DNA of 64,000 nucleotides from Candidatus Dormiibacterota bacterium (GCA_036824145.1 DAITAT010000001.1:42427-106426); one strand, 5' to 3'; positions 1 to 64,000 are shown, counted from the first letter of the stretch. The notes: generated from the sequence alone by a model not told the origin. Numbers and translations: made by a program.

Positions 1-573
1 GCGGGGAAGGCGGTGGTATCCCGCTTCCGTCACCCGGAGCGCCAGTCCGAAGAGCCCTTCTGGCGCGCGGCCCTGAGCGACCTCGGATACCGGCTATCGC
101 CACTCCCCGAAGGGCTGAGCTTCGAGGGCGCCGGCGACGCTCTCTTCGTCGGCGACCGGCTGTTTGCTGGCTACGGTTTCCGCACCGACCGCGAGACTCA
201 TGCCATCGTTGGTACGGCGCTGGACGTCGAGGTCGTCTCGCTCCAGCTCGTCGATCCTCGCTTCTATCACCTCGACACCTGTTTCTGCCCGCTGGGCCCG
301 GAGACCGTGATGTTCGCGCCGGGTGCATTCGCACCGGCGTCGGCTGGGGCCATCCGCAAGCTGGTGCCGCACGTGATCGAGGTACCGCTGCACCTTGCCG
401 AAGGCTTCGTCTGCAACGCCATCACCGTGGGGGACCAGGTCCTCTCGTCCGTCGGTGTTGAGCGCGTCGAAGGCAGCCTGGAAAAGGAGGGCTTCTACGG
501 CCGCGGCCTGCCGATGACCGAGTTCATCAAGGCGGGCGGCGGAGTCCGGTGCCTCTCCCTGGTGCTGGACTGA
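1..573 (+). CDS. Amidinotransferase-superfamily enzyme (dimethylarginine dimethylaminohydrolase / arginine deiminase-like), 5' end truncated by window edge
   Basis: Open frame from nt 1, stop at 573; motifs FYHLDTCF and C-terminal GGGVRCLSL (catalytic Cys position) typical of DDAH/amidinotransferase fold. Confidence 0.55.
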   Translation, partial: AGKAVVSRFRHPERQSEEPFWRAALSDLGYRLSPLPEGLSFEGAGDALFVGDRLFAGYGFRTDRETHAIVGTALDVEVVSLQLVDPRFYHLDTCFCPLGPETVMFAPGAFAPASAGAIRKLVPHVIEVPLHLAEGFVCNAITVGDQVLSSVGVERVEGSLEKEGFYGRGLPMTEFIKAGGGVRCLSLVLD

Positions 574-576
574 GAC

Positions 577-1749
577 GTGCCGCGGCCTGAGCTGGGGCTG
601 CCCGCCGACCTTGACGCCGTCGTCATCGGCGCCGGTGCGGCCGGCTGTAGCGTGGCATACAACCTGGCCCAGCGCGGGATGACCAAGGTCGTGGTCATCG
701 ACCGTGGCAACATCGGCGAGGGATCGACGGGGCGCTGCGCCGGCGGCGTCCGGCAGCAGTTCTCAACCGAGGTCAACGTCCGCGTGGGGATGCGCTCGGT
801 GGAGATCCTGAAGGGCTTCGAGGAGTTGACCGGGCGCCCGGCGGACTTTCGCCAGATCGGCTATCTCTTCGTGGCCAGCGACGATGCGGCGATGGCCGAC
901 CTCAGGCACAACCTCGAGGTGCAGCGACGCGCTGGGCTGCAGGACGCCCGAGAGGTCGGCGTCGATGAGATCGCGACGATGGTCCCGGGGCTGCGGGTCG
1001 ATGACCTGCTGGGGGGCAGCTTCTGCCCCACCGATGGGATCGCCGGGCCCAGCGAGATGACCCAGGGGTACGCGCACGCTGCCCGCGCCCTGGGGGTGCG
1101 GATCCTCGAGGGCGTCGAGGTGGTGGGGATGTCGATCAAGCCGGGCGCCTGCCGGGTGCAGACCGACCGCGGCGAGATCCGCGCCGCGCGCGTTGTCATG
1201 TGCGCGGGGGCGTGGTCGCGTCCGCTGGGAGAGCTGGCCGGCGCGTCGGTCCCGGTGGCGCCCTACCGGCGCCACATCTTCGTGACCAAGCCCTTTGCCG
1301 GCATCACGCGGCAAACGCCGATGACGGTCGACTACCGGACGTCGTTCTACTTCCACCCCGAGGGTGACGGGCTGCTGATGGGCATGAGCGACCCGGCCGA
1401 GCCCGAGAGCTTCCGCACCGATGTCGACTGGGATTTCCTCGACCACATGGTGGAGCACGCCACCGCGCGCTTCCCGAGCCTGGAGGACGCCGAGATTATG
1501 ACCGGCTGGGCCGGCCTCTACGAGGTCACCCCCGACCACCAGGGCATCGTCGGCGAGACCGCGGAGGTGCCGGGCCTATGGCTGTGCTGCGGTTTTTCGG
1601 GCCACGGCTTCATGCAGGCGCCCGCGGTGGGGGAGGCGCTGGCTGACCAGGTGATGGGGCGAGAGCCGGCCTTTGACATCTCCGGGCTGCGCCCGGGCCG
1701 GTTCGCCGAGGGCGCGTCGGTGCCCGTTGGGGAGCGGGCAGTCATCTGA
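577..1749 (+). CDS. FAD-dependent oxidoreductase, DAO family (sarcosine oxidase beta / glycine oxidase-like)
   Basis: GTG start; N-terminal Rossmann motif VVIGAGAAGCSVAYNLA; 390 aa; follows the amidinotransferase gene. Confidence 0.75.
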   Translation: MPRPELGLPADLDAVVIGAGAAGCSVAYNLAQRGMTKVVVIDRGNIGEGSTGRCAGGVRQQFSTEVNVRVGMRSVEILKGFEELTGRPADFRQIGYLFVASDDAAMADLRHNLEVQRRAGLQDAREVGVDEIATMVPGLRVDDLLGGSFCPTDGIAGPSEMTQGYAHAARALGVRILEGVEVVGMSIKPGACRVQTDRGEIRAARVVMCAGAWSRPLGELAGASVPVAPYRRHIFVTKPFAGITRQTPMTVDYRTSFYFHPEGDGLLMGMSDPAEPESFRTDVDWDFLDHMVEHATARFPSLEDAEIMTGWAGLYEVTPDHQGIVGETAEVPGLWLCCGFSGHGFMQAPAVGEALADQVMGREPAFDISGLRPGRFAEGASVPVGERAVI

Positions 1750-1829
1750 CGGATCGCTCGCGTCGACTATCGCTCGCGCCGTCTGATGGCTGCCGCTGAA
1801 TGGGGGCTGCCGACATGGGCGGCCTGGGA

Positions 1830-2042
1830 TCAGGCGGACTTGGTGGCGGGGAGGTCGGCTTCGGGGGTGTGGTGAGAGCAGTTCAGCAGCATGTTGGCGC
1901 TGGGGAACGAATAGAAGTAGTTGCAGAAGAGGTGGAACGGGTTCCCCTTGGCGTCGATGCGCTTGTTGTCCGGGTTGACCCCCATGGGGGCCTCTTCCAC
2001 GGTCAGGATGCGCCGGTGGATGCAACTCTCGCAGATCTTCAC
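1830..2042 (-). CDS. Hypothetical small Cys/His-containing protein (70 aa) in lower-GC patch
   Basis: ORF MKICESCIHRR...; local GC clearly lower than flanks; no family recognised. Confidence 0.3.
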   Translation of the reverse strand: MKICESCIHRRILTVEEAPMGVNPDNKRIDAKGNPFHLFCNYFYSFPSANMLLNCSHHTPEADLPATKSA

Positions 2043-2134
2043 GAATCGAGAATACTCCCGTGCCAGACTCCGACGCCAGGCTCAAAAAGCCCGCTCAGGG
2101 GCTGCTTTTTAGCGGCGCGGCGCCACCCCTGAAG

Positions 2135-2698
2135 ATGCGGTGCTTTGCGGCGCTGGGGTTGGAGGATGGCACCTCAGAGGCGCTGCGGCGGTGGCTCGAT
2201 GGCGCTCGGGCTGAGTTTGCCGAGCTGGCCGTAACGCCGGCGGAGAATCTCCATCTGACCCTGGCTTTCCTGGGCGAGATCGACGCCGGGCAGGTCGAGT
2301 CGGCGGGGGCTGCGGTCCAGGCGGCAGCCGAGGGTCGGGCGCCCTGGCGCTTGCGGTGGACCGCACCGGGGGCGTTCCCGTCGGCCTCGCGGCCACGGGT
2401 ACTGTGGCTGGGCGTCGACGGCGGCGAGGCGCTTCGGGAGGTCCACCGGGCGCTCGCCGAAGCTCTGGCCGGCGCCGGGCTCCCGGTGGAGGAGAGAGCC
2501 TTCCGGCCGCATCTGACGCTGGCACGGGTCCGGCGCGGCGAGATCAGCCGCGAGCGCTACCGCGAGGTCGTGGCTCACCTCGAGACGTTGCCGGAGGTGG
2601 GCCCGTCACGGGCGGTGGCGCTGGTCCTGTACGAGAGCCGGCTAGGAGGCGGGCCTGCGGTCCATGTACCTTTGGTTACGGCGAAGTTGCTGGGGTAG
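2135..2698 (+). CDS. thpR: RNA 2',3'-cyclic phosphodiesterase (2H phosphoesterase, ThpR/LigT family)
   Basis: Two H-x-T-x motifs (HLTLAFLG and HLTLARV); about 187 aa if start at MRCFAALG. Confidence 0.75.
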   Translation: MRCFAALGLEDGTSEALRRWLDGARAEFAELAVTPAENLHLTLAFLGEIDAGQVESAGAAVQAAAEGRAPWRLRWTAPGAFPSASRPRVLWLGVDGGEALREVHRALAEALAGAGLPVEERAFRPHLTLARVRRGEISRERYREVVAHLETLPEVGPSRAVALVLYESRLGGGPAVHVPLVTAKLLG

Positions 2699-2765
2699 GC
2701 GGCTCGGGTCGGCCGGGCTTCAGCCATTGGGCTGTGCACCCCGTGGGTATCATTTCCGTCTGCGC

Positions 2766-2842
2766 GCGCCCGTAGCTCAGTGGATTAGAGCGTCGCACTA
2801 CGGATGCGAAAGTCGGGAGTTCGAGTCTCTCCGGGCGCGCCA
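2766..2842 (+). tRNA. tRNA-Arg (anticodon ACG)
   Basis: Cloverleaf read by hand: acceptor GCGCCCG/CGGGCGC, D-arm TAGCTCAGTGG, anticodon loop CTACGGA, T-loop TTCGAGT, discriminator G then encoded CCA. Confidence 0.85.
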
Positions 2843-2889
2843 CATCCTGCGCTCATCCAGGTCGTCTTTCGTTCCGGTATCTTCGGCGG

Positions 2890-4005
2890 GTGTCCGCGGA
2901 GCTGATCCAGCGCTTCCAAACCATGCTCGACCCCATGCTCGGCGATCTCCAGCAGCTGGTCGAGGCGGAGTCGCCGTCGCGCGACCGGGAGGCTGTCGCC
3001 GCTTGCACCGCACTGGTCGCGTCGATGGGCCAGCGCCTCCTCGGGGCGCTGCCGGACCGCGCCGAGGTCGATGGCCAGCCCTACTTGAGCTGGAGTTTCG
3101 GCGCCCCCAGGGTGGCCTTGCTCTGCCACCTCGACACGGTCTGGCCGATGGGGACGATCGACCGCCTGCCCTTCCGGGTCGATGGCGATCGCGCCTATGG
3201 CCCCGGCATCTTCGACATGAAGGCCAGCGTCGTCCAATCTTTCCATGCCCTGGCTGAGCTTCCCTCCCGCGACGGCATCGAGCTGCTCATCACATCCGAC
3301 GAGGAGATCGGCTCGCCCACCTCCCGGCCGGTGATCGAGGCGCTCGCGCGTCGCGTCGAGGCAGTCCTGGTGATCGAGCCCAGCCACAACGGCGCCCTCA
3401 AGATCGGTCGCAAAGGGGTTGGCATGTATCGCCTCCACATCCGCGGCCGGGCGGCGCACGCCGGCTTCCCCCATGAGGGCGTCAATGCCACTCTCGAGCT
3501 CGCGCACCAGGTCCTGGCCGTGGCCGCCCTGGCCGATGAGGAGGCGGGCACCACCGTCACCTCCACCGTCGCCGCCTCAGGCACCACCAACAACGTCGTC
3601 CCGGCCGAGGCCCGCGTGGACATCGATGTTCGCGTTCCCAACGCCGCCGAGCAGGATCGCGTAGACGCGGCACTGAGAGGACTGCAGCCGTGGGTCCCGG
3701 GCGCCACCCTCGGGCTCAGCGGCGGTCCCAACCGCCCCGCGCTGGAGCCGGCCGCGACGATGGCGCTTTTTGAAGTCGCCCGCCGGATCGGCAGCGAGAT
3801 CGGGCTCGGGGAGCTGACCGGCGCCACCGTCGGCGGGGCGTCGGACGGCAACTTTGCGGCTGCGGTGGGGGCGCAGACCCTCGACGGGCTGGGCTGCACC
3901 GGTGATGGCGCGCACGCCGACCACGAGCACATCGTCATCTCGAGCCTGCCTGAACGCGCCGCCCTTCTGACCGCCCTCCTGCAGGACCTGCTGGCGCAGA
4001 GTTAG
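2890..4005 (+). CDS. M20 family metallopeptidase (carboxypeptidase G2 / acetylornithine deacetylase-like)
   Basis: Motifs HLDTV, GPGIFDMKA, ITSDEEIGSP typical of M20/M25/M40. Confidence 0.75.
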   Translation: MSAELIQRFQTMLDPMLGDLQQLVEAESPSRDREAVAACTALVASMGQRLLGALPDRAEVDGQPYLSWSFGAPRVALLCHLDTVWPMGTIDRLPFRVDGDRAYGPGIFDMKASVVQSFHALAELPSRDGIELLITSDEEIGSPTSRPVIEALARRVEAVLVIEPSHNGALKIGRKGVGMYRLHIRGRAAHAGFPHEGVNATLELAHQVLAVAALADEEAGTTVTSTVAASGTTNNVVPAEARVDIDVRVPNAAEQDRVDAALRGLQPWVPGATLGLSGGPNRPALEPAATMALFEVARRIGSEIGLGELTGATVGGASDGNFAAAVGAQTLDGLGCTGDGAHADHEHIVISSLPERAALLTALLQDLLAQS

Positions 4006-4167
4006 GCCGTCTCGGCCCCCAGATGTTGGAGTGTCCTGAAAGCCATCGGCGAGTCACCTCAGAGTTGGCCACCCGGCCGAGGAATTTGCCGCGTATTCGG
4101 ACGGTTCATGTTTAGACCGGCGCCGACTACCATCAAGAGCAGCCGGCGATGCCACTAGGAGACAGTT

Positions 4168-4680
4168 TTGGAAAAGGCGACGTTTGCAGCTGGATGCTTT
4201 TGGGGAGTCGAGGCCGAGTTCCGCAACCTTGACGGAGTGACCGCCACGGCGGTGGGCTACACCGGGGGTCACACCTCCGAGCCGACATACGGGGATGTCT
4301 GCAACCACACCACCGGCCACGCAGAGGCGGTGCGGGTTGAATTCGATCCCACGAAGATCTCATACGAGCAGTTGCTCCAGGAGTTCTGGCGCCTCCACGA
4401 CCCCACCCAGCTCAATCGCCAAGGACCGGACGTCGGCGACCAGTATCGCTCGGCCATCTTCTTCCACAGCCCCGAGCAAGCGGAGGTCGCCAAGCGCTCG
4501 CGCGACGCCGCCCAGGGCGCTGTGAAGCGTCCGATCGTGACGGAGATCACCGCCGCGACCATGTTCTGGCCAGCCGAGGACTACCACCAGCGCTACTTCG
4601 AGAAGAACGGCATCTCGAGTTGCCGGATCCCCAACATGGGGACCGCGACCATCGGCGCTGAGGCCGAGCAGCTAGGCTAG
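4168..4680 (+). CDS. msrA: Peptide methionine sulfoxide reductase MsrA
   Basis: TTG start preceded by AGGAGA RBS; active-site motif GCFWG; 170 aa. Confidence 0.9.
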
Positions 4681-4728
4681 CCGGCCGCTCCTGCCCGCCG
4701 CCGGCCCCGCCCAGCGAGGTGCTGACGA

Positions 4729-5532
4729 ATGCCTGAAATGCCCGAGCTCGAGGTCCTCTGCCAGTACCTCGGCCCCCGGCTGGTCGGCGAGAAGATCGCG
4801 AAGGTCAGCGTGTCGCCGAAATTCGGCTTCCTCCTGCGCACCCCACCGGCGGACCTGGCCCGGACCCTCGAGGGCCGCACCATCGATCGGCTGTGGCGTC
4901 GGGGGAAATTCCTCGTCATCGACGCGGGCGACCAGCAGCTGGTCATCAACCCGATGCTCGGCGGCCGGCTGCACTGGTCGGGGTCGGTGGGCAAGCCGCC
5001 GCCGGCAACGATCCTGTCGGCGAACCTCGCCGGCGGCGAGACGCTCCGCCTGACCGACTTCGCCCGCATGGCGCGGGTGTACCTGGTCGACAGCGGCGAG
5101 CTGGACGGCGTCCCCGGGTGGTCAGAGCTCGGCCCCGAAGCCGACAGCGTCAGCCTCGACCACTTTCGGGCTCGGATCCGGCGCCACCCCGGCGAGCTCA
5201 AGAACCTGCTCCGCAACCAGGCCTTCGTGTCCGGCATCGGCAACGCCTACTCGGACGAGATACTCTTCGGCGCCAAGATGCTGCCGCTGCGCAAGCGATC
5301 GAGCCTTGGCGCCGACGACGTGGAATCGCTTCATGCCGCCGTCGTGGACGTGCTGGCCGACGCTGTCGAGCAGATCCGGGCCCAGCCTGGCTACCAGCCC
5401 CACAAGCAGGACCGGGGCTTCATGAAGGTGCACCTGCGTGGGGGAGAGGGGTGCCCTCGATGCGGCCATCGAATCGCCGAGATCAAGGCCCGCGGCGAGC
5501 TCTTCAACTACTGTCGCGGCTGCCAGAAGTGA
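4729..5532 (+). CDS. Formamidopyrimidine/Nei-family DNA glycosylase (Fpg/MutM/Nei)
   Basis: N-terminal MPEMPELEV (catalytic Pro2/Glu3), C-terminal C4 zinc finger CPRCG...CRGC. Confidence 0.85.
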   Translation: MPEMPELEVLCQYLGPRLVGEKIAKVSVSPKFGFLLRTPPADLARTLEGRTIDRLWRRGKFLVIDAGDQQLVINPMLGGRLHWSGSVGKPPPATILSANLAGGETLRLTDFARMARVYLVDSGELDGVPGWSELGPEADSVSLDHFRARIRRHPGELKNLLRNQAFVSGIGNAYSDEILFGAKMLPLRKRSSLGADDVESLHAAVVDVLADAVEQIRAQPGYQPHKQDRGFMKVHLRGGEGCPRCGHRIAEIKARGELFNYCRGCQK

Positions 5533-5587
5533 CGGCGCCCCTCCCGGTTCGCCGACCTCCAGGCGCAGCCTCGGCTACGATCAACTG

Positions 5588-5962
5588 ATGGGCGCCTTCT
5601 CCGACTTCAACTCGCAGCGGCCGTACAAGGTCTGGCCCGGCGTGGTGGCGCGGGCGTTCCACGGCCAACGCCTGACGATGGCCCTGGTCGAGCTCGAGCC
5701 CGGCAAGCCGGTGGCAGAGCATCACCACGACAACGAGCAGCTCGGGTTCGTCCTGCGGGGCGAGATGGAGATGAAGATCGGGGACGAGACCCGGCACCTG
5801 CATCCTGGAGATGCCTACGTGATCCCCAGCGAGATGCCTCACTCGGTGGTTCGCACCGGCCCCCGGGGTTGCGTCGTCGCGGACATCTTCGCGCCCGTCC
5901 GCGCCGACTGGGAGGCGGCCGAGCGCGCCGATCCGAGCCCCGGGAGCTGGCCGTCGGGCTAG
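5588..5962 (+). CDS. Cupin-domain protein
   Basis: Cupin_2 His/Glu motif HHHDNEQ...HPGDAYVIPSEMPHS; start chosen at MGAFSDF to avoid overlap with fpg. Confidence 0.6.
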   Translation: MGAFSDFNSQRPYKVWPGVVARAFHGQRLTMALVELEPGKPVAEHHHDNEQLGFVLRGEMEMKIGDETRHLHPGDAYVIPSEMPHSVVRTGPRGCVVADIFAPVRADWEAAERADPSPGSWPSG

Positions 5963-5975
5963 CCTGAGGGGGCGG

Positions 5976-6632
5976 GTGAGCATGACCAGGGAACGCACCC
6001 AGCTTGGCCGCCACCCCGAGCGAGGCCGCGAGGGCCGCGACCTGGTCAACGCCATCCTGGACGAGGCCCTGGTCTGCCATGTCGGGTTTGTCGCCGACGG
6101 CTACCCGACCGTGATCCCCACCCTCCATGCGCGCTCGGATGACACCCTCTACTTGCACGGCTCGCCCGCGAGCCGGATGCTCCAAGCGGCGCCGGGCGCC
6201 GAGGTTTGCGTCACGGTCACCCTGCTGGACGGGGTGGTGATGGCGCGTTCGGCCTTCAACCACTCGATGAACTACCGCTCGGTGATGGTCTTCGGCCAGC
6301 CGCGCGTCGTCACCGACGCCGCGGAGAAGGCGGCCGCCTTCCACGCCCTCGTCGAGCATGTGGCGAAAGGCCGCTGGGATGATTCCCGGCAACCCACGCC
6401 AGCGGAGATGACCGCCACCACCGTGCTGGCGATCTCCCTCGATGAGGCATCGGCCAAGGTCCGCAGCGGCCCGCCTGTCGACGAAGACGGCGACCTTGCC
6501 CTGGGCGTCTGGGCGGGCGTAGTGCCGCTTCGGACCGTGGCGGGTGACCCCATACCGGATCCCCAGCTATTTCCGGAAATCGACGTCCCCGAATACGCCC
6601 GCGACTACCGTCGCCCGCATGCGACCGAATAG
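5976..6632 (+). CDS. Pyridoxamine 5'-phosphate oxidase family FMN-binding protein
   Basis: PNPOx-like split-barrel sequence pattern, 218 aa. Confidence 0.6.
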   Translation: MSMTRERTQLGRHPERGREGRDLVNAILDEALVCHVGFVADGYPTVIPTLHARSDDTLYLHGSPASRMLQAAPGAEVCVTVTLLDGVVMARSAFNHSMNYRSVMVFGQPRVVTDAAEKAAAFHALVEHVAKGRWDDSRQPTPAEMTATTVLAISLDEASAKVRSGPPVDEDGDLALGVWAGVVPLRTVAGDPIPDPQLFPEIDVPEYARDYRRPHATE

Positions 6633-6658
6633 CCACGTCAGCCGAATAGGAGGTCAGG

Positions 6659-7183
6659 ATGAGCAGTGAACTGGACCCGGGCCGCGCATACCAGGCCCAG
6701 CTGCTGGCCCTGGTGGGGGACGACGACCCCGCGGAGATCCAGACGCGTACACCGGCGGCTCTGCGGGACCTTGTGGCCGAGGCCGGCGACACCGCCCGCG
6801 TGAAGCCCGCGCCGGGCGAGTTCTCGCTGGTCGAGTTGATCGGTCACCTGGCCGACGCCCAGTTGGTATCGTTCACCCGCTATCGCTGGATCCTGACCCA
6901 GGACGAGCCACCTCTGCCGGGTTACGAGCAGGACGATTGGGTCCGGGTTTCTGGCTACGCCGACGCCGATCCGGCCCAGCTCATCGACCTCTTCGAGGCG
7001 GTGCAGCGCGCCAACATCGACCTCTGGCGCCGGACCCCGGCCACGGAGCGTTCGCGGGTTGGGCTGCACGCCGAACGCGGTCCGGAGTCATACGAGCTGA
7101 GCTTCAAGATCCTGGCCGGTCATGACCTGCTTCACCTCGACCAGGCGCGCCAGACCATCGACGCGGTGAAGGGACGGGCCTAG
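6659..7183 (+). CDS. DinB/YfiT-like (DinB_2, MDMPI_N-like) four-helix metal-binding protein
   Basis: LIGHLADAQ and LAGHDLLHLDQ His motifs, 174 aa. Confidence 0.5.
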   Translation: MSSELDPGRAYQAQLLALVGDDDPAEIQTRTPAALRDLVAEAGDTARVKPAPGEFSLVELIGHLADAQLVSFTRYRWILTQDEPPLPGYEQDDWVRVSGYADADPAQLIDLFEAVQRANIDLWRRTPATERSRVGLHAERGPESYELSFKILAGHDLLHLDQARQTIDAVKGRA

Positions 7184-7941
7184 ACCAGCGCCACCATCGC
7201 CGGCAGGACCTCGCCGATGGCCTCGTGGAATACCGCCTCGGCGCCATCGTCAAATGGGGTTGGCTCGGCGTTGATGATCACCAACCGCGCGCCCCCGCTC
7301 TGTGCGATCGCGGGCAGGCCGGCGGCCGGGTAGACGCCCAGCGAACTGCCGACCGCCAGGCAGAGGTCACAGCTTTTGGCGGCCAGCTGCGCCTGGGCGA
7401 GGTCGTCGGCGACGAGGTTCTGGCCGAAGGAGATGGTCGCGGACTTGAGGATCCCGCCACAGCTACGGCAGGGCGGGTCGGCTTCGCCGGCGCGCACTCG
7501 CGCCAGCGCCCGCTCCATCGGCGCCCGCTCCCCGCAGCTCATGCAGACCACCTCGCGCATGGTTCCGTGGATCTCTACCGTGATCGCCGGCACCGAGCCG
7601 GCGGCCCGGTGGAGGCCGTCGATGTTCTGCGTGACCAACGCCTGCAGATGACCTTTCCGCTGCAGCTCCACCAGCGCCAGGTGGCCGGAGTTTGGTGCCG
7701 CGCCCCAGGCCGGATGGTCGAGCCGCTGGCGCCACGACTCCACCCGCACCTCGGGGTCGGACATGTAATGGTGGATGTTCGACAGCCGCTCCGCCTTGGG
7801 GTCCTTGGTCCAGACGCCGTTGGGGCCGCGAAAGTCCGGGATCCCGGACTCGGTTGAGATTCCCGCGCCCGTCAGCGCCAGGACGTAGGGGGCCTCCCGG
7901 AGCCAGCCCGCGACGTCTTCGATCGATGCCTTTGCGATCAC
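7180..7941 (-). CDS. cobB: NAD-dependent protein deacylase, Sir2 family (sirtuin)
   Basis: GAGISTESGIPDFRGPNGVW motif, Zn-binding CxxC...CxxC; ORF extends to 8061 but GTG at 7941 gives canonical about 253 aa. Confidence 0.8.
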   Translation of the reverse strand: MIAKASIEDVAGWLREAPYVLALTGAGISTESGIPDFRGPNGVWTKDPKAERLSNIHHYMSDPEVRVESWRQRLDHPAWGAAPNSGHLALVELQRKGHLQALVTQNIDGLHRAAGSVPAITVEIHGTMREVVCMSCGERAPMERALARVRAGEADPPCRSCGGILKSATISFGQNLVADDLAQAQLAAKSCDLCLAVGSSLGVYPAAGLPAIAQSGGARLVIINAEPTPFDDGAEAVFHEAIGEVLPAMVALV

Positions 7942-8059
7942 CTTGCGATTATGTCCAGTCCGCAACCGCACTCTTGCCGCACGCAGACCAGCGGCACCCT
8001 TACTCGCCGCGGGCACGTCGGTTATGGTGGTCCTTCGCGCGTAGTACGGAGGGATCGAC

Positions 8060-8686
8060 ATGGCAGACCAGCCGCAGCCACCCGGGGGCTACCAGCCTCC
8101 GCCCCCACCGCCGCCCGGCGGGTACACACCTACACCGCCGCTCGGCGGCTACGCGCCACCGCCTTCACCCCCGCCGCCGCCGGCCGCGTACGTCCCTCCG
8201 CCGGCACCTGCTGCGGCTGCGCCAGGTATCGGCTACGGCGGTTTCGGCCTCCGTTTCGTCGCGCGCCTGCTCGACAGCCTGATCCTGGGAATTCCTTTTG
8301 GGGTTTTCTTCGCCCTGATTGGAGGCCTGGCGGTGGCCAGCGTCAGCACCACTGTGGATGCCAACGGCAATGTCAACACCGTCGCAGCAGGCGGCGCTGG
8401 CGGGCTGCTCATCCTTCTCTACCTGGCCCTGCTGGTCGTCACCGTCCTCTACTTCGTGGTCCTGTGGTCTCGCGGCGGCACGATCGGGCAGCGGTTGCTC
8501 AAGCTTCGCGTCGTGGACGCCACCACTGGCGCCAACATCAGCATGGGCAAGGCCTTCCTGCGTTACGTCGGCCTGATCATCGCGGCGATCCCGTGCTACC
8601 TCGGACTACTCTGGGTGATCTGGGACCCGCGCAAGCAGGGCTGGCACGACAAGATCGCGGGAACGGTGGTGACCCACACCGCCTGA
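8060..8686 (+). CDS. RDD-family membrane protein with Pro-rich PPGGY-repeat N-terminus
   Basis: Low-complexity PPPPGGY repeats followed by RDD-type TM region ending WDPRKQGWHDKIAGTVV. Confidence 0.65.
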   Translation: MADQPQPPGGYQPPPPPPPGGYTPTPPLGGYAPPPSPPPPPAAYVPPPAPAAAAPGIGYGGFGLRFVARLLDSLILGIPFGVFFALIGGLAVASVSTTVDANGNVNTVAAGGAGGLLILLYLALLVVTVLYFVVLWSRGGTIGQRLLKLRVVDATTGANISMGKAFLRYVGLIIAAIPCYLGLLWVIWDPRKQGWHDKIAGTVVTHTA

Positions 8687-8725
8687 GGGGTTGCTGCAGG
8701 CCGGCCCATGTAGACTCCTCAGGCC

Positions 8726-10165
8726 ATGCAGGTCAGCCTCGAGCATCGGCCGGGATCGGTGGTCGAGCTCTCCATTGAGGTGCCCACCGAACAGGTCGAG
8801 CGCGCCATTCAGCAAGCCTTCGACCGGCTCAGTCCCAGGGTTCGCGTTGCCGGTTTTCGGCCCGGCAAAGCGCCCCGCGAAATCCTCGAGCGCGAGATCG
8901 GCTGGCCGGCGCTGCGCGAGCAGGCGATCGACATCATGGTGCCCGAGGCGCTGACCCAGGCGGTGGCCGATCACCAGCTCCACGCGATCGACAATCCCAA
9001 GGTCGAGATCGAGTCTTTCGAGCGGCTCCAGCCCGCCAAATTCCGGGCCCTGGTCACGGTCAAACCCGAGGTCGAACTGGCCGATGCTCTGGCGATCAAG
9101 GCACCGCTGCAGGAGGCGCCGGTGGGCACCGACAAGGTCGACGCCGCCATCGACGAGATCCGCGAGAGCCTGGCCACGCTGGTCCCCGCCGAGAATCGCC
9201 CCGTGCGGGAGGGCGACCACCTGGTCGTCGACCTCGAGGTGCGCAAGGATGGGGCTGCGGTCGACGACCAGCCCACCGAGAACCTGGAGCTCGACGTCCA
9301 CGCCGAGAACCTCCTGCCGGGTCTCTTCGACGGCCTCAACGCCATGAGCCAGGGCGAGAGTAAGGAGATCCCGGTGCACCTGCCTGACGACTATCGCCGG
9401 GCCGACCTGGCCGGCCAGGACGTGGTCTTTGCGGTCACCGTCAAGGAGATCAAGGAGCACCAGCTGCCCGAGATCGACGACGAGCTGGCCAAGCTCAGCG
9501 GCGCCGGCCAGACCATCGCCGAGCTCCGCGAAAGGGTGGAGCAGAGGTTGCGGGCGGCGGCTGAGCGCGACGCTGTCTTCGCCCAGCAGAAGGCGGCCCT
9601 GGACGCGCTGATCGAATCGTCCAAGTTCGAGGTGCCCGAGGTGATCGTCGACGACGAGGTGGAGCGGGACATCCGCAACCTCGACATCAGCCTGGGCCAG
9701 CAGGGTATCGACTTCGAGAAGTTCATCGAGTTTGGCGGCGCCGACCTGCAGCAGCTGCGCCAGGAGCGGCGCCCAGGCGCCCGCGATCGGGCCGCGCAGG
9801 AGCTTGTGCTTGACGCGCTGGCCGAGCAGCAGGGCATCGAGCCGAGCCAGGCGCACATCGACGCCGAGGCCGACCGCGTGCTCGAGGGCAGTGATGACGC
9901 AGAGCGGCTCAAGTCGTCGGACCGCGTCCGCGCCTACGTCGGCGAGCGGATGCGGCTGCAGTGGGCCTTACTCTGGCTGGCCGCCACCGCCCGGGGCGAG
10001 TCGTGGTCGCCGCCCGAGCCTGGGGTCGGCGACGAAGACCCGGGAGCCCTTGCGGCCGCCGACGAGCTGATTGCCGATGAGCCGGAGCCGGCGGCGGCCG
10101 CCGAGAGCGCGGCTCCAGAGCCAGAACCCGAGCCGGCACGAGCCGACGGAATGACGGAGATCTGA
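8726..10165 (+). CDS. tig: Trigger factor
   Basis: N-terminal ribosome-binding signature GFRPGKAP, PPIase-like middle; acidic C-terminal extension; upstream of clpP-clpX. Confidence 0.9.
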   Translation: MQVSLEHRPGSVVELSIEVPTEQVERAIQQAFDRLSPRVRVAGFRPGKAPREILEREIGWPALREQAIDIMVPEALTQAVADHQLHAIDNPKVEIESFERLQPAKFRALVTVKPEVELADALAIKAPLQEAPVGTDKVDAAIDEIRESLATLVPAENRPVREGDHLVVDLEVRKDGAAVDDQPTENLELDVHAENLLPGLFDGLNAMSQGESKEIPVHLPDDYRRADLAGQDVVFAVTVKEIKEHQLPEIDDELAKLSGAGQTIAELRERVEQRLRAAAERDAVFAQQKAALDALIESSKFEVPEVIVDDEVERDIRNLDISLGQQGIDFEKFIEFGGADLQQLRQERRPGARDRAAQELVLDALAEQQGIEPSQAHIDAEADRVLEGSDDAERLKSSDRVRAYVGERMRLQWALLWLAATARGESWSPPEPGVGDEDPGALAAADELIADEPEPAAAAESAAPEPEPEPARADGMTEI

Positions 10166-10196
10166 CACAGGTTGGTGAACACTGGCGACCAGCGGC

Positions 10197-10940
10197 ATGG
10201 GAGTCAAAGGGACGGTGAGTAATATGGATCCCATGGAGCCAGTCAGGGACTACCTGGTCCCGATGGTCATCGAGACCACCAATCGGGGCGAGCGCGCCTT
10301 CGACATCTACTCGAGGCTGCTCAAGGACCGGATCATCTTTATCGGCACCCCGATTGACGACCAGATCGCCAACCTGGTGATGGCACAGCTGCTCTTCCTC
10401 GAGGGTGAGGACCCCGAGAAAGACATCAACATCTACATCAACTCGCCCGGCGGCGTGATCACCTCGGGGCTGGCCATCTACGACACCATGCAGTACATCA
10501 AGCCGCGGATCAGCACCATTTGCATGGGCTTGGCGGCGTCGATGGCGGTACCCATCCTGGCCGGCGGCACCAAGGGCATGCGCTTTGCTTTGCCCAACAC
10601 CCGGATCATGATCCACCAGCCCAGCGGAGGCTTCCAGGGCCAGGCGGCCGACATCGAGATCCAGGCCCAGGAGGTGCTCTTCCTCAAGGAGCGCATCAAC
10701 GAGATCCTGGCCAGCCACACCGGCCAGCCGATTGACCGCATCAGCCAGGACTCCGACCGCGACCGCTGGATGAAGCCCGAGGAAGCCCAGGATTACGGCA
10801 TCATCGACGACATCATCCAGCGCCACGAAAAGGCCGAGGAGATCCAGGGTTTGCTCGACGGCAAGCTTGAAAAGGACCCCAAGCTGGACACCAAAACGGG
10901 CGAAAAAAGTGGCGAAAAAGCGGAGCCAGCCAAGGCTTAA
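10197..10940 (+). CDS. clpP: ATP-dependent Clp protease proteolytic subunit ClpP (true start probably 10224-10233; charged C-terminal tail)
   Basis: [24 protein letters not shown]; catalytic Ser context GLAASMA; His context MIHQP. Confidence 0.9.
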
Positions 10941-10967
10941 GCGGTAGGGTGGTCTGGTGACACAAGT

Positions 10968-12254
<1,287 letters not shown>

Positions 12255-12308
12255 TCCTCCTGGCCTGAGGAGGCCTCTGGAGCCGCTAGACCTTAAGCTT
12301 TACGCCGT

Positions 12309-14957
12309 ATGGCGGCGGAGATGGACAAAGCCTGGAAGCCCCAGGAGGTCGAACGTGAGCTCTACCGACAATGGGAGGAAGCCGGGCTCTTTGTAGCCGA
12401 CAACAAATCCGACCGACCGCGTTTCAGCATCGTCCTCCCCCCGCCCAACACCACCGGCGAGCTGCACCTTGGCCACGCCACCAACCACTCCCTCCAGGAC
12501 ATCTACTGCCGCTATAAGCGGATGCGGGGATTTGAGGTTCTGTGGTTGCCCGGTACCGACCACGCCGCCATCGCCACCCAGAACGTGATCGAGAGGCAAC
12601 TGGCCTCCGAGGGCACCTCCAAGGAGGAGCTGGGCCGCTCCGCCTTCGAGAAACGGGTGGCGGCCTGGTACGAGAGCGTGGGCAAGGCCATCCTCGACCA
12701 GGAGCGGCGCTTGGGCCTTAGCCTCGACTGGTCGCGCCTGCGCTTCACCCTCGACGAGCGATACGTGCGCGCTATTCGCGAAGCCTTCGTGCGCCTCTTC
12801 AACGACGGCCTTCTCTACCGTGGTCCGCGGATCGTCAACTGGTGCCCGCGCGATCGGTCATCGATAAGCGACCTCGAGGTCGAGTGGCGGGAACACGAAG
12901 ACCCGCTCTACTACATCCGCTACGACTTGGTCGACGGTGACGGCCACCTGGTGGTGGCCACGGTCCGACCCGAGACGATGCTTGCGGACACGGCGGTGGC
13001 CGTCAACCCCAAGGATGAGCGCTACCAGCGGTTCATCGGACGCAAGGCCTGGCTCCCAATCGTCGGCCGCGAGCTCGAGGTGGTTGGCGACGAGGCCGTC
13101 GACATGAAGTTCGGTACCGGCGCCTTGAAAGTCACGCCGGGCCACGACGCGATGGATTACGAGATCGGCCAACGGCACGGCCTCGAGATCCTCACCTGTA
13201 TCGACAAGAAAGGCAACATCACCAGCGACGACTGGGTCCCCGACACCCTGTGGACCCTCGACGCGGCCACCGCCCGCGGCCGCATCGTGACGATGCTCAA
13301 GGAGCGCGACCACCTGGTCAGGGTCGAGCCCCATGTCCACTCCGTGGGCCACTGCGACCGGTGTGGCGAGATCATTGAACCACTCGTCGACGAGCAATGG
13401 TGGTGCTCGATGGAGGAGCTGCGTGACCCCGCGGTCAAAGTGGTCGAGGAGGGGAAGGTCGGCTTCGTCCCCGAGCGCTGGACCAAGGTCTACCTCGACT
13501 GGATGGCAGGCCTGCGCGACTGGAACGTGTCGCGCCAGCTCTGGCTAGGGCACCGAATCCCGGTCTACTACTGCGGAAAGGATCACACCTTCGCCTCGGT
13601 TGAGGAGCCGATCAAGTGCCCGGATTGCGGCGATCGCAAGCTGCGCCAGGATCCCGACGTCCTCGACACCTGGTTCTCCTCGGCACTGTGGCCCTTCGCG
13701 ACCATGGGCTGGCCCGAGAAGACCGACGACCTGGACGCGTTCTTTCCCACCGACGTGCTTGGCACCGCCCGCGACATCCTCTTCCTCTGGGTGGCGCGAA
13801 TGATCATGACCTCACTGCGATTCACCGGCGAGATCCCCTTCCACACCGTCCTCATGCACGCCACCATCCAGGCCCCCGACGGCCAGCGGATGAGCAAATC
13901 CAAGGGCAACGGCGTCGACCCCATCCAGATGATCGACCGCTACGGCGCCGACGCGGTGCGGGCCTGGGCCGCGGCGGTGGGGCTGCGCGGCCAGGACGTG
14001 CGCTTTGACGAGGAGCTGATCCGCTCCTACCAGCTCTTCGCCAACAAGCTCTGGAACGTCGCCCGCCTGGTACTGACCAACGTCGACGGCGTAGCGGTCC
14101 AGCCGGTCGGCGCGCTGGCGGAGCGCGACTGCTTCGACGCCTGGATCCTAAGCCGTCTCGACGCCACCGTCGTGGAGGTGACGGACTCGCTGGAGCGCCA
14201 TCGCCCGGGTGATGCCATCACCGCGATCTACGAGTTCGCCTGGCACGAGTTCGCGGACTGGTACCTGGAGGCCGCCAAGCCGCGCTTCCGAGCCCCCGCC
14301 GACGACCCCGGCCATGTCACCGCCGCGTCGACCGCGCTCCACGTCCTCGACACCACCCTGAGGCTGCTGCATCCCTACATGCCGTTTGTGACCGAGACGG
14401 TCTGGCAGAGGCTTCCCGGCGAACGGCCGGCCATGATCGCCCGCGACGCCGCCGCCTGGCCCGAGCCAGCGGGCCTCGCCGACGCCGGCGCCGATGCCGC
14501 CATGGCGACGATGTTCGAGCTGGTGCGGGAGCTTCGGGACGCGCGCAAGGCCATCGGCGCCGGCGCGCGCGAACGCGTCCCTGTCACCGCCTCTCGGGTG
14601 GCGCCGGATTCTGCGGCGACGCTGCTGGACGGCGACTGCGGCCGGACGGCGATCGCTTGGCTGGCGTCGATCGACTTCGTCGAGGAGCTGCCGGCGCCGT
14701 CGGTGCGCACCCTGGTGGTGGCTGGTCTCGAGGTCGCGGTGAGCCCGCCCGAGCGCTCCAGCGGGCCCGCTGACCACGCTGCCCTGGAGCGTGAGCTCGA
14801 TGCCGCGCGGGCTAATATCGCTAGGCTGGAAGGTCAGTTGGCCAACCAGCAGTTCCTCAGCAAGGCCAAGCCCGAAGTGGTCCAGCAGGCCCGGGACCGC
14901 TTGGCCGCGGCCCAAGAGCGACTCGCCACCCTGGAGGACGCCTTCTCACGTGCTTAA
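12309..14957 (+). CDS. valS: Valyl-tRNA synthetase
   Basis: HIGH-type motif TGELHLGHA, KMSKS motif, C-terminal coiled coil; 882 aa. Confidence 0.95.
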   Translation: MAAEMDKAWKPQEVERELYRQWEEAGLFVADNKSDRPRFSIVLPPPNTTGELHLGHATNHSLQDIYCRYKRMRGFEVLWLPGTDHAAIATQNVIERQLASEGTSKEELGRSAFEKRVAAWYESVGKAILDQERRLGLSLDWSRLRFTLDERYVRAIREAFVRLFNDGLLYRGPRIVNWCPRDRSSISDLEVEWREHEDPLYYIRYDLVDGDGHLVVATVRPETMLADTAVAVNPKDERYQRFIGRKAWLPIVGRELEVVGDEAVDMKFGTGALKVTPGHDAMDYEIGQRHGLEILTCIDKKGNITSDDWVPDTLWTLDAATARGRIVTMLKERDHLVRVEPHVHSVGHCDRCGEIIEPLVDEQWWCSMEELRDPAVKVVEEGKVGFVPERWTKVYLDWMAGLRDWNVSRQLWLGHRIPVYYCGKDHTFASVEEPIKCPDCGDRKLRQDPDVLDTWFSSALWPFATMGWPEKTDDLDAFFPTDVLGTARDILFLWVARMIMTSLRFTGEIPFHTVLMHATIQAPDGQRMSKSKGNGVDPIQMIDRYGADAVRAWAAAVGLRGQDVRFDEELIRSYQLFANKLWNVARLVLTNVDGVAVQPVGALAERDCFDAWILSRLDATVVEVTDSLERHRPGDAITAIYEFAWHEFADWYLEAAKPRFRAPADDPGHVTAASTALHVLDTTLRLLHPYMPFVTETVWQRLPGERPAMIARDAAAWPEPAGLADAGADAAMATMFELVRELRDARKAIGAGARERVPVTASRVAPDSAATLLDGDCGRTAIAWLASIDFVEELPAPSVRTLVVAGLEVAVSPPERSSGPADHAALERELDAARANIARLEGQLANQQFLSKAKPEVVQQARDRLAAAQERLATLEDAFSRA

Positions 14958-15405
14958 GAACCTAGGCTCGCTGCTGATCATCCTGGGGATCTACTCGGTC
15001 GTCCTCTACCTGGCGATCGCCTACTGGGCCCTCAAGGATGCCCGCGAGCGCTCCGATTCGTGGGGGCTGCACTACTTCGCCCTCTTCATCAACCTGCTGC
15101 TGCCCCTGCTGGGCCTGCTCATCTACCTGCTGGTGCGGCCCGGCACCACGATGGTCGAGCGGCGCGCCCTCGAACTGGAGTCCCAGGCCCTGGCCCTGAC
15201 TGACGGCGAAGAAGGCCAACGGCCGTGTCCAGCCTGCGGGCGGGACATCGAGAGGGACTTCATCCTCTGTCCTTACTGCCAGTCGCGCTTCGCCAAGCGC
15301 TGTCCTTCGTGTCAGAAGTCGGTCAGGCTCGGGTGGAGCCTCTGCCCTTATTGCGCGACGAGCCTGGAGATGGGCAAGGTCTCGCGCGCCGCCGGTCTGG
15401 ACTGA
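14950..15405 (+). CDS. Membrane protein with C-terminal double zinc ribbon
   Basis: GTG at 14950 overlapping valS stop; two TM helices then CPACG...CPYC...CPSC...CPYC. Confidence 0.45.
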   Translation: MLKNLGSLLIILGIYSVVLYLAIAYWALKDARERSDSWGLHYFALFINLLLPLLGLLIYLLVRPGTTMVERRALELESQALALTDGEEGQRPCPACGRDIERDFILCPYCQSRFAKRCPSCQKSVRLGWSLCPYCATSLEMGKVSRAAGLD

Positions 15406-15440
15406 CTCTCACCCTCCAGGTCCTTGGCCCAAGCCTGGTC

Positions 15441-17096
15441 GTGGGGGCCTTCGCCCTCTGCCTGTTGGTATGGCCGCGGGCATGGCTTTTCCTCCTCGGT
15501 GAGGTCACCGCCCTGGCGTTGCTGGGCCGGCTCTGGGCTCTGACCGGCGCGGGACCGCTGTCGCAAGCGATATACGAGCCGCTTTCGGGGGTGCAGCTGA
15601 CCTACCGGGTCGAACACCTGGGCCTGCTCTTCGCCATCACCGGGGTGGCCATGGGCCTGCTGCTGACGCTGCCGTGGCTGGCGCGACCGCTGGCCCGCAC
15701 CGGCAGGCGGGGGGCCTGGGTGCTGCTGGCCCAGTTCGGGATGCTCAGCGCGGTGCTTGCGGGTGACCTTGAGTCGATGGCTGCCGGCTGGGCCATTGCG
15801 GTTGGCGGCCTCACGCTCCTCTGCCTGCTGCAGCGCCGCGTGGCTCCTCCCATCGCGATGGACGGTCCGGCTTCCCGGTTTGTCGCCATCCAGGCTTCCA
15901 CCGCGGTGCTCCTGCTGGCCGGAGCGGTGGCGGCGGAGACCAGTGCCGGCACGGGCGCTTTCGATTCGATCCCGGTGACCGCCTTCGATGTACGCGCCGT
16001 GGTCCTGCTGGCCGCGGCACCGGTGACGGCGCTGCTCACGATCCAGCTCCTCTGCCAAGCCATCCACCGCCCGCTGCTGGCGGCGCTGGCGGCGTCCAGC
16101 GTGCTGATGCCGATGTCGGCCTACCTCCTCACCCGCCTGTATGACCTGTGCGGCGGGCGGCTGCCCGACAGCCGCGTGAACGCCGCCCTGGTCCTGGTCG
16201 GCGGCGTGACGGCACTGGGATTTGCCCTGGCTTCGGTCTGGGCCGTCGACCTGGGTGCGGCGGTGGCGCGACTGGGGCAGGCCGCGGCGGGCCTGACACT
16301 GGTGGCGGCGGGGGCCGGCACCGGGGTCGCCATCGCGGCATTGGAACTGGCCCCGATCAGTCTCGGTCTGGGATTGGCGGCGCTGCTGGCCATGGTCCAG
16401 GCCGGCGGCGGCCGCCTGCCGTCAACTTCGGGGGGCCGATGGAGTTCGGTGATCGTGACGGCACCCGCCCTGCTGGCGATCGCATGGGCGGCAGGGTTCC
16501 CGGTTGGCCTCGCCGCGATCGAGCGAGTGGCTTCAGCCAGCGCCGGGGTCGACGCCGGAGGGCTGCTCACGCCGGCCGCCGGCCCCGCGATCCTGGCGCT
16601 ACCCGTGATGGTGCTGGCGGCATACGCCTGCGGGCGGTTTGGTGGGGGTCAGCGCCCCGCCCCCGAGGCTCGCCTGCGACTGGCCCTACTGGCGGTCGCG
16701 CTGGGCGCCAGCAGCCTCGCGCTAGGCCAGTTGGAGCCGCTGAGCGCGGGCTTGGCAGCGGCCGTGGTCAGGGTGCCGAGTGCCGATCTCCAGAGCACGC
16801 TCGGCTCGCTGGTACCGGGAACCCAGGTCTCGATCGGCCTCACCGCCCTGACCTTGGTGCTGGTCCTGGCGATCGGCCGGATGCGTGGGACGGCAATCGA
16901 CCAGGGTTTCCCGGGCGCGGTTGAATCGCTGCCGCCGCGTCTGGCGGTCGCGCCCGGCATCTACGGGATCCGTTTCGCGTCGGCCGCCAGGCGTCGAGGT
17001 CTGACGCTGGCGGCGATCGCCCGCCGGCACGCTTTTCTCAGCGGACTGGTGGTCTCCGCCGCGGCCGCTGTCGCCGCCAACGCGATGGTTCGATGA
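15441..17096 (+). CDS. Ala/Leu-rich polytopic membrane protein A (start uncertain; ATG 15225 would overlap previous gene)
   Basis: At least 10 hydrophobic segments; stop overlaps next start (ATGA at 17093). Confidence 0.45.
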   Translation: MGAFALCLLVWPRAWLFLLGEVTALALLGRLWALTGAGPLSQAIYEPLSGVQLTYRVEHLGLLFAITGVAMGLLLTLPWLARPLARTGRRGAWVLLAQFGMLSAVLAGDLESMAAGWAIAVGGLTLLCLLQRRVAPPIAMDGPASRFVAIQASTAVLLLAGAVAAETSAGTGAFDSIPVTAFDVRAVVLLAAAPVTALLTIQLLCQAIHRPLLAALAASSVLMPMSAYLLTRLYDLCGGRLPDSRVNAALVLVGGVTALGFALASVWAVDLGAAVARLGQAAAGLTLVAAGAGTGVAIAALELAPISLGLGLAALLAMVQAGGGRLPSTSGGRWSSVIVTAPALLAIAWAAGFPVGLAAIERVASASAGVDAGGLLTPAAGPAILALPVMVLAAYACGRFGGGQRPAPEARLRLALLAVALGASSLALGQLEPLSAGLAAAVVRVPSADLQSTLGSLVPGTQVSIGLTALTLVLVLAIGRMRGTAIDQGFPGAVESLPPRLAVAPGIYGIRFASAARRRGLTLAAIARRHAFLSGLVVSAAAAVAANAMVR

Positions 17097-17656
17097 CGGC
17101 CGCGCAGGCGGCCGAGCTGGCGCTGTCCTGGCTGGCGCTCCTGGCGGCCATCGCTGCGGTGCTGTCGCCTCAGGTCTCGCGTTGGTCATGGGGCGCCGCG
17201 GGGCTGCTCTTTTCGGTGTGGCTGGCTTTGATGGCGCCGGTGGGCATCGGCGCCGCCCTTGCCGCCGGCAGCCTGATAGGCCTGTTCCTGGAGGGCGACG
17301 GTGAGCTGGCTGAGCCCGATTTCACACGCCTGACGCGGCGCCTTGGCCTGCTGCTGGCCGGGTTCGCGGCGGCGGTCGTGGTGATGGTGCGCGTCGCCCA
17401 GGTCGACCCCGGCGATACGCCCTACGTGTTTCCCGCCCTGGCCACCGGGATCGTGGCGCTGATCGCCCTCACTGCCGCCGTCGGGCAGGCGGAGATCCAG
17501 CGGGGCGCGCGTCTGCTGCTGGTGCTGGCAGCCGTCGGCTGGACCATCGCCACCGCCGGGACCCAGCCTGCCGCCGCCATCTTGGCCGGGGCGGTATTGC
17601 CGCTGCTGGCCCTCACCGGGAGGCTCGGGCCGCCCGCGGAAAGCCCGATCCCATGA
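17093..17656 (+). CDS. Ala-rich small polytopic membrane protein B (187 aa)
   Basis: 4-5 hydrophobic segments; ATGA overlaps at both ends (17093, 17653). Confidence 0.5.
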   Translation: MTAAQAAELALSWLALLAAIAAVLSPQVSRWSWGAAGLLFSVWLALMAPVGIGAALAAGSLIGLFLEGDGELAEPDFTRLTRRLGLLLAGFAAAVVVMVRVAQVDPGDTPYVFPALATGIVALIALTAAVGQAEIQRGARLLLVLAAVGWTIATAGTQPAAAILAGAVLPLLALTGRLGPPAESPIP

Positions 17657-18900
17657 ACCTGGAGGACCTCAATCTGGCGGCGCTGCTGGCGGTGCCGGCG
17701 GTGGCCGCGATCGCGTGCCGGCTCCGACCCGGCTCGGCAGTGCCCTTCACCGGGGTCGGTCTAGTGGCGGGCGCCCTTTTCCTGGCGATCCTGCCGGTCG
17801 ACCATGAAGCTGGCGCCGCCGGGCTGACGCTGGCGGTCAGCGGGTTCGGCAAAGGAGCCCTGTGGCTGTCGATGTTCGGCGTGGGCCTGGCGGTGCTGGC
17901 TGTCAACCCTCGACCGGGGGCAGATGGCGCGATCGCCTGGTGTGCCCAGCTGCTGGCTACCGTGGTGGTCGCGGCGCGATCGCCACTGCTGCTGCTGGCG
18001 GCGCTGCTTCTCCTGGCTGTGCTCCTGCCGCGCCTCGAGCCTGATCTTGATCTCGGCCTGTCGTGGTCCCGCCGAATCTCCGCGGGCGCGGTGCTGGCCG
18101 CGGCCGCGCTGACCGTCACCGCTGCCACGCATCTGCCCGTGTCGGAGCACGCCACCGCGGTGCTGCTGGTGATCGGCTTCATGGTCCTGCTGGGCGCGAT
18201 GCCCTTCGGTGTCGGGCTGCGAGAGTGGCTGATGCACGCCCGGGCTCGGCTGGCGATCCTCGCCGCCACCTGCCTGCTGCCGGCGCTGGTCACCGCGCTG
18301 GTCAACTCGCTGGGGGCTCTGAGCCAGCTCCACCTGGCGGCGCCGGCCGGCCTCGTGATCGCCGCCTTTGGTGCCCTCACGCTGCTGGTCGGGGCGCTCG
18401 CCCAGCTCGGCGCCGCAGGCTGGCGCGGCCTCGCCGCCGATGGCGTCATCGCCGACCTCGGCCTGGTATTGGTGGGCGTCGGGGCGCTCGACATCAACGG
18501 CCTCGAGGGGGCTTCGCTGGCGCTTCTGGTGATGGCGCTGGCGCGACCCTTCCTCTATCTCCTGGAGGAGATGGCGATGTCCGGGGCCTGGGCCTGGATG
18601 GGCGCCGGTGCGGCCCTCTTCACCGCCGCTGGCCTGCCGCCGACGGTGGGTTTCGCGGCCCGGCTGCTGGTGCTGGGATCGGCGTTCCATCTCCATCCAC
18701 TCCTGGCGGCGGCGGTGGTGGCGGGCGTCGTCATCGAGGTCTTTGCCTCGGCTCGGCTGCTCCTGCGCCTGGGGATTCCCCTGGTCGGGCCCGGACCGCG
18801 AACCGGCGTGGTCCCGGTGGCGTTGGCGGTCACGATGCTGGCCCTGGTCGCCGGGTTGGCTCCCGGCGGGGTTCTCACCTACGTCTGGAACCTTGGTTGA
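17653..18900 (+). CDS. Ala-rich polytopic membrane protein C with degenerate complex I / Mrp antiporter-like (Proton_antipo_M-like) C-terminal signature
   Basis: AAGLPPTVGFAARLLVLGSA resembles the conserved laGiPPlaGFfgKf motif of NuoL/M/N/MrpD; about 12 hydrophobic segments; stop overlaps maf start. Confidence 0.5.
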   Translation: MNLEDLNLAALLAVPAVAAIACRLRPGSAVPFTGVGLVAGALFLAILPVDHEAGAAGLTLAVSGFGKGALWLSMFGVGLAVLAVNPRPGADGAIAWCAQLLATVVVAARSPLLLLAALLLLAVLLPRLEPDLDLGLSWSRRISAGAVLAAAALTVTAATHLPVSEHATAVLLVIGFMVLLGAMPFGVGLREWLMHARARLAILAATCLLPALVTALVNSLGALSQLHLAAPAGLVIAAFGALTLLVGALAQLGAAGWRGLAADGVIADLGLVLVGVGALDINGLEGASLALLVMALARPFLYLLEEMAMSGAWAWMGAGAALFTAAGLPPTVGFAARLLVLGSAFHLHPLLAAAVVAGVVIEVFASARLLLRLGIPLVGPGPRTGVVPVALAVTMLALVAGLAPGGVLTYVWNLG

Positions 18901-19504
18901 CCGAGCGCCCCTGATCCTCGCGTCGGCCTCGCCGCGACGGCGGCAGCTGCTCGAAAATGCCGGACTCGACTTCGTAGTCGACGTATCGACCTTCGACGAG
19001 GACCGCGTTCGCCACCTGCCCCCTCGACTCCAGGCGCTGCTGGCCGCCCGGGGAAAGGCGCTCGATGTGCACCGCCGCCACCCTGACGCGTGGATCGTCG
19101 GAGCCGACACGGTTGTGGCACTGGAGGGCGTCGCCTTGGGCAAGCCCCGCCACCCACACGATGCCGCGCTGATGCTGCGCTCGCTTTCAGACCGAGATCA
19201 CTTTGTTCACAGCGCTCTCTGCCTGGTGGCCCCCGATGGAAGGCGGGCCTCGGCGCTGGCCTCGAGCCAGGTTCGGTTGGCGCGTCTGACTCCCAGCCAG
19301 GTTCGCGCCTACGTTGCCGGTGGCGAGCCGCTGGGCAAGGCTGGGGCGTACGCGATCCAGGGCCAGGCCGGCGAATTCGCCCGGGTCGTCAGGGGTCGCC
19401 GGGACACCGTCATCGGCCTCTCGATGAGCCTGCTGGCCCGGCTTCTGCGCCAACTCGGTCATCCGGCCGCGAGAGGCCTCTCTGATAACCTCGATCCCTC
19501 GTGA
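18893..19504 (+). CDS. maf: Maf-like nucleoside triphosphate pyrophosphatase (septum formation protein Maf)
   Basis: LILASASPRRRQLLENAGLDF... and GAYAIQG motifs; TTG start overlapping preceding gene. Confidence 0.85.
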   Translation: MVDRAPLILASASPRRRQLLENAGLDFVVDVSTFDEDRVRHLPPRLQALLAARGKALDVHRRHPDAWIVGADTVVALEGVALGKPRHPHDAALMLRSLSDRDHFVHSALCLVAPDGRRASALASSQVRLARLTPSQVRAYVAGGEPLGKAGAYAIQGQAGEFARVVRGRRDTVIGLSMSLLARLLRQLGHPAARGLSDNLDPS

Positions 19505-19614
19505 GCGTGATTGACTGCAACCCGCAAATCCGGGTACCCGCCCACGCTTCGTGGGCGTGGGTGTGATGGGTTGCGGGCTACCCCGAACCCCTTCTTAGAT
19601 GAGTGTGATTGACT
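19505..19614. repeat. 12-bp direct repeat G(C/T)GTGATTGACT, two copies 98 bp apart, flanking a GC hairpin (19540-19556) in the maf-mreB intergenic region
   Basis: gcgtgattgact at 19505-19516 and gtgtgattgact at 19603-19614; hairpin gcccacg-ctt-cgtgggc between them. Confidence 0.45.
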
Positions 19615-20654
19615 CAGTTCTGGGGTTGTGGTCTTCAGACATGGGGATCGACCTCGGTACCGCCAACACTCTGGTGCACGTCCGCGGCCAGGGGATCGTC
19701 CTCAACGAGCCCTCGGTCGTGGCCATGTCCAAGCCCGGCAACGTGGTGCTGTCGGTTGGCGTCGAGGCGCGCAAGATGCTCGGTCGGACCCCTGCTGACA
19801 TCGTCGCCATGCGCCCCCTCAAGGACGGCGTCATCGCCGACTTCGACGTCACCGAGCAAATGATCAAGTACTTCATCGCCAAGGTGCACAACCGGAGCTG
19901 GCACATAAGCCGCCCGCGAACCGTGCTGGGCGTCCCCAGCGGTGTTACCGAGGTCGAGAAGCGCGCCGTCACCGACGCCGCCATCCACGCCGGCTGCCGC
20001 GAGGCCTACCTGGTGGAAGAGCCGATGGCGGCCGCGATCGGGGCCGGCCTGCCGATCCAGGAGGCCACCGGCTCGATGATCGTCGACATCGGTGGTGGCA
20101 CCAGTGAGGTCGCCGTCGTCTCGCTGGGCGGAATCGTAGCCAGCAAGTCGATCCGCATCGGCGGCGACGAGATGGACCAAGGCATCGTCCAGTTCGTCCG
20201 GCGCAACTTCAACTTGCTGATCGGGGATCGCACCGCCGAGGACATCAAGATCGCGATGGGCTCCGCCTACCCGCTGCCCGAGGACAAGAAGTTCCACGTC
20301 CGCGGCCGCGACCTCATGACCGGCCTGCCCAAGACGGTTGAGATGACCACGATCCAGGTTCGCGAGGCGCTTGCGGACGTGGTCGCGGCGATCGTCACGA
20401 CTGTCAAGGAGACCCTCGAGGAGACGCCACCGGAGCTGATCACCGACATCATGGACCGGGGCGTGATCCTGGCCGGGGGCGGGGCCCTGCTCCGCGGGCT
20501 GGATGAGCTCCTCGCCCACGAGACGATGATGCCGGTCTATGTTGCCGAGGACCCGCTGACGACGGTGGTTCGCGGCACCGGCCTGGTCCTGGAAGAGCTG
20601 GACACCCTGAAGCGGGTGGTGATCACCTCCCAGAAGGCCAAAGCCCTGCGTTAG
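19599..20654 (+). CDS. mreB: Rod shape-determining actin homologue MreB
   Basis: GIDLGTANTLV phosphate-1 motif, DIGGGTSEVAV; 351 aa. Confidence 0.9.
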   Translation: MSVIDSVLGLWSSDMGIDLGTANTLVHVRGQGIVLNEPSVVAMSKPGNVVLSVGVEARKMLGRTPADIVAMRPLKDGVIADFDVTEQMIKYFIAKVHNRSWHISRPRTVLGVPSGVTEVEKRAVTDAAIHAGCREAYLVEEPMAAAIGAGLPIQEATGSMIVDIGGGTSEVAVVSLGGIVASKSIRIGGDEMDQGIVQFVRRNFNLLIGDRTAEDIKIAMGSAYPLPEDKKFHVRGRDLMTGLPKTVEMTTIQVREALADVVAAIVTTVKETLEETPPELITDIMDRGVILAGGGALLRGLDELLAHETMMPVYVAEDPLTTVVRGTGLVLEELDTLKRVVITSQKAKALR

Positions 20655-20712
20655 CATCTCGGCCCTCGGCTGGGCCGGTTGGCCTTAATCCTCCGCTGTT
20701 AGCCTTGCTTCG

Positions 20713-21543
20713 GTGATGCGACGGGGCTCACAGATTCGAGCCAGTTCCTATTTCGTGATCGCGGTGGCGCTGGCCATCGTGCTCATCGGCGTGGGGCAGA
20801 GCCTTCGCTTTGACGCGGCACGCTCGGTGACCGCGACTGTGTTCGCCCCCTTGCAAGGGCTCGTCACGGGCGTCACCAACAGGGTGGGAGGAGCGTTTTC
20901 GACAGTGACGTCGATCGGCAGCCTCGCCGACCAGAACCGGCAACTCAAGCAGCAGGTGGCCGATCTCCAGCGCCAGCTCGGCGATCGGCAGCTGTCGGGC
21001 GTCACCGACCAGCAGCTGAGGGCGATGCTGGGCCTTCGCGACAACCTCCACATCCACACCGTCGCGGCCGAGGTCATCGGGTTGGACCCCGAAGCGCTGA
21101 CCCAGACGATCACCATCCATGCCGGCTCGAACCAGGGCATCCGTAAGGGAATGTCGGTCCTGGCGCAACATGGCCTGGTCGGCAGAGTCGTCTCGGTGCA
21201 GTCCAGCACCGCGGCGGTACGCCTCATCAGCGACGCCCAGCTCCCCGTCAACGTCGAGCTCGCCACCACCCACCTCGGGGGCACCGTCAAGGTCACCAAC
21301 GGCCAGCTGGTGGAGGAGATCTTGGGCGCCCCCACCGACCTCAAACTCAGCCGTGGCGATCTCCTGGTCACCTCGGGCCTGGGTGGCAACTACCCCAAGG
21401 GCCTGCCGGTGGCCGAGGTGGTCAAGTTCCAGTACAAGCCGGCCGAGATCACCCAGAGCGCGGAGGTGGCGCCCCTGGACGACCTCGCCCACCTCGAATA
21501 CGTGATCGTCGACACCGACTTCGCGCCGGAGGGCGGTCTTTGA
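20713..21543 (+). CDS. mreC: Rod shape-determining protein MreC
   Basis: N-terminal TM, coiled coil QNRQLKQQVADLQRQL, beta-rich C-terminus; position after mreB. Confidence 0.8.
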   Translation: MMRRGSQIRASSYFVIAVALAIVLIGVGQSLRFDAARSVTATVFAPLQGLVTGVTNRVGGAFSTVTSIGSLADQNRQLKQQVADLQRQLGDRQLSGVTDQQLRAMLGLRDNLHIHTVAAEVIGLDPEALTQTITIHAGSNQGIRKGMSVLAQHGLVGRVVSVQSSTAAVRLISDAQLPVNVELATTHLGGTVKVTNGQLVEEILGAPTDLKLSRGDLLVTSGLGGNYPKGLPVAEVVKFQYKPAEITQSAEVAPLDDLAHLEYVIVDTDFAPEGGL

Positions 21544-22043
21544 GTTCCTGGCTGGCGTTCCCCATTGTGGCCGTGCTGGCGGCGCTGCAGACTTCGATGG
21601 TGCCGCGGTTGGCGGTGGGCGGCGCCAGGCCTCAGCTGGTCCTGGTCTGGGTGGTCTGCTGGGCAGTCGTCAGGGGGAGGGGAGAGGCGATGTCGTGGGC
21701 GATCTTCGGTGGCCTGCTTCTCGACCTGCTCTCCCAGATGCCTCCCGGGGTCCACCTACTGGCTCTGACCGTCGTGGCCTTCGTCGCCGACCTCGGTCAC
21801 ACCGTGATGCAGGGCAGCACCGCCCTCTTCGCCGGCGCCGCGGTCTTCGCCGCCAGCCTGCTATACGGAATCGTGTTGGTGCTGGTCCTGGCCGCCACCG
21901 GCCATCCCTTGCCACTAGCCGACACCATCGTCCTCAGCGTGTTCCCCGGCGCCGTATACAACCTGGTGGTGCTGGTGCCGGTCTTCCTGATCCAGCGCGC
22001 CTATGATCGGCGTTTCCCGGTTTCGGTCCTGCCCGCGTGGTGA
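21540..22043 (+). CDS. mreD: Rod shape-determining protein MreD
   Basis: Small hydrophobic protein overlapping mreC stop and PBP2 start. Confidence 0.65.
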   Translation: MSSWLAFPIVAVLAALQTSMVPRLAVGGARPQLVLVWVVCWAVVRGRGEAMSWAIFGGLLLDLLSQMPPGVHLLALTVVAFVADLGHTVMQGSTALFAGAAVFAASLLYGIVLVLVLAATGHPLPLADTIVLSVFPGAVYNLVVLVPVFLIQRAYDRRFPVSVLPAW

Positions 22044-24106
22044 GGCGGCGCCGGCGCGAGCGGCGGATCATCGATCCCGGCAATCCCCGACCCCGGCTCT
22101 CCGCTGATGCCATGCACCCGATGGAGGACCCGTTCGCGCCCCGATCGGTGAGTCAGCAGGCCCTCGACCAACCGCTTTCGGCTCGGCTGCTGCTCGCCGG
22201 CTGTTTGCTGCTCGTCGGCTTCGCGGCTCTCGCCTACAACCTCTTCTCGCTCCAGGTCTCGCAGAATGCCGGCTTCTCTTCCTTGGCCGAAGGCAACCGC
22301 GTCCGCAAGGAGACGTTGCTCGCGCCCCGGGGCATCATCTTCGACCGGCACGGCGTCCAGCTGATCCAGAACGTGGGCAGTTTCGCCGTCGCCATCGTCC
22401 CCTTCGACCTCGCCAAGATCGGCGACGCCCGCAACCAGGAACTACAGAAGCTCCAGCAGCTGACCGGGATCTCGGCTGTCGAGATCCAGCGCCAGGCTGA
22501 CCTCAACAAGGCCGAGCTGTTCCAGCCGGTGGTGCTCAAGAAGAACCTCGACAATCAGACCTACCAGGCGGTCTCCGAGAACCTGCCCAACCTTCCCGGA
22601 GTTCGACTGCAGACCGACTCCACTCGCCACTACGTCGACGGCGTGGCTCTGTCGCACATCTTGGGCTACGTCGGCAAGCTCGACCCTGCCGAGTACAAGG
22701 CCCTCAAGGACAAGGGCTACCTGCTCAACGACCAGATCGGCAAGACCGGCCTCGAGTACCAGTCGGAGCAGTCCCTTCGCGGTTCGAGCGGGGTCAAGGT
22801 GATCGAGACCGATGCCCAGGGCCGCCAGGTCAAGACCATCTCGCAGTCGGATCCCACCCCCGGCGACAACGTTTACCTCAGCATCGACCTGGGTCTGCAG
22901 AAGGAGGTCGTCAGCCAACTCCAGCAGGCCATGGACGCCCAGCACCAGAAGCTCGGCGGCAACAAGGCGCTGGAGGGCGCCGCGATCGTGATGAACCCGC
23001 AGACGGGTGAGATCTACAGCATGGTGAGCCTGCCCGACTACAACCTCAACCAGTTCGCCGACGGCATCACGGTGGCGCAGTACCAGGCCCTCACCACCGA
23101 CCCCCGCCTGCCGCTTTTGGATCGAGCCATCAGCGGCCTCTACCCGCCGGGGTCAACCTTCAAGCCGGTCACAGCGTCGGCCGCGCTCCAGGCCGGCACC
23201 ATCAGCCGGGGCTCGAACATCTTCTGCCCTGGTTTCCTGCAGCGCGGCGCCACCCGTTTCAACTGCTGGCAGGGGGCCGGGCACGGCAACCAGGACGTGG
23301 TCCAGGCGATCGCCCACTCCTGCGACGTCTTCTTCTACACGGTCGCGGACCAGATGGGCGACAAGCTGCTCAACAAGTTCGCCCAGGACTTCGGCGTGGG
23401 GCGCAAGACGGGAATCGACCTCGGTGGCGAAGCCAAAGGCATCGCCCCGGATCGCGATTGGAAGAAGGTGTACTTCGCCGACGCCTACGCCTCCACCGGC
23501 GACCCCGGATGGCAGGACTCCAACTGGTACGAAGGCAACACCATCACCTACGGCATCGGCCAGAGCTACCTGCTGGTCACGCCGCTGCAGGACCTGCAGT
23601 GGACGGCGACGGTCGCCAACGGCGGCCACTACATGCGGCCACAGGTCACCAACCACATCACCAGCGCCACCGGCGCCATGGTCAAGGCCTTCCAGGCCAT
23701 CACCGACCACAACGTGGCGGTCTCGCCGCAGGTGCTCGCGATCATCCGAGAGGGACTGCGCTCCGCCGCCAGCCCGGGCGGAACGTCCGGCTTCATCTGG
23801 GTCGACAAGCAGTTCGCCAGCGTTCCCTCCCCGAGCGGGAAGACCGGGACCGCCCAGTACGGCACTCCCGACGCAAAGGGCAACTACGCGCTCCACGCCT
23901 GGTACACGGCCTACGCCCCCGCGGTCGACCCTGAGGTGGCCGTGATCACCTTCGTCGAGGGCGGCGGCGAGGGCCACGAAGGCGCATCGCCGGCAGCGGC
24001 CAAGATCCTCAGCTACTACTTCGCCCACCGCGATCAGATCCGCGCCACCACCTCCGCGCCCCCGGTGGCCACCGGCGTCGCCAGCCCGTACCGCCCGGGG
24101 GGCTGA
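22037..24106 (+). CDS. mrdA: Penicillin-binding protein 2 (elongasome transpeptidase)
   Basis: PBP dimerisation domain plus transpeptidase motifs STFK, SCD(V), KTGT; 689 aa. Confidence 0.85.
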   Translation: MVRRRRRERRIIDPGNPRPRLSADAMHPMEDPFAPRSVSQQALDQPLSARLLLAGCLLLVGFAALAYNLFSLQVSQNAGFSSLAEGNRVRKETLLAPRGIIFDRHGVQLIQNVGSFAVAIVPFDLAKIGDARNQELQKLQQLTGISAVEIQRQADLNKAELFQPVVLKKNLDNQTYQAVSENLPNLPGVRLQTDSTRHYVDGVALSHILGYVGKLDPAEYKALKDKGYLLNDQIGKTGLEYQSEQSLRGSSGVKVIETDAQGRQVKTISQSDPTPGDNVYLSIDLGLQKEVVSQLQQAMDAQHQKLGGNKALEGAAIVMNPQTGEIYSMVSLPDYNLNQFADGITVAQYQALTTDPRLPLLDRAISGLYPPGSTFKPVTASAALQAGTISRGSNIFCPGFLQRGATRFNCWQGAGHGNQDVVQAIAHSCDVFFYTVADQMGDKLLNKFAQDFGVGRKTGIDLGGEAKGIAPDRDWKKVYFADAYASTGDPGWQDSNWYEGNTITYGIGQSYLLVTPLQDLQWTATVANGGHYMRPQVTNHITSATGAMVKAFQAITDHNVAVSPQVLAIIREGLRSAASPGGTSGFIWVDKQFASVPSPSGKTGTAQYGTPDAKGNYALHAWYTAYAPAVDPEVAVITFVEGGGEGHEGASPAAAKILSYYFAHRDQIRATTSAPPVATGVASPYRPGG

Positions 24107-25215
24107 TGGCGGCTCCCGTGCCGCGCGAGCGGATCACTGTTTGGCGCCAATACGACTACGTCATGGGGCTGTTCCTGCTGATGGTCCTGGTCCTCGGCGC
24201 CACCGCCATCTTCAGCGCCGCTGGCACCGGGAATCGCATCGAGTTCGTTCGCCAGGTCATCTACATGGCGGTGGGCCTTGGCGTGCTGCTCTACTTCTCG
24301 CTCACCGACTACCGCTCCATGGGCCGTCTCTACGGCCTGACCTACGTGCTCATGCTTCTCCTGCTGGTGCTGGTTCGAGTCGCCGGCCACCAGGTGCTTG
24401 GGGCGCAGCGGGAGATCAACCTGGGCCTGTTCGAGCTGCAGGCTTCGGAGATTTCGAAGCTGCTGATCATCATCGTTTTGGCCCGCTTCTTCAACGTGCG
24501 GCGGGACCGGATTAGGAGCCCCATGACGCTCCTGCTCGCGCTCGCCATGGTGGCGCCGCCAACCCTTCTGATCCTGGCCCAGCCTGACCTCGGCACCGCC
24601 CTGGTCTACGTGGGGATCTTTCTTGGCATCTCCTTCATGGCGGGAGTGCCGAAGCGCTATTTGGTGACCCTGGTCCTGGCCTCGGCCGCGGCGTTGCCGC
24701 TGGTCGTCGGCCGCCTCCAGGGCTACCAGCAGCGGCGCCTGATCACCTTCCTCAACCCTGGCTCGGACCCCGCCGGCGCCGGCTACAACATCCTCCAGGC
24801 CAAGATCGCGGTGGGGTCGGGAGGACTCTTCGGTAAAGGCTTCCTCACCGGCACCCAGGGACAGCTGGGATTCGTTCCCAGCCGGGTCACCGACTTCATC
24901 TTTGCGATCTTCAGCGAGGAGTGGGGCTTCGTCGGCGCGATCATCCTGCTGGTGCTTTTCTGCGTCGTCCTGATGCGCCTGCTCCGAGCCGCGCACCTCG
25001 CCCGTGATTCCTTCGGGGCGCTTTTGGCGTTTGGCGTGGCGACCATGATCGCCTTCCAGGTGGTGGTCAACGTCGGAATGAACATCGGGGTGATGCCGGT
25101 GGTGGGCATCCCTCTACCCTTCATCTCATATGGCGGCAGTTCGATGCTGACCAACATGGCGGCGATCGGGATGGTGCAGAGCGTGATCATCCACCACAAG
25201 GACATGCTGTTCTAG
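24106..25215 (+). CDS. rodA: SEDS-family peptidoglycan glycosyltransferase RodA
   Basis: FtsW/RodA/SpoVE polytopic membrane signature, follows PBP2. Confidence 0.85.
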   Translation: MAAPVPRERITVWRQYDYVMGLFLLMVLVLGATAIFSAAGTGNRIEFVRQVIYMAVGLGVLLYFSLTDYRSMGRLYGLTYVLMLLLLVLVRVAGHQVLGAQREINLGLFELQASEISKLLIIIVLARFFNVRRDRIRSPMTLLLALAMVAPPTLLILAQPDLGTALVYVGIFLGISFMAGVPKRYLVTLVLASAAALPLVVGRLQGYQQRRLITFLNPGSDPAGAGYNILQAKIAVGSGGLFGKGFLTGTQGQLGFVPSRVTDFIFAIFSEEWGFVGAIILLVLFCVVLMRLLRAAHLARDSFGALLAFGVATMIAFQVVVNVGMNIGVMPVVGIPLPFISYGGSSMLTNMAAIGMVQSVIIHHKDMLF

Positions 25216-26150
25216 TGTCGCTGGATCGTCCATGGGGGTGTCGGAGGCTTGGCCCCCTTGGCGGCTTCGCGGTAGTTGCGGTGTTGATCCTGGGCAGTGC
25301 GCCGCTGAGCTCTTGCAGCTTCATCCCGGGCGCCATCAACCTGGTCGTGAAGCAGACCGACCTCAGCCCCAAATCCGGGCCCAAGGACTTCAAGACCATC
25401 GAGATCGAGATCGACAACTCCGGCTCTGGGGTGGCTCGAGGGATCGTCGTCAAGGACAGGCTGCCGACCGGGTTCACGTACGTCAGCACCAAGTCCATGA
25501 AAGGGGAGGCCATCCGGACCCGGACCAGCGACCCTCCCATCAACAGCCCCTCGCCCACCTGGTCCGCCTGGAGCATCCCCGGGGGCAGCAGCAGTAACCC
25601 ATCGACCCTGGTGCTCGATTTCGTGGTCGTCGTCAGCGCCGCCCCCGGCAAGACCCCCAACTTCGCCGAGGTGACCAGCGACGACACTGACCCGGTGGCG
25701 GCGCCGCCCCTGGTCCTGACGGTGCAACCCACCGCCGCGATGGAGTTGCAGGTGGCGGCGGCGCACAGTCGGGTGGCCCAGGGTCAGACCGCCCGTTACA
25801 CCGTCACTCTCCGCAACACCGGCACGGCCCCGGCCCAGGGCACCTTCATCTCCGCAACGCTCCCATCGGGCTTCGTCTACGTCAACACATTCGAGATCTC
25901 CGGGAACTCGGCTCGGATCGGCAGCACCAACCCGGTTGCCAAGAGCCTGCTGCCTTCCTGGGGGACGTGGGACGTGCCGGCGACGGAAGCCGGCAGCCCT
26001 GGGGGGACGCTTCGCATCGTTTTCGACGCCACCGTGGTCCCGGACGACGCCCCCGGCAGCTACCCCATCAGCGTGACGATCACCTACAACAACCTGCCCG
26101 CCCAGACTGTTGCCGACCAGGCTGTGATCATGGTGACCAAGAAGAGCTGA
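25215..26150 (+). CDS. Lipoprotein with two DUF11-type (CARDB-like) repeats
   Basis: GTG start overlapping rodA stop; lipobox LSSC; two repeats with TGF(T/V)YV... pattern. Confidence 0.55.
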   Translation: MSLDRPWGCRRLGPLGGFAVVAVLILGSAPLSSCSFIPGAINLVVKQTDLSPKSGPKDFKTIEIEIDNSGSGVARGIVVKDRLPTGFTYVSTKSMKGEAIRTRTSDPPINSPSPTWSAWSIPGGSSSNPSTLVLDFVVVVSAAPGKTPNFAEVTSDDTDPVAAPPLVLTVQPTAAMELQVAAAHSRVAQGQTARYTVTLRNTGTAPAQGTFISATLPSGFVYVNTFEISGNSARIGSTNPVAKSLLPSWGTWDVPATEAGSPGGTLRIVFDATVVPDDAPGSYPISVTITYNNLPAQTVADQAVIMVTKKS

Positions 26151-26175
26151 CCCACCTGTTGCGGGCGGGGGGCCA

Positions 26176-26184
26176 TGTTAGAAT
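26176..26184 (+). promoter_or_regulatory. Extended -10 promoter element TGTTAGAAT followed by GC-rich discriminator CGCCGC, upstream of rplU-rpmA-obg
   Basis: Identical 14-mer TGTTAGAATCGCCG recurs at 48544; 57 nt upstream of rplU start. Confidence 0.4.
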
Positions 26185-26240
26185 CGCCGCTCGCGCCACC
26201 TGACGTCCAAGCACGCATAGAGTTGGCCCGAATCAAAAAA

Positions 26241-26651
26241 ATGGAAGCAATCGTCAAGATCAGTGGCAAGCAGTACCGCGTCGCCGAGGGCGCACGCGTC
26301 ACGGTGGACCGGCTGGGGTCCAAGGTCGGCGACGAGCTGAGCTTCGGCGATGTCCTGCTGCTGACCGACGGCGCCCGGGCGACCGTGGGCACTCCCACCG
26401 TCGATGGGGCAGCCGTGACCGTTCGCGTGGTCGCGGCGACTCGGGGTCCCAAGCTGATCGTCTACAAGTACAAAGCTAAGAAGCGCTACCGCCGCACCCG
26501 AGGAGCACGCGCCGAGCAGAGCCTGCTCGAGGTGCTCACCGTCAAGGGACCGGGATCGAAGGCGAAGACCGCCAAGGCTGCAGCGCCCAAGGCCGCGCCC
26601 GATAAGCCCGCCAAGGCAAAGGCGAAGCCGGCCAAGGCCGAGAGCGAATAA
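26241..26651 (+). CDS. rplU: 50S ribosomal protein L21 with Lys/Ala/Pro-rich C-terminal tail
   Basis: MEAIVKISGKQYRVAEG... canonical L21 N-terminus; tail KAKTAKAAAPKAAPDKPAKAKAKPAKA. Confidence 0.9.
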   Translation: MEAIVKISGKQYRVAEGARVTVDRLGSKVGDELSFGDVLLLTDGARATVGTPTVDGAAVTVRVVAATRGPKLIVYKYKAKKRYRRTRGARAEQSLLEVLTVKGPGSKAKTAKAAAPKAAPDKPAKAKAKPAKAESE

Positions 26652-26654
26652 GCG

Positions 26655-26984
26655 ATGGCACACAAGAAAGGTGGGGGTAGTTCCCGCAACGGCCGCGACA
26701 GCAACGCCCAGCGCCTGGGCGTGAAGCGCTTCGGTGGCGAGCAAGTCACGGGCGGCACCATCATCGTGCGTCAGCGCGGAACGCGGATCCACCCTGGAGA
26801 GAACGTCGGCCTGGGTCGCGACCACACGCTGTTCGCCCTCACCGACGGCACCGTGACCTTCGCCGATTTCGGCGACGACCGCAAACGCGTCAGCATCACC
26901 CCGGTGGCCACCGGCGCCTCGTCGCCGAGCTCGACCGAGCCCGCCCGCAAGGCCGAGAAGGCAACCACCGCGAAGCCGGCGTAG
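26655..26984 (+). CDS. rpmA: 50S ribosomal protein L27 with C-terminal extension
   Basis: [28 protein letters not shown] canonical L27. Confidence 0.9.
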
Positions 26985-26999
26985 AGCGCCGGGTTCCCG

Positions 27000-28268
27000 T
27001 TGTTCCTGGACGAGGTCCGGATCCGCGTGCGCTCGGGCGCCGGGGGATCCGGCGCCATGACATTTCGACGCGACAAGTACGTCCCCCGTGGCGGGCCTGA
27101 TGGCGGTGATGGCGGTCGCGGCGGCGACGTCATCCTGGTCGCCAGCCAGGGCTTGACCAGCCTCTCTCATTTCAAGGGCCGACGGCTGCTGGCGGCGCGG
27201 AGTGGTGGCGCGGGTGCGCGCAACCTTCGCCACGGGGCCGCCGCCGACCCCGTCCGGGTGCTGGTTCCACTCGGAACCTCCGTCAAAGATGCCGAGAGAG
27301 AGGAGCTGATCGGGGAGCTGAACCGCGACGGCGAGGAGCTCATGGTTGCTCGCGGTGGGCGCGGCGGCAGGGGCAACTCGCACTTCGCCGACAGCAAGAA
27401 CCAGGCCCCCCGGTACGCCGAGCTAGGCACCCCGGCGGAGGAGAAGGAGATCATCCTGGAGCTGCGGCTGATCGCCGACGTCGGCTTCGTCGGCGCTCCC
27501 AACGCCGGCAAGTCGACACTGCTCGCGGGGCTGACCGCGGCAACTCCCCGCATCGCCAGCTATCCCTTCACCACCCTCGAGCCCAATCTTGGCGTGGTCG
27601 CCTTCGAGGACGGCGACCGCCTCATCCTGGCCGACGTGCCGGGCCTGATCGAGGGCGCTTCAGAAGGCGTGGGGTTGGGAACCGAGTTTCTCAAGCATCT
27701 CGTCAAGACTGCCGTCCTGGTCCACGTGGTCGATGCTTCGCTGTCTCCGATCGAAGCCAGGGGCAGCTACAACCAGGTCGTCGAGGAGTTGCGCCGGTAC
27801 CATCCCGAGCTACCCGAACGGGTCCGGGTGGTCGCCCTCAACAAGCTCGACCTGCCCGGGGCCGACCTGACTGCTCGCCGCCTGGCCAAAGACCTGGGGG
27901 CCGAGGGGCTTATCTGCCACAAGGTTTCCGCGCGCGAGGGGCAGGGCCTCGAGGAGCTGCTGCGGTCGATCCGTGAAGCCGCGACCAGCGGCCGCCGGCC
28001 GCGGCCGCCCGCGCTGCGCATCTATCACCCGGAGGCAACCCAGGCCAAGGTTCGGGTCACGCTCCAGGACGACGCCTACCTTGTCAAGGGCAAGAACGTC
28101 GAGGCGATCGTGGCCCGGACTGACATCAACAACCCCGAAGCACTCACCCAGATGCGCCGGCAGCTCGACGCCATCGGTCTGCGCCAGGCGCTGCTCGATG
28201 CCGGGGCCGGCGTCGGTGACACGGTGCTGATCGGGAAAGTGGAGTTTCTCTTTGACCCCGACCTCTGA
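27000..28268 (+). CDS. obg: GTPase Obg/CgtA
   Basis: MFLDEVRIRVRSGAGG... glycine-rich Obg fold, G-domain motifs GAPNAGKST, DVPG, NKLD. Confidence 0.95.
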   Translation: MFLDEVRIRVRSGAGGSGAMTFRRDKYVPRGGPDGGDGGRGGDVILVASQGLTSLSHFKGRRLLAARSGGAGARNLRHGAAADPVRVLVPLGTSVKDAEREELIGELNRDGEELMVARGGRGGRGNSHFADSKNQAPRYAELGTPAEEKEIILELRLIADVGFVGAPNAGKSTLLAGLTAATPRIASYPFTTLEPNLGVVAFEDGDRLILADVPGLIEGASEGVGLGTEFLKHLVKTAVLVHVVDASLSPIEARGSYNQVVEELRRYHPELPERVRVVALNKLDLPGADLTARRLAKDLGAEGLICHKVSAREGQGLEELLRSIREAATSGRRPRPPALRIYHPEATQAKVRVTLQDDAYLVKGKNVEAIVARTDINNPEALTQMRRQLDAIGLRQALLDAGAGVGDTVLIGKVEFLFDPDL

Positions 28269-28863
28269 GATGAAGCGCATCGGAGTGTTCGGCGGTACCT
28301 TCGATCCGATTCATCGCGGACATCTGGAGGTCGCCGAGGCGTGCGCCCACAGGCTCGACCTCGACCCCGTGTTGATGATCCCCTCCAGCCAGCCGTCGCA
28401 CCGGCCGGCGCCCCGGGCATCGGCGGCCGACCGCCTGGCGATGGTCGAGTTGGCGGTCCAGGGTCGGAGGCCGCTGCTCGCCATTGACATAGAGGTACGC
28501 CGTGGCGGGGTCTCCTACACCGTTGACACCGTCCGGGCGTTGGCCGAGATGTACCCCGACGCCGAGCTGGTCCTGCTGCTGGGCAGGGACGCCGCCGCCG
28601 ACTTTCACGACTGGCACGAGGCAGCGATGATCGGCGGGCTGGCACGGATCGCGGTCTTCAATCGAGCCGGGTCAACACCCCCGGGTGCCGGCCTCGAGGG
28701 CCTGGAGCTGCCGGCTGACGCGCTCTACCTCGAAGTCCCCTCACCGTCAGTTTCTGCCACCTCGGTCCGCGAGGCTCTCAGCCAGGACAGCAGCGGTGCC
28801 AGCTTCCTACCAGAAGTGGTGGCGGCTTACATCCGCGAGCACGACTTGTATCGAAACACATAG
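28252..28863 (+). CDS. nadD: Nicotinate-nucleotide adenylyltransferase
   Basis: IGVFGGTFDPIHRGHL (H/T)xGH nucleotidyltransferase motif. Confidence 0.9.
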   Translation: MTPTSEMKRIGVFGGTFDPIHRGHLEVAEACAHRLDLDPVLMIPSSQPSHRPAPRASAADRLAMVELAVQGRRPLLAIDIEVRRGGVSYTVDTVRALAEMYPDAELVLLLGRDAAADFHDWHEAAMIGGLARIAVFNRAGSTPPGAGLEGLELPADALYLEVPSPSVSATSVREALSQDSSGASFLPEVVAAYIREHDLYRNT

Positions 28864-28888
28864 TGCGCCTGTGTCATAATCCCGCCGA

Positions 28889-29251
28889 ATGACGCCCCGA
28901 CAGATGGTCCGGCTGGTGCGTGGAGCCGCTCTGTCCAAGAAAGCCCGGGATGTCGTCGAGATCGATCTACGCAAGAAGAGCTCCCTGGCTGACTTCTTCG
29001 TGATCTGCGAGGGCGATACCGACCGCCAAACCCGTGCCATCGCCGATGCGGTCCGCGAGGCTGCCAAGGCCAAGGGGGTCTCACCGCTCCACGCTGCGGG
29101 CGAAGCCGATGGGGCCTGGATCCTGCTGGACTACGTCGAGGTCGTGGTCCACATCTTTCTCCCCGGGGAGCGGGTGTTCTATGACCTCGAAACGCTTTGG
29201 AACCCCGAACCCAGGGTGGGGCTCGCCAGGCGTCGCCGGGCGGAGGCATGA
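28889..29251 (+). CDS. rsfS: Ribosomal silencing factor RsfS (Iojap)
   Basis: DVVEIDLRKKSSLADFFVICEG... and WILLDYVEVVVHIF motifs. Confidence 0.9.
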   Translation: MTPRQMVRLVRGAALSKKARDVVEIDLRKKSSLADFFVICEGDTDRQTRAIADAVREAAKAKGVSPLHAAGEADGAWILLDYVEVVVHIFLPGERVFYDLETLWNPEPRVGLARRRRAEA

Positions 29252-29904
29252 TCCAGTCGCGCATGCGCGTGACCCGGGCCTCGGAGCGCAAGCGTGCCCC
29301 GGAGCGGAAGAGCGATCGCACCCGCCGGCGCGTCCTGTCCGCAGCCAAGCAACTCTTCGATCGCAAGGGTTATCGCGACACCACCATCGACGACATAACG
29401 CGGAAGGCGAAGATCGCCCACGGCACCTTCTATCTCTACTTCCACGGCAAGCGCGACCTGCTCAAAGAGCTGCTGGAGCAGACATTTGGGGAGTTCGACG
29501 TCATCGTCAGCGTTCCCTTCAGTGTCGACGAGATCCCCGACCTGTTGCGCAAGGCGCTGGAGACCTACCGGAGAAACCAGCTGCTGATGCGAGTGCTGCG
29601 CGAGGCCTCAGCTGCCGACGTATTTTTCCGCAAGCACTACGACGAATATTTTGCCGAGCTTTTGGTCAATCACCTCTGCGTAAGCATCACGGCTTTGCAA
29701 AAGCAACTCGGCACGCGCCCGGTCGATCCGCGCGGTGCGGCGCGCGCAATCGTAGGCATGATCGAGAGTTTTGCGTACGGTGTTTTTATCGGCGGCGAAG
29801 ACTATTCGCTCGACCTCGTCGTCGACACGCTGACGCATTTTTGCCTCAGTGCAGTAGGCATTCCGAGTATGACAACCCTTGACGGAACTGAAAAGGGCGC
29901 GTAA
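29248..29904 (+). CDS. TetR/AcrR family transcriptional regulator
   Basis: HTH region RRRVLSAAKQLFDRKGYRDTTIDDITRKAKIAHGTFYLYF; ATGA overlap with rsfS stop; 3' half in lower-GC sequence. Confidence 0.8.
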   Translation: MIQSRMRVTRASERKRAPERKSDRTRRRVLSAAKQLFDRKGYRDTTIDDITRKAKIAHGTFYLYFHGKRDLLKELLEQTFGEFDVIVSVPFSVDEIPDLLRKALETYRRNQLLMRVLREASAADVFFRKHYDEYFAELLVNHLCVSITALQKQLGTRPVDPRGAARAIVGMIESFAYGVFIGGEDYSLDLVVDTLTHFCLSAVGIPSMTTLDGTEKGA

Positions 29905-29952
29905 CCTGCTCGCACGAGCAGGCATTTGCCTGGCGCAACTGAATAAACGTCC

Positions 29953-30993
29953 TTGCAAACCTCCAATCTCAACGTCCTCTCTGCCGCATTTCTCGTCGCT
30001 CTTGTTGCGTGCGGCCAATCCACCACGTCCTCACGATCGGCATCAATGCGATCGCTCAGCGGGCACGCAGTGGTGGATCCCTCGCCGGAGCCCACCCCGA
30101 CGCCCTCGCCCAAGGTTGATCTCGGCCCAGCGCCCGTGGCCAACCCCGGACCGCTGCCGGGCCAGGGGCTTCCTCTCAGCGGTCTGATTCCATATCCGCT
30201 CCTGATCCAGGTCGAGAACACTCAGCCCGCGCGACCGCAGGCCGGGCTCCAGGCGGCGTCGGTGATCTTCGAATCGATCTCAGAAGGCGGAATCACAAGA
30301 TTCTCCGCTCTGTATCACCGGGTGCCCGGTGTGGTCGGGCCGGTGCGGAGCGCGCGGTTTGTGTCGGTATACCTGTACCACCGATTCGACTCTCTGTTAA
30401 TGGCCAGCGGTGGCTCTTCCTGGACCTATCAGAAAATCTTCGCCGACGCCGGCCTGCCCGCCATCATCAACGATTTCGACAACGGCCGGCACTTTTTCCG
30501 GTGGAACGGCCGCCTCGCGCCGCACAACCTGTACACGTCTCAGGCGGAGATGCTCGCCGCCGCCAGTGCCGGCGCACGATCGTCTCGATCGGATGACTTT
30601 TTGCGTTCAGACACCTGGAGCGGGACCGAACCGGTGACCGGCATCAACGTCGCCGACATGAACACGGTGTTCGATTATTCCGCCGGCGCCTACGGCGTCA
30701 CCAGCGATGGCATGCGGCAGGATGATGTTGTGTACGGTCCGGTTCGGGCCCAGTCCGTAGCGGTGCTCCACGTCCGGCAATGGATCACGGGCATGACCGA
30801 GGACGTCAGCGGTGGCAAGGCTCGCGACTTCGATTTAACCGCCGGGGGCGCCGCTGAGCTGTACGCCCACGGGACGATGGTCCAGGGACGCTGGGACTCC
30901 CCGGCCGACAACGCGCCCTTGCGCTTGCTCGGGCCCGACGGCCAGCTGATCGGGATGCCCCCAGGACTCCTCTGGGTCTCACTGGCGGAGTAG
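29953..30993 (+). CDS. Secreted lipoprotein, DUF3048 (YerB-like) family, Pro-rich linker
   Basis: Lipobox LVAC, PEPTPTPSP linker, conserved core around SARFVSVYLYHRFD; family assignment from memory. Confidence 0.5.
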   Translation: MQTSNLNVLSAAFLVALVACGQSTTSSRSASMRSLSGHAVVDPSPEPTPTPSPKVDLGPAPVANPGPLPGQGLPLSGLIPYPLLIQVENTQPARPQAGLQAASVIFESISEGGITRFSALYHRVPGVVGPVRSARFVSVYLYHRFDSLLMASGGSSWTYQKIFADAGLPAIINDFDNGRHFFRWNGRLAPHNLYTSQAEMLAAASAGARSSRSDDFLRSDTWSGTEPVTGINVADMNTVFDYSAGAYGVTSDGMRQDDVVYGPVRAQSVAVLHVRQWITGMTEDVSGGKARDFDLTAGGAAELYAHGTMVQGRWDSPADNAPLRLLGPDGQLIGMPPGLLWVSLAE

Positions 30994-31043
30994 CCGTGGT
31001 GTCGTCGGGCCGCGTCGGGCCGGCTCCTCAGTAGACTCAGCGG

Positions 31044-32009
31044 ATGCCGGGACCGCCGCGCCTTATCGATGAGCTGCTGCAGCGGCGCGTGCTCATCCTC
31101 ACCGGCAAGGGCGGCGTCGGCAAAAGCACCACCTCGGCGGCGCTGGCGCTGATCGCAGCCCAGCGCGGCAAGCGGGTCCTGGTCGTCGAGGTCGACGCCA
31201 AGGGCAACGTTCCCGACTTCTTCGACACCAGGCGGGTGGGCTACAAGTACCGGCGCCTGCACAAGAACGTGTGGGGCTTGTCGATGCAGCCCAAGGACTC
31301 GATGCAGGAGTACCTGTCGCTGATGTTGCACGTTCCCGGCTTCTCCTTGAAACCGATGCGGGGATTCATCGAGTACGCGTCCGGCGCAATCCCGGGGCTG
31401 AAGGAGATCCTTGTCACGGGCAAGGTCTATTTCGAAGAGGAGGCGACCGATGACGGCCAGCCGAGGTGGGACCTCGTGGTTGTCGACGGCGCTCCGACCG
31501 GGCACGTTGTCTCGCAACTGGGCGCCGCTCGTCACCTGGCGGGGCTGGTCAAGTCGGGGGCGATCCACGACCAGGCGGTGCGGATCGCCGACCTGCTGGC
31601 CGACCCGGCGAGTACCGCCGTGGTGCTGGTCACCATCGTGGAGGAGATGCCGGTCAACGAAACCATCGACCTGGCCCACCGCTTCGCCGACGAAACCGAT
31701 ATCAAGCCCGCCGCCCTGCTCGTCAACCAGCTGCAGCCAGAGGTTGTACCCGAGTCCGAGATCACGGCCTTCAAGCGACTGATCGCGGGCGCTGGTCGCA
31801 GGCAATTTCTCAAAAAGTACCCCGAAGGCGAGCCCCTCATCGGCGCCGGCGAGATGATGCTCGAAGCGCGTGATCGGTCCCGCCACCTGGGTCAACTGCT
31901 GCAGCGCTCAATGAAGCTCCCCACGGTCAACGTGCCCTACGTCTTCCAACGACATCACGGTTTCGCTTTCACCAGGACCATGGCCAAGGCCCTGGAGCAG
32001 GTCGAGTGA
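31044..32009 (+). CDS. ArsA/Get3-like anion-transporting ATPase family protein (paralogue 1)
   Basis: Deviant Walker A GKGGVGKSTTSAALAL; 321 aa. Confidence 0.8.
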   Translation: MPGPPRLIDELLQRRVLILTGKGGVGKSTTSAALALIAAQRGKRVLVVEVDAKGNVPDFFDTRRVGYKYRRLHKNVWGLSMQPKDSMQEYLSLMLHVPGFSLKPMRGFIEYASGAIPGLKEILVTGKVYFEEEATDDGQPRWDLVVVDGAPTGHVVSQLGAARHLAGLVKSGAIHDQAVRIADLLADPASTAVVLVTIVEEMPVNETIDLAHRFADETDIKPAALLVNQLQPEVVPESEITAFKRLIAGAGRRQFLKKYPEGEPLIGAGEMMLEARDRSRHLGQLLQRSMKLPTVNVPYVFQRHHGFAFTRTMAKALEQVE

Positions 32010-33118
32010 GCATCGACTCGCTGCTCAAGCCCGGGATCCTTGTCCTCTGCGGCAGCGACGGCGTCGGCAAGACGACCACCGCGGCGGCGCTGGCGGCGCG
32101 GGCCGCCGTCCGCGAGGACATGCGCGTTGCGGTGCTCACCATCGATCCCGCGCGGCGCCTCGCCGACGCCATGGGCCTGGCCAAGCTCGGCAACCGCCTG
32201 CGCCAGGTCAAGCTCGAAGGCGCCGGCCGCGGGGGCGCCCCCCGCGGCCGCCTCGAGGCGGGGATGCTGGAGACCAAGTCCGCATGGGACCAGCTCATCA
32301 CCCAGCAGGCCGGCAGCCGAACGAAGGCCGACAAGATCCTCTCCAACCCCTTCTACAAAGAGATCTCGGGAGCCTTCGTGGGCTCCCACGAGTACATCGC
32401 CATGGAGCGGCTATACGACTTACATCAGTCTGGGAAGTACGACCTGATCGTCCTGGACACGCCTCCGAGCCGCAACGCCCTCGACTTCCTGGAGGCGCCC
32501 AACCGGATGACCGAGCTTGTCAGCGGTGGGCTGCTAGGGTTGCTGGCGCGGCCGGGGATGTTTGCCGGCAAGGTCGGTCTGCGGATGTTCAGCCTGACCG
32601 CCAAACCGATCATGCGAATCGCCGACAATCTCCTCGGCGGGAGCACCCTGGGCGAGCTTTCCGAGTTCCTGGTCAGCGTCGAGGACATGTACGAGGGCTT
32701 CAAGGCTCGCGCCGAGGGTGTCCACGCCCTCCTCGGCCAGGCCTCGACCAGCTTCCTGGTGGTGACAACCCTCGAGGACGTGCCCTTCGAGGAGGCTCGC
32801 TTCTTCGTCGAGAAGCTGAGCGAGGCGGGGATGCACCTGGTCGGGGCGATCGTCAACAAGCGGCTACCCGCCTACCTTATCGACCCCGCCGCGACCAACC
32901 TCGCCCGCCGCGTTATAGAGCGCTCCAACCCAATGGAGCGTGCCCTGGCTGAGAACTTCCTCGCCTACCGCACCCAGGGGCAGCGCGACCAGGACCTGAT
33001 GACCCGCATCGCCGAGCTGCAGGTGCCCCTGCTGGGATGGGTGCCCCGGATGCGAGAGCCGGTGGGTGACCTCGATGGCCTCCTCGAGGTGGCGGAACTG
33101 CTCGCCCAAGGGGCTTGA
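32006..33118 (+). CDS. ArsA/Get3-like anion-transporting ATPase family protein (paralogue 2)
   Basis: Walker A GSDGVGKTTTAAALA; GTGA start/stop overlap with paralogue 1. Confidence 0.8.
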   Translation: MSIDSLLKPGILVLCGSDGVGKTTTAAALAARAAVREDMRVAVLTIDPARRLADAMGLAKLGNRLRQVKLEGAGRGGAPRGRLEAGMLETKSAWDQLITQQAGSRTKADKILSNPFYKEISGAFVGSHEYIAMERLYDLHQSGKYDLIVLDTPPSRNALDFLEAPNRMTELVSGGLLGLLARPGMFAGKVGLRMFSLTAKPIMRIADNLLGGSTLGELSEFLVSVEDMYEGFKARAEGVHALLGQASTSFLVVTTLEDVPFEEARFFVEKLSEAGMHLVGAIVNKRLPAYLIDPAATNLARRVIERSNPMERALAENFLAYRTQGQRDQDLMTRIAELQVPLLGWVPRMREPVGDLDGLLEVAELLAQGA

Positions 33119-33159
33119 GGCAAAGGGCCTGAGCCCAGCGGGCGCAAGCCGATGCGAGG

Positions 33160-33645
33160 TCAGGCGCCCGAGCTGACCCCGACGGGTTTGAAAAGCTGCA
33201 GCGGCTCCCCGCAGCTGCGGCATTTGGCGGTGGCCCGGCAGGGGGTGCTGCCAAACCGGGAGACCAGGGCCACGTTGCGCTCATGGCAGTTGAGGCAGAC
33301 CACGTCCTCGACCACCAGGCTCCGTAGCGGTGGTGGCACGATGCCGAACTCGGCAACCTGGCGCCGACCGGTCTCTGTGATCATCGATGTGCTCCACGGG
33401 AGGTCAGCCCGTACCAGCACCCGCAGCGGCTCGAGGCCGGCCTTCACAAGCGTCTTCTGTACCTCGTCGGTGATCACCCCGATCGCGGGGCAGCCGCTGA
33501 AGGTGGGCAGCAGCTCCACCACCATGACGCCGTCCTCCTCGCGGAGGTCGTGGAGCATCCCCAGTTCGAGGATGCCCACGGTTGGGATCTCGGGGTCGCG
33601 CAGCTCCGAGAGCGCCTGCCGGGCGACGGCGAGGCGATTCATCAC
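33160..33645 (-). CDS. paaD: 1,2-phenylacetyl-CoA epoxidase subunit D (PaaD/PaaJ; DUF59 plus C-terminal Cys cluster)
   Basis: DUF59/MIP18-like N-terminus, C-terminal CLNC...CRSC; adjacent to paaC. Confidence 0.75.
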   Translation of the reverse strand: MMNRLAVARQALSELRDPEIPTVGILELGMLHDLREEDGVMVVELLPTFSGCPAIGVITDEVQKTLVKAGLEPLRVLVRADLPWSTSMITETGRRQVAEFGIVPPPLRSLVVEDVVCLNCHERNVALVSRFGSTPCRATAKCRSCGEPLQLFKPVGVSSGA

Positions 33646-34409
33646 CAGCTGGCCCCGGCGTGGGCCCGGCGCAGCCCGGTCAGGTCTCGATGCAGCCGGT
33701 AGAGGCCGGGCGGCGCCACTCCATCCCCGCGTCCGGCCAGCGGCTCCAGCGCCGAAGCCGCCTCGGTGGCCGTCCAGCCCGCCGCCAGGAGTCGCTCTTT
33801 GAGGGCGGTGGAGTAGGCGCGGGCAAGCTCGTCTTGGCCCGCCATGGCCCCTGCGGTCCGGAGATCGTTGAGGCCGGCCACCGAAAGCACAGGATTACCG
33901 GCGCTCGCCGTGACCCGGCCCAGCTGCGCCACCATCCGTCGGCGCTGCGGCGGCCGGCTCGAGAGCAGCCCCAGCCACTGGACGGCGTGCTCCTCGTGGT
34001 AGATCTCCTCGTTGCCCACCCGGTTGGCGGCCCCCGCCAGCAGCGGCAGCGAGCTCTTGACGGCGGCGGCCAGGAAGACCTCCTCGAAGACGTCCCAGTA
34101 GAGGTGCCGGGCAATCGTGAAGAACCAATCCCCGTTGGCTGCGTGCAGGAGGGGGAGGTGGCGCAGCTGCCGCGGTCCCCTGTCCAGTGCCAGGGCGTCG
34201 ACTGCGTCTTCGCTCTCAGCGCCCGCCACCAGGGAGTAATAGAGGTGGGCGTGTCCGATCTCGTCCTGTGCGATCGAGCTGAAGGCGACGTCTGCCTCGG
34301 CCGAGGGGGCGAAGCCGGTCCACTCCGAATGGCGATGACCTATGACGAGCTCGCTGTCGGCGAGGAAGAGGAGCAGATTGACATATGCATCTTCGAGGCG
34401 GGGCTCCAT
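33642..34409 (-). CDS. paaC: 1,2-phenylacetyl-CoA epoxidase subunit C (PaaC/PaaI)
   Basis: Ferritin-like di-iron-related fold sequence DEIGHAHLYYSL; start set at MEPRLEDAYV (ORF continues as Arg-rich extension to 34688). Confidence 0.7.
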   Translation of the reverse strand: MEPRLEDAYVNLLLFLADSELVIGHRHSEWTGFAPSAEADVAFSSIAQDEIGHAHLYYSLVAGAESEDAVDALALDRGPRQLRHLPLLHAANGDWFFTIARHLYWDVFEEVFLAAAVKSSLPLLAGAANRVGNEEIYHEEHAVQWLGLLSSRPPQRRRMVAQLGRVTASAGNPVLSVAGLNDLRTAGAMAGQDELARAYSTALKERLLAAGWTATEAASALEPLAGRGDGVAPPGLYRLHRDLTGLRRAHAGASW

Positions 34410-34462
34410 CTCACGCAGCGCCGGGTTGGTGGCGACTACGAGGACGCTGGCGGCGCCGGCGC

Positions 34463-34795
34463 TCACGACTTCAGGTCCGGGCCGGACGACGAGAGCGTTT
34501 GCTCCTCCGAAAGGCTGGTGCTGGGAACGTTGGCTTCGACCAGGCGCCGGCGCCGGCCCAGGTCGGCGTACGACTGGATCTCGCGGTAGCTCTTGTCCAA
34601 GCCTTCGTCGGCGACGGCATGGAAGCGACGCAGGTGATCGTCGTCGACGAGCCAGATCTCGTCGGCCTCGCCGCGGCGGCTGAAGCATTGTCGGGCCATG
34701 GTCAGGCCCATCTCGATGTGGGGGGCGTCTACGGTTCCTACATGATGGATGGGCTCGCCGCTACCCCGCCGGCCGAAGACCTCGTAGCGGGCCAT
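34463..34795 (-). CDS. paaB: 1,2-phenylacetyl-CoA epoxidase subunit B (PaaB/PaaH)
   Basis: MARYEVFGRRGSGEPIHHVGTVDAP... canonical PaaB, about 110 aa. Confidence 0.85.
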   Translation of the reverse strand: MARYEVFGRRGSGEPIHHVGTVDAPHIEMGLTMARQCFSRRGEADEIWLVDDDHLRRFHAVADEGLDKSYREIQSYADLGRRRRLVEANVPSTSLSEEQTLSSSGPDLKS

Positions 34796-35739
34796 CAGTT
34801 CAGGAGCTCGACCACGGTCGCGTGGCGGCGCGAGAAGGCACGCCGCAAGGCCAACCGCTTCTGGCTCTCGGGCCCGTGGTTGGTAACGACCTCCTTCAGC
34901 TTGTCCCAGTCCGGCTGCCGGTACTCCCAACTGCCGTCCGGCAGCTGCCGCAGGGCCGGATCCGGGAGGCTGTAGCCCAGCGACCAGATTCGGGGCACGT
35001 AGCGGCTCAGGAAGCGCTGTCGCAGCGTCTCGTTGTCGTCGGTCTTGACCCGGTATTGGATCAGCAGATCGCGCTCGGCATCGGAGGGCGGGCCGAAAAA
35101 GTGCATCAATGCCTCCCACCACCGGTTGAGCGCCCGCTGGAACATCTCGAATTGCTCGGGAGTCCCGGAGGCGAGCTCCAAGGTCAACGCCTCGCCGTGC
35201 TTGAGATGTAGCGATTCCTCGGCGCAGATGCGCCGCAGCGCGCGGGCGTAGGGCGCGTAGCTGGCCTCCAGTAGCGCGTGCTGGGTGACCAGCGCGGCGC
35301 CGTCGACCAACCAGCCGATCAGCGCGACATCACCCCAGGTCGGCACCGGGTAGTGGAAGACGTTGTGGAACTTCGAACGCCCGTTGATGAGGTCGTCGAG
35401 CATCTGACGGCGCGGCTTACCGAGATCCTCGGCCAGCGAGTACAGGATCTGCGCATGCCCGACCTCGTCCTGGACCTTGGCGGTGAGCGTTAGCTTCCGT
35501 TTCAGCGTTGGCGCCCGAGGAATCCACTCCCTCTCGGGCATGGCGCCCATGAATTCGCTATTGGCGTGCATCTCAAGGAATTTGAGGACCCCGGCCCGGT
35601 AATCGTCTGGCATCCAGTCCGCCGATTCGACTTTGCCGCCGGCCTGGACGTAGGCGCGGAAGCTATCGACGTCCCGTGGCAGGACCACGTCGACCGCGAT
35701 ATTCATGTCACAAGCGTACGCCGGTGCGTAAATCCACAT
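34795..35739 (-). CDS. paaA: 1,2-phenylacetyl-CoA epoxidase catalytic subunit A (PaaA)
   Basis: Di-iron ligand motifs QDEVGHAQ and EESLHLKHG. Confidence 0.85.
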   Translation of the reverse strand: MWIYAPAYACDMNIAVDVVLPRDVDSFRAYVQAGGKVESADWMPDDYRAGVLKFLEMHANSEFMGAMPEREWIPRAPTLKRKLTLTAKVQDEVGHAQILYSLAEDLGKPRRQMLDDLINGRSKFHNVFHYPVPTWGDVALIGWLVDGAALVTQHALLEASYAPYARALRRICAEESLHLKHGEALTLELASGTPEQFEMFQRALNRWWEALMHFFGPPSDAERDLLIQYRVKTDDNETLRQRFLSRYVPRIWSLGYSLPDPALRQLPDGSWEYRQPDWDKLKEVVTNHGPESQKRLALRRAFSRRHATVVELLN

Positions 35740-35774
35740 TCCCGATCTCGGTTTGAGGGTGTTACAACACCAAA

Positions 35775-38162
35775 ATGACGCTCCGGTTTGGTCGTCGCCC
35801 CCGGCCGGCGCGGCCGTCAGGCTCGCTTCCCTGTTACGACCACGGTTGTCTCCACGAAACCGCGGTCCCCTGCGCTTACACCGACCGCCGCCGGCGTGCC
35901 TGTCCTACCGCCTGGTGCCCCGACCACTATGCCGTCGTCAACGGTGTGCCCTATTGCCGGCGACATGCCGGCGTGGTTCGCGCGCTGGCGGCGCAGCCGG
36001 ATGAGCTTCGCCTTTGGCCCGACGTTTCCAACCGCGCTGCCTCGCTGTGCGAGTGGATCGCCAATGACCTCGGGTCCGGGATTCGGGCGATCCTCAAAGT
36101 GGCTCAAGGGGTCCAGTCGGGCTGGTCCCTGTCCGAGAGCGCCCTCACCAGTGTCATCCAGGGCACGCCACGATCGATGGTCTGGAATCGCGGCTGGATG
36201 CTGAGCGACCACACCGGTAAGCAGATGAGAGTGTCGATATCGGTCGACGAAGCTCGTGACTCCGAGGTGGCGGTGCGCGTCGATTCCGCCGAGGTGGCGC
36301 GTTTCATCCCGCCGTGGATCATCGAGCGTCGCAGCCAGTCGCGGGCTGACGTTGGGCTGGAGCGGGAACAGCGCGAGTACTTGCGCAGCAGCGTGCTTGA
36401 GGCGGTCGCCGCCGCCACCACCCGGGGGGAATCTTTCGCCGAGATCGGCCGTGTGGTCGAGCGCCTGGCCTTCAGCGAGGAGCGCTTCAAGGAGAGCGAG
36501 GAGCGCAGCCGGGCCGTCCTGGAGAACGTGGCCGACGGCATCATTACGCTGGGCGAAGGCGGCGTCATCGAGTCGCTCAATCCGGCTGCGCGCCGCATCC
36601 TCGGCTACGACGCGGACGAGCTCGTGGGGCGCGCGATCGGCGACCTGGTCATCCCCTCCGATCCCCTTCATACGGAGATGGATTTGGACCAGTGGGCGTC
36701 TCGGACCGACCCCATGGAGATCACCGCCCGCCGCAAGGATGGCACCACCTTCCCGATGGATTTCGGCATCAGCGAGATGCACCTGGGGCCGCGTCGGCTG
36801 TTCATCGCTACCTTCCGCGACATCTCCGAGCGCAAGGCGCAGACCGAGGCGATCGAGTACCAAGCGCTCCACGACGCTCTCACCGGGCTGCCCAACCGCA
36901 CTCTGTTCAGCGATCGCCTGCAGCAGGCGCTCCTCACGGTGCAGCGGAGCCAGCAGGGCCTGGCCATCCTTCTGATCGACCTGGACCGCTTCAAGGAGGT
37001 CAACGACACCCTGGGCCACGAGCACGGTGATGCCCTCTTGCAGGAGATCGGGGCGCGCTTGCGATCGGTGCTCCGCGAATCTGACACCGTCGCCCGCCTG
37101 GGCGGTGACGAGTTTGCCATCCTTCCTTCCGGTGGACTTGAGGGCGCGGCCTTGGAGGCAACCGCCGAGAAGATCCTCGCAGCCCTCCGCCAACCCATCG
37201 AGCTGCTCGGCAACACCGTCGACGTCGACGCCAGCATCGGCGTGGCGCGCTATCCCGAGGATGGCGAGGAGGCCAATGTGCTGCTGCGACGGGCCGACGT
37301 GGCGATGTACCAGGCCAAGCGCAGCCGCAGCGGCTACGCCCTCTACTCGCCCGACCATGACTTCCACAGCGCCGCCCGCCTGGCGCTCATCGGTGAGCTG
37401 CGCGTGGGGATCACGCGGGAAGAGCTGTTGCTCCAGTACCAGCCCAAGGTTGACTGCAAGACTGGGGCGATCGCGGGGGTCGAGGCACTGGTGCGCTGGA
37501 CGCACCCGCGCGACGGCTTGCTGGCCCCCGATCGGTTCATCCCCGCCGCCGAGGAGAGCGGTCTGATCTGGCCCTTGACCGCCTGGGTCCTCAACCAGGC
37601 GCTCCGCCAGGTCCGGCGCTGGGCGGATGACGGCCAGGACATCGGGGTGGCGGTCAACGTCTCGCCGCGCAACCTGCAGGTGGCCGAGCTCGAACAGACC
37701 CTCGCCGAGCTGATCACCGCCTGGGAGGTCGACCCCGGTAAGCTCACGCTGGAGATCACCGAGAGCATGGCCATGGCCTCGGGGTCCCACGACGCCATCG
37801 CCCGGCTGCGCGCCCTCGGGGTCAACCTGTCGATCGACGACTTCGGCACCGGCTACTCGTCCCTGGCTCACCTCAAGAGCCTCCCGGTGCAGGAGATCAA
37901 GATCGATCAATCGTTCGTGCGCGACCTCGCCAACAACGTCGACGACGCCGCCATCGTGCGATCAACGATCGACCTGGGCCACCACCTCGGCCTCCGGGTG
38001 GTTGCGGAGGGGGTGGTCGACGCCAACTCGCTCTGGATGCTCGAGCGGTACGGCTGCGACGCCGCCCAGGGCAACCACATCAGCGAACCACTTACCGGCG
38101 ACGAGATCCTCCGCTGGCTCGCTAACCTGGCTTCATCCCCCCGCGCCGGCAATGTTGGCTGA
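35775..38162 (+). CDS. Signalling protein: Cys-rich N-terminal domain, PAS, GGDEF, EAL (diguanylate cyclase/phosphodiesterase)
   Basis: RLGGDEFAIL (GGDEF), EAL region QPKVD...EALVRW and DDFGTGYSS; PAS region LENVADGIITLGEGG. Confidence 0.85.
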   Translation: MTLRFGRRPRPARPSGSLPCYDHGCLHETAVPCAYTDRRRRACPTAWCPDHYAVVNGVPYCRRHAGVVRALAAQPDELRLWPDVSNRAASLCEWIANDLGSGIRAILKVAQGVQSGWSLSESALTSVIQGTPRSMVWNRGWMLSDHTGKQMRVSISVDEARDSEVAVRVDSAEVARFIPPWIIERRSQSRADVGLEREQREYLRSSVLEAVAAATTRGESFAEIGRVVERLAFSEERFKESEERSRAVLENVADGIITLGEGGVIESLNPAARRILGYDADELVGRAIGDLVIPSDPLHTEMDLDQWASRTDPMEITARRKDGTTFPMDFGISEMHLGPRRLFIATFRDISERKAQTEAIEYQALHDALTGLPNRTLFSDRLQQALLTVQRSQQGLAILLIDLDRFKEVNDTLGHEHGDALLQEIGARLRSVLRESDTVARLGGDEFAILPSGGLEGAALEATAEKILAALRQPIELLGNTVDVDASIGVARYPEDGEEANVLLRRADVAMYQAKRSRSGYALYSPDHDFHSAARLALIGELRVGITREELLLQYQPKVDCKTGAIAGVEALVRWTHPRDGLLAPDRFIPAAEESGLIWPLTAWVLNQALRQVRRWADDGQDIGVAVNVSPRNLQVAELEQTLAELITAWEVDPGKLTLEITESMAMASGSHDAIARLRALGVNLSIDDFGTGYSSLAHLKSLPVQEIKIDQSFVRDLANNVDDAAIVRSTIDLGHHLGLRVVAEGVVDANSLWMLERYGCDAAQGNHISEPLTGDEILRWLANLASSPRAGNVG

Positions 38163-38206
38163 GGTCTGACCGCGGGCCGAGCGGCGGCGCGCCGCCGATC
38201 GCCGCG

Positions 38207-40252
38207 CTAGTAGGCCGCCAGCTCGCGGAGCTTGATCGCGATCCCCTCGGGGTTGGGTAGGAAGGCATCTTCGAGTCCGACCGCGAAGGGCATCGCCGGG
38301 CTGTCTGGTCCGGTGAGTCGCACCAGGGGCGCGTCGAGCTGCTCGAAGGCCTTCTCCGCGATCAACATGCCGACCTCGCTGGTGACGGCGCAGAAGGGGT
38401 TGGCCTCGGTCAGCAGCAGCACCTTACCGGTCTTGCGGACGGAGGCCAGGATTGCCTCCTCGTCGATCGGCTTGAGGGTGCGCAGGTCGAGGACCTCGAC
38501 GTCGATGTTCTCCTGGGCCAGGTGGGCGGCGGCCTTGAGCGCCTGGTGCACCATCAGGCCGTAGGTGATCACCGACAGGTGCTTGCCTTCGCGAGCCAGG
38601 CGGGCTCTACCGATGGGGAGGGTGTACGGCCCCTCGGGGACGATGCCCTTGATCAGGCGGTAGGCGCGCTTGTGCTCGAGGAAGAGGACCGGGTCGGGGT
38701 CGCGGATGGCGGCGATCAGCAGGCCCTTGGCGTCGTAGGGGTTGCTGGGGGCGACCACCTTCAGGCCGGGGGAGTGGCAGTACATCGCTTCCGGCGACTG
38801 GGAGTGATAGAGGGCGCCGTGCACCCCGCCTCCAAATGGCGCCCGGACGACGATGGGGCAGGGGAAGTCGCCCAGGGTGCGATACCGTGTGCGCGCCGCC
38901 TCGTTGACGATCTGGTTGAAGGCGGGATAGCTGTAGTCGGCGAACTGCATCTCGGCGATCGGGCGCATCCCGGCGAAGGCGGCGCCGATGGCGCTGCCCA
39001 CGATCTGCGACTCCGCGATCGGGGTGCTGAAGCTGCGCCACTCGCCGAACCGCTCCCGGAGCCCCTCGGTGGCGCGGAAGACGCCGCCGGCGCCCACATC
39101 TTCTCCCATCACGAATACCCGTGGATCACGCTCCATCTCGTCGGCCATCGCCTCTTTGATGGCCTCCAGGACATTCAGCTCGCGCCCTTCCGCGGGAGCG
39201 ATGTCGGGTGCCTCGTCGGTGGTGTCCGGGGCGGCCGCCGAGAACACGTGGCTGGTCAGGGTCAGCGGGTCGGGATCGGGGGCGGCCTCGGCCGCTGCCT
39301 GGGCGGCGTCAACCGCGGCGGCGATCTCTGTGGTGATGGCGTCGTCGTCGGCTTCGGTCAGCAAGCCGGCTTTGACAAGCGTCGCCCGGAAGGCCGAGAC
39401 CGGCTCCGAGACGCGGTGGGTCTCGACCTCCTCAGAGGTGCGGTAGCGGCGCTCGTCGTCGTCTGAGGAGTGTGGTGTCAGCCGGTACACGATTGCCTCC
39501 ACCAGGGTGGGGCCTTCGCCGGCGCGAGCTCGCTCCATCGCCCGCCTGGTGGCCTCGTGCACCGCAACGGGGTCGTTGCCGTCGACGCGCACGCCGGGGA
39601 AGCCGTAGCCACGGGCGCGCTCGGCCACGCCGATAGGGATCTCCTCGTCGGTGGGAACGGTGATGGAGTAGCCGTTGTTCTGGCAGAAGAACACGACTGG
39701 AAGCTGGTGGATGCCCGCGAATGACATTGCCTCGTGGAAATCGCCCTCGGCGGTGGCGCCTTCCCCGAAGCAGGTCAGGCAGGCGGCTTCGCGGCCCTCG
39801 ATCTTCAGCGCCAGCCCGATTCCCACGGCGTGGAGGATCTGGCTGGCGACGCAACTCGAGCCGGTGACGTACTGCAGGGATGCCTTGCCGTAGTGACCCA
39901 GCATCAGGCGGCCTCCCGTGGAGGGGTCGGCTTCCCGGGAGAAGAAGCCCATCATCAGCTCCTCCAGCGTCATCCCCATCACCAGCGAGAGGGTGATGTC
40001 GCGGTAGTAGGGCACCACCCAGTCGACGCCCGGCTTGACCGCCATGCCGGCGCCGGCCTGGGCGCCCTCGTGGCCCTGGTGGGGCATCACGAACGCCACC
40101 TGGCCGGTGCGGTTGAGCAGCCACATCCGCTCGTCGAAAGCGCGGCCCAGGCGCATCAACTTGTAGACCCGCAGCAGCTCCTCGCCGCTGAGCTCGGTCT
40201 CTATATTGGAGTTCAGGCCCGGCCGCCGTTTGCGGCTCGGAGCTATCTTCAC
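38207..40252 (-). CDS. Fused 2-oxoacid dehydrogenase E1 component, alpha and beta subunits in one 681-aa polypeptide (TPP-dependent)
   Basis: N-terminal alpha-type TPP-binding region (GxGx...GDG/N pattern), C-terminal beta-type region VFVMGEDVGAGGVFRATEGL...; no E2/E3 adjacent. Confidence 0.8.
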   Translation of the reverse strand: MKIAPSRKRRPGLNSNIETELSGEELLRVYKLMRLGRAFDERMWLLNRTGQVAFVMPHQGHEGAQAGAGMAVKPGVDWVVPYYRDITLSLVMGMTLEELMMGFFSREADPSTGGRLMLGHYGKASLQYVTGSSCVASQILHAVGIGLALKIEGREAACLTCFGEGATAEGDFHEAMSFAGIHQLPVVFFCQNNGYSITVPTDEEIPIGVAERARGYGFPGVRVDGNDPVAVHEATRRAMERARAGEGPTLVEAIVYRLTPHSSDDDERRYRTSEEVETHRVSEPVSAFRATLVKAGLLTEADDDAITTEIAAAVDAAQAAAEAAPDPDPLTLTSHVFSAAAPDTTDEAPDIAPAEGRELNVLEAIKEAMADEMERDPRVFVMGEDVGAGGVFRATEGLRERFGEWRSFSTPIAESQIVGSAIGAAFAGMRPIAEMQFADYSYPAFNQIVNEAARTRYRTLGDFPCPIVVRAPFGGGVHGALYHSQSPEAMYCHSPGLKVVAPSNPYDAKGLLIAAIRDPDPVLFLEHKRAYRLIKGIVPEGPYTLPIGRARLAREGKHLSVITYGLMVHQALKAAAHLAQENIDVEVLDLRTLKPIDEEAILASVRKTGKVLLLTEANPFCAVTSEVGMLIAEKAFEQLDAPLVRLTGPDSPAMPFAVGLEDAFLPNPEGIAIKLRELAAY

Positions 40253-40497
40253 CTGGGGCGGCCGAGTACCAACCCGCGCTGGGGCTTGCGCCCCTTCGTT
40301 TCGGCGCTGGTCATCTAACCCTCATATCATCACCAGTGGCAATTGTGAACCCGTCTCCCGGCAGAGCCCGGACCGCTGGAGTTTCTGAATCGACGCCGAA
40401 ACCACTCCGAAGCTGACCTGTCACACGGTTGCACGCCGCATCCATTGTCGGCCATGCCAAACGACAATACGCTGAACCAGGTTTGAGGCCAGCATCA

Positions 40498-41706
40498 ATG
40501 ACGTTGACGACCGGCCTGCCCGGCGCGGCGGCGCTGGTCCTGACCGCCTGCATTGGCCAGGGCAGCTCCGCGCCGGCAAGTTACGCGGGCAAGACCATTG
40601 CCCTGGGCGCGGTGTTGTCGGTGACCGGCGCCGGCGTCAATTACGGCCCGAAGCAGAAGAAAGGTATCGACCTGGCCGTTGAGACAGTCAACCGGGCCGG
40701 GGTGAACGGCGGCCGGATTTCGGTTCATGTCCAGGACGACACCTCCGATCCACGACTTGCCACGACTGAGACCGAGACCCTGGTCAACACCAAACACGTG
40801 CTCGGCCTCATCGGCCCTACGCTTACGATCGCGGCCACCCCGGTGCACACCGTGGCTCAGGCGAAGCACACGCCCGTGCTCGCGACGTCTGAGACCGGCA
40901 AGCACGTGGTCGGCGATTGCGCTGCGGCCGCCGGGTGCGGCTACATCTTCCGCGACAGCCTCGGCGAGGCCGTGGCGATCCCGGCGAACGTCAAAGCGGC
41001 GGCGAACAAGTCCCACCCGCGAACCGGTCTCATCTTCTATGCGGGGGACTACACGCCGTCGGTGGAGGCGCGTGACACTTTCCGGCAAGCCTTCGCCGAC
41101 AACGGCATCACTGTCGCCAGCGGCGGTCTGCTCGCGTTCTCGAAGCACGACACCGATTTCAGGGCGATGGTCACCAGCGCCAAGGACCTCAAGGCTGGCA
41201 TCTGGGCGATCTCGGCGTTGGGCGATCGCCCCGGGACCATCGTCGCGGAGGCGCGCGCCCAGGGGTACACCGGCCCCATCATCGGCGACGACAGCTTCAA
41301 CACCTACACCGCCAGCCAGGCCGCCGGCAAGGCCGGCGTGGGCGCCCAGGCAGGCAGCGGTTACTGGCTGGGCAACGGCGACGCGGCGAACCAGTCGTTT
41401 GTCCACGCTTACAAGGTCAAGTACAGGGACAGCAAGGGAACTCCCGAACTACCCGATGAGGTCGCCGCCCAGGCCTATTCCGCCGTCCTCCTTTTCGCCG
41501 AGGCGGCCAGGAACGCCAACCTCAGCTTCACCGACGTCGCCAAGGATCGGGCCGCCCTGCGCTCCGCGCTGGAGCGAGTCAGCCTGGCGACCCCGTTGGG
41601 CCGGTTCGGTTTCACCGGCGCGCACGACGCCCAGCAGCCCATCTGGATCAACGCCATCGACGGCAAGGGCGGGTTCGTGAACGTGACCTCGATTCCCGCC
41701 GGCTGA
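40498..41706 (+). CDS. ABC transporter substrate-binding lipoprotein, branched-chain amino acid (LivJ/Peripla_BP_6) type
   Basis: Lipobox LTAC; type I periplasmic-binding-protein pattern; orphan (no permease/ATPase nearby). Confidence 0.75.
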   Translation: MTLTTGLPGAAALVLTACIGQGSSAPASYAGKTIALGAVLSVTGAGVNYGPKQKKGIDLAVETVNRAGVNGGRISVHVQDDTSDPRLATTETETLVNTKHVLGLIGPTLTIAATPVHTVAQAKHTPVLATSETGKHVVGDCAAAAGCGYIFRDSLGEAVAIPANVKAAANKSHPRTGLIFYAGDYTPSVEARDTFRQAFADNGITVASGGLLAFSKHDTDFRAMVTSAKDLKAGIWAISALGDRPGTIVAEARAQGYTGPIIGDDSFNTYTASQAAGKAGVGAQAGSGYWLGNGDAANQSFVHAYKVKYRDSKGTPELPDEVAAQAYSAVLLFAEAARNANLSFTDVAKDRAALRSALERVSLATPLGRFGFTGAHDAQQPIWINAIDGKGGFVNVTSIPAG

Positions 41707-41718
41707 AGCCGGGGGTTG

Positions 41719-41743
41719 GGTGCGCCCGCCGGCCTGGCGCACC
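41719..41743 (+). terminator. GC-rich hairpin (8-bp stem GGTGCGCC/GGCGCACC, 9-nt loop) after the SBP gene; no U-tract
   Basis: Hand-identified inverted repeat. Confidence 0.3.
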
Positions 41744-41790
41744 GCCCCCTAAGGGCCAGATCCGCAGGGGCTCAGATCGGGGCCGCCGGG

Positions 41791-41796
41791 TAGAAT
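41791..41796 (+). promoter_or_regulatory. TAGAAT -10-like hexamer embedded in inverted repeat, 6 nt upstream of tRNA-Ala(CGC)
   Basis: gccgccggg-TAGAAT-cccggcggg; same hexamer family as rplU/bS22 promoters. Confidence 0.3.
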
Positions 41797-41802
41797 CCCG
41801 GC

Positions 41803-41878
41803 GGGCCCGTAGCTCAGCTGGGAGAGCGCTGCGTTCGCATCGCAGAGGCCGTCGGTTCGAGTCCGATCGGGTCCACCA
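41803..41878 (+). tRNA. tRNA-Ala (anticodon CGC)
   Basis: Acceptor GGGCCCG with G3:U70, anticodon loop TTCGCAT, T-loop TTCGAGT, CCA encoded. Confidence 0.85.
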
Positions 41879-41943
41879 CGATTCTTATCAAGTTCTCGTA
41901 AATCCCTCACCCGTACCTAACTTTCAAGAGTCAACATCTGCGC

Positions 41944-43164
41944 ATGGAAACTCCCGCCACCCCCCCTGACTACCCTCAATCGCCGACCTTCGGGTACGAA
42001 CCGGCGCCCACCGTCACCAACCCCAAGCCCCCTCGGCGGGGTCGCGTCCTACCCCTGGTCGCGCTGGGCGCGGTGGCCGGCGGAGTGGTGGGCGGAGCGG
42101 CTGGCGCGGCCATCGTCGCTGGTCGCCAGAAAACCACAAGTGCCACCGGGGCCCCCTACATCTCCGCCCCGGTGAACACCGGCGGAGGTTCAACCACCGC
42201 CTCCGGCATCTCGGCGGCAGCAATCTACCAGCAGGATTCCCCGGGCGTGGTCGTTATCACCACCGAGCTCGGCAGCAACTTCCGCAACGTCGGCGAGGCC
42301 ACCGGCTCTGGCATCGTGGTCAACCCCCAGGGGGACATCCTCACCAATGAGCACGTGGTGGCGGGCGCAGCCCAGATCCGCGTCGCCTTCAAGGACGGCA
42401 CCGTCGTGACAGGCAACGTTGCCGGCACCGATGCTTCCGACGACCTCGCCGTGGTCCATGTCTCGGGGGCGGGCAGCCACCTGCATCCGCTGGTGCTGGG
42501 CAACTCCGACGGGTCCCAGATAGGCGACCCGGTGCTGGCAATCGGCACGCCCTTTGGCCTGGCGGGCTCGCTCACCTCGGGGATCGTGTCCGGTCTCGGC
42601 CGCAGCAGTACCTCCCCCAGTGGCCGCGCGCTGACCGGCATGATCCAGACGGACGCCCCTATCAACCCGGGCAACTCGGGGGGGCCGTTGCTCAACGCCA
42701 AGGGCGAGGTCATAGGCGTCGACGAATCGATCCAGAGCCCGGTCCAGGGCAGCGTGGGCGTCGGCTTCGCCGTCCCCATCAACACCGCCAAGCGTGTGAT
42801 CCAGTCGCTGGAGTCGGGCAAGGCAGTTCAGCACCCATGGCTCGGCATCAGTGGCCAGACCATGACCTCGTCGCTGGCGAGTTCGTTGAGCCTCCCCAAG
42901 CAGAGTGGAGTGCTCGTGGTCCAGGTGGTCAGCGGTAGCCCTGCCCAGAAGGCCGGGCTGCAGGGCACCGGCAGCGCCGACGCCAGCGATGACATTCTCA
43001 CCTCCATCGACGGCCACACGCTAGCCTCGGTCGAAGCGCTGACGACCTTCCTCGATACAAAGAAGGTCGGTGACAAGGTCACCATGACGGTGACCCGGGG
43101 CAACAAGACGATCTCCCTCACCGCCACCCTGGCCGACTTCCAGCAGCAACCAGCCGGAGGCTGA
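41944..43164 (+). CDS. HtrA/DegP-family trypsin-like serine protease with C-terminal PDZ domain and Pro-rich/TM N-terminus
   Basis: Catalytic triad contexts NEHVV, SDDLAVV, GNSGGPL; PDZ region after. Confidence 0.85.
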   Translation: METPATPPDYPQSPTFGYEPAPTVTNPKPPRRGRVLPLVALGAVAGGVVGGAAGAAIVAGRQKTTSATGAPYISAPVNTGGGSTTASGISAAAIYQQDSPGVVVITTELGSNFRNVGEATGSGIVVNPQGDILTNEHVVAGAAQIRVAFKDGTVVTGNVAGTDASDDLAVVHVSGAGSHLHPLVLGNSDGSQIGDPVLAIGTPFGLAGSLTSGIVSGLGRSSTSPSGRALTGMIQTDAPINPGNSGGPLLNAKGEVIGVDESIQSPVQGSVGVGFAVPINTAKRVIQSLESGKAVQHPWLGISGQTMTSSLASSLSLPKQSGVLVVQVVSGSPAQKAGLQGTGSADASDDILTSIDGHTLASVEALTTFLDTKKVGDKVTMTVTRGNKTISLTATLADFQQQPAGG

Positions 43165-43185
43165 CCGGGCAGGCCGCGGCTCAGC

Positions 43186-44532
43186 TCAGAAGCCGCCCGA
43201 GCTAGAAGGCTCGGGCGGCCCGGCCGGCTCATCCGACAAGCCGCCGCTGGCCACCGCCAGGGCGATCAGCATGGCGGCGCCGAGCAGTCCGAACATCACC
43301 CCGGCTTCGAGGTGCACCAGGGACTCGCTCTGGTTGGGGGCCGAGCCAACCTCGGCGAAAAGTCCCAGCGCGGAGACCACCACCAGCGGCGATATCAGCG
43401 CCGCCTTTGACGCCCGCGCCCGCCCCAGGGCCCAGATGGCGCTGAAGACGTAAACCTCGAGGAAGTAGTAGGGCCACACCGTCTTGGCCAGCAGCGCGAA
43501 GCTCGCCGCCGTCAGTGCCAGGGCGGCGTAGATCCTGCCCCTGACCATGCCGCCGGGCCGCGTCGCCAGCCAGAGGTTGATAGCCACCACCAGCGCGTCC
43601 ACCATCGCTAGGTCCCAGTGCTGGGCTACCTGCTCCCAGGCCGTGCCCCGGCTGAAGGTCCAGATCGACCCGCTGCCGACGAGCAGGCTCGAGCGGTACC
43701 CGAACAGCGAGTGCGCAACGTCGACGCGGTCGGCGAGGAAGAAGGGGAGCAGGCCACCGATTGCCACCACCGCGCCCACGATGGCGACGCCGCCGGCACG
43801 GCGGATGCCCTGCCGCGACCCCGCAAGCAGCAGGGGAAGCGCGAGCAGGGTCGCGGAACTGCGCGCCAGGATGGCCAACCCCAGGGTCGCGCCGCCGCGC
43901 AGCGGACGCTCCGCGGCTGCCCATCGGGCCGCCAGCAGGACCAGCCAGATCTCCAGCGGCTGCTCGATGTGGCCGTAGCCGGCGACCGAGTGCCAGATCG
44001 GCGGGGCGACGGCGAAGGCAGCGTAGGTGAAAAAGCGAGCACGGCCGGAGAGACGTTGGCCGCGGAGGCGCTCGACCGCCATCACCGCCTCCCGGGCCAT
44101 CAGCAGAATGAAGAGGCTGAAGAGGCTCAGGGCAACGAGGCGCCGCAGCTGCATGCTGTCGGTCCACCCGAGCGCCTTGACGACGATGCCTGCGACCGTC
44201 AGGGGCGCCAACGCCAGGGGACCGTTGGCGTTGGGGTACGACTGCTGCCCCGCCGGTTGGTAGACCATCAGCGGCTGCCCCGCGACGGCGATCCTGGCTG
44301 ACGGCCAGAAGAACTGGTCGAGGTCGTTGCCAGGAACAGGGAAAAACGCGACCGCCCCCCACAGCGCTATGCAAGCGACCACCCAGGCGATCGGCGGGAC
44401 GCGGTCCCAAGGGCGACCGCGCCCGGCATTGGCGGGGCCGGAGCGGTCGTACCCTGCGGCCGTCACGGCGCTCATCATATCCGTGCACGGTGGGAACAAC
44501 CCCAAAGGAGGGCAACAGATTGGCGAGTTCAC
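43186..44532 (-). CDS. Polytopic membrane protein, GT-C-like glycosyltransferase (DUF2029/GT87-like)
   Basis: Multiple TM helices with loop signatures reminiscent of polyprenol-phosphate-sugar dependent glycosyltransferases; weak family call. Confidence 0.45.
   Translation of the reverse strand: MNSPICCPPLGLFPPCTDMMSAVTAAGYDRSGPANAGRGRPWDRVPPIAWVVACIALWGAVAFFPVPGNDLDQFFWPSARIAVAGQPLMVYQPAGQQSYPNANGPLALAPLTVAGIVVKALGWTDSMQLRRLVALSLFSLFILLMAREAVMAVERLRGQRLSGRARFFTYAAFAVAPPIWHSVAGYGHIEQPLEIWLVLLAARWAAAERPLRGGATLGLAILARSSATLLALPLLLAGSRQGIRRAGGVAIVGAVVAIGGLLPFFLADRVDVAHSLFGYRSSLLVGSGSIWTFSRGTAWEQVAQHWDLAMVDALVVAINLWLATRPGGMVRGRIYAALALTAASFALLAKTVWPYYFLEVYVFSAIWALGRARASKAALISPLVVVSALGLFAEVGSAPNQSESLVHLEAGVMFGLLGAAMLIALAVASGGLSDEPAGPPEPSSSGGF
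43192..43219. terminator. Strong hairpin (11-bp stem GCCGCCCGAGC/GCTCGGGCGGC, loop TAGAAG) 28 nt after htrA stop; lies inside the last codons of the convergent membrane-protein gene
   Basis: Hand-identified perfect inverted repeat. Confidence 0.4.
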
Positions 44533-44581
44533 CCGGGTCGTTTGAGGAGAGGCGCATCGCCGGCGTCAAGGAGGCCGCGGA

Positions 44582-44908
44582 GTGACCCCACCCGCGCCGG
44601 GCGACCGGGGCTTCCCGCCGCTGAGTCGAGCCCAGCGGATCCTGCTCCCAGTCGCCGATGCGTTCATGGTGGCGATGCTTTCGCGCCCGCCATCGGGGTC
44701 GCTGCGAACGACGCGGGTGACAACTGCCTCGATCGGGCTCGCCACCGCGGGGTTCTGCGTCGTCGGCGTGCTCGGCGTGGTTCTCGCGTTGGCGGCCGGC
44801 GCCCAGCCCCTGCGCTGGCTCGTAGCCGTCCTCTTGGAGATCTTCGCCCTCAGCGCCGCGGCGCTGGCCGTGTTCGGGTTGCTCCAGCGCCGCCGGCTGC
44901 CTGGGTGA
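44582..44908 (+). CDS. Possible small two-TM membrane protein (108 aa)
   Basis: ORF with two clear hydrophobic helices in otherwise unassigned 470-nt gap; could be spurious. Confidence 0.3.
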   Translation: MTPPAPGDRGFPPLSRAQRILLPVADAFMVAMLSRPPSGSLRTTRVTTASIGLATAGFCVVGVLGVVLALAAGAQPLRWLVAVLLEIFALSAAALAVFGLLQRRRLPG

Positions 44909-45005
44909 AGCGCGGGCAAAAGGAAGGGGCAGGCGAGCTATTTGCTCACCTGCCCCTTGGTCTGGGGCGATTCCGCCTTCGGGCGGGCCCTAGTCCTGCG
45001 TTGTT

Positions 45006-45296
45006 CTACCGCCTCGGCTGCTGGCTGAAGCAGTCGCTGCAGTAAACCGGCCGGCCCGAGGTGGGCTGGAACGGAACCTGCGTCTGCTTGCCGCAATTGC
45101 TGCAGATGACGTCGAACATCTCGCGACTGCGGCCACCGCCGCCTCCGCCCTGGCCGCGCCTGATGGCGCGGCAGTCGGGGCAGCGCCCCGGCTCGTTGGT
45201 CAATCCGCGGCTGGCATAGAAATCCTGCTCCCCGGCGGTGAATACGAACTGCTGATTGCAGTCACGACAGGTAAGGGTCTTGTCCTGGAAACTCAA
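45006..45296 (-). CDS. Tandem zinc-ribbon protein (two CxxC...CxxC units, zf-trcl-like), 96 aa
   Basis: CRDCNQQF...CPDCR and CSNCGKQ...CSDCF with Gly-rich linker; sits immediately downstream of DEAD-box helicase on same strand. Confidence 0.65.
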   Translation of the reverse strand: MSFQDKTLTCRDCNQQFVFTAGEQDFYASRGLTNEPGRCPDCRAIRRGQGGGGGGRSREMFDVICSNCGKQTQVPFQPTSGRPVYCSDCFSQQPRR

Positions 45297-45339
45297 TTGG
45301 ATACCTCTGGGTGGTTGATGGCGACGCCTGGCGTAGCCG

Positions 45340-46608
45340 TTATCGAGCAGCTGATTGTGATCGGCCGCGGTTGTTGTTGGAGCGGTAGCGGCCTCGGGGC
45401 CCGGCCGCGGCGGGCTTTCCCGCTAAGGCCTTCTCTGCTGCCGTCCAGGTCGACTTTCTGGGTAGGTCTGGTGCTCCCCCCCGCTGGAGGCGCTTCCATT
45501 TGGCCTCTTCCTCGGGAGTGATCATGGTAACCGCGATCCCGTTCGAGCCCATCCGGCCGGTCCGGCCGATGCGGTGGGTCAGGAGATCAGCGGATTCGGG
45601 AAGCTCGTAGTTGACAACCAGCCCGATGTGGCGTACGTCGATGCCGCGAGCGGCCACGTTGGTGGCGACCAGCACCTTGACCTTGCCGTCGCGGAAGCGA
45701 TCAAGGGCGCGGTCGCGCTGTCCCTGGCTCATGTTGCCCTGCAGGGCTTCGCAGCTCATGCCGGCGCGCTTGAGCTGGCTTTCCAGCTTCTGCACCCCCC
45801 ACTTGGTGCGCCCGAAGACGAGCACCGAGCCGTCGCGGTGCTCATCGATCAGCTTGCAGAGGTCCTCGAAGCGCCGCGCCGAAGTGGTTTCGTCGATGCG
45901 GTGCTCGATGGTGCCGTCGTCCTCGGCCTTGTAGTCGACGGCGATGTGGGCGGGGTCGTGGAGCTCGCTCTTGACGACACCTTGCACCCATTCAGGCATC
46001 GTGGCCGAGACCAGGATGGTCTGGCGTTCCGGCGGCAGGTAGGACAGGATCCGGGTCACCTCGGGGGCGAAGCCCTGGTCGAGAAGCTCGTCGGCCTCAT
46101 CGATGACCGCGACCCGGACGCCGTCGACCTTGAGGCGGCCCTCCCAGATGTGGTCCATCATGCGTCCCGGTGAGCCGAAGACGATCTGTGGGGTCTGGCT
46201 GAGCTGCATCCGCTGCTCGGCGTAGCCGACCCCGCCGATCAGGCAGGCGGTACGGAAGCCATGGGGCTTGAGCAAAGCGTCGGCGACGTCGGCGCCCTGG
46301 TTGGCCAGCTCCCGCGTGGGGCAAAGGACCAGCGCCACGGTGCGCTTGCGGTCGCCGAGTTGAGCGCAGAGCTCGACGATGGGGATGACGAAGGCGGCTG
46401 TTTTGCCGCTGCCCGTGGGGGCCTGAACGAGCGCGTCACGGCCGGCGAGCAGGGGCGGGATGGCCTGCGCCTGCACGGCGGTAGGCTCGGTGATGCCCAT
46501 CTTGCCAAGCCCGGCAAGCGTGGGCGCGCTGAGTCCCAGCGCGTCGAATGTATCTGACAAAGGTTGTCTCCTGGGTCCTTGAGTTGGGTCGAGGTTCGCG
46601 GACCGCAA
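45340..46608 (-). CDS. DEAD-box ATP-dependent RNA helicase with Arg-rich C-terminal tail
   Basis: Q-motif, Walker A APTGSGKT, DEAD (VIDEAD), SAT, HRIGRTGR. Confidence 0.9.
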   Translation of the reverse strand: MRSANLDPTQGPRRQPLSDTFDALGLSAPTLAGLGKMGITEPTAVQAQAIPPLLAGRDALVQAPTGSGKTAAFVIPIVELCAQLGDRKRTVALVLCPTRELANQGADVADALLKPHGFRTACLIGGVGYAEQRMQLSQTPQIVFGSPGRMMDHIWEGRLKVDGVRVAVIDEADELLDQGFAPEVTRILSYLPPERQTILVSATMPEWVQGVVKSELHDPAHIAVDYKAEDDGTIEHRIDETTSARRFEDLCKLIDEHRDGSVLVFGRTKWGVQKLESQLKRAGMSCEALQGNMSQGQRDRALDRFRDGKVKVLVATNVAARGIDVRHIGLVVNYELPESADLLTHRIGRTGRMGSNGIAVTMITPEEEAKWKRLQRGGAPDLPRKSTWTAAEKALAGKPAAAGPRGRYRSNNNRGRSQSAAR

Positions 46609-46783
46609 CGGTCACCCACCAACGGTGGGGCTCAAGGAACGTTGGAGACACACGCACGGTCAATTGGACCGCGATGAACGAACTGTAGCATGGATTCTGG
46701 CCCCCTCCGGGCGAGACCCGCGACTTCAGACCCAGTTCGCGACCCCTGGAGGATGCCGGCGGCTCCGTATAATCCTCGACGGG

Positions 46784-47728
46784 CTGATGGAAAACACTTC
46801 GCTGACCCTGTTTGGCGTCGCGATCGCCGACTACTTCGTCTCGATGCCGCTGTACTTCATTGCCGCTGGTTGGGGCAAGCCGCGCCTCGCCCGCGTCGCG
46901 ATGGCGGTCACGGCTCTCGGCCTGGCGGCGCATCTCGGCTCCTACGGCTTCCGCTGGGCGGCGGACGGCCATTACCCGCTCTCGAACATGTATGAGTACA
47001 GCTCCCAGATGGCCTTGATCATGGTGGCCTTCTTCCTCGCCACCGCCTACTTCTGGAAGACGGAGTACCTGGGCGGCCTGGTTGTAATTGGGGCGATCGG
47101 CATCATGAGCGTGGGCCGCTCGTTGTACACCGGCCCTTCAGGCTTGATCCCGGCGCTGAACTCCTACTGGCTGAAGATCCACGTCACCAGCATGGTGACG
47201 GCATCAGCGCTGCTCAGCTTTACGTTCTTTTTCAGCTTTGCCGCCCTCCTCAAAGCCTGGGCCATCGGCGGACGCAAGCTGGTGCTGGCTTCGGGCCCGC
47301 GCTACTCGCTAGCCGCCACGGTGACCACTTCGGGCGGAACCGCCTCCGCCGCCGGTCCGGGCGCGGCCGTCGCGGCCGCCGGGCCACGCTGGCTGCAAAC
47401 CGCCACCGCCTGGCTGCCTGACCCCGAGACCCTCGACAAGCTTGCCTTCCGGATGGTCCTGATCGGCTTCCCGCTGTGGACTTTCGGAGTAATGATGGGG
47501 GCGGTCTGGGGCGAGCACGCCTGGGGCCGGTGGTGGGGGAACGACCCCAAGGAGATCATGGCCGCGGTGACCTGGATCATCTACGCCATCTATTTCCACG
47601 CTCGCGCCATTGGCGGTATGCGGGGCTACCGGACCACCGCGATCGCGAGCCTCGGGTTCCTGTCGGTCCTGGCCACCTTCTATTACGTCAACCTCTGGAT
47701 CGTCGGCCTCCACTCCTACGCCAGGTAA
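46784..47728 (+). CDS. ccsA: Cytochrome c-type biogenesis protein CcsA/ResC (heme handling, WWD domain)
   Basis: Trp-rich WGRWWGNDPKE motif and conserved His; ORF begins 46625 but MENTSLTLFGV at 46784 fits family length. Confidence 0.75.
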   Translation: MMENTSLTLFGVAIADYFVSMPLYFIAAGWGKPRLARVAMAVTALGLAAHLGSYGFRWAADGHYPLSNMYEYSSQMALIMVAFFLATAYFWKTEYLGGLVVIGAIGIMSVGRSLYTGPSGLIPALNSYWLKIHVTSMVTASALLSFTFFFSFAALLKAWAIGGRKLVLASGPRYSLAATVTTSGGTASAAGPGAAVAAAGPRWLQTATAWLPDPETLDKLAFRMVLIGFPLWTFGVMMGAVWGEHAWGRWWGNDPKEIMAAVTWIIYAIYFHARAIGGMRGYRTTAIASLGFLSVLATFYYVNLWIVGLHSYAR

Positions 47729-48248
47729 GCGCTCCCGGGCCGGGCTGATCCTGGTGGCCGCCCTGGTGGGGCTGGCCGGCTGCTCGCTCCAGCAGCCACT
47801 GCAGCAGGCCAACCAGAGCCAGGCCACTGTCGGCAAGCCGGCGCCCGACTTCAGCGGGACCGACCTTGATGGCAAGCCGGTCAAGCTGTCCGACTACCGC
47901 GGCCACCCGTTGGTGCTGAATTTCTGGGCCTCGTGGTGTGGACCATGCCGCGCCGAGCAGCCGGGGATCACCAGCGCGCTCGCCCACTACGCCCCGCAAG
48001 GGCTGCAGGTCCTCGGGATCACGGTTCGCGATAACCTGGAGGCGGCGAAGATCTTCCGCGACGAGTTCAAGATGCCCTACCGCAGCCTCTTCGACCAGGC
48101 CGCCCGTCTCGCTTACGCCTACCAGGTCGACGCTCCGCCGAGCTCGATCTTCGTCGACGCCAATGGCATCGTCCAGTTCAAGATCACCGGGGCGCTGAGC
48201 GAGGCCGGGTTAAAGCAGCTGATCAGCGATAAGCTTCACCTCACATGA
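47610..48248 (+). CDS. resA: Thiol:disulfide oxidoreductase, TlpA/ResA-like (thioredoxin fold, WCGPC), probable lipoprotein; start uncertain (ATG 47610 overlaps ccsA; alternative GTG 47754)
   Basis: LNFWASWCGPCRAE active site; lipobox LAGC. Confidence 0.75.
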   Translation: MAVCGATGPPRSRASGSCRSWPPSITSTSGSSASTPTPGKRSRAGLILVAALVGLAGCSLQQPLQQANQSQATVGKPAPDFSGTDLDGKPVKLSDYRGHPLVLNFWASWCGPCRAEQPGITSALAHYAPQGLQVLGITVRDNLEAAKIFRDEFKMPYRSLFDQAARLAYAYQVDAPPSSIFVDANGIVQFKITGALSEAGLKQLISDKLHLT

Positions 48249-48258
48249 GCGGCTCCCG

Positions 48259-48537
48259 ATGCTGACGGCGTTCATGCTGATCACTTGCGAGCGCAGCGCG
48301 CTGGCGGAGGTTGGCCCCGGCCTGGCCGAGATCGAGGGCGTGACCGAGGTCTACACCACCACCGGCGGCATCGACTACATCGCCATCGTGCGGGTGAAGG
48401 ACATGGAAGCTCTGGCTGAGCTCGTCACCACCCGGCTCCGAGCCGTTCCCGGCATCGCCCGCACCGATACCCACGTGGCGATGCGCGCCTACAGCGCCAC
48501 CGACATGGCCGCCGCCTTCCAGATCGGCGTCGACTGA
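48259..48537 (+). CDS. Stand-alone Lrp/AsnC C-terminal (RAM/AsnC_trans_reg) domain protein, 92 aa
   Basis: beta-alpha-beta-beta-alpha-beta ligand-binding domain pattern ...YIAIVRVKDMEALAELV... Confidence 0.6.
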   Translation: MLTAFMLITCERSALAEVGPGLAEIEGVTEVYTTTGGIDYIAIVRVKDMEALAELVTTRLRAVPGIARTDTHVAMRAYSATDMAAAFQIGVD

Positions 48538-48543
48538 TCTAGC

Positions 48544-48552
48544 TGTTAGAAT
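48544..48552 (+). promoter_or_regulatory. Extended -10 promoter element TGTTAGAAT plus CGCCGG discriminator upstream of bS22-like gene
   Basis: 14-mer identical to the one upstream of rplU. Confidence 0.4.
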
Positions 48553-48614
48553 CGCCGGCGCGCCGTCAGAGGCTGACGCGCGCCCGATCGGTGTTTAGTT
48601 AGGAGACGTCCCAC

Positions 48615-48710
48615 TTGGGTTCAGTCATCAAGAAGCGGCGCAAGAAGATGCGCAAGCACAAGCACAAGAAGATGCTGAAGAAGACCAAGTGGGCACGCCG
48701 CGCGAAATAA
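48615..48710 (+). CDS. Ribosomal protein bS22-like (AURKAIP1-like) tiny basic protein, 31 aa
   Basis: TTG start 8 nt after AGGAGAC RBS; MGSVIKKRRKKMRKHKHKKMLKKTKWARRAK closely matches my recollection of mycobacterial bS22; not in supplied ORF track (too short). Confidence 0.65.
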   Translation: MGSVIKKRRKKMRKHKHKKMLKKTKWARRAK

Positions 48711-48783
48711 CCCGCGCCGCCATTAAGTTAGTGGTCAAATGACACCGTCGTCAGTGTCGGCCCCTTGGCCATGGAGGACCTAG

Positions 48784-49956
48784 ATGTCTGAAGCCCTGAT
48801 CGTTGAAGCTGTCCGGACTCCCGTCGGGAAGCGGAATGGCGTCCTAAGCAAGGTCCGTCCCGACGACCTGCTTGCCATCGCGGTGCGCGAGGTCGTGGAG
48901 CGCGCCAAGGTCGATCCCGCGATGGTCGAGGACGTGATCGCCGGCTGCGTCACCCAGGTCGGTGAGCAGTCGATGAACGTGGCCCGCGAGGCTGCCCTGA
49001 TCGCAGGCCTGCCCAAGGAGGTCCCCGGTACCACGGTTGAGCGCTACTGTGGCTCCGGCCAGCAGGCCGTCAACTTTGCCGCTCAGGCGGTCAAGTCGGG
49101 AGCGATGGACATCGTCATCGGATCCGGCGTGGAGTCGATGAGCCGTCTGCCGATGGGCTCCGACGCGCTCGCCAGTCCCGATCCCTTCGGTGACAGCGTC
49201 GGTCCGATCAGCCCCAAGCTTGCGGACCTCTACGAGATCATCCCCCAGGGTCTGTCGGCCAACCGCCTGGCCCTGAAATATGGAATCGACCGCGAGGCGC
49301 AGGACCGTTTCTCGCTGCACAGCCACGAGAAGGCGATTGCCGCCGTCGATGAGGGGCGCTTCAAGAGCGAGATCGTCGCCGTCGAGGCAAAGGACAACGG
49401 CAACTCCGCCGTCATCGACACCGACGAGGGTCCCCGCCGGGGCAGCACCTACGAGAAGATCGCCTCCCTGCAGCCCGCGTTCGAGCCCGAGGGGATGATC
49501 ACCGCTGGCAACTCAAGCCAGATCTCTGATGGCGCCGCCGCCGTCCTGGTCATGAGCGAAGCCAAGGTCAAGGAGCTGGGCCTCACGCCGCGCGCCCGCA
49601 TCGTCGCCACCGCAGCCGTGGGCACCGACCCGACGATCATGCTTGAGGGCCCGATCCCGGCAACCGCCAAGGTGCTTCAGAAGGCCGGCATGAAGCTGGA
49701 CGACATCGACCTGTTTGAGGTCAACGAGGCCTTTGCGACGGTGGTGCTGGCCTGGCTCAAGGAGACCGGCGCCGATCCCGAGAAGCTCAACTACAACGGC
49801 GGAGCGATCGCCCTCGGGCACCCCCTGGGTTGCAGCGGCGCCAAGCTGATCACAACCTGCCTCAACGAGCTCGAGCGCCAGAACGCACGTTTCGGCCTGA
49901 TCACCATGTGCATTGGCCACGGCATGGGTACTGGCACCATCATTGAGCGCCTCTAG
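48784..49956 (+). CDS. Acetyl-CoA C-acetyltransferase (thiolase)
   Basis: Thiolase N- and C-terminal signatures incl. catalytic Cys context YCGSGQQ and C-terminal CIGHGMG. Confidence 0.9.
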   Translation: MSEALIVEAVRTPVGKRNGVLSKVRPDDLLAIAVREVVERAKVDPAMVEDVIAGCVTQVGEQSMNVAREAALIAGLPKEVPGTTVERYCGSGQQAVNFAAQAVKSGAMDIVIGSGVESMSRLPMGSDALASPDPFGDSVGPISPKLADLYEIIPQGLSANRLALKYGIDREAQDRFSLHSHEKAIAAVDEGRFKSEIVAVEAKDNGNSAVIDTDEGPRRGSTYEKIASLQPAFEPEGMITAGNSSQISDGAAAVLVMSEAKVKELGLTPRARIVATAAVGTDPTIMLEGPIPATAKVLQKAGMKLDDIDLFEVNEAFATVVLAWLKETGADPEKLNYNGGAIALGHPLGCSGAKLITTCLNELERQNARFGLITMCIGHGMGTGTIIERL

Positions 49957-49973
49957 ACCCTGGAAAAGGAAAA

Positions 49974-49995
49974 GGCCCGAGCCGACGCTCGGGCC
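49974..49995. terminator. Bidirectional intrinsic terminator hairpin (9-bp stem GGCCCGAGC/GCTCGGGCC, loop CGAC) flanked by A-rich run (U-tract for the minus-strand flp gene)
   Basis: Perfect inverted repeat between convergent thiolase and flp genes. Confidence 0.55.
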
Positions 49996-50023
49996 CCGTC
50001 CTGATAAGGGCTCTGGTTCTCGG

Positions 50024-50221
50024 TTAGGCTCCGCCGACACCTATGGTGATGTTGGTCCACATGTTGGCGACCTGGTTGCCCAAGACGATGAGCATCACAA
50101 TTACCACCAGGGCAATCAACACCAGAATGAAGGCGTACTCCACCATCCCCTGCCCGGACTCTTCGTCCTTCGGGCCTGGCAGCCAACCGAGAACCTTCGA
50201 TTGGAATGAAACCAAATTCAT
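50024..50221 (-). CDS. flp: Flp/Fap-family type IVb prepilin (Flp pilus subunit), about 66 aa
   Basis: Leader ending G then MVEYAFILVLIALVV (G/xxxxEY processing motif plus hydrophobic helix); lower-GC locus; no tad genes adjacent. Confidence 0.6.
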   Translation of the reverse strand: MNLVSFQSKVLGWLPGPKDEESGQGMVEYAFILVLIALVVIVMLIVLGNQVANMWTNITIGVGGA

Positions 50222-50282
50222 ACCGGCATGATAGTGCCAGTTCTGCCAAATCGAGCACAAATGGCGTGACGAGCGAATAACG

Positions 50283-51422
50283 ATGTCGTATTTCACCGTC
50301 GAACACGAAGAATTGCGGCAGTCGATCCGCAAATTTGTTGAAACAGAACTGGCACCCCACGCCGAGGAATGGGAGGCTGAGGCCTACTTCGCCGACTGGG
50401 TCTTCCCACGGATGGGCGAGCTCGGTTACCTCGGGCTCCACTACCCGGTTGAATACGGCGGCCAGGGCGGCGACTACTTCGCCTCCGTGGTGCTCTCCGA
50501 GGAGATGGCTCGCAGCCGCTGCGGCGGACTGGGGATGGCGGTAGGGGTGCAGACCGACATGGCGACCCCGCCGGTCCTGAAGTTCGGGACCGAAGAGCAG
50601 AAGCAGAACTACCTGGTGCCGGCAATCAAGGGCGAGAAGGTAGCCTGCCTGGGCATCACCGAGCCCAACGCCGGGTCGGACGTCCAGAACGTGCAGACCT
50701 GGGCCAAGCGCGACGGCGACGACTGGATCATCAACGGCAGCAAGATCTTCATCACCAACGGCATCCGGGCCGACTTCATCACCCTGGTCGTCCGCACCGA
50801 CAGGGGCCGCGGTTTCGATGGCGTGACCCTCTTCTTGGTCGACTGCAACACCCCCGGCTTCATCCGCAGCCGCAAGCTGGAGAAGGTGGGGATGCTGGCC
50901 TCGGACACCGCCGAGCTGGCGTTCGAAGACATGCGGGTGCCCGGGAACGCGGTCCTCGGCGAGGTCGGCCAGGGGTTCTACAACATCATGTGGGAGCTGC
51001 AGGGCGAGCGAATGATCGGCGCGGCCGGGGCGATCGCCGGAGCCCAGCTCACTTTCGACGCCACCCTGGAGTACGCCAAGCAGCGCGAGGCTTTCGGCAA
51101 GCCGATCGGGCATCAGCAGGTCATCAAGCACATGCTCGTCGACATGGCGACCAAGATCGAGCTCGCCCGCGAGTACAACTACTCGATCGCGAAACGCTTC
51201 GGGGAGGGCGAGTACCCGGTCAAGGAGATCTCGATGGCCAAGCTGGTCTCGGGCCAGGTCGCCCACGAGATCGCCGACACCGCGATGCAGATCTGGGGCG
51301 GGGCCGGCTACATGGCCGACAACCCCGTCCAGCGCGCCTGGCGAGACACCCGCCTGATCCGCATCGGCGCCGGTACCGACGAGATCATGAAAGAGGTGAT
51401 CGGCAAGAGCTTCGGGCTCTAG
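50283..51422 (+). CDS. Acyl-CoA dehydrogenase
   Basis: ACAD N-terminal, middle and C-terminal domains; catalytic Glu region near C-terminus; 379 aa. Confidence 0.9.
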   Translation: MSYFTVEHEELRQSIRKFVETELAPHAEEWEAEAYFADWVFPRMGELGYLGLHYPVEYGGQGGDYFASVVLSEEMARSRCGGLGMAVGVQTDMATPPVLKFGTEEQKQNYLVPAIKGEKVACLGITEPNAGSDVQNVQTWAKRDGDDWIINGSKIFITNGIRADFITLVVRTDRGRGFDGVTLFLVDCNTPGFIRSRKLEKVGMLASDTAELAFEDMRVPGNAVLGEVGQGFYNIMWELQGERMIGAAGAIAGAQLTFDATLEYAKQREAFGKPIGHQQVIKHMLVDMATKIELAREYNYSIAKRFGEGEYPVKEISMAKLVSGQVAHEIADTAMQIWGGAGYMADNPVQRAWRDTRLIRIGAGTDEIMKEVIGKSFGL

Positions 51423-51438
51423 CCGACCGGGCTCCGCG

Positions 51439-51972
51439 CTAGGAGGGCGAGGCCTCCCGGAGCATGTCCATCAGGAGCCCGTCGTGCCAGGTGCCGTCGG
51501 GGCCGCGCTCGTACTGGCGCATCACGCCAACCGGCTTGAAGCCGATCTTCCCGTAGGTCGCGATCGCGGCAACGTTGTCCGCCGCAGGGTCGATGGTGAG
51601 GCGGTGATGGCCCCGGTCCTCGAACAGGTATCTTGCCATCGTGCGTAAGGCGTCCGTCCCCACCCCGCGACCGTGGTACTGCGGCGCTAAGGCGATGTCC
51701 ATGCCCGCGGACCGATACATCGGCTCGGTTTCCTCGTGGTACTGGAGCATCCCCGCTACCTCACCTTCTACCTCGATGACGACCACTCCGATGTCTTCCG
51801 CGTCGATCTCCTGTTCCAGGTCGCCCGGCTGAGGATCGCCCCACCACCGTGTGACCTCTGGCGCTTGGAGGATCGCCAACAGCTGGGGCACGTCGTTTTG
51901 GATCGCCGGGCGCAACGTAACAGCTTCGCCGCGGAGGACGGGGAGGCTGGGATCGCTCGTGTCGCTGGTCAA
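51439..51972 (-). CDS. GNAT family N-acetyltransferase (RimJ/RimL-like)
   Basis: Acetyl-CoA binding motif QYHGRGVGTDAL. Confidence 0.8.
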   Translation of the reverse strand: MTSDTSDPSLPVLRGEAVTLRPAIQNDVPQLLAILQAPEVTRWWGDPQPGDLEQEIDAEDIGVVVIEVEGEVAGMLQYHEETEPMYRSAGMDIALAPQYHGRGVGTDALRTMARYLFEDRGHHRLTIDPAADNVAAIATYGKIGFKPVGVMRQYERGPDGTWHDGLLMDMLREASPS

Positions 51973-51990
51973 CCTGGCAGTCCGAGAGGC

Positions 51991-52488
51991 CTAGAAGACT
52001 TCCTTCAGCTTCTGGAGCGTCTCTTCTACAGCCTCGCCGATGGTCTTCCGGCCCGCCAGCACCGGCAAGAAATTGGTGTCGCCGAGCCAGCGAGGGACCA
52101 CGTGCTGGTGGACGTGGTCGGTGATGCCGGCGCCAGCGGCCCGGCCGATGTTGTAGCCGATGTTGAAGCCTTCGGGGTGCACCGTCTGATCCAGCGCCGT
52201 CATCGACCGCTGGGTCAGGTCCATGACCTCGGCCGAGACTTCGGCGTCGAGGTCGCTGAGGTGGGGCAGGTGCTTGATGGGAGCGACCATGACGTGGCCG
52301 TTGCTGTACGGGTAGAGGTTCATGATCACGAACGCAAGGTCGCCCCGGTGGAGGATCAGCCGGTCATTTTCCAGCGCCTCGCATAGGGGGCAGCCGTTGG
52401 GGCGGGCTCCCTTGAGGTACTCCATCCGCCACGGCGCCCAGAGCGGCTGAGAGGCCTCCGGCGTTGGGCCGCGCTCGTCGTCAGCCAT
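51991..52488 (-). CDS. HIT (histidine triad) family protein, Ap4A phosphorylase/GalT-like branch
   Basis: HVHQHVVPRW histidine triad variant. Confidence 0.75.
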   Translation of the reverse strand: MADDERGPTPEASQPLWAPWRMEYLKGARPNGCPLCEALENDRLILHRGDLAFVIMNLYPYSNGHVMVAPIKHLPHLSDLDAEVSAEVMDLTQRSMTALDQTVHPEGFNIGYNIGRAAGAGITDHVHQHVVPRWLGDTNFLPVLAGRKTIGEAVEETLQKLKEVF

Positions 52489-52969
52489 GCTGCAGCTCCT
52501 TCAGGTAGCGGTACTCGACGCTGTTGCTGAGGTCATGCAATTCCCGGGTGGCGCCGTTTCGGACGTACCCCAGACGCTCGTAGAGTCGGTGGGCCGGTTC
52601 GAAGCGGGTGTCGCTCCACAACTCGATGGCCGTTTCGCCGCGTTCGATTGAATCGGTCTCGACCAGGTCGACCAGCCGGCTGCCGAGCCCTTTTCGTCGC
52701 GCCGATCGGGCGACGTACAGCTTCTGCAGCAGCACCGTGCCCGGGGCGGGCGCGGGGGAAAAGCCGACACTGGCGATCAGCCTGCCATCCTCCTCGACGA
52801 CCCAGAAGCGACCGCCCTTGGCGGCATATGCGGTCGCGATCGCCAGCAGGTCGGGCGCCTCGCCGTGGACGTCAAGGACGCAACCAGGGTACTCAGACCA
52901 ACAGCCGGCGACCAGGCCGACCAGGTCCCAGGCGTCGCCATCCCTCGCCTCGCGGATGCCAATTCCCAT
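52481..52969 (-). CDS. GNAT family N-acetyltransferase
   Basis: RRKGLGSRLV acetyl-CoA binding motif. Confidence 0.8.
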   Translation of the reverse strand: MGIGIREARDGDAWDLVGLVAGCWSEYPGCVLDVHGEAPDLLAIATAYAAKGGRFWVVEEDGRLIASVGFSPAPAPGTVLLQKLYVARSARRKGLGSRLVDLVETDSIERGETAIELWSDTRFEPAHRLYERLGYVRNGATRELHDLSNSVEYRYLKELQHG

Positions 52970-52993
52970 GCAGCCGAGGTTAGCGGATGAGTG

Positions 52994-53066
<73 letters not shown>

Positions 53067-53078
53067 GTGCAGGCGCCG

Positions 53079-53084
53079 ATTCTA
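53079..53084 (-). promoter_or_regulatory. TAGAAT -10 hexamer plus CGGCGCC discriminator 12 nt upstream of tRNA-Ala(GGC) (minus strand)
   Basis: Minus-strand sequence caattgaTAGAATcggcgcctgcac precedes tRNA 5' end. Confidence 0.3.
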
Positions 53085-53119
53085 TCAATTGACCCCGTTC
53101 GCAGACGCTAAAGTACAGG

Positions 53120-55603
<2,484 letters not shown>

Positions 55604-55642
55604 TATTGTCGTAGCATAGGTCAACGGAGTCCGGGGGATGGG

Positions 55643-56239
55643 ATGGGACAGGGAATGCGGATGGCGGCCGCCTGGCGGGCGGTCATGGTGGGGGGCGCGG
55701 TGCTGGGCTTGTTGGGCGCCGGATTCATGCTCTGGCGGGTCGGGGCGACGCCGTCACCGGCGGAGACGGTGGCCGCCGATGCGATGGGGGCTCGGACCGG
55801 GCGCCAGGCCGTTGCCGGCACCGCCAGCAGCACGCGCATGGTGTTGGTCCATGTCAGCGGTGCGGTTGCAAGCCCGGGGCTGTACCGGCTTGCCTCCGGG
55901 CTCCGGGTGGGTGACGCCATCGCCGCTGCGGGCGGCCTCCTCCCCGATGCCGATCCGGACCGCCTGCCCAACCTCGCCGGTCGGTTGACCGATGGCAGGC
56001 AGGTCAAGGTGGCGCGCCTCAAGGCGGGGTCGAACCGTGCCGCCCCCAAGGTCGACATCAACTCCGCGGACCTGGCCCAGCTCGAGGCGGTCCCCGGCAT
56101 CGACCCGGCCCTGGCGCAGGCGATCCTCGACTACCGAGAGAATTACGGGCCCTTCGCCAGCGTCACCGAGCTGAGAACCGCTCTGGGGCTGGACGCGGCA
56201 ACTCTCAGCGCGATTCGGAAGTACCTCACCGCGCTTTAG
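55643..56239 (+). CDS. comEA: Competence protein ComEA (membrane-anchored tandem helix-hairpin-helix DNA-binding protein)
   Basis: N-terminal TM, C-terminal HhH motifs LEAVPGIDPALAQAIL. Confidence 0.8.
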   Translation: MGQGMRMAAAWRAVMVGGAVLGLLGAGFMLWRVGATPSPAETVAADAMGARTGRQAVAGTASSTRMVLVHVSGAVASPGLYRLASGLRVGDAIAAAGGLLPDADPDRLPNLAGRLTDGRQVKVARLKAGSNRAAPKVDINSADLAQLEAVPGIDPALAQAILDYRENYGPFASVTELRTALGLDAATLSAIRKYLTAL

Positions 56240-56251
56240 AACCGCGCTGGG

Positions 56252-58573
56252 GTGAACGGGGCGGCCGGATTGCTTGCTACGGCGGCACTGGTCGCATGGG
56301 TCGCGGGGATCGCCGTGAGCTACGCCGGGCCCACGCTCGATCCCATCGCTGGGATTTACTGGCCGGGCCCGGCCGCATGGCTGGCGCTGGCCTTCGTTGC
56401 CGCCGCGGTGGCGGCTCTGCTGGTGGCGTTTGGGAGTTGGCGCTGGGCGCGGCTCGCCATGCTGGTAGCCCTGATGTGCCTCGGCCTGGCTCGCGGAGCG
56501 GCCGCGGTGCACCACGCCGGGCCGGGCACGGTCGACGGCTATCTCGGGGCCAGCGTCCGCCTCGACGGCACCGTCGAATCTGTGTCCGTGCCGATCTCTG
56601 GCGCCGGCGGTTCGACCGCCAGCCAGCAGCAGACCTTCCGGCTCTCTGCCGAGCACGTCAGGTCCGGTGCGGCGGTGCACGCTGTCGGTGGGCTGGTGCT
56701 GGTCCAGGCTCACAGCCAGGCGCAGGTCTGGCCGGGCCAGCGGATCAGCCTCGCCGGCCGGCTCAGCCGCCTCCGGCGCCTCGGTCCCGGTGGCATCGCC
56801 GGCTACGGCGATCGCCTCGAGCGTCAAGGGATCGAGGCCGAGATGACGGCCACCGGGTTGTTGGCGCTGACGCCACCGCCACGACTGAGCCTCGCGCGCG
56901 TCGTCGACGCCACCCGGCGTGGGCTGGTGCAGTCGTGCCGGGACCTTCTGCCCGAGCCCGAGGCCACCGTCGTCCTGGGAGAGGTTGCTGGAATCCGTGG
57001 CCACCTGCCGGCGGCGCTTGACGCCGACCTCGTCGACAGCGGACTGGTTCACCTGCTGGCCATCAGCGGGATCAAGGTGGCGATCATTGCCGGGCTGCTC
57101 CAGCTTCTGACGGTGGCCATCGCCGGGAGGCGAGCTGCGATCGTGGCCGTTGCAGGTGTGGGTCTGTACACCCTCGTCGGAGGGGCGTCGGCGTCGGCGT
57201 TGCGGTCGGCGTTGATGGGCTCGCTGGGGTTGCTCGGGCGCACCCTTCGCCGGGAGACCGAGGTGCTTCGGTCGCTCACGCTCGCCGCCGGCATGATGCT
57301 GGCCTGGCGACCGAGCCTGGTTCTGGACCTCAGTTTCCAGTACTCGTTTCTCGGCGTGCTCGGGATTCATCTGTTCGCGGAGCGCTTTGGCCGTAGGTTG
57401 GGCCGTGTGCCGCGACTATTGCGCGAGGCGCTCGCCGTCACCGCAGCGGCGCAGCTGGCCACCCTGCCGCTGACGGCACATTACTTCCTGGTCATCCCAT
57501 TGTTGGCGCCGCCGGCCAACGCCCTGGTGCTGCCGACCCTGCCGGCGTCGATCACCGCCGGCCTGCTGCTGGGGTTGGCCGGTGCGGCGGCCCGAGCGAT
57601 GGCGCCCAGCGTCCCGCTGGCCGCGACCCTGGCCACCGCGCTCGAGGTGCCGCTGGCCGCGCTCCTGATCTGGCTGGCCCGATTTGCGATCGTGGTCAGC
57701 CGTGCCGCCGCCCATGTGCCCGGCGGGGTCGTCCGAGTCGCCAGCTTTGGAGCCCCGGCGACGGCCGCCTACTACGCGGGGGTGGGTGCTTTTGTCGCCG
57801 GCTGGAGTCGCTGGCGCCTTCCCCTGGCAGTGGCGGTGGCGGGGCTGGCGGGGACCGCCGTTCTGCTCGCCATGGGCCGGCCCGATGGCAGGCTCCACAT
57901 GAGTTTCCTCGTCGCCGGCGCCGGGCCGGCGGTTTTGGTGGTGGCTCCCGATGGGGCCACCATGCTCATCGACGGCGGCTCCCAGGCTGCCGCGCTGAGC
58001 CCGGAGCTCGACGCCACCCTGCCCGTTGGACTGCCAATGCCAGGCTGGCGGAGGATCGACAGCGTCGTCCTCACCGGCGGCTCGCGCCCGGAGGCGGGCG
58101 GATTGAGCGCCCTCGACCGATATCGGGTCGGCACCGTGTTCGCGCCTGCCGACATGACCACGGCAGCGGCGGTCCAGTGGCTTGGCGTCGAGGCGCGCCG
58201 CGGCGCCACCGTGACCGGGGTGCGCCCCGGTGACGGCTGGAGCTGGCATGGGCTGAGCGTTTCGGTGGCGGCCTCCAAGGCGGAATCCATCGCTATTTCG
58301 GTCGGCTATGGCGCCGAGCGGATCGCGGTCGTCGAGGCGGGGGCCGGAGTCCCCGCGGCGGCGCCTCCCGGTGAGTACGCCGTCCTTGATGTCGGCGACG
58401 GCGCCTCCGGGCCCGCGCTTGATGGCGTCGACACGCGGCTGTTGGTGACCCAGGACACCGCCGCCAAGCCGATCGCGCGCGGCCTTCGTGTGGGCTTCAG
58501 CCAGGAGCTCTGGCAGACCTCCCGCGACGGCCGCTTGGAGATTACGTGCGACGCGCGGCGCTGCGCCTGGTAA
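56252..58573 (+). CDS. comEC: DNA internalisation competence protein ComEC/Rec2 with C-terminal metallo-beta-lactamase domain
   Basis: Competence domain LVHLLAISGIKVAII; polytopic; 773 aa. Confidence 0.85.
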   Translation: MNGAAGLLATAALVAWVAGIAVSYAGPTLDPIAGIYWPGPAAWLALAFVAAAVAALLVAFGSWRWARLAMLVALMCLGLARGAAAVHHAGPGTVDGYLGASVRLDGTVESVSVPISGAGGSTASQQQTFRLSAEHVRSGAAVHAVGGLVLVQAHSQAQVWPGQRISLAGRLSRLRRLGPGGIAGYGDRLERQGIEAEMTATGLLALTPPPRLSLARVVDATRRGLVQSCRDLLPEPEATVVLGEVAGIRGHLPAALDADLVDSGLVHLLAISGIKVAIIAGLLQLLTVAIAGRRAAIVAVAGVGLYTLVGGASASALRSALMGSLGLLGRTLRRETEVLRSLTLAAGMMLAWRPSLVLDLSFQYSFLGVLGIHLFAERFGRRLGRVPRLLREALAVTAAAQLATLPLTAHYFLVIPLLAPPANALVLPTLPASITAGLLLGLAGAAARAMAPSVPLAATLATALEVPLAALLIWLARFAIVVSRAAAHVPGGVVRVASFGAPATAAYYAGVGAFVAGWSRWRLPLAVAVAGLAGTAVLLAMGRPDGRLHMSFLVAGAGPAVLVVAPDGATMLIDGGSQAAALSPELDATLPVGLPMPGWRRIDSVVLTGGSRPEAGGLSALDRYRVGTVFAPADMTTAAAVQWLGVEARRGATVTGVRPGDGWSWHGLSVSVAASKAESIAISVGYGAERIAVVEAGAGVPAAAPPGEYAVLDVGDGASGPALDGVDTRLLVTQDTAAKPIARGLRVGFSQELWQTSRDGRLEITCDARRCAW

Positions 58574-58589
58574 TCCCTACACTTCGTCC

Positions 58590-59585
58590 GTGGGTCTGTA
58601 CCTTTTCCATGGCGGCGAGGCGTACCTGGTCGAGCAGGCATTCGGCGACACCTGGGCCAGGCTCACCTCAGGGCTTGAATCCGAGCTCGACGCCGAGGTG
58701 CTGGACCCCGAGTCGAGCCCCGCCGAGGTCGCCGCCGCTGCCGGTTCGGTCGGCTTCTTCAGCTCCGGACGCGTGGTTGGGATCCGGGACTGGAAGGTCC
58801 TGTTGCCTCGCCCCGGGCGCAAGTCGCGTTCGGCCAAAGCCGTGGCCGCCGACCCGGCCGCCGAAGCTGCCGGGGTGCTGGCTCAGCTGCCCGCCGAGTC
58901 GCACCTCGTGTTGGCCGTGGGCAACGCCTTGGCGCCCTCGAACCCGGTCGTACAGATTGTCAAAGCCCGGGGCGAGGTGCGCGAATACCAGCGCCTCCGT
59001 CGCGGCGACCTCTTCAACTGGACCGCCCAGCGCTGCCGCCAGATGGGACTGAACCTCGACAACTCCGGCCAGCGGCTGCTGGTCGACGCCGTCGGCGACG
59101 ACCTCCGGCTACTCGACTCAGAGTTGGAGAAGCTGCACATCCACGCCGCCGGTGGGGCCATCGGCGCCGCGGATGTGGCCCTGCTCGTCCCCGACACCGC
59201 CGAGCACCAGGTCTGGGACCTAACCGATTCCCTGATGAGCGATCCGGGTCGTGCCGCGGTTGAGCTCGAGCGGGCATTGTCGATCGGTGAGCCCCCCGGG
59301 CGGCTCAGCTACATGCTGGTCCGGCATCTCCGGCTGCTGCTGGCCGCTTCGGCTGCTCCGGGCGGCGCTGCCGGCCCGGCTGCCCTGACGAAGGCCTTCG
59401 CCGGTGACGGCCGCCCGCTGGCCGAGTACACCGTCAAGAAGGCGATCGAGCAGGCATCCCGGGCCGATCCAGCGCGGCTCGAGGCCATCTACCGCCGTGC
59501 CGCAAGCGCCGAGGCCGCCTCAAGGCGTGGCGAACTCGACGAGGATGCGGCTCTGCGCCTGGTGGTGATGGAGGCCGCGCTCTAG
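58590..59585 (+). CDS. holA: DNA polymerase III delta subunit
   Basis: GTG start after comEC stop; LYLFHGGEAYLVEQ N-terminus typical of HolA; conserved comEC-holA-rpsT neighbourhood. Confidence 0.7.
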   Translation: MGLYLFHGGEAYLVEQAFGDTWARLTSGLESELDAEVLDPESSPAEVAAAAGSVGFFSSGRVVGIRDWKVLLPRPGRKSRSAKAVAADPAAEAAGVLAQLPAESHLVLAVGNALAPSNPVVQIVKARGEVREYQRLRRGDLFNWTAQRCRQMGLNLDNSGQRLLVDAVGDDLRLLDSELEKLHIHAAGGAIGAADVALLVPDTAEHQVWDLTDSLMSDPGRAAVELERALSIGEPPGRLSYMLVRHLRLLLAASAAPGGAAGPAALTKAFAGDGRPLAEYTVKKAIEQASRADPARLEAIYRRAASAEAASRRGELDEDAALRLVVMEAAL

Positions 59586-59627
59586 CGGAACGTCGGCTCG
59601 CGGTTCCCGCCGACTGGGACGGCCGGG

Positions 59628-60002
59628 CTACTTCTTGGCAGAGCTCTTGGCAGAGCTCTTGGCCTTGGTTTTGGCCGTGCCCTTGGCGTGCGCCTTGGCC
59701 TCGGCGGCGGCGCGGGCGGCGGCTTCGGGGTCGGCCGCTAAGGCGGATGCCCTGGCGACCATGCGCATCAGCCGCGACTTGCGGCGAGCGGCATTGTTGG
59801 GATGCAGGATGCCACGCTCGGCGGCCTGGTCCAGGGCCTTGACGGCAGCCTTGACCTCAGCAACGGGGGCGGTCTCGCCGCTGTCCATCAGGCGACGGAC
59901 GCGGGTGACGTGAGTCTTAACCGCTGAGCGCACGACGCGATTGCGGTCGTGCTTCTTGGTGGAGATCAGCACCCTCTTCTTGGCGGACTTGATGTTGGCC
60001 AT
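59628..60002 (-). CDS. rpsT: 30S ribosomal protein S20 with Ala/Lys-rich C-terminal tail
   Basis: MANIKSAKKRVLISTKKHDRNR canonical S20. Confidence 0.9.
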   Translation of the reverse strand: MANIKSAKKRVLISTKKHDRNRVVRSAVKTHVTRVRRLMDSGETAPVAEVKAAVKALDQAAERGILHPNNAARRKSRLMRMVARASALAADPEAAARAAAEAKAHAKGTAKTKAKSSAKSSAKK

Positions 60003-60058
60003 CGAACCTCTTGCTCGACCTCGTGGTCGAATGGAGTCCCCCAAAAAGGAACTGGGGA

Positions 60059-60064
60059 TTATAC
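60059..60064 (-). promoter_or_regulatory. Minus-strand TATAAT -10 hexamer about 55 nt upstream of rpsT start
   Basis: Reverse complement of attata at 60059-60064. Confidence 0.3.
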
Positions 60065-60100
60065 CGTGGCCCTTCCTGGCGGCCCCTATGATGGTCAGCC

Positions 60101-61717
60101 GTGAATCAAACGGACTCGGACGAGCGACGCCGGATTGCCGCGTCAGGCACGCTGCTACTGGTTGCTTTCGCCGTCACCAAAGCCGCCGGCTACCTCCAGA
60201 AGGTCATCATCGCCCACCGTTTCGGCACCAGCGGCGACATGGACCTGTACGTCCTCTCCTTCACCATCCCGGATATTTTTCTCTTCCTCGTGATCGGTGG
60301 CGCGGTCAGTTCCGCCTTCGTGCCGGTGACCACGGAGCACCTCGCCCGCGGCCAGGACGACGAAGCGCGCGGCGTCGTCAACGGCGTGATGACGGCCGCA
60401 CTGCTGATCCTGGTGCTCGGGGTGGCGCTGCTGGAGCTGGCCAGCCCGCTGGTGGTTCGTCTCCTCGCCGGGGGCCGCGGACCCAGCGAGCAGGCCCTCA
60501 CCCTGACCCTGACCCGGATCATCCTGCTGCAGGCGCTCTTTCTCGGCATGGGCGGGTTTGCGGTGGGGGTAATGAACGCCTACCGGCGATTCCTGCCGCT
60601 GTCGCTGGCGCCGCTGATGTACGACCTCGCCATCATCGGCGCCGCCCTCTTCCTGACCCAGGTGCGCTTCCACGGGAAACCCCTCGGCGTAGTCGGGCTT
60701 GCGATCGGCGTCGCCCTTGGCGGGCTGGCCCATTTCGCGATCCAGCTGCCTTCGCTGTTGCGCATCGGCTGGCGACCGCTGGTGCCGAGGGCGCTGCGCA
60801 ACCCGGCGGTCTGGCGGGTGGCGGCACTGACCATCCCGATCGCCCTGGGCCTGGTCGCGGTCCAGGCCAACATCGCCGTCGACAGGGTCCTTGCGGCTCG
60901 GCTCCCGTCCGGCCGGGTGGCGGCGCTCGACTTCGCCAACGACATCGCCCAGATTCCCAACCTGACCTTCACCACCGCCTTGACGCTGGTGATGTTTCCG
61001 TATTTCGCCCGCCATGCGGCGCTGGGCGAGATCGGTGCGCTGCGACGGCAGGCGGCACTCGCGGTGCGCCTCAACCTCTTCGTGTTGCTGCCCGCGGCCG
61101 TCGGCCTGATCGTCCTGGGCCCGCCGATCATCGCCCTCTTGCTGCAGCGGGGCGCCTTCAATGCCGAGTCGACATCGCTGGTGACCGCGCCTCTCGCCCT
61201 GTTCGCCGTCGGCATCGGCGCCCAGGCCTCGATCTTCCTTGTGGCGCGCGTCTACTACTCGCTGCAGAAGGTGGTGACGCCGATGCTGGTGGCATTCGCG
61301 TCCGTCGCCGTCAACCTCGTCGCCACGCTTCTGTTCATCGGCCCGCTGCAGCAAGGCGGCCTGGCGTTGGCGACATCGCTGGCCAGCATCTTCAACCTCA
61401 GCCTGCTGATCTACTGGCTGCGGCCGTACCTGGGAGGGTTCGAGGGCCGGCGCCTGGCGACGATGCTTGGCGAGGTCGCCGTCGGCTGCGCGGTGCTGGC
61501 AGCGGTCGCCTGGCTGACCTGGCGGGGGCTTGCCGGCGATGGTCCGGTCCGCCTCGAGGTGCGACAGTACGTCGCGCTGGCGGCGTCGATGCTGCTGTCC
61601 GGTGGCGCCTACCTGGCGAGCCAGCGGCTCTTCCAATCGCCTGAGGCAGCGGTTGTGATGAGCGTCTTCCTGGGGCGCCGCGGCGCGGTCGCGGCAGCGT
61701 CCGCCGAGGCGCGCTGA
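60101..61717 (+). CDS. murJ: Lipid II flippase MurJ (MviN)
   Basis: MOP superfamily, 14-TM pattern, conserved Arg/Asp in N-lobe; 538 aa. Confidence 0.85.
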   Translation: MNQTDSDERRRIAASGTLLLVAFAVTKAAGYLQKVIIAHRFGTSGDMDLYVLSFTIPDIFLFLVIGGAVSSAFVPVTTEHLARGQDDEARGVVNGVMTAALLILVLGVALLELASPLVVRLLAGGRGPSEQALTLTLTRIILLQALFLGMGGFAVGVMNAYRRFLPLSLAPLMYDLAIIGAALFLTQVRFHGKPLGVVGLAIGVALGGLAHFAIQLPSLLRIGWRPLVPRALRNPAVWRVAALTIPIALGLVAVQANIAVDRVLAARLPSGRVAALDFANDIAQIPNLTFTTALTLVMFPYFARHAALGEIGALRRQAALAVRLNLFVLLPAAVGLIVLGPPIIALLLQRGAFNAESTSLVTAPLALFAVGIGAQASIFLVARVYYSLQKVVTPMLVAFASVAVNLVATLLFIGPLQQGGLALATSLASIFNLSLLIYWLRPYLGGFEGRRLATMLGEVAVGCAVLAAVAWLTWRGLAGDGPVRLEVRQYVALAASMLLSGGAYLASQRLFQSPEAAVVMSVFLGRRGAVAAASAEAR

Positions 61718-62580
61718 TGAGCCTGACGCTCCGGGCTCCCGCCAAAGTCAACCTCGGCCTCGAGGTCACCGGTCGCCGGCCCGACGGGTACCACGAGCTG
61801 CGTTCGATCCTGGTCAACGTCGACATCGTCGACACCCTCGTCCTCGAGCCGGGCGAGGGCACCAGCGTCGGCGGCGACGCCGCCACAGGAGCCATCGCGC
61901 CCGACCGCGAGCTGGCATCGCGTGCGCTGCGCGGCCTCGAGGCGCTGGCCGGACGCGGGCTGGGGTTAGGCCTGCGGCTGCGCAAACTGATACCGGTTGG
62001 CGCCGGGCTTGGCGGCGGCAGCGCCGACGCCGCCGCGGTGTTGCGGGCGGCGCCTCGCCTGGGCGTCGACGCGCACCCCGAGCGGCTTGCCGCGCTGGCG
62101 CTTGAGCTTGGCGCCGACGTGCCCTTCCAGCTTAGCGGCGGCGCCGCGCTCGTCGGCGGGGCGGGGGAGGCGATCGAGCCGCTGCCCTACCGCGAGATGT
62201 GGCTGGCGCTCGCCTTCGGGCGCGTCCACGTCTCGACAGCCGCGGTCTTCGCCGAGCTTCGCCCCGAGGAGTGGAGCAGCGGCGAAGTCGTTGCAGCTGC
62301 CGCCGACCACTGGCGCCACGATTCCCCCGATCTGCGCTCTGCCCTCGACGAGCTTCCCAACACGCTCTGGGCCCCGGCGTCCCGCCTCCATGCCGGCGTC
62401 CTCGAAGACCAGGCGGTGGCGCTCGAGGAGGGAGGCTGGGTGCCGAGGTTGACCGGGTCCGGCAGCGCCATGTACCAGGTCTGCCGAAACCGGGCGGAGG
62501 CCCGCCGCCTGGCGCTTTCGGCTTCCACCCTCGGCTTTCAGACCTGGGCCTGCCGCACCCTGCCCGCGCCCACCGAGTGA
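61717..62580 (+). CDS. ispE: 4-diphosphocytidyl-2-C-methyl-D-erythritol kinase
   Basis: PAKVNLGLEV and GHMP-kinase ATP motif PVGAGLGGGSADAAA. Confidence 0.85.
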   Translation: MSLTLRAPAKVNLGLEVTGRRPDGYHELRSILVNVDIVDTLVLEPGEGTSVGGDAATGAIAPDRELASRALRGLEALAGRGLGLGLRLRKLIPVGAGLGGGSADAAAVLRAAPRLGVDAHPERLAALALELGADVPFQLSGGAALVGGAGEAIEPLPYREMWLALAFGRVHVSTAAVFAELRPEEWSSGEVVAAAADHWRHDSPDLRSALDELPNTLWAPASRLHAGVLEDQAVALEEGGWVPRLTGSGSAMYQVCRNRAEARRLALSASTLGFQTWACRTLPAPTE

Positions 62581-62624
62581 TCGCCTCACGGTGCCTCCGC
62601 GAGATGCGCCGATAGCATAGGCCT

Positions 62625-64000
62625 GTGGACCCCACCCTCAGCGCCGCCGTCGTGGCCGGCAAGCTCACATCGACCACCATCAGGCGCCTTGGTCGTGGCG
62701 GCGGGACCACGCTTCCCGGCCGCGTCAGCGCCCGCATCGACGGCCGCGCCCTCGAGAAGCTCAGTCGGGGCCTCGAGCTCGGCGTCATCGTGGTCGCCGG
62801 GACCAACGGAAAGACCACCACCTCGAGCCTGCTTCGCACCATCCTCGAGGCCTCTGGCGCGCGAGTCGTCGGCAACCGCGCCGGCGCCAACCTGGTCTCC
62901 GGGCTGACCGCCGCGGTGGTGGCGGACAGCCGGCTCGGCGGCAGTGCTCGCGCCCAGGTCGGCGTCTTCGAAGTCGATGAGGCGAGCCTTCCGGCGGTGG
63001 TGGCGGCGACCTCGCCCCGCGTGGTGGTGGTGACCAACCTCTTCCGTGACCAGCTCGACCGCTACGGCGAGCTGGAGTCAAGCGCGGCCGCGATCTCGGC
63101 CGGCCTCGCCGCACTCCCCGCCGCGTCGCAGGTGATGCTCTGCGCCGACGACCCCGCCGTCGCCTACCTCGGTCGCGACCTCCGGGCCGAGGTCAAGTAC
63201 TTCGGCCTCGACGACGGCGCCCAGGGGCAACCCCAACTGCCGCACGCGGCCGACAGCAAGTTCTGTCCGCGTTGCGGCCAGCCCTTCGATTTCAGCCGCG
63301 TCTACGTCGGCCACCTGGGCCACTACCGCTGCCCGACCGGCGATTTCGAGCGCCCTAAGGCCGACCTCTCGGCGACCCGCGCGGAGTTCTCGGGGCTCGT
63401 CTCCCAGGCGATCACGGTCACCGGCATGGGCATCACCACCGAGGTCCTCGAGGTTCCCCTGTCAGGCCTCTACAACACCTACAACGTCCTCGCCGCAACC
63501 GCCGGTGCCCTGTGCGCCGACATCCCTGCGGGCACCGTGAAGGCGGCGCTGCGCGACTTCCAACCAGCCTTCGGACGCCTGGAGCGTGTCGACGTTGACG
63601 GCCGTATCCTCCACCTGCTGCTGGCCAAGAACCCGGCCGGGTTCAACGAGGTCCTGCGCGCCAGCCGAACGCTGGGGCAGGGTCGCCGGTTCGTCATCGC
63701 CGTGAACGACCGCATCGCCGACGGCCGCGATATCTCGTGGATTTGGGACGTCGATTTCGAGCTCCTCGATGACGCCGAGAGGATCGTTCTCACCGGCGAC
63801 CGGGCGCTTGACATGCGCATCCGCCTCAAATACGGCGGCGTCCCCATGACCCGGGTGGAGGTCGCGCCCACGGTTGCTGGTGGTGTCGACGCCGCCCTCC
63901 ACCTGGCGGCTGATGGCGAGGAGGTCTTCATCCTGCCCACCTACACCGCGATGCTGGAGCTCCGGGCCGAGATGGCGCGGCGCGGCTACCTGCGCCCGTT
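62625..64000 (+). CDS. murT: Lipid II isoglutaminyl synthase MurT (Mur-ligase domain plus Cys4 zinc ribbon), 3' end beyond window
   Basis: GTG start; Mur ligase P-loop VVAGTNGKTTTSSLL; CPRCG...HYRCP zinc ribbon; open to window end, so absent from ORF track. Confidence 0.7.
   Translation, partial: MDPTLSAAVVAGKLTSTTIRRLGRGGGTTLPGRVSARIDGRALEKLSRGLELGVIVVAGTNGKTTTSSLLRTILEASGARVVGNRAGANLVSGLTAAVVADSRLGGSARAQVGVFEVDEASLPAVVAATSPRVVVVTNLFRDQLDRYGELESSAAAISAGLAALPAASQVMLCADDPAVAYLGRDLRAEVKYFGLDDGAQGQPQLPHAADSKFCPRCGQPFDFSRVYVGHLGHYRCPTGDFERPKADLSATRAEFSGLVSQAITVTGMGITTEVLEVPLSGLYNTYNVLAATAGALCADIPAGTVKAALRDFQPAFGRLERVDVDGRILHLLLAKNPAGFNEVLRASRTLGQGRRFVIAVNDRIADGRDISWIWDVDFELLDDAERIVLTGDRALDMRIRLKYGGVPMTRVEVAPTVAGGVDAALHLAADGEEVFILPTYTAMLELRAEMARRGYLRP

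Follow-up and report, generated by a model that had tools for sequence, protein, structure and literature searches.

The three genes immediately upstream of maf in the 64,000-nucleotide stretch of DNA analyzed here (the window) encode two strongly diverged antiporter-like subunits, A and C, separated by a small membrane protein, B. We put at about 60% the probability that A, B and C form a lineage-specific membrane complex of antiporter-module descent that most likely does not pump in the canonical manner, and in our best reading of its origin the complex is a stripped-down module from an Mrp or complex-I-like enzyme. Both large subunits are homologous to known antiporter-like proteins and have lost the proton relay, while the family as a whole is kept under purifying selection in a conserved gene order in which no partner genes lie nearby.

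Gene A (551 aa; 15441..17096, + strand) begins with GTG 15441, the first start past the stop at 15405 of an upstream zinc-ribbon gene; an alternative, longer open reading frame for A from 15225 would overlap that gene, which encodes a small membrane protein carrying a double zinc ribbon at its C-terminus (DZR; 14950..15405, + strand; PF12773, E=2.4e-10) and whose own start overlaps the end of valS. Genes B (187 aa; 17093..17656, + strand) and C (415 aa; 17653..18900, + strand) each start within an ATGA overlap with the preceding gene, the A/B junction reading CG ATGA CG and the B/C junction CC ATGA AC. The 3' end of C reads AAC CTT GGT TGA, with the stop codon at 18898-18900, and shares 8 nt with the maf frame, which runs from TTG 18893 (MVDRAPLILASASPRR...) and encodes a member of the nucleotide pyrophosphatase family (18893..19504, + strand; PF02545, E=4.8e-50; TIGR00172, 144 bits, above the cut-off). 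Downstream of maf follow mreB, mreC, mreD, PBP2 and rodA. Reading of the junctions and gene identification bore out the arrangement given in a preliminary description of this DNA, namely three ORFs linked by ATGA overlaps, the last stop overlapping the TTG start of maf, and mreBCD-PBP2-rodA located behind it.

A, B and C are real genes, as indicated by their coding-type GC3 (0.84-0.88) and by dN/dS values against the orthologues at locus L004 of 0.27, 0.36 and 0.27, respectively (maf, 0.27), and the family is under purifying selection. Gene lengths are kept at identities as low as 33-37%, and dozens of Pro, Gly, Trp, Arg and Asp positions are invariant despite an identity of only 33-40%; A diverges faster than its neighbors, with 33-37% identity where ValS retains approximately 58%. 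Residue counts agree with the Ala-, Leu- and Gly-rich composition described for all three proteins (Ala 21-23%, Leu 18-21%, Gly 10-11%) and show a single Lys versus 58 Arg over the 1153 residues of A, B and C. This scarcity of Lys (1 of 59 basic residues) is partly a drift toward GC-rich codons in a genome of 70% GC, so that replacements of Lys by Arg are not necessarily adaptive.

Protein C is an antiporter-like subunit of the NuoM/NuoN/MrpD type. Its AlphaFold model (pLDDT 88.5, pTM 0.92) has 14 TM helices and contains both discontinuous helices, broken at residues 181-186 (TM7) and 327-331 (TM12). When this model was compared with the PDB by Foldseek, 174 matches at E<=1e-3 were obtained, the best 50 of which are all antiporter-like subunits with the MrpD chain 9a6h_B at the top; query-normalized TM-scores were 0.68-0.83 among the matches listed and 0.73-0.83 to MrpD, NuoM, NuoN and NdhD (E about 1e-10). 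As a single sequence C scores below the PF00361 cut-off (E=7e-4, 19.3 versus 21.5 bits); of the 19 family members, however, 15 match PF00361 (best E=1e-6), and the family profile reaches the MBS subunit 6u8y_X (1.2e-6) and the MBH subunit 6cfw_H (1.5e-6) among PDB sequences. Family profiles and superposition thus substantiate the PF00361 element initially noticed in C. Residues 260-275 (LAADGVIADLGLVLVG; 18430..18477, + strand) are the counterpart of LAYSSIxHxG, with Asp268 in place of the His, and residues 325-344 (AAGLPPTVGFAARLLVLGSA; 18625..18684, + strand) hold the TM12 break. Residues 181-193 (GAMPFGVGLREWL; 18193..18231, + strand), located at the TM7 break in the model and in alignments to NuoM/NuoN, are a remnant of the K-x-P-x-x-P-x-H-x-W-L-P-D-A-H block, and of the WLPDAxxxPTP block PFGVGLREWL alone remains, aligned with P-VVPLHGWLPDAH. 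The WLPDAMEGPTP block and the conserved charged residues had been described as apparently missing; the block is indeed reduced to this remnant and the canonical charges are gone, but TM12 holds Arg337, which all 19 sequences share and which aligns with NuoN Lys395 and NuoM Glu407. Besides this residue, the conserved buried charges of C include Arg140, Arg190, Asp263, Asp268, Arg298 and Glu362.

Protein A, left unrecognized in the preliminary description, is likewise an antiporter-like subunit, strongly diverged and of the NuoL/MrpA(N) type. A Pfam scan of A gave no match. A profile search of 1.84 billion representatives returned 27 proteins, among them P0074 (E=1.6e-5), a PF00662+PF00361 protein that scores best against MrpA/NuoL models and is colinear with the A profile over about 465 positions, and hhalign of A with the N-terminus of E. 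coli NuoL gave E=0.0075. The structural matches of A, obtained with a poor model (pLDDT 51.9), are full-length and confined to the antiporter-like fold family. Residues 52-64 (QLTYRVEHLGLLF; 15594..15632, + strand) form a beta-hairpin/TM3 motif common to L-type subunits (P0074, IQFTYRVDGLSMLF; E. coli NuoL, IGFNLVLDGLSLTM), and the TM5 motif at residues 106-121 (LAGDLESMAAGWAIAV; 15756..15803, + strand) aligns with LADNLLLMYLGWEGVG of NuoL. The TM12 break motif at residues 350-363 (AAGFPVGLAAIERV; 16488..16529, + strand) pairs with GVPLLNGFVAKW of P0074 in the A-family HMM alignment and with AAGLPPTVGFAARL when A is aligned to C by hhalign, and its Arg362, at the LysTM12 position, is shared by all 14 sequences. 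At the C-terminus, residues 508-551 (16962..17093, + strand) comprise an Arg-rich helix (YGIRFASAARRRGLTLAAIARRH) and then the last hydrophobic helix, corresponding to helices 504-529 and 531-550 in a low-confidence region of the model; Arg511, Arg517-519 and Arg528 are conserved, and the hydrophobic moment peaks at 0.42 compared to a protein mean of 0.18. From the modeled helices and by analogy to NuoL/MrpA we infer that this segment may be equivalent to the lateral helix HL and its anchor TM16, and, by analogy with every solved relative, A and C should lie side by side, where the C-terminal helix of A would act as a clamp on C and B at one flank.

The relay residues of antiporter-like subunits are described as absolutely conserved and essential, with the GluTM5/LysTM7 pair and LysTM8 as invariant coupling elements (PMC7419157). 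Neither A nor C has any Lys or Glu at a relay position, and in both proteins apolar or small residues take the place of GluTM5, LysTM7 and Lys/HisTM8. In A, Ala118 occupies the position of the Glu of WE (GluTM5), while the TM7 Lys, TM8 His/Lys and TM11 His/Lys of P0074 correspond to Val/Thr, Ala/Pro224 and Leu, respectively, and its TM12 Lys to the invariant Arg362. In C, Ala/Met/Leu, Ser/Ala/Thr and Arg337 stand at the positions of Lys234, Lys265 and Glu407 of NuoM and of Lys217, Lys247 and Lys395 of NuoN, and an invariant Arg takes the position of the TM11 Lys. No acidic residue was found in residues 92-128 of C (TM4-5), and the statement on TM5 refers to this absence of a carboxylate and not to a residue match, the N-terminal alignment of C to the reference subunits being unreliable. 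Since the relay has no Lys or Glu left, A-B-C most likely does not perform canonical proton translocation. The TM12 Arg in itself is not proof of inactivity, because it is also found in a truncated N-like subunit (L046 2611-3756) and in the L-like P0080, both encoded in Nuo-like clusters.

Protein B has about 6-7 TM helices and the invariant residues Pro26, Trp33, Glu67, Arg100, Glu134 and Arg140. Its homologues form only 8 clusters, and no similarity to Pfam families, PDB sequences, NuoJ or NuoK and no relatives beyond its own family were detected. Pfam/NCBIfam scans found no relatives of MrpC, MrpE, MrpF, MrpG or the MrpA C-terminal domain and, in the neighboring genes, no Nuo, Mrp small-subunit or hydrogenase partner; likewise, phmmer searches with E. 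coli NuoA-N and Nuo-like cluster subunits against the six-frame translated window gave no match, in agreement with the lack of such partners noted earlier. The A-B-C family consists of about 27 sequence clusters, all metagenomic, and the only informative source labels of relatives are Candidatus Dormibacteria/Dormibacteraeota; the lineage appears to be Dormibacteria and not Actinobacteria. Some IMG records carry the automatic annotation 'MnhD/NuoN-like' for C, A and B being merely 'hypothetical'.

At every examined locus reaching that far, the module lies between valS and (DUF4321)-maf. The order valS-DZR-A-B-C-(DUF4321)-maf was found in 6 of 6 Dormibacteria-type loci (the P0007 contig, L001, L002, L004, L005 and L047/L048), and mreBCD-PBP2-rodA comes next wherever the contig continues, L044 excepted. 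The DZR gene immediately precedes A in the P0007 contig, L001, L002 and L047/L048, and an ORF of similar size occupies its position in L004 and L005; the remote L043 module (valS-A'-B'-C') has no DZR gene, keeps the three-gene architecture and carries Arg at TM12 in both A' and C'. In more distant relatives, C and maf are separated by a DUF4321 gene, which confines the direct C/maf overlap to the subclade considered here. Synteny, profiles and the C model together support the view of a stand-alone, heavily diverged antiporter-like module packed against maf. Its place beside maf and mreB may be a matter of inherited gene order within one phylum and is not evidence of shared function.

Among known systems, the MrpA(N)/MrpD pair of the Mrp Na+(K+)/H+ antiporter (PDB 6z16, 7d3u, 7qru; PMC7419157) is close to A/C. 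However, A-B-C lacks MrpC, E, F, G and the MrpA C-terminal domain, B gave no match to any of the small subunits, A has 551 aa compared to about 800-950 aa in MrpA, and A and C are devoid of GluTM5, LysTM7 and LysTM8 and have Arg in place of LysTM12. With the complex I subunits NuoL, NuoM and NuoN (ND5/ND4/ND2), A and C have in common the fold, the L-versus-M/N differentiation and in-register remnants (GW(E) in TM5, P-x-H-x-WL, DLKRLxAYSS and GxPPxxGFxxK) at a sequence identity of 9-21%, but the relay is lost and nothing related to NuoA, H, J, K or any Q- or N-module gene occurs in the window. The nearest proteins by sequence are antiporter-like subunits that belong to MBH/MBS or are encoded in small Nuo-like (hydrogenase-related) clusters. 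P0074 and P0080 are hit by the A profile, and in L046 P0074 is accompanied by a 381-aa N-like subunit that resembles C (hhalign E=3.3e-4) in its TM12 Arg (GVPPTLGFVGRW) and its Asp in SSIxHxG. In contrast to A, P0074 retains the full Lys/Glu/His set, and L046-type subunits adjoin NuoB/C/D/H/I-type genes, whereas A-B-C has no redox partner nearby. DabB, which stands alone as a PF00361 protein and retains the canonical charges, is the partner of the carbonic-anhydrase-like DabA (PF10070) in the DAB/Mps pumps for inorganic carbon. A-B-C resembles these pumps (bioRxiv 10.1101/476713) in that an antiporter-like protein is encoded in a small operon outside complex I and Mrp, but A, B and C have no Pfam match to PF10070.

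We consider it rather unlikely that A-B-C is an active minimal Mrp-like transporter of cations and protons (or of another ion), in which A would act as MrpA(N), C as MrpD and B as the source of cation-site carboxylates, with Arg and Asp/Glu replacing the usual Lys/Glu relay. The gene order does echo mrpA-mrpB-(C)-mrpD, the fold and broken helices are kept in both large subunits, and invariant charges are present at the TM11/TM12 positions of C, at TM12 of A and in B (Glu67, Glu134); moreover, all three genes are under purifying selection, and the TM12 Arg recurs in presumably active Nuo-like-cluster subunits. However, Arg shuttles protons poorly, and B has no match among the missing Mrp components. 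A and C both lack the GluTM5/LysTM7 pair and LysTM8, which are described as essential (PMC7419157). The same loss bears on the improbable case that A, B and C dock as additional subunits onto the membrane arm of a complex I- or group-4-hydrogenase-like complex encoded elsewhere in the genome, since without GluTM5 and LysTM7 they would be unable to continue the charged axis by which neighboring subunits are coupled (PMC7419157). Although P0074 and P0080, the closest canonical relatives of A, are located in clusters with NuoB, C, D, H and I relatives, as is the C-like L046 subunit with its TM12 Arg, and although the best PDB sequence matches of C are MBS and MBH subunits, the module itself was never found beside redox or Nuo genes at the loci examined, and the 64-kb window contains no such genes.

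The loss of catalytic residues, the strong drift to Ala, Gly, Arg and Leu and a divergence much faster than that of neighboring genes could also be expected of an old Mrp or Nuo-like operon that has lost its function and survives only in decay. This is very improbable given ORFs that are intact and of constant length in every relative, dN/dS values like that of maf, coding-type GC3, the many invariant positions and a three-gene architecture that extends to the remote L043 module. Finally, the idea of a coincidental resemblance arising in Ala-rich membrane sequence of low complexity, for which the subthreshold PF00361 score of C and the absence of any Pfam match for A might speak, is refuted by full-length structural matches confined to one fold family, by the profile results for C (1e-6 against PDB sequences) and A (a library-wide hit to a PF00662+PF00361 protein), and by colinear alignments with motifs in register.

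The complex that we favor would descend from the antiporter module common to Mrp antiporters, complex I and energy-converting hydrogenase-type complexes. A would provide the NuoL/MrpA(N)-type subunit, which is L-type at its N-terminus, has 14 TM helices in its core and ends in an Arg-rich helix followed by the last TM; C would be its NuoM/NuoN/MrpD-type partner with discontinuous TM7 and TM12; and B would be a small extra subunit bearing two invariant glutamates. Fold, helix breaks and assembly motifs have been retained under purifying selection. It speaks against a loss of pumping that the conserved buried charges of C and Glu67 and Glu134 of B could constitute an unconventional ion path. A-B-C is probably co-expressed with maf and possibly with mreBCD-PBP2-rodA, and a link to the cell envelope may exist. 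In these bacteria the likeliest role of A-B-C would be a non-pumping one, either as a structural or organizing membrane complex or as a unit that binds or senses ions by means of fixed Arg and carboxylate charges.

The three membrane-protein genes upstream of maf, here called A, B and C, form a tightly packed cluster whose open reading frames and stop/start overlaps, as given in the preliminary description, proved to be real. A most likely starts at the GTG at 15441 and encodes 551 aa, since a longer open reading frame listed from 15225 overlaps the upstream double-zinc-ribbon gene, which runs to 15405. B (17093-17656) and C (17653-18900) encode proteins of 187 and 415 aa, respectively, both the A/B and the B/C junctions are ATGA overlaps, and the TGA of C (18898-18900) falls within the opening codons of maf, whose TTG start is at 18893. 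These are the only three genes between the zinc-ribbon gene and maf. The maf product (18893-19504) matched PF02545 with 170.3 bits (cut-off 27) and TIGR00172 with 144.2 bits (cut-off 117.15), a full-length match over the curated cut-off that places it among the Maf nucleotide pyrophosphatases. Upstream of the cluster are tig, clpP, clpX and valS, while maf is followed by mreB, mreC, mreD, PBP2 and rodA, confirming the location originally described, and then by genes for a DUF11 protein and Obg. A promoter and terminator scan of positions 12000-21000 revealed nothing exceeding shuffled expectation. The zinc-ribbon gene itself (14950-15405; PF12773, E=2.4e-10), whose start overlaps the valS stop, encodes a membrane protein of 151 aa with 2-3 N-terminal transmembrane (TM) helices and a C-terminal double zinc ribbon. 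It is located directly 5' of A in the related loci L001, L002 and L047/L048 and on the contig of the relative P0007, its slot is occupied by a similar-sized open reading frame in L004 and L005, and it is missing from a remote module in locus L043; its product might belong to the A-B-C module as a fourth component, or regulate it. Elsewhere in the window, a tmRNA called by ARAGORN at 41598-41878, overlapping a tRNA-Ala (cgc), was rejected as probably false, as Rfam sees only the tRNA there.

C is a full-length member of the antiporter-like fold of the NuoM/NuoN/MrpD type. On its own it matched PF00361 with 19.3 bits (E=7e-4), which is under the 21.5-bit Pfam gathering cut-off, and gave weak matches to several NCBIfam MrpD, NuoM, NuoN and HyfB models. 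The C family is small, as 5.8 billion proteins yielded only 27 homologue clusters. PF00361 was matched by 15 of the 19 aligned family members at E<=0.1 (best 1e-6), no other family was matched by any of the 19, and four family members carry a precomputed PF00361 assignment. When the family profile was compared with PDB sequences, it matched the MBS and MBH subunits 6u8y_X (1.2e-6) and 6cfw_H (1.5e-6), and all remaining matches were ND4, NuoN, ND2 or ND5. The AlphaFold model of C (pLDDT 88.5, pTM 0.92) shows 14 TM helices, a TM2-TM3 hairpin and helix breaks at 181-186 and 327-331, corresponding to the discontinuous TM7 and TM12 of this fold. Foldseek returned 174 PDB matches at E<=1e-3 with query-normalised TM scores of 0.68-0.83, and the best 50 of these were all antiporter-like subunits, led by MrpD, NuoM, NdhD and NuoN. 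The profile matches, the confident model and the structural matches therefore substantiate the antiporter-like signature first noticed in C, the two motifs of which align exactly at the predicted places.

Three independent lines of evidence indicate that A probably belongs with the L-type (NuoL/MrpA(N)) subunits, even though the protein found no match in Pfam or among PDB sequences and PF00662 was not matched directly. The profile of its family (20 homologue clusters) aligned by hhalign with E. coli NuoL (A 38-121 with NuoL 58-147, E=0.0075), pairing QLTYRVEHLGLLF with IGFNLVLDGLSLTM and LAGDLESMAAGWAIAV with LADNLLLMYLGWEGVG. An exhaustive search of 1.84 billion representatives with the same profile recovered only 27 proteins, among them P0074 (E=1.6e-5), a textbook PF00662+PF00361 protein with MrpA/NuoL as top-scoring models, and P0080 (E=8.5e-4), also a PF00361 protein. 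The match to P0074 was colinear over profile positions 8-472, and the N-terminus of A aligned with the PF00662 region of P0074. At the C-terminus, the last 48 residues comprise an Arg-rich helix (504-529) followed by a hydrophobic helix (531-550), which, in this low-confidence part of the model, may be equivalent to a short lateral helix (HL) and TM16. The best structural matches of A were likewise L-type, although they derive from a poor model (pLDDT 51.9) that we left out of all residue-level claims.

B is a small membrane protein with roughly 6-7 hydrophobic segments and eight homologue clusters, in which Pro26, Trp33, Glu67, Arg100, Glu134 and Arg140 are invariant. It showed no similarity to Pfam families (E<=10), to PDB sequences in a profile search of all entries, or to E. 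coli NuoJ and NuoK by hhalign. Alignment with the A and C profiles detected only a resemblance of AEIQRGARLLLVLAA to the TM12 motif of C, at a non-significant E=0.17.

In active antiporter-like subunits, LysTM7 and LysTM12 are located on two broken helices, GluTM5 pairs with LysTM7, and a TM8 Lys (His in NuoL) joins the two half-channels; the GluTM5-LysTM7 pair, the TM8 Lys/His and the TM12 Lys/Glu have been described as absolutely conserved and essential (PMC7419157). Neither A nor C carries this set. In C (E. coli residues numbered as in the genome record), NuoM Lys234/NuoN Lys217 at the end of TM7a is replaced by Ala, Met or Leu, NuoM Lys265/NuoN Lys247 at the LysTM8 position by Ser, Ala or Thr, and NuoM Glu407/NuoN Lys395 in TM12 by an invariant Arg337, while residues 92-128, spanning TM4 and TM5, contain no acidic residue. 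An invariant Arg298 aligns with the TM11 Lys of MBH subunit H (HALMKALLF) and Asp268 with the His of the SSIxHxG motif. The missing charges noted in the preliminary description thus hold for Lys and Glu, which occupy none of the relay positions of C, but not for TM12, where a positive charge persists as Arg337. In A, as its alignment to P0074 shows, Ala118 takes the place of the Glu of S-W-E, Val or Thr that of the TM7 Lys, Ala and an invariant Pro224 those of the TM8 His and Lys, Leu those of both the TM11 His and the TM11 Lys, and an invariant Arg362 that of the TM12 Lys. Structural motifs survive, including the TM5 GW, the Pro residues at the helix breaks, the Arg of ...IARLY and the D-L of DLKRL. 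Judged from these alignments, the pattern is one of preserved architecture and a lost catalytic relay.

As first described, the A, B and C proteins are extremely rich in Ala (21-23%), Leu (18-21%) and Gly (10-11%), and together they contain 1 Lys versus 58 Arg. With a GC3 of 0.84-0.88 and dN/dS values against the orthologues of locus L004 of 0.27 (A), 0.36 (B) and 0.27 (C), compared to 0.27 for maf, 0.16 for valS and 0.02 for mreB, the three behave as genes under purifying selection. They diverge much faster than their neighbours (A retains about 35% identity where ValS retains 58%), and their skew towards amino acids with GC-rich codons is far stronger than in the conserved neighbour genes. 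Ala at 21-23% and a K/(K+R) ratio of 0.02 in A, B and C compare with Ala at 7-14% and a ratio of 0.26-0.54 in these neighbours. Since the neighbours keep this ratio, genome-wide GC drift replacing Lys with Arg was rejected as a full explanation of the relay loss; drift alone is also contradicted by the TM5, TM7 and TM8 relay positions, which are apolar rather than Arg.

In every family locus examined, A-B-C is followed by maf, directly or after a DUF4321 gene, the order being valS, the zinc-ribbon membrane gene or a similar-sized open reading frame, A, B, C, (DUF4321) and maf, with mreB, mreC, mreD, PBP2 and rodA downstream wherever the contig continues. The DUF4321 gene (about 81 aa; L001 11084-11329, L002 11172-11420, L047 12407-12652) is present in more distant relatives and missing in the window, in L004 and on the P0007 contig, where C overlaps maf. 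Among the source labels, only Candidatus Dormibacteraeota (P0027, GCA_035937285.1) and Candidatus Dormibacteria (L005) were informative. L004 (DATMMS010000001.1), from a metagenome-assembled genome labelled Candidatus Solibacter sp. (Acidobacteriota), carries a valS-DZR-A-B-C-maf-mreB locus of the Dormibacteria type, the proteins of which are 65-99% identical to those of the window, and its taxonomic label or binning is probably wrong. The maf-mreB spacer (19505-19598) shares about 90% DNA identity with that of L004 despite a dS of 0.5-1.0 in the flanking genes, and contains an 11-bp GC-rich hairpin (CCCGCCCACGC..GTGGGCGTGGG) with a folding z-score of only -1.6 and no compensatory change; it may represent a conserved mreB leader or promoter element. 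A much remoter module lies directly after valS in L043 (A' 556 aa, B' 182 aa, C' 406 aa), in which C' carries GVAPFGGFAARLLLL, B' is not detectably similar to B and a fourth membrane protein is encoded downstream. In L044 (3722-8842), a remote A' (P0079) is located between valS and maf, the B'/C' region (5308-6245) contains no called genes, and a DUF11/CLIPPER gene comes directly after maf, mreBCD-PBP2-rodA being absent; both the elongasome genes and part of the module may have been lost in this lineage. A scan of genome contigs added only two further family loci, its search pattern also matching ordinary NuoN genes, and a metagenome scan with low-complexity patterns added at least two near-identical ones.

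The reported absence of partner genes was borne out, as phmmer searches with E. coli NuoA-N and the subunits of L046, a Nuo-like cluster, found none (E<=0.01) when the window was translated in all six frames. Nuo, Mrp small-subunit and hydrogenase genes were absent from the window and the related loci examined, including the NuoH- and NuoB/C/D/I-type subunits co-encoded in complex I and group-4 hydrogenases. The Mrp (Mnh/Pha/Sha) multisubunit cation/proton antiporter comprises six or seven subunits, including MrpC (NuoK-like), MrpE, F and G, and the C-terminal domain of MrpA has essential carboxylates. In contrast, the A-B-C locus holds three genes in place of the full Mrp set, B is unlike NuoJ, NuoK or any Pfam or PDB entry, and NCBIfam Mrp models scored 10-22 bits against cut-offs of 540-660. 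Whereas A-B-C has no such genes nearby, its nearest canonical relatives sit in Nuo-like clusters. Downstream of the P0074 gene in L046 come a gene for a truncated N-like subunit and then genes resembling those for NuoB, H, I, C and D, and the P0080 gene follows one of NuoD type. The TM12 Lys position is already Arg in the truncated N-like subunit (L046 2611-3756) and in P0080 (L045 389-2236), where Ala additionally replaces the TM5 Glu. The occurrence of these substitutions in Nuo-like clusters suggests that A-B-C may have descended from the membrane arm of such a complex, and both proteins may mark intermediate stages in the evolution of the relay-less A and C.

Taken together, diverged L-type and D/N-type subunits and a family-specific small membrane protein are encoded in a tightly packed cluster under purifying selection. 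The relay positions of the two large subunits are devoid of Lys and Glu, and partner genes are absent nearby. We consider it probable (about 0.6 for the reading as a whole) that the proteins form an MrpA(N)/MrpD-like assembly which does not carry out canonical proton pumping and has been retained for another role. The main rival explanation, an active but unconventional ion transporter operating through the remaining Arg/Asp/Glu network and the glutamates of B, is unlikely though worth serious consideration; it gains from the TM12 Arg also being present in Nuo-like clusters, and it has to do without the Lys/Glu relay described as essential. We regard docking of A-B-C onto a complex encoded elsewhere in the genome as quite improbable. 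Gene decay is very improbable for genes that behave as these do under selection, and a chance resemblance to antiporter-like subunits, with the profile and structural matches of C at hand, is practically negligible.

The invariant neighbourhood makes a functional link to Maf or the elongasome attractive, although gene order inherited within one phylum would account for it equally well. That the relay-less pair and the new small subunit constitute a non-transporting 'pseudo-antiporter' membrane scaffold, co-expressed with Maf and MreBCD-PBP2-RodA in Dormibacteria, is a speculative and improbable elaboration; if true, it would be the first recruitment of a complex I/Mrp pump module to cell-envelope organisation or a non-bioenergetic role. 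The fold and the family are already known, and some IMG records label C as MnhD/NuoN-like. A literature search on Dormibacter* with antiporters found no papers, and we found no description of A as an antiporter-like subunit, of systematic relay loss in both A and C, of a restriction to Dormibacteria or of the three-gene stand-alone architecture, in agreement with its original designation as an undescribed arrangement.

Complex I, Mrp, MBH/MBS, Hyf and DAB all pump through antiporter-like subunits, the Lys/Glu relay of which is taken to be invariant. In the present case, an entire clade retains L-type and D/N-type subunits under selection after relay loss, with no redox or Na+ module nearby, and the Nuo-like clusters L046 and L045 stand out as holding partly degenerate intermediates. 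The outcome would be either a second, non-pumping use of the fold or ion translocation through an Arg/carboxylate network, and either would inform coupling models for antiporter-like modules. The finding is moderately interesting for work on complex I and Mrp and for the annotation of Candidatus Dormibacteria, a widespread, uncultured soil lineage in which three conserved 'hypothetical' genes gain a concrete annotation.
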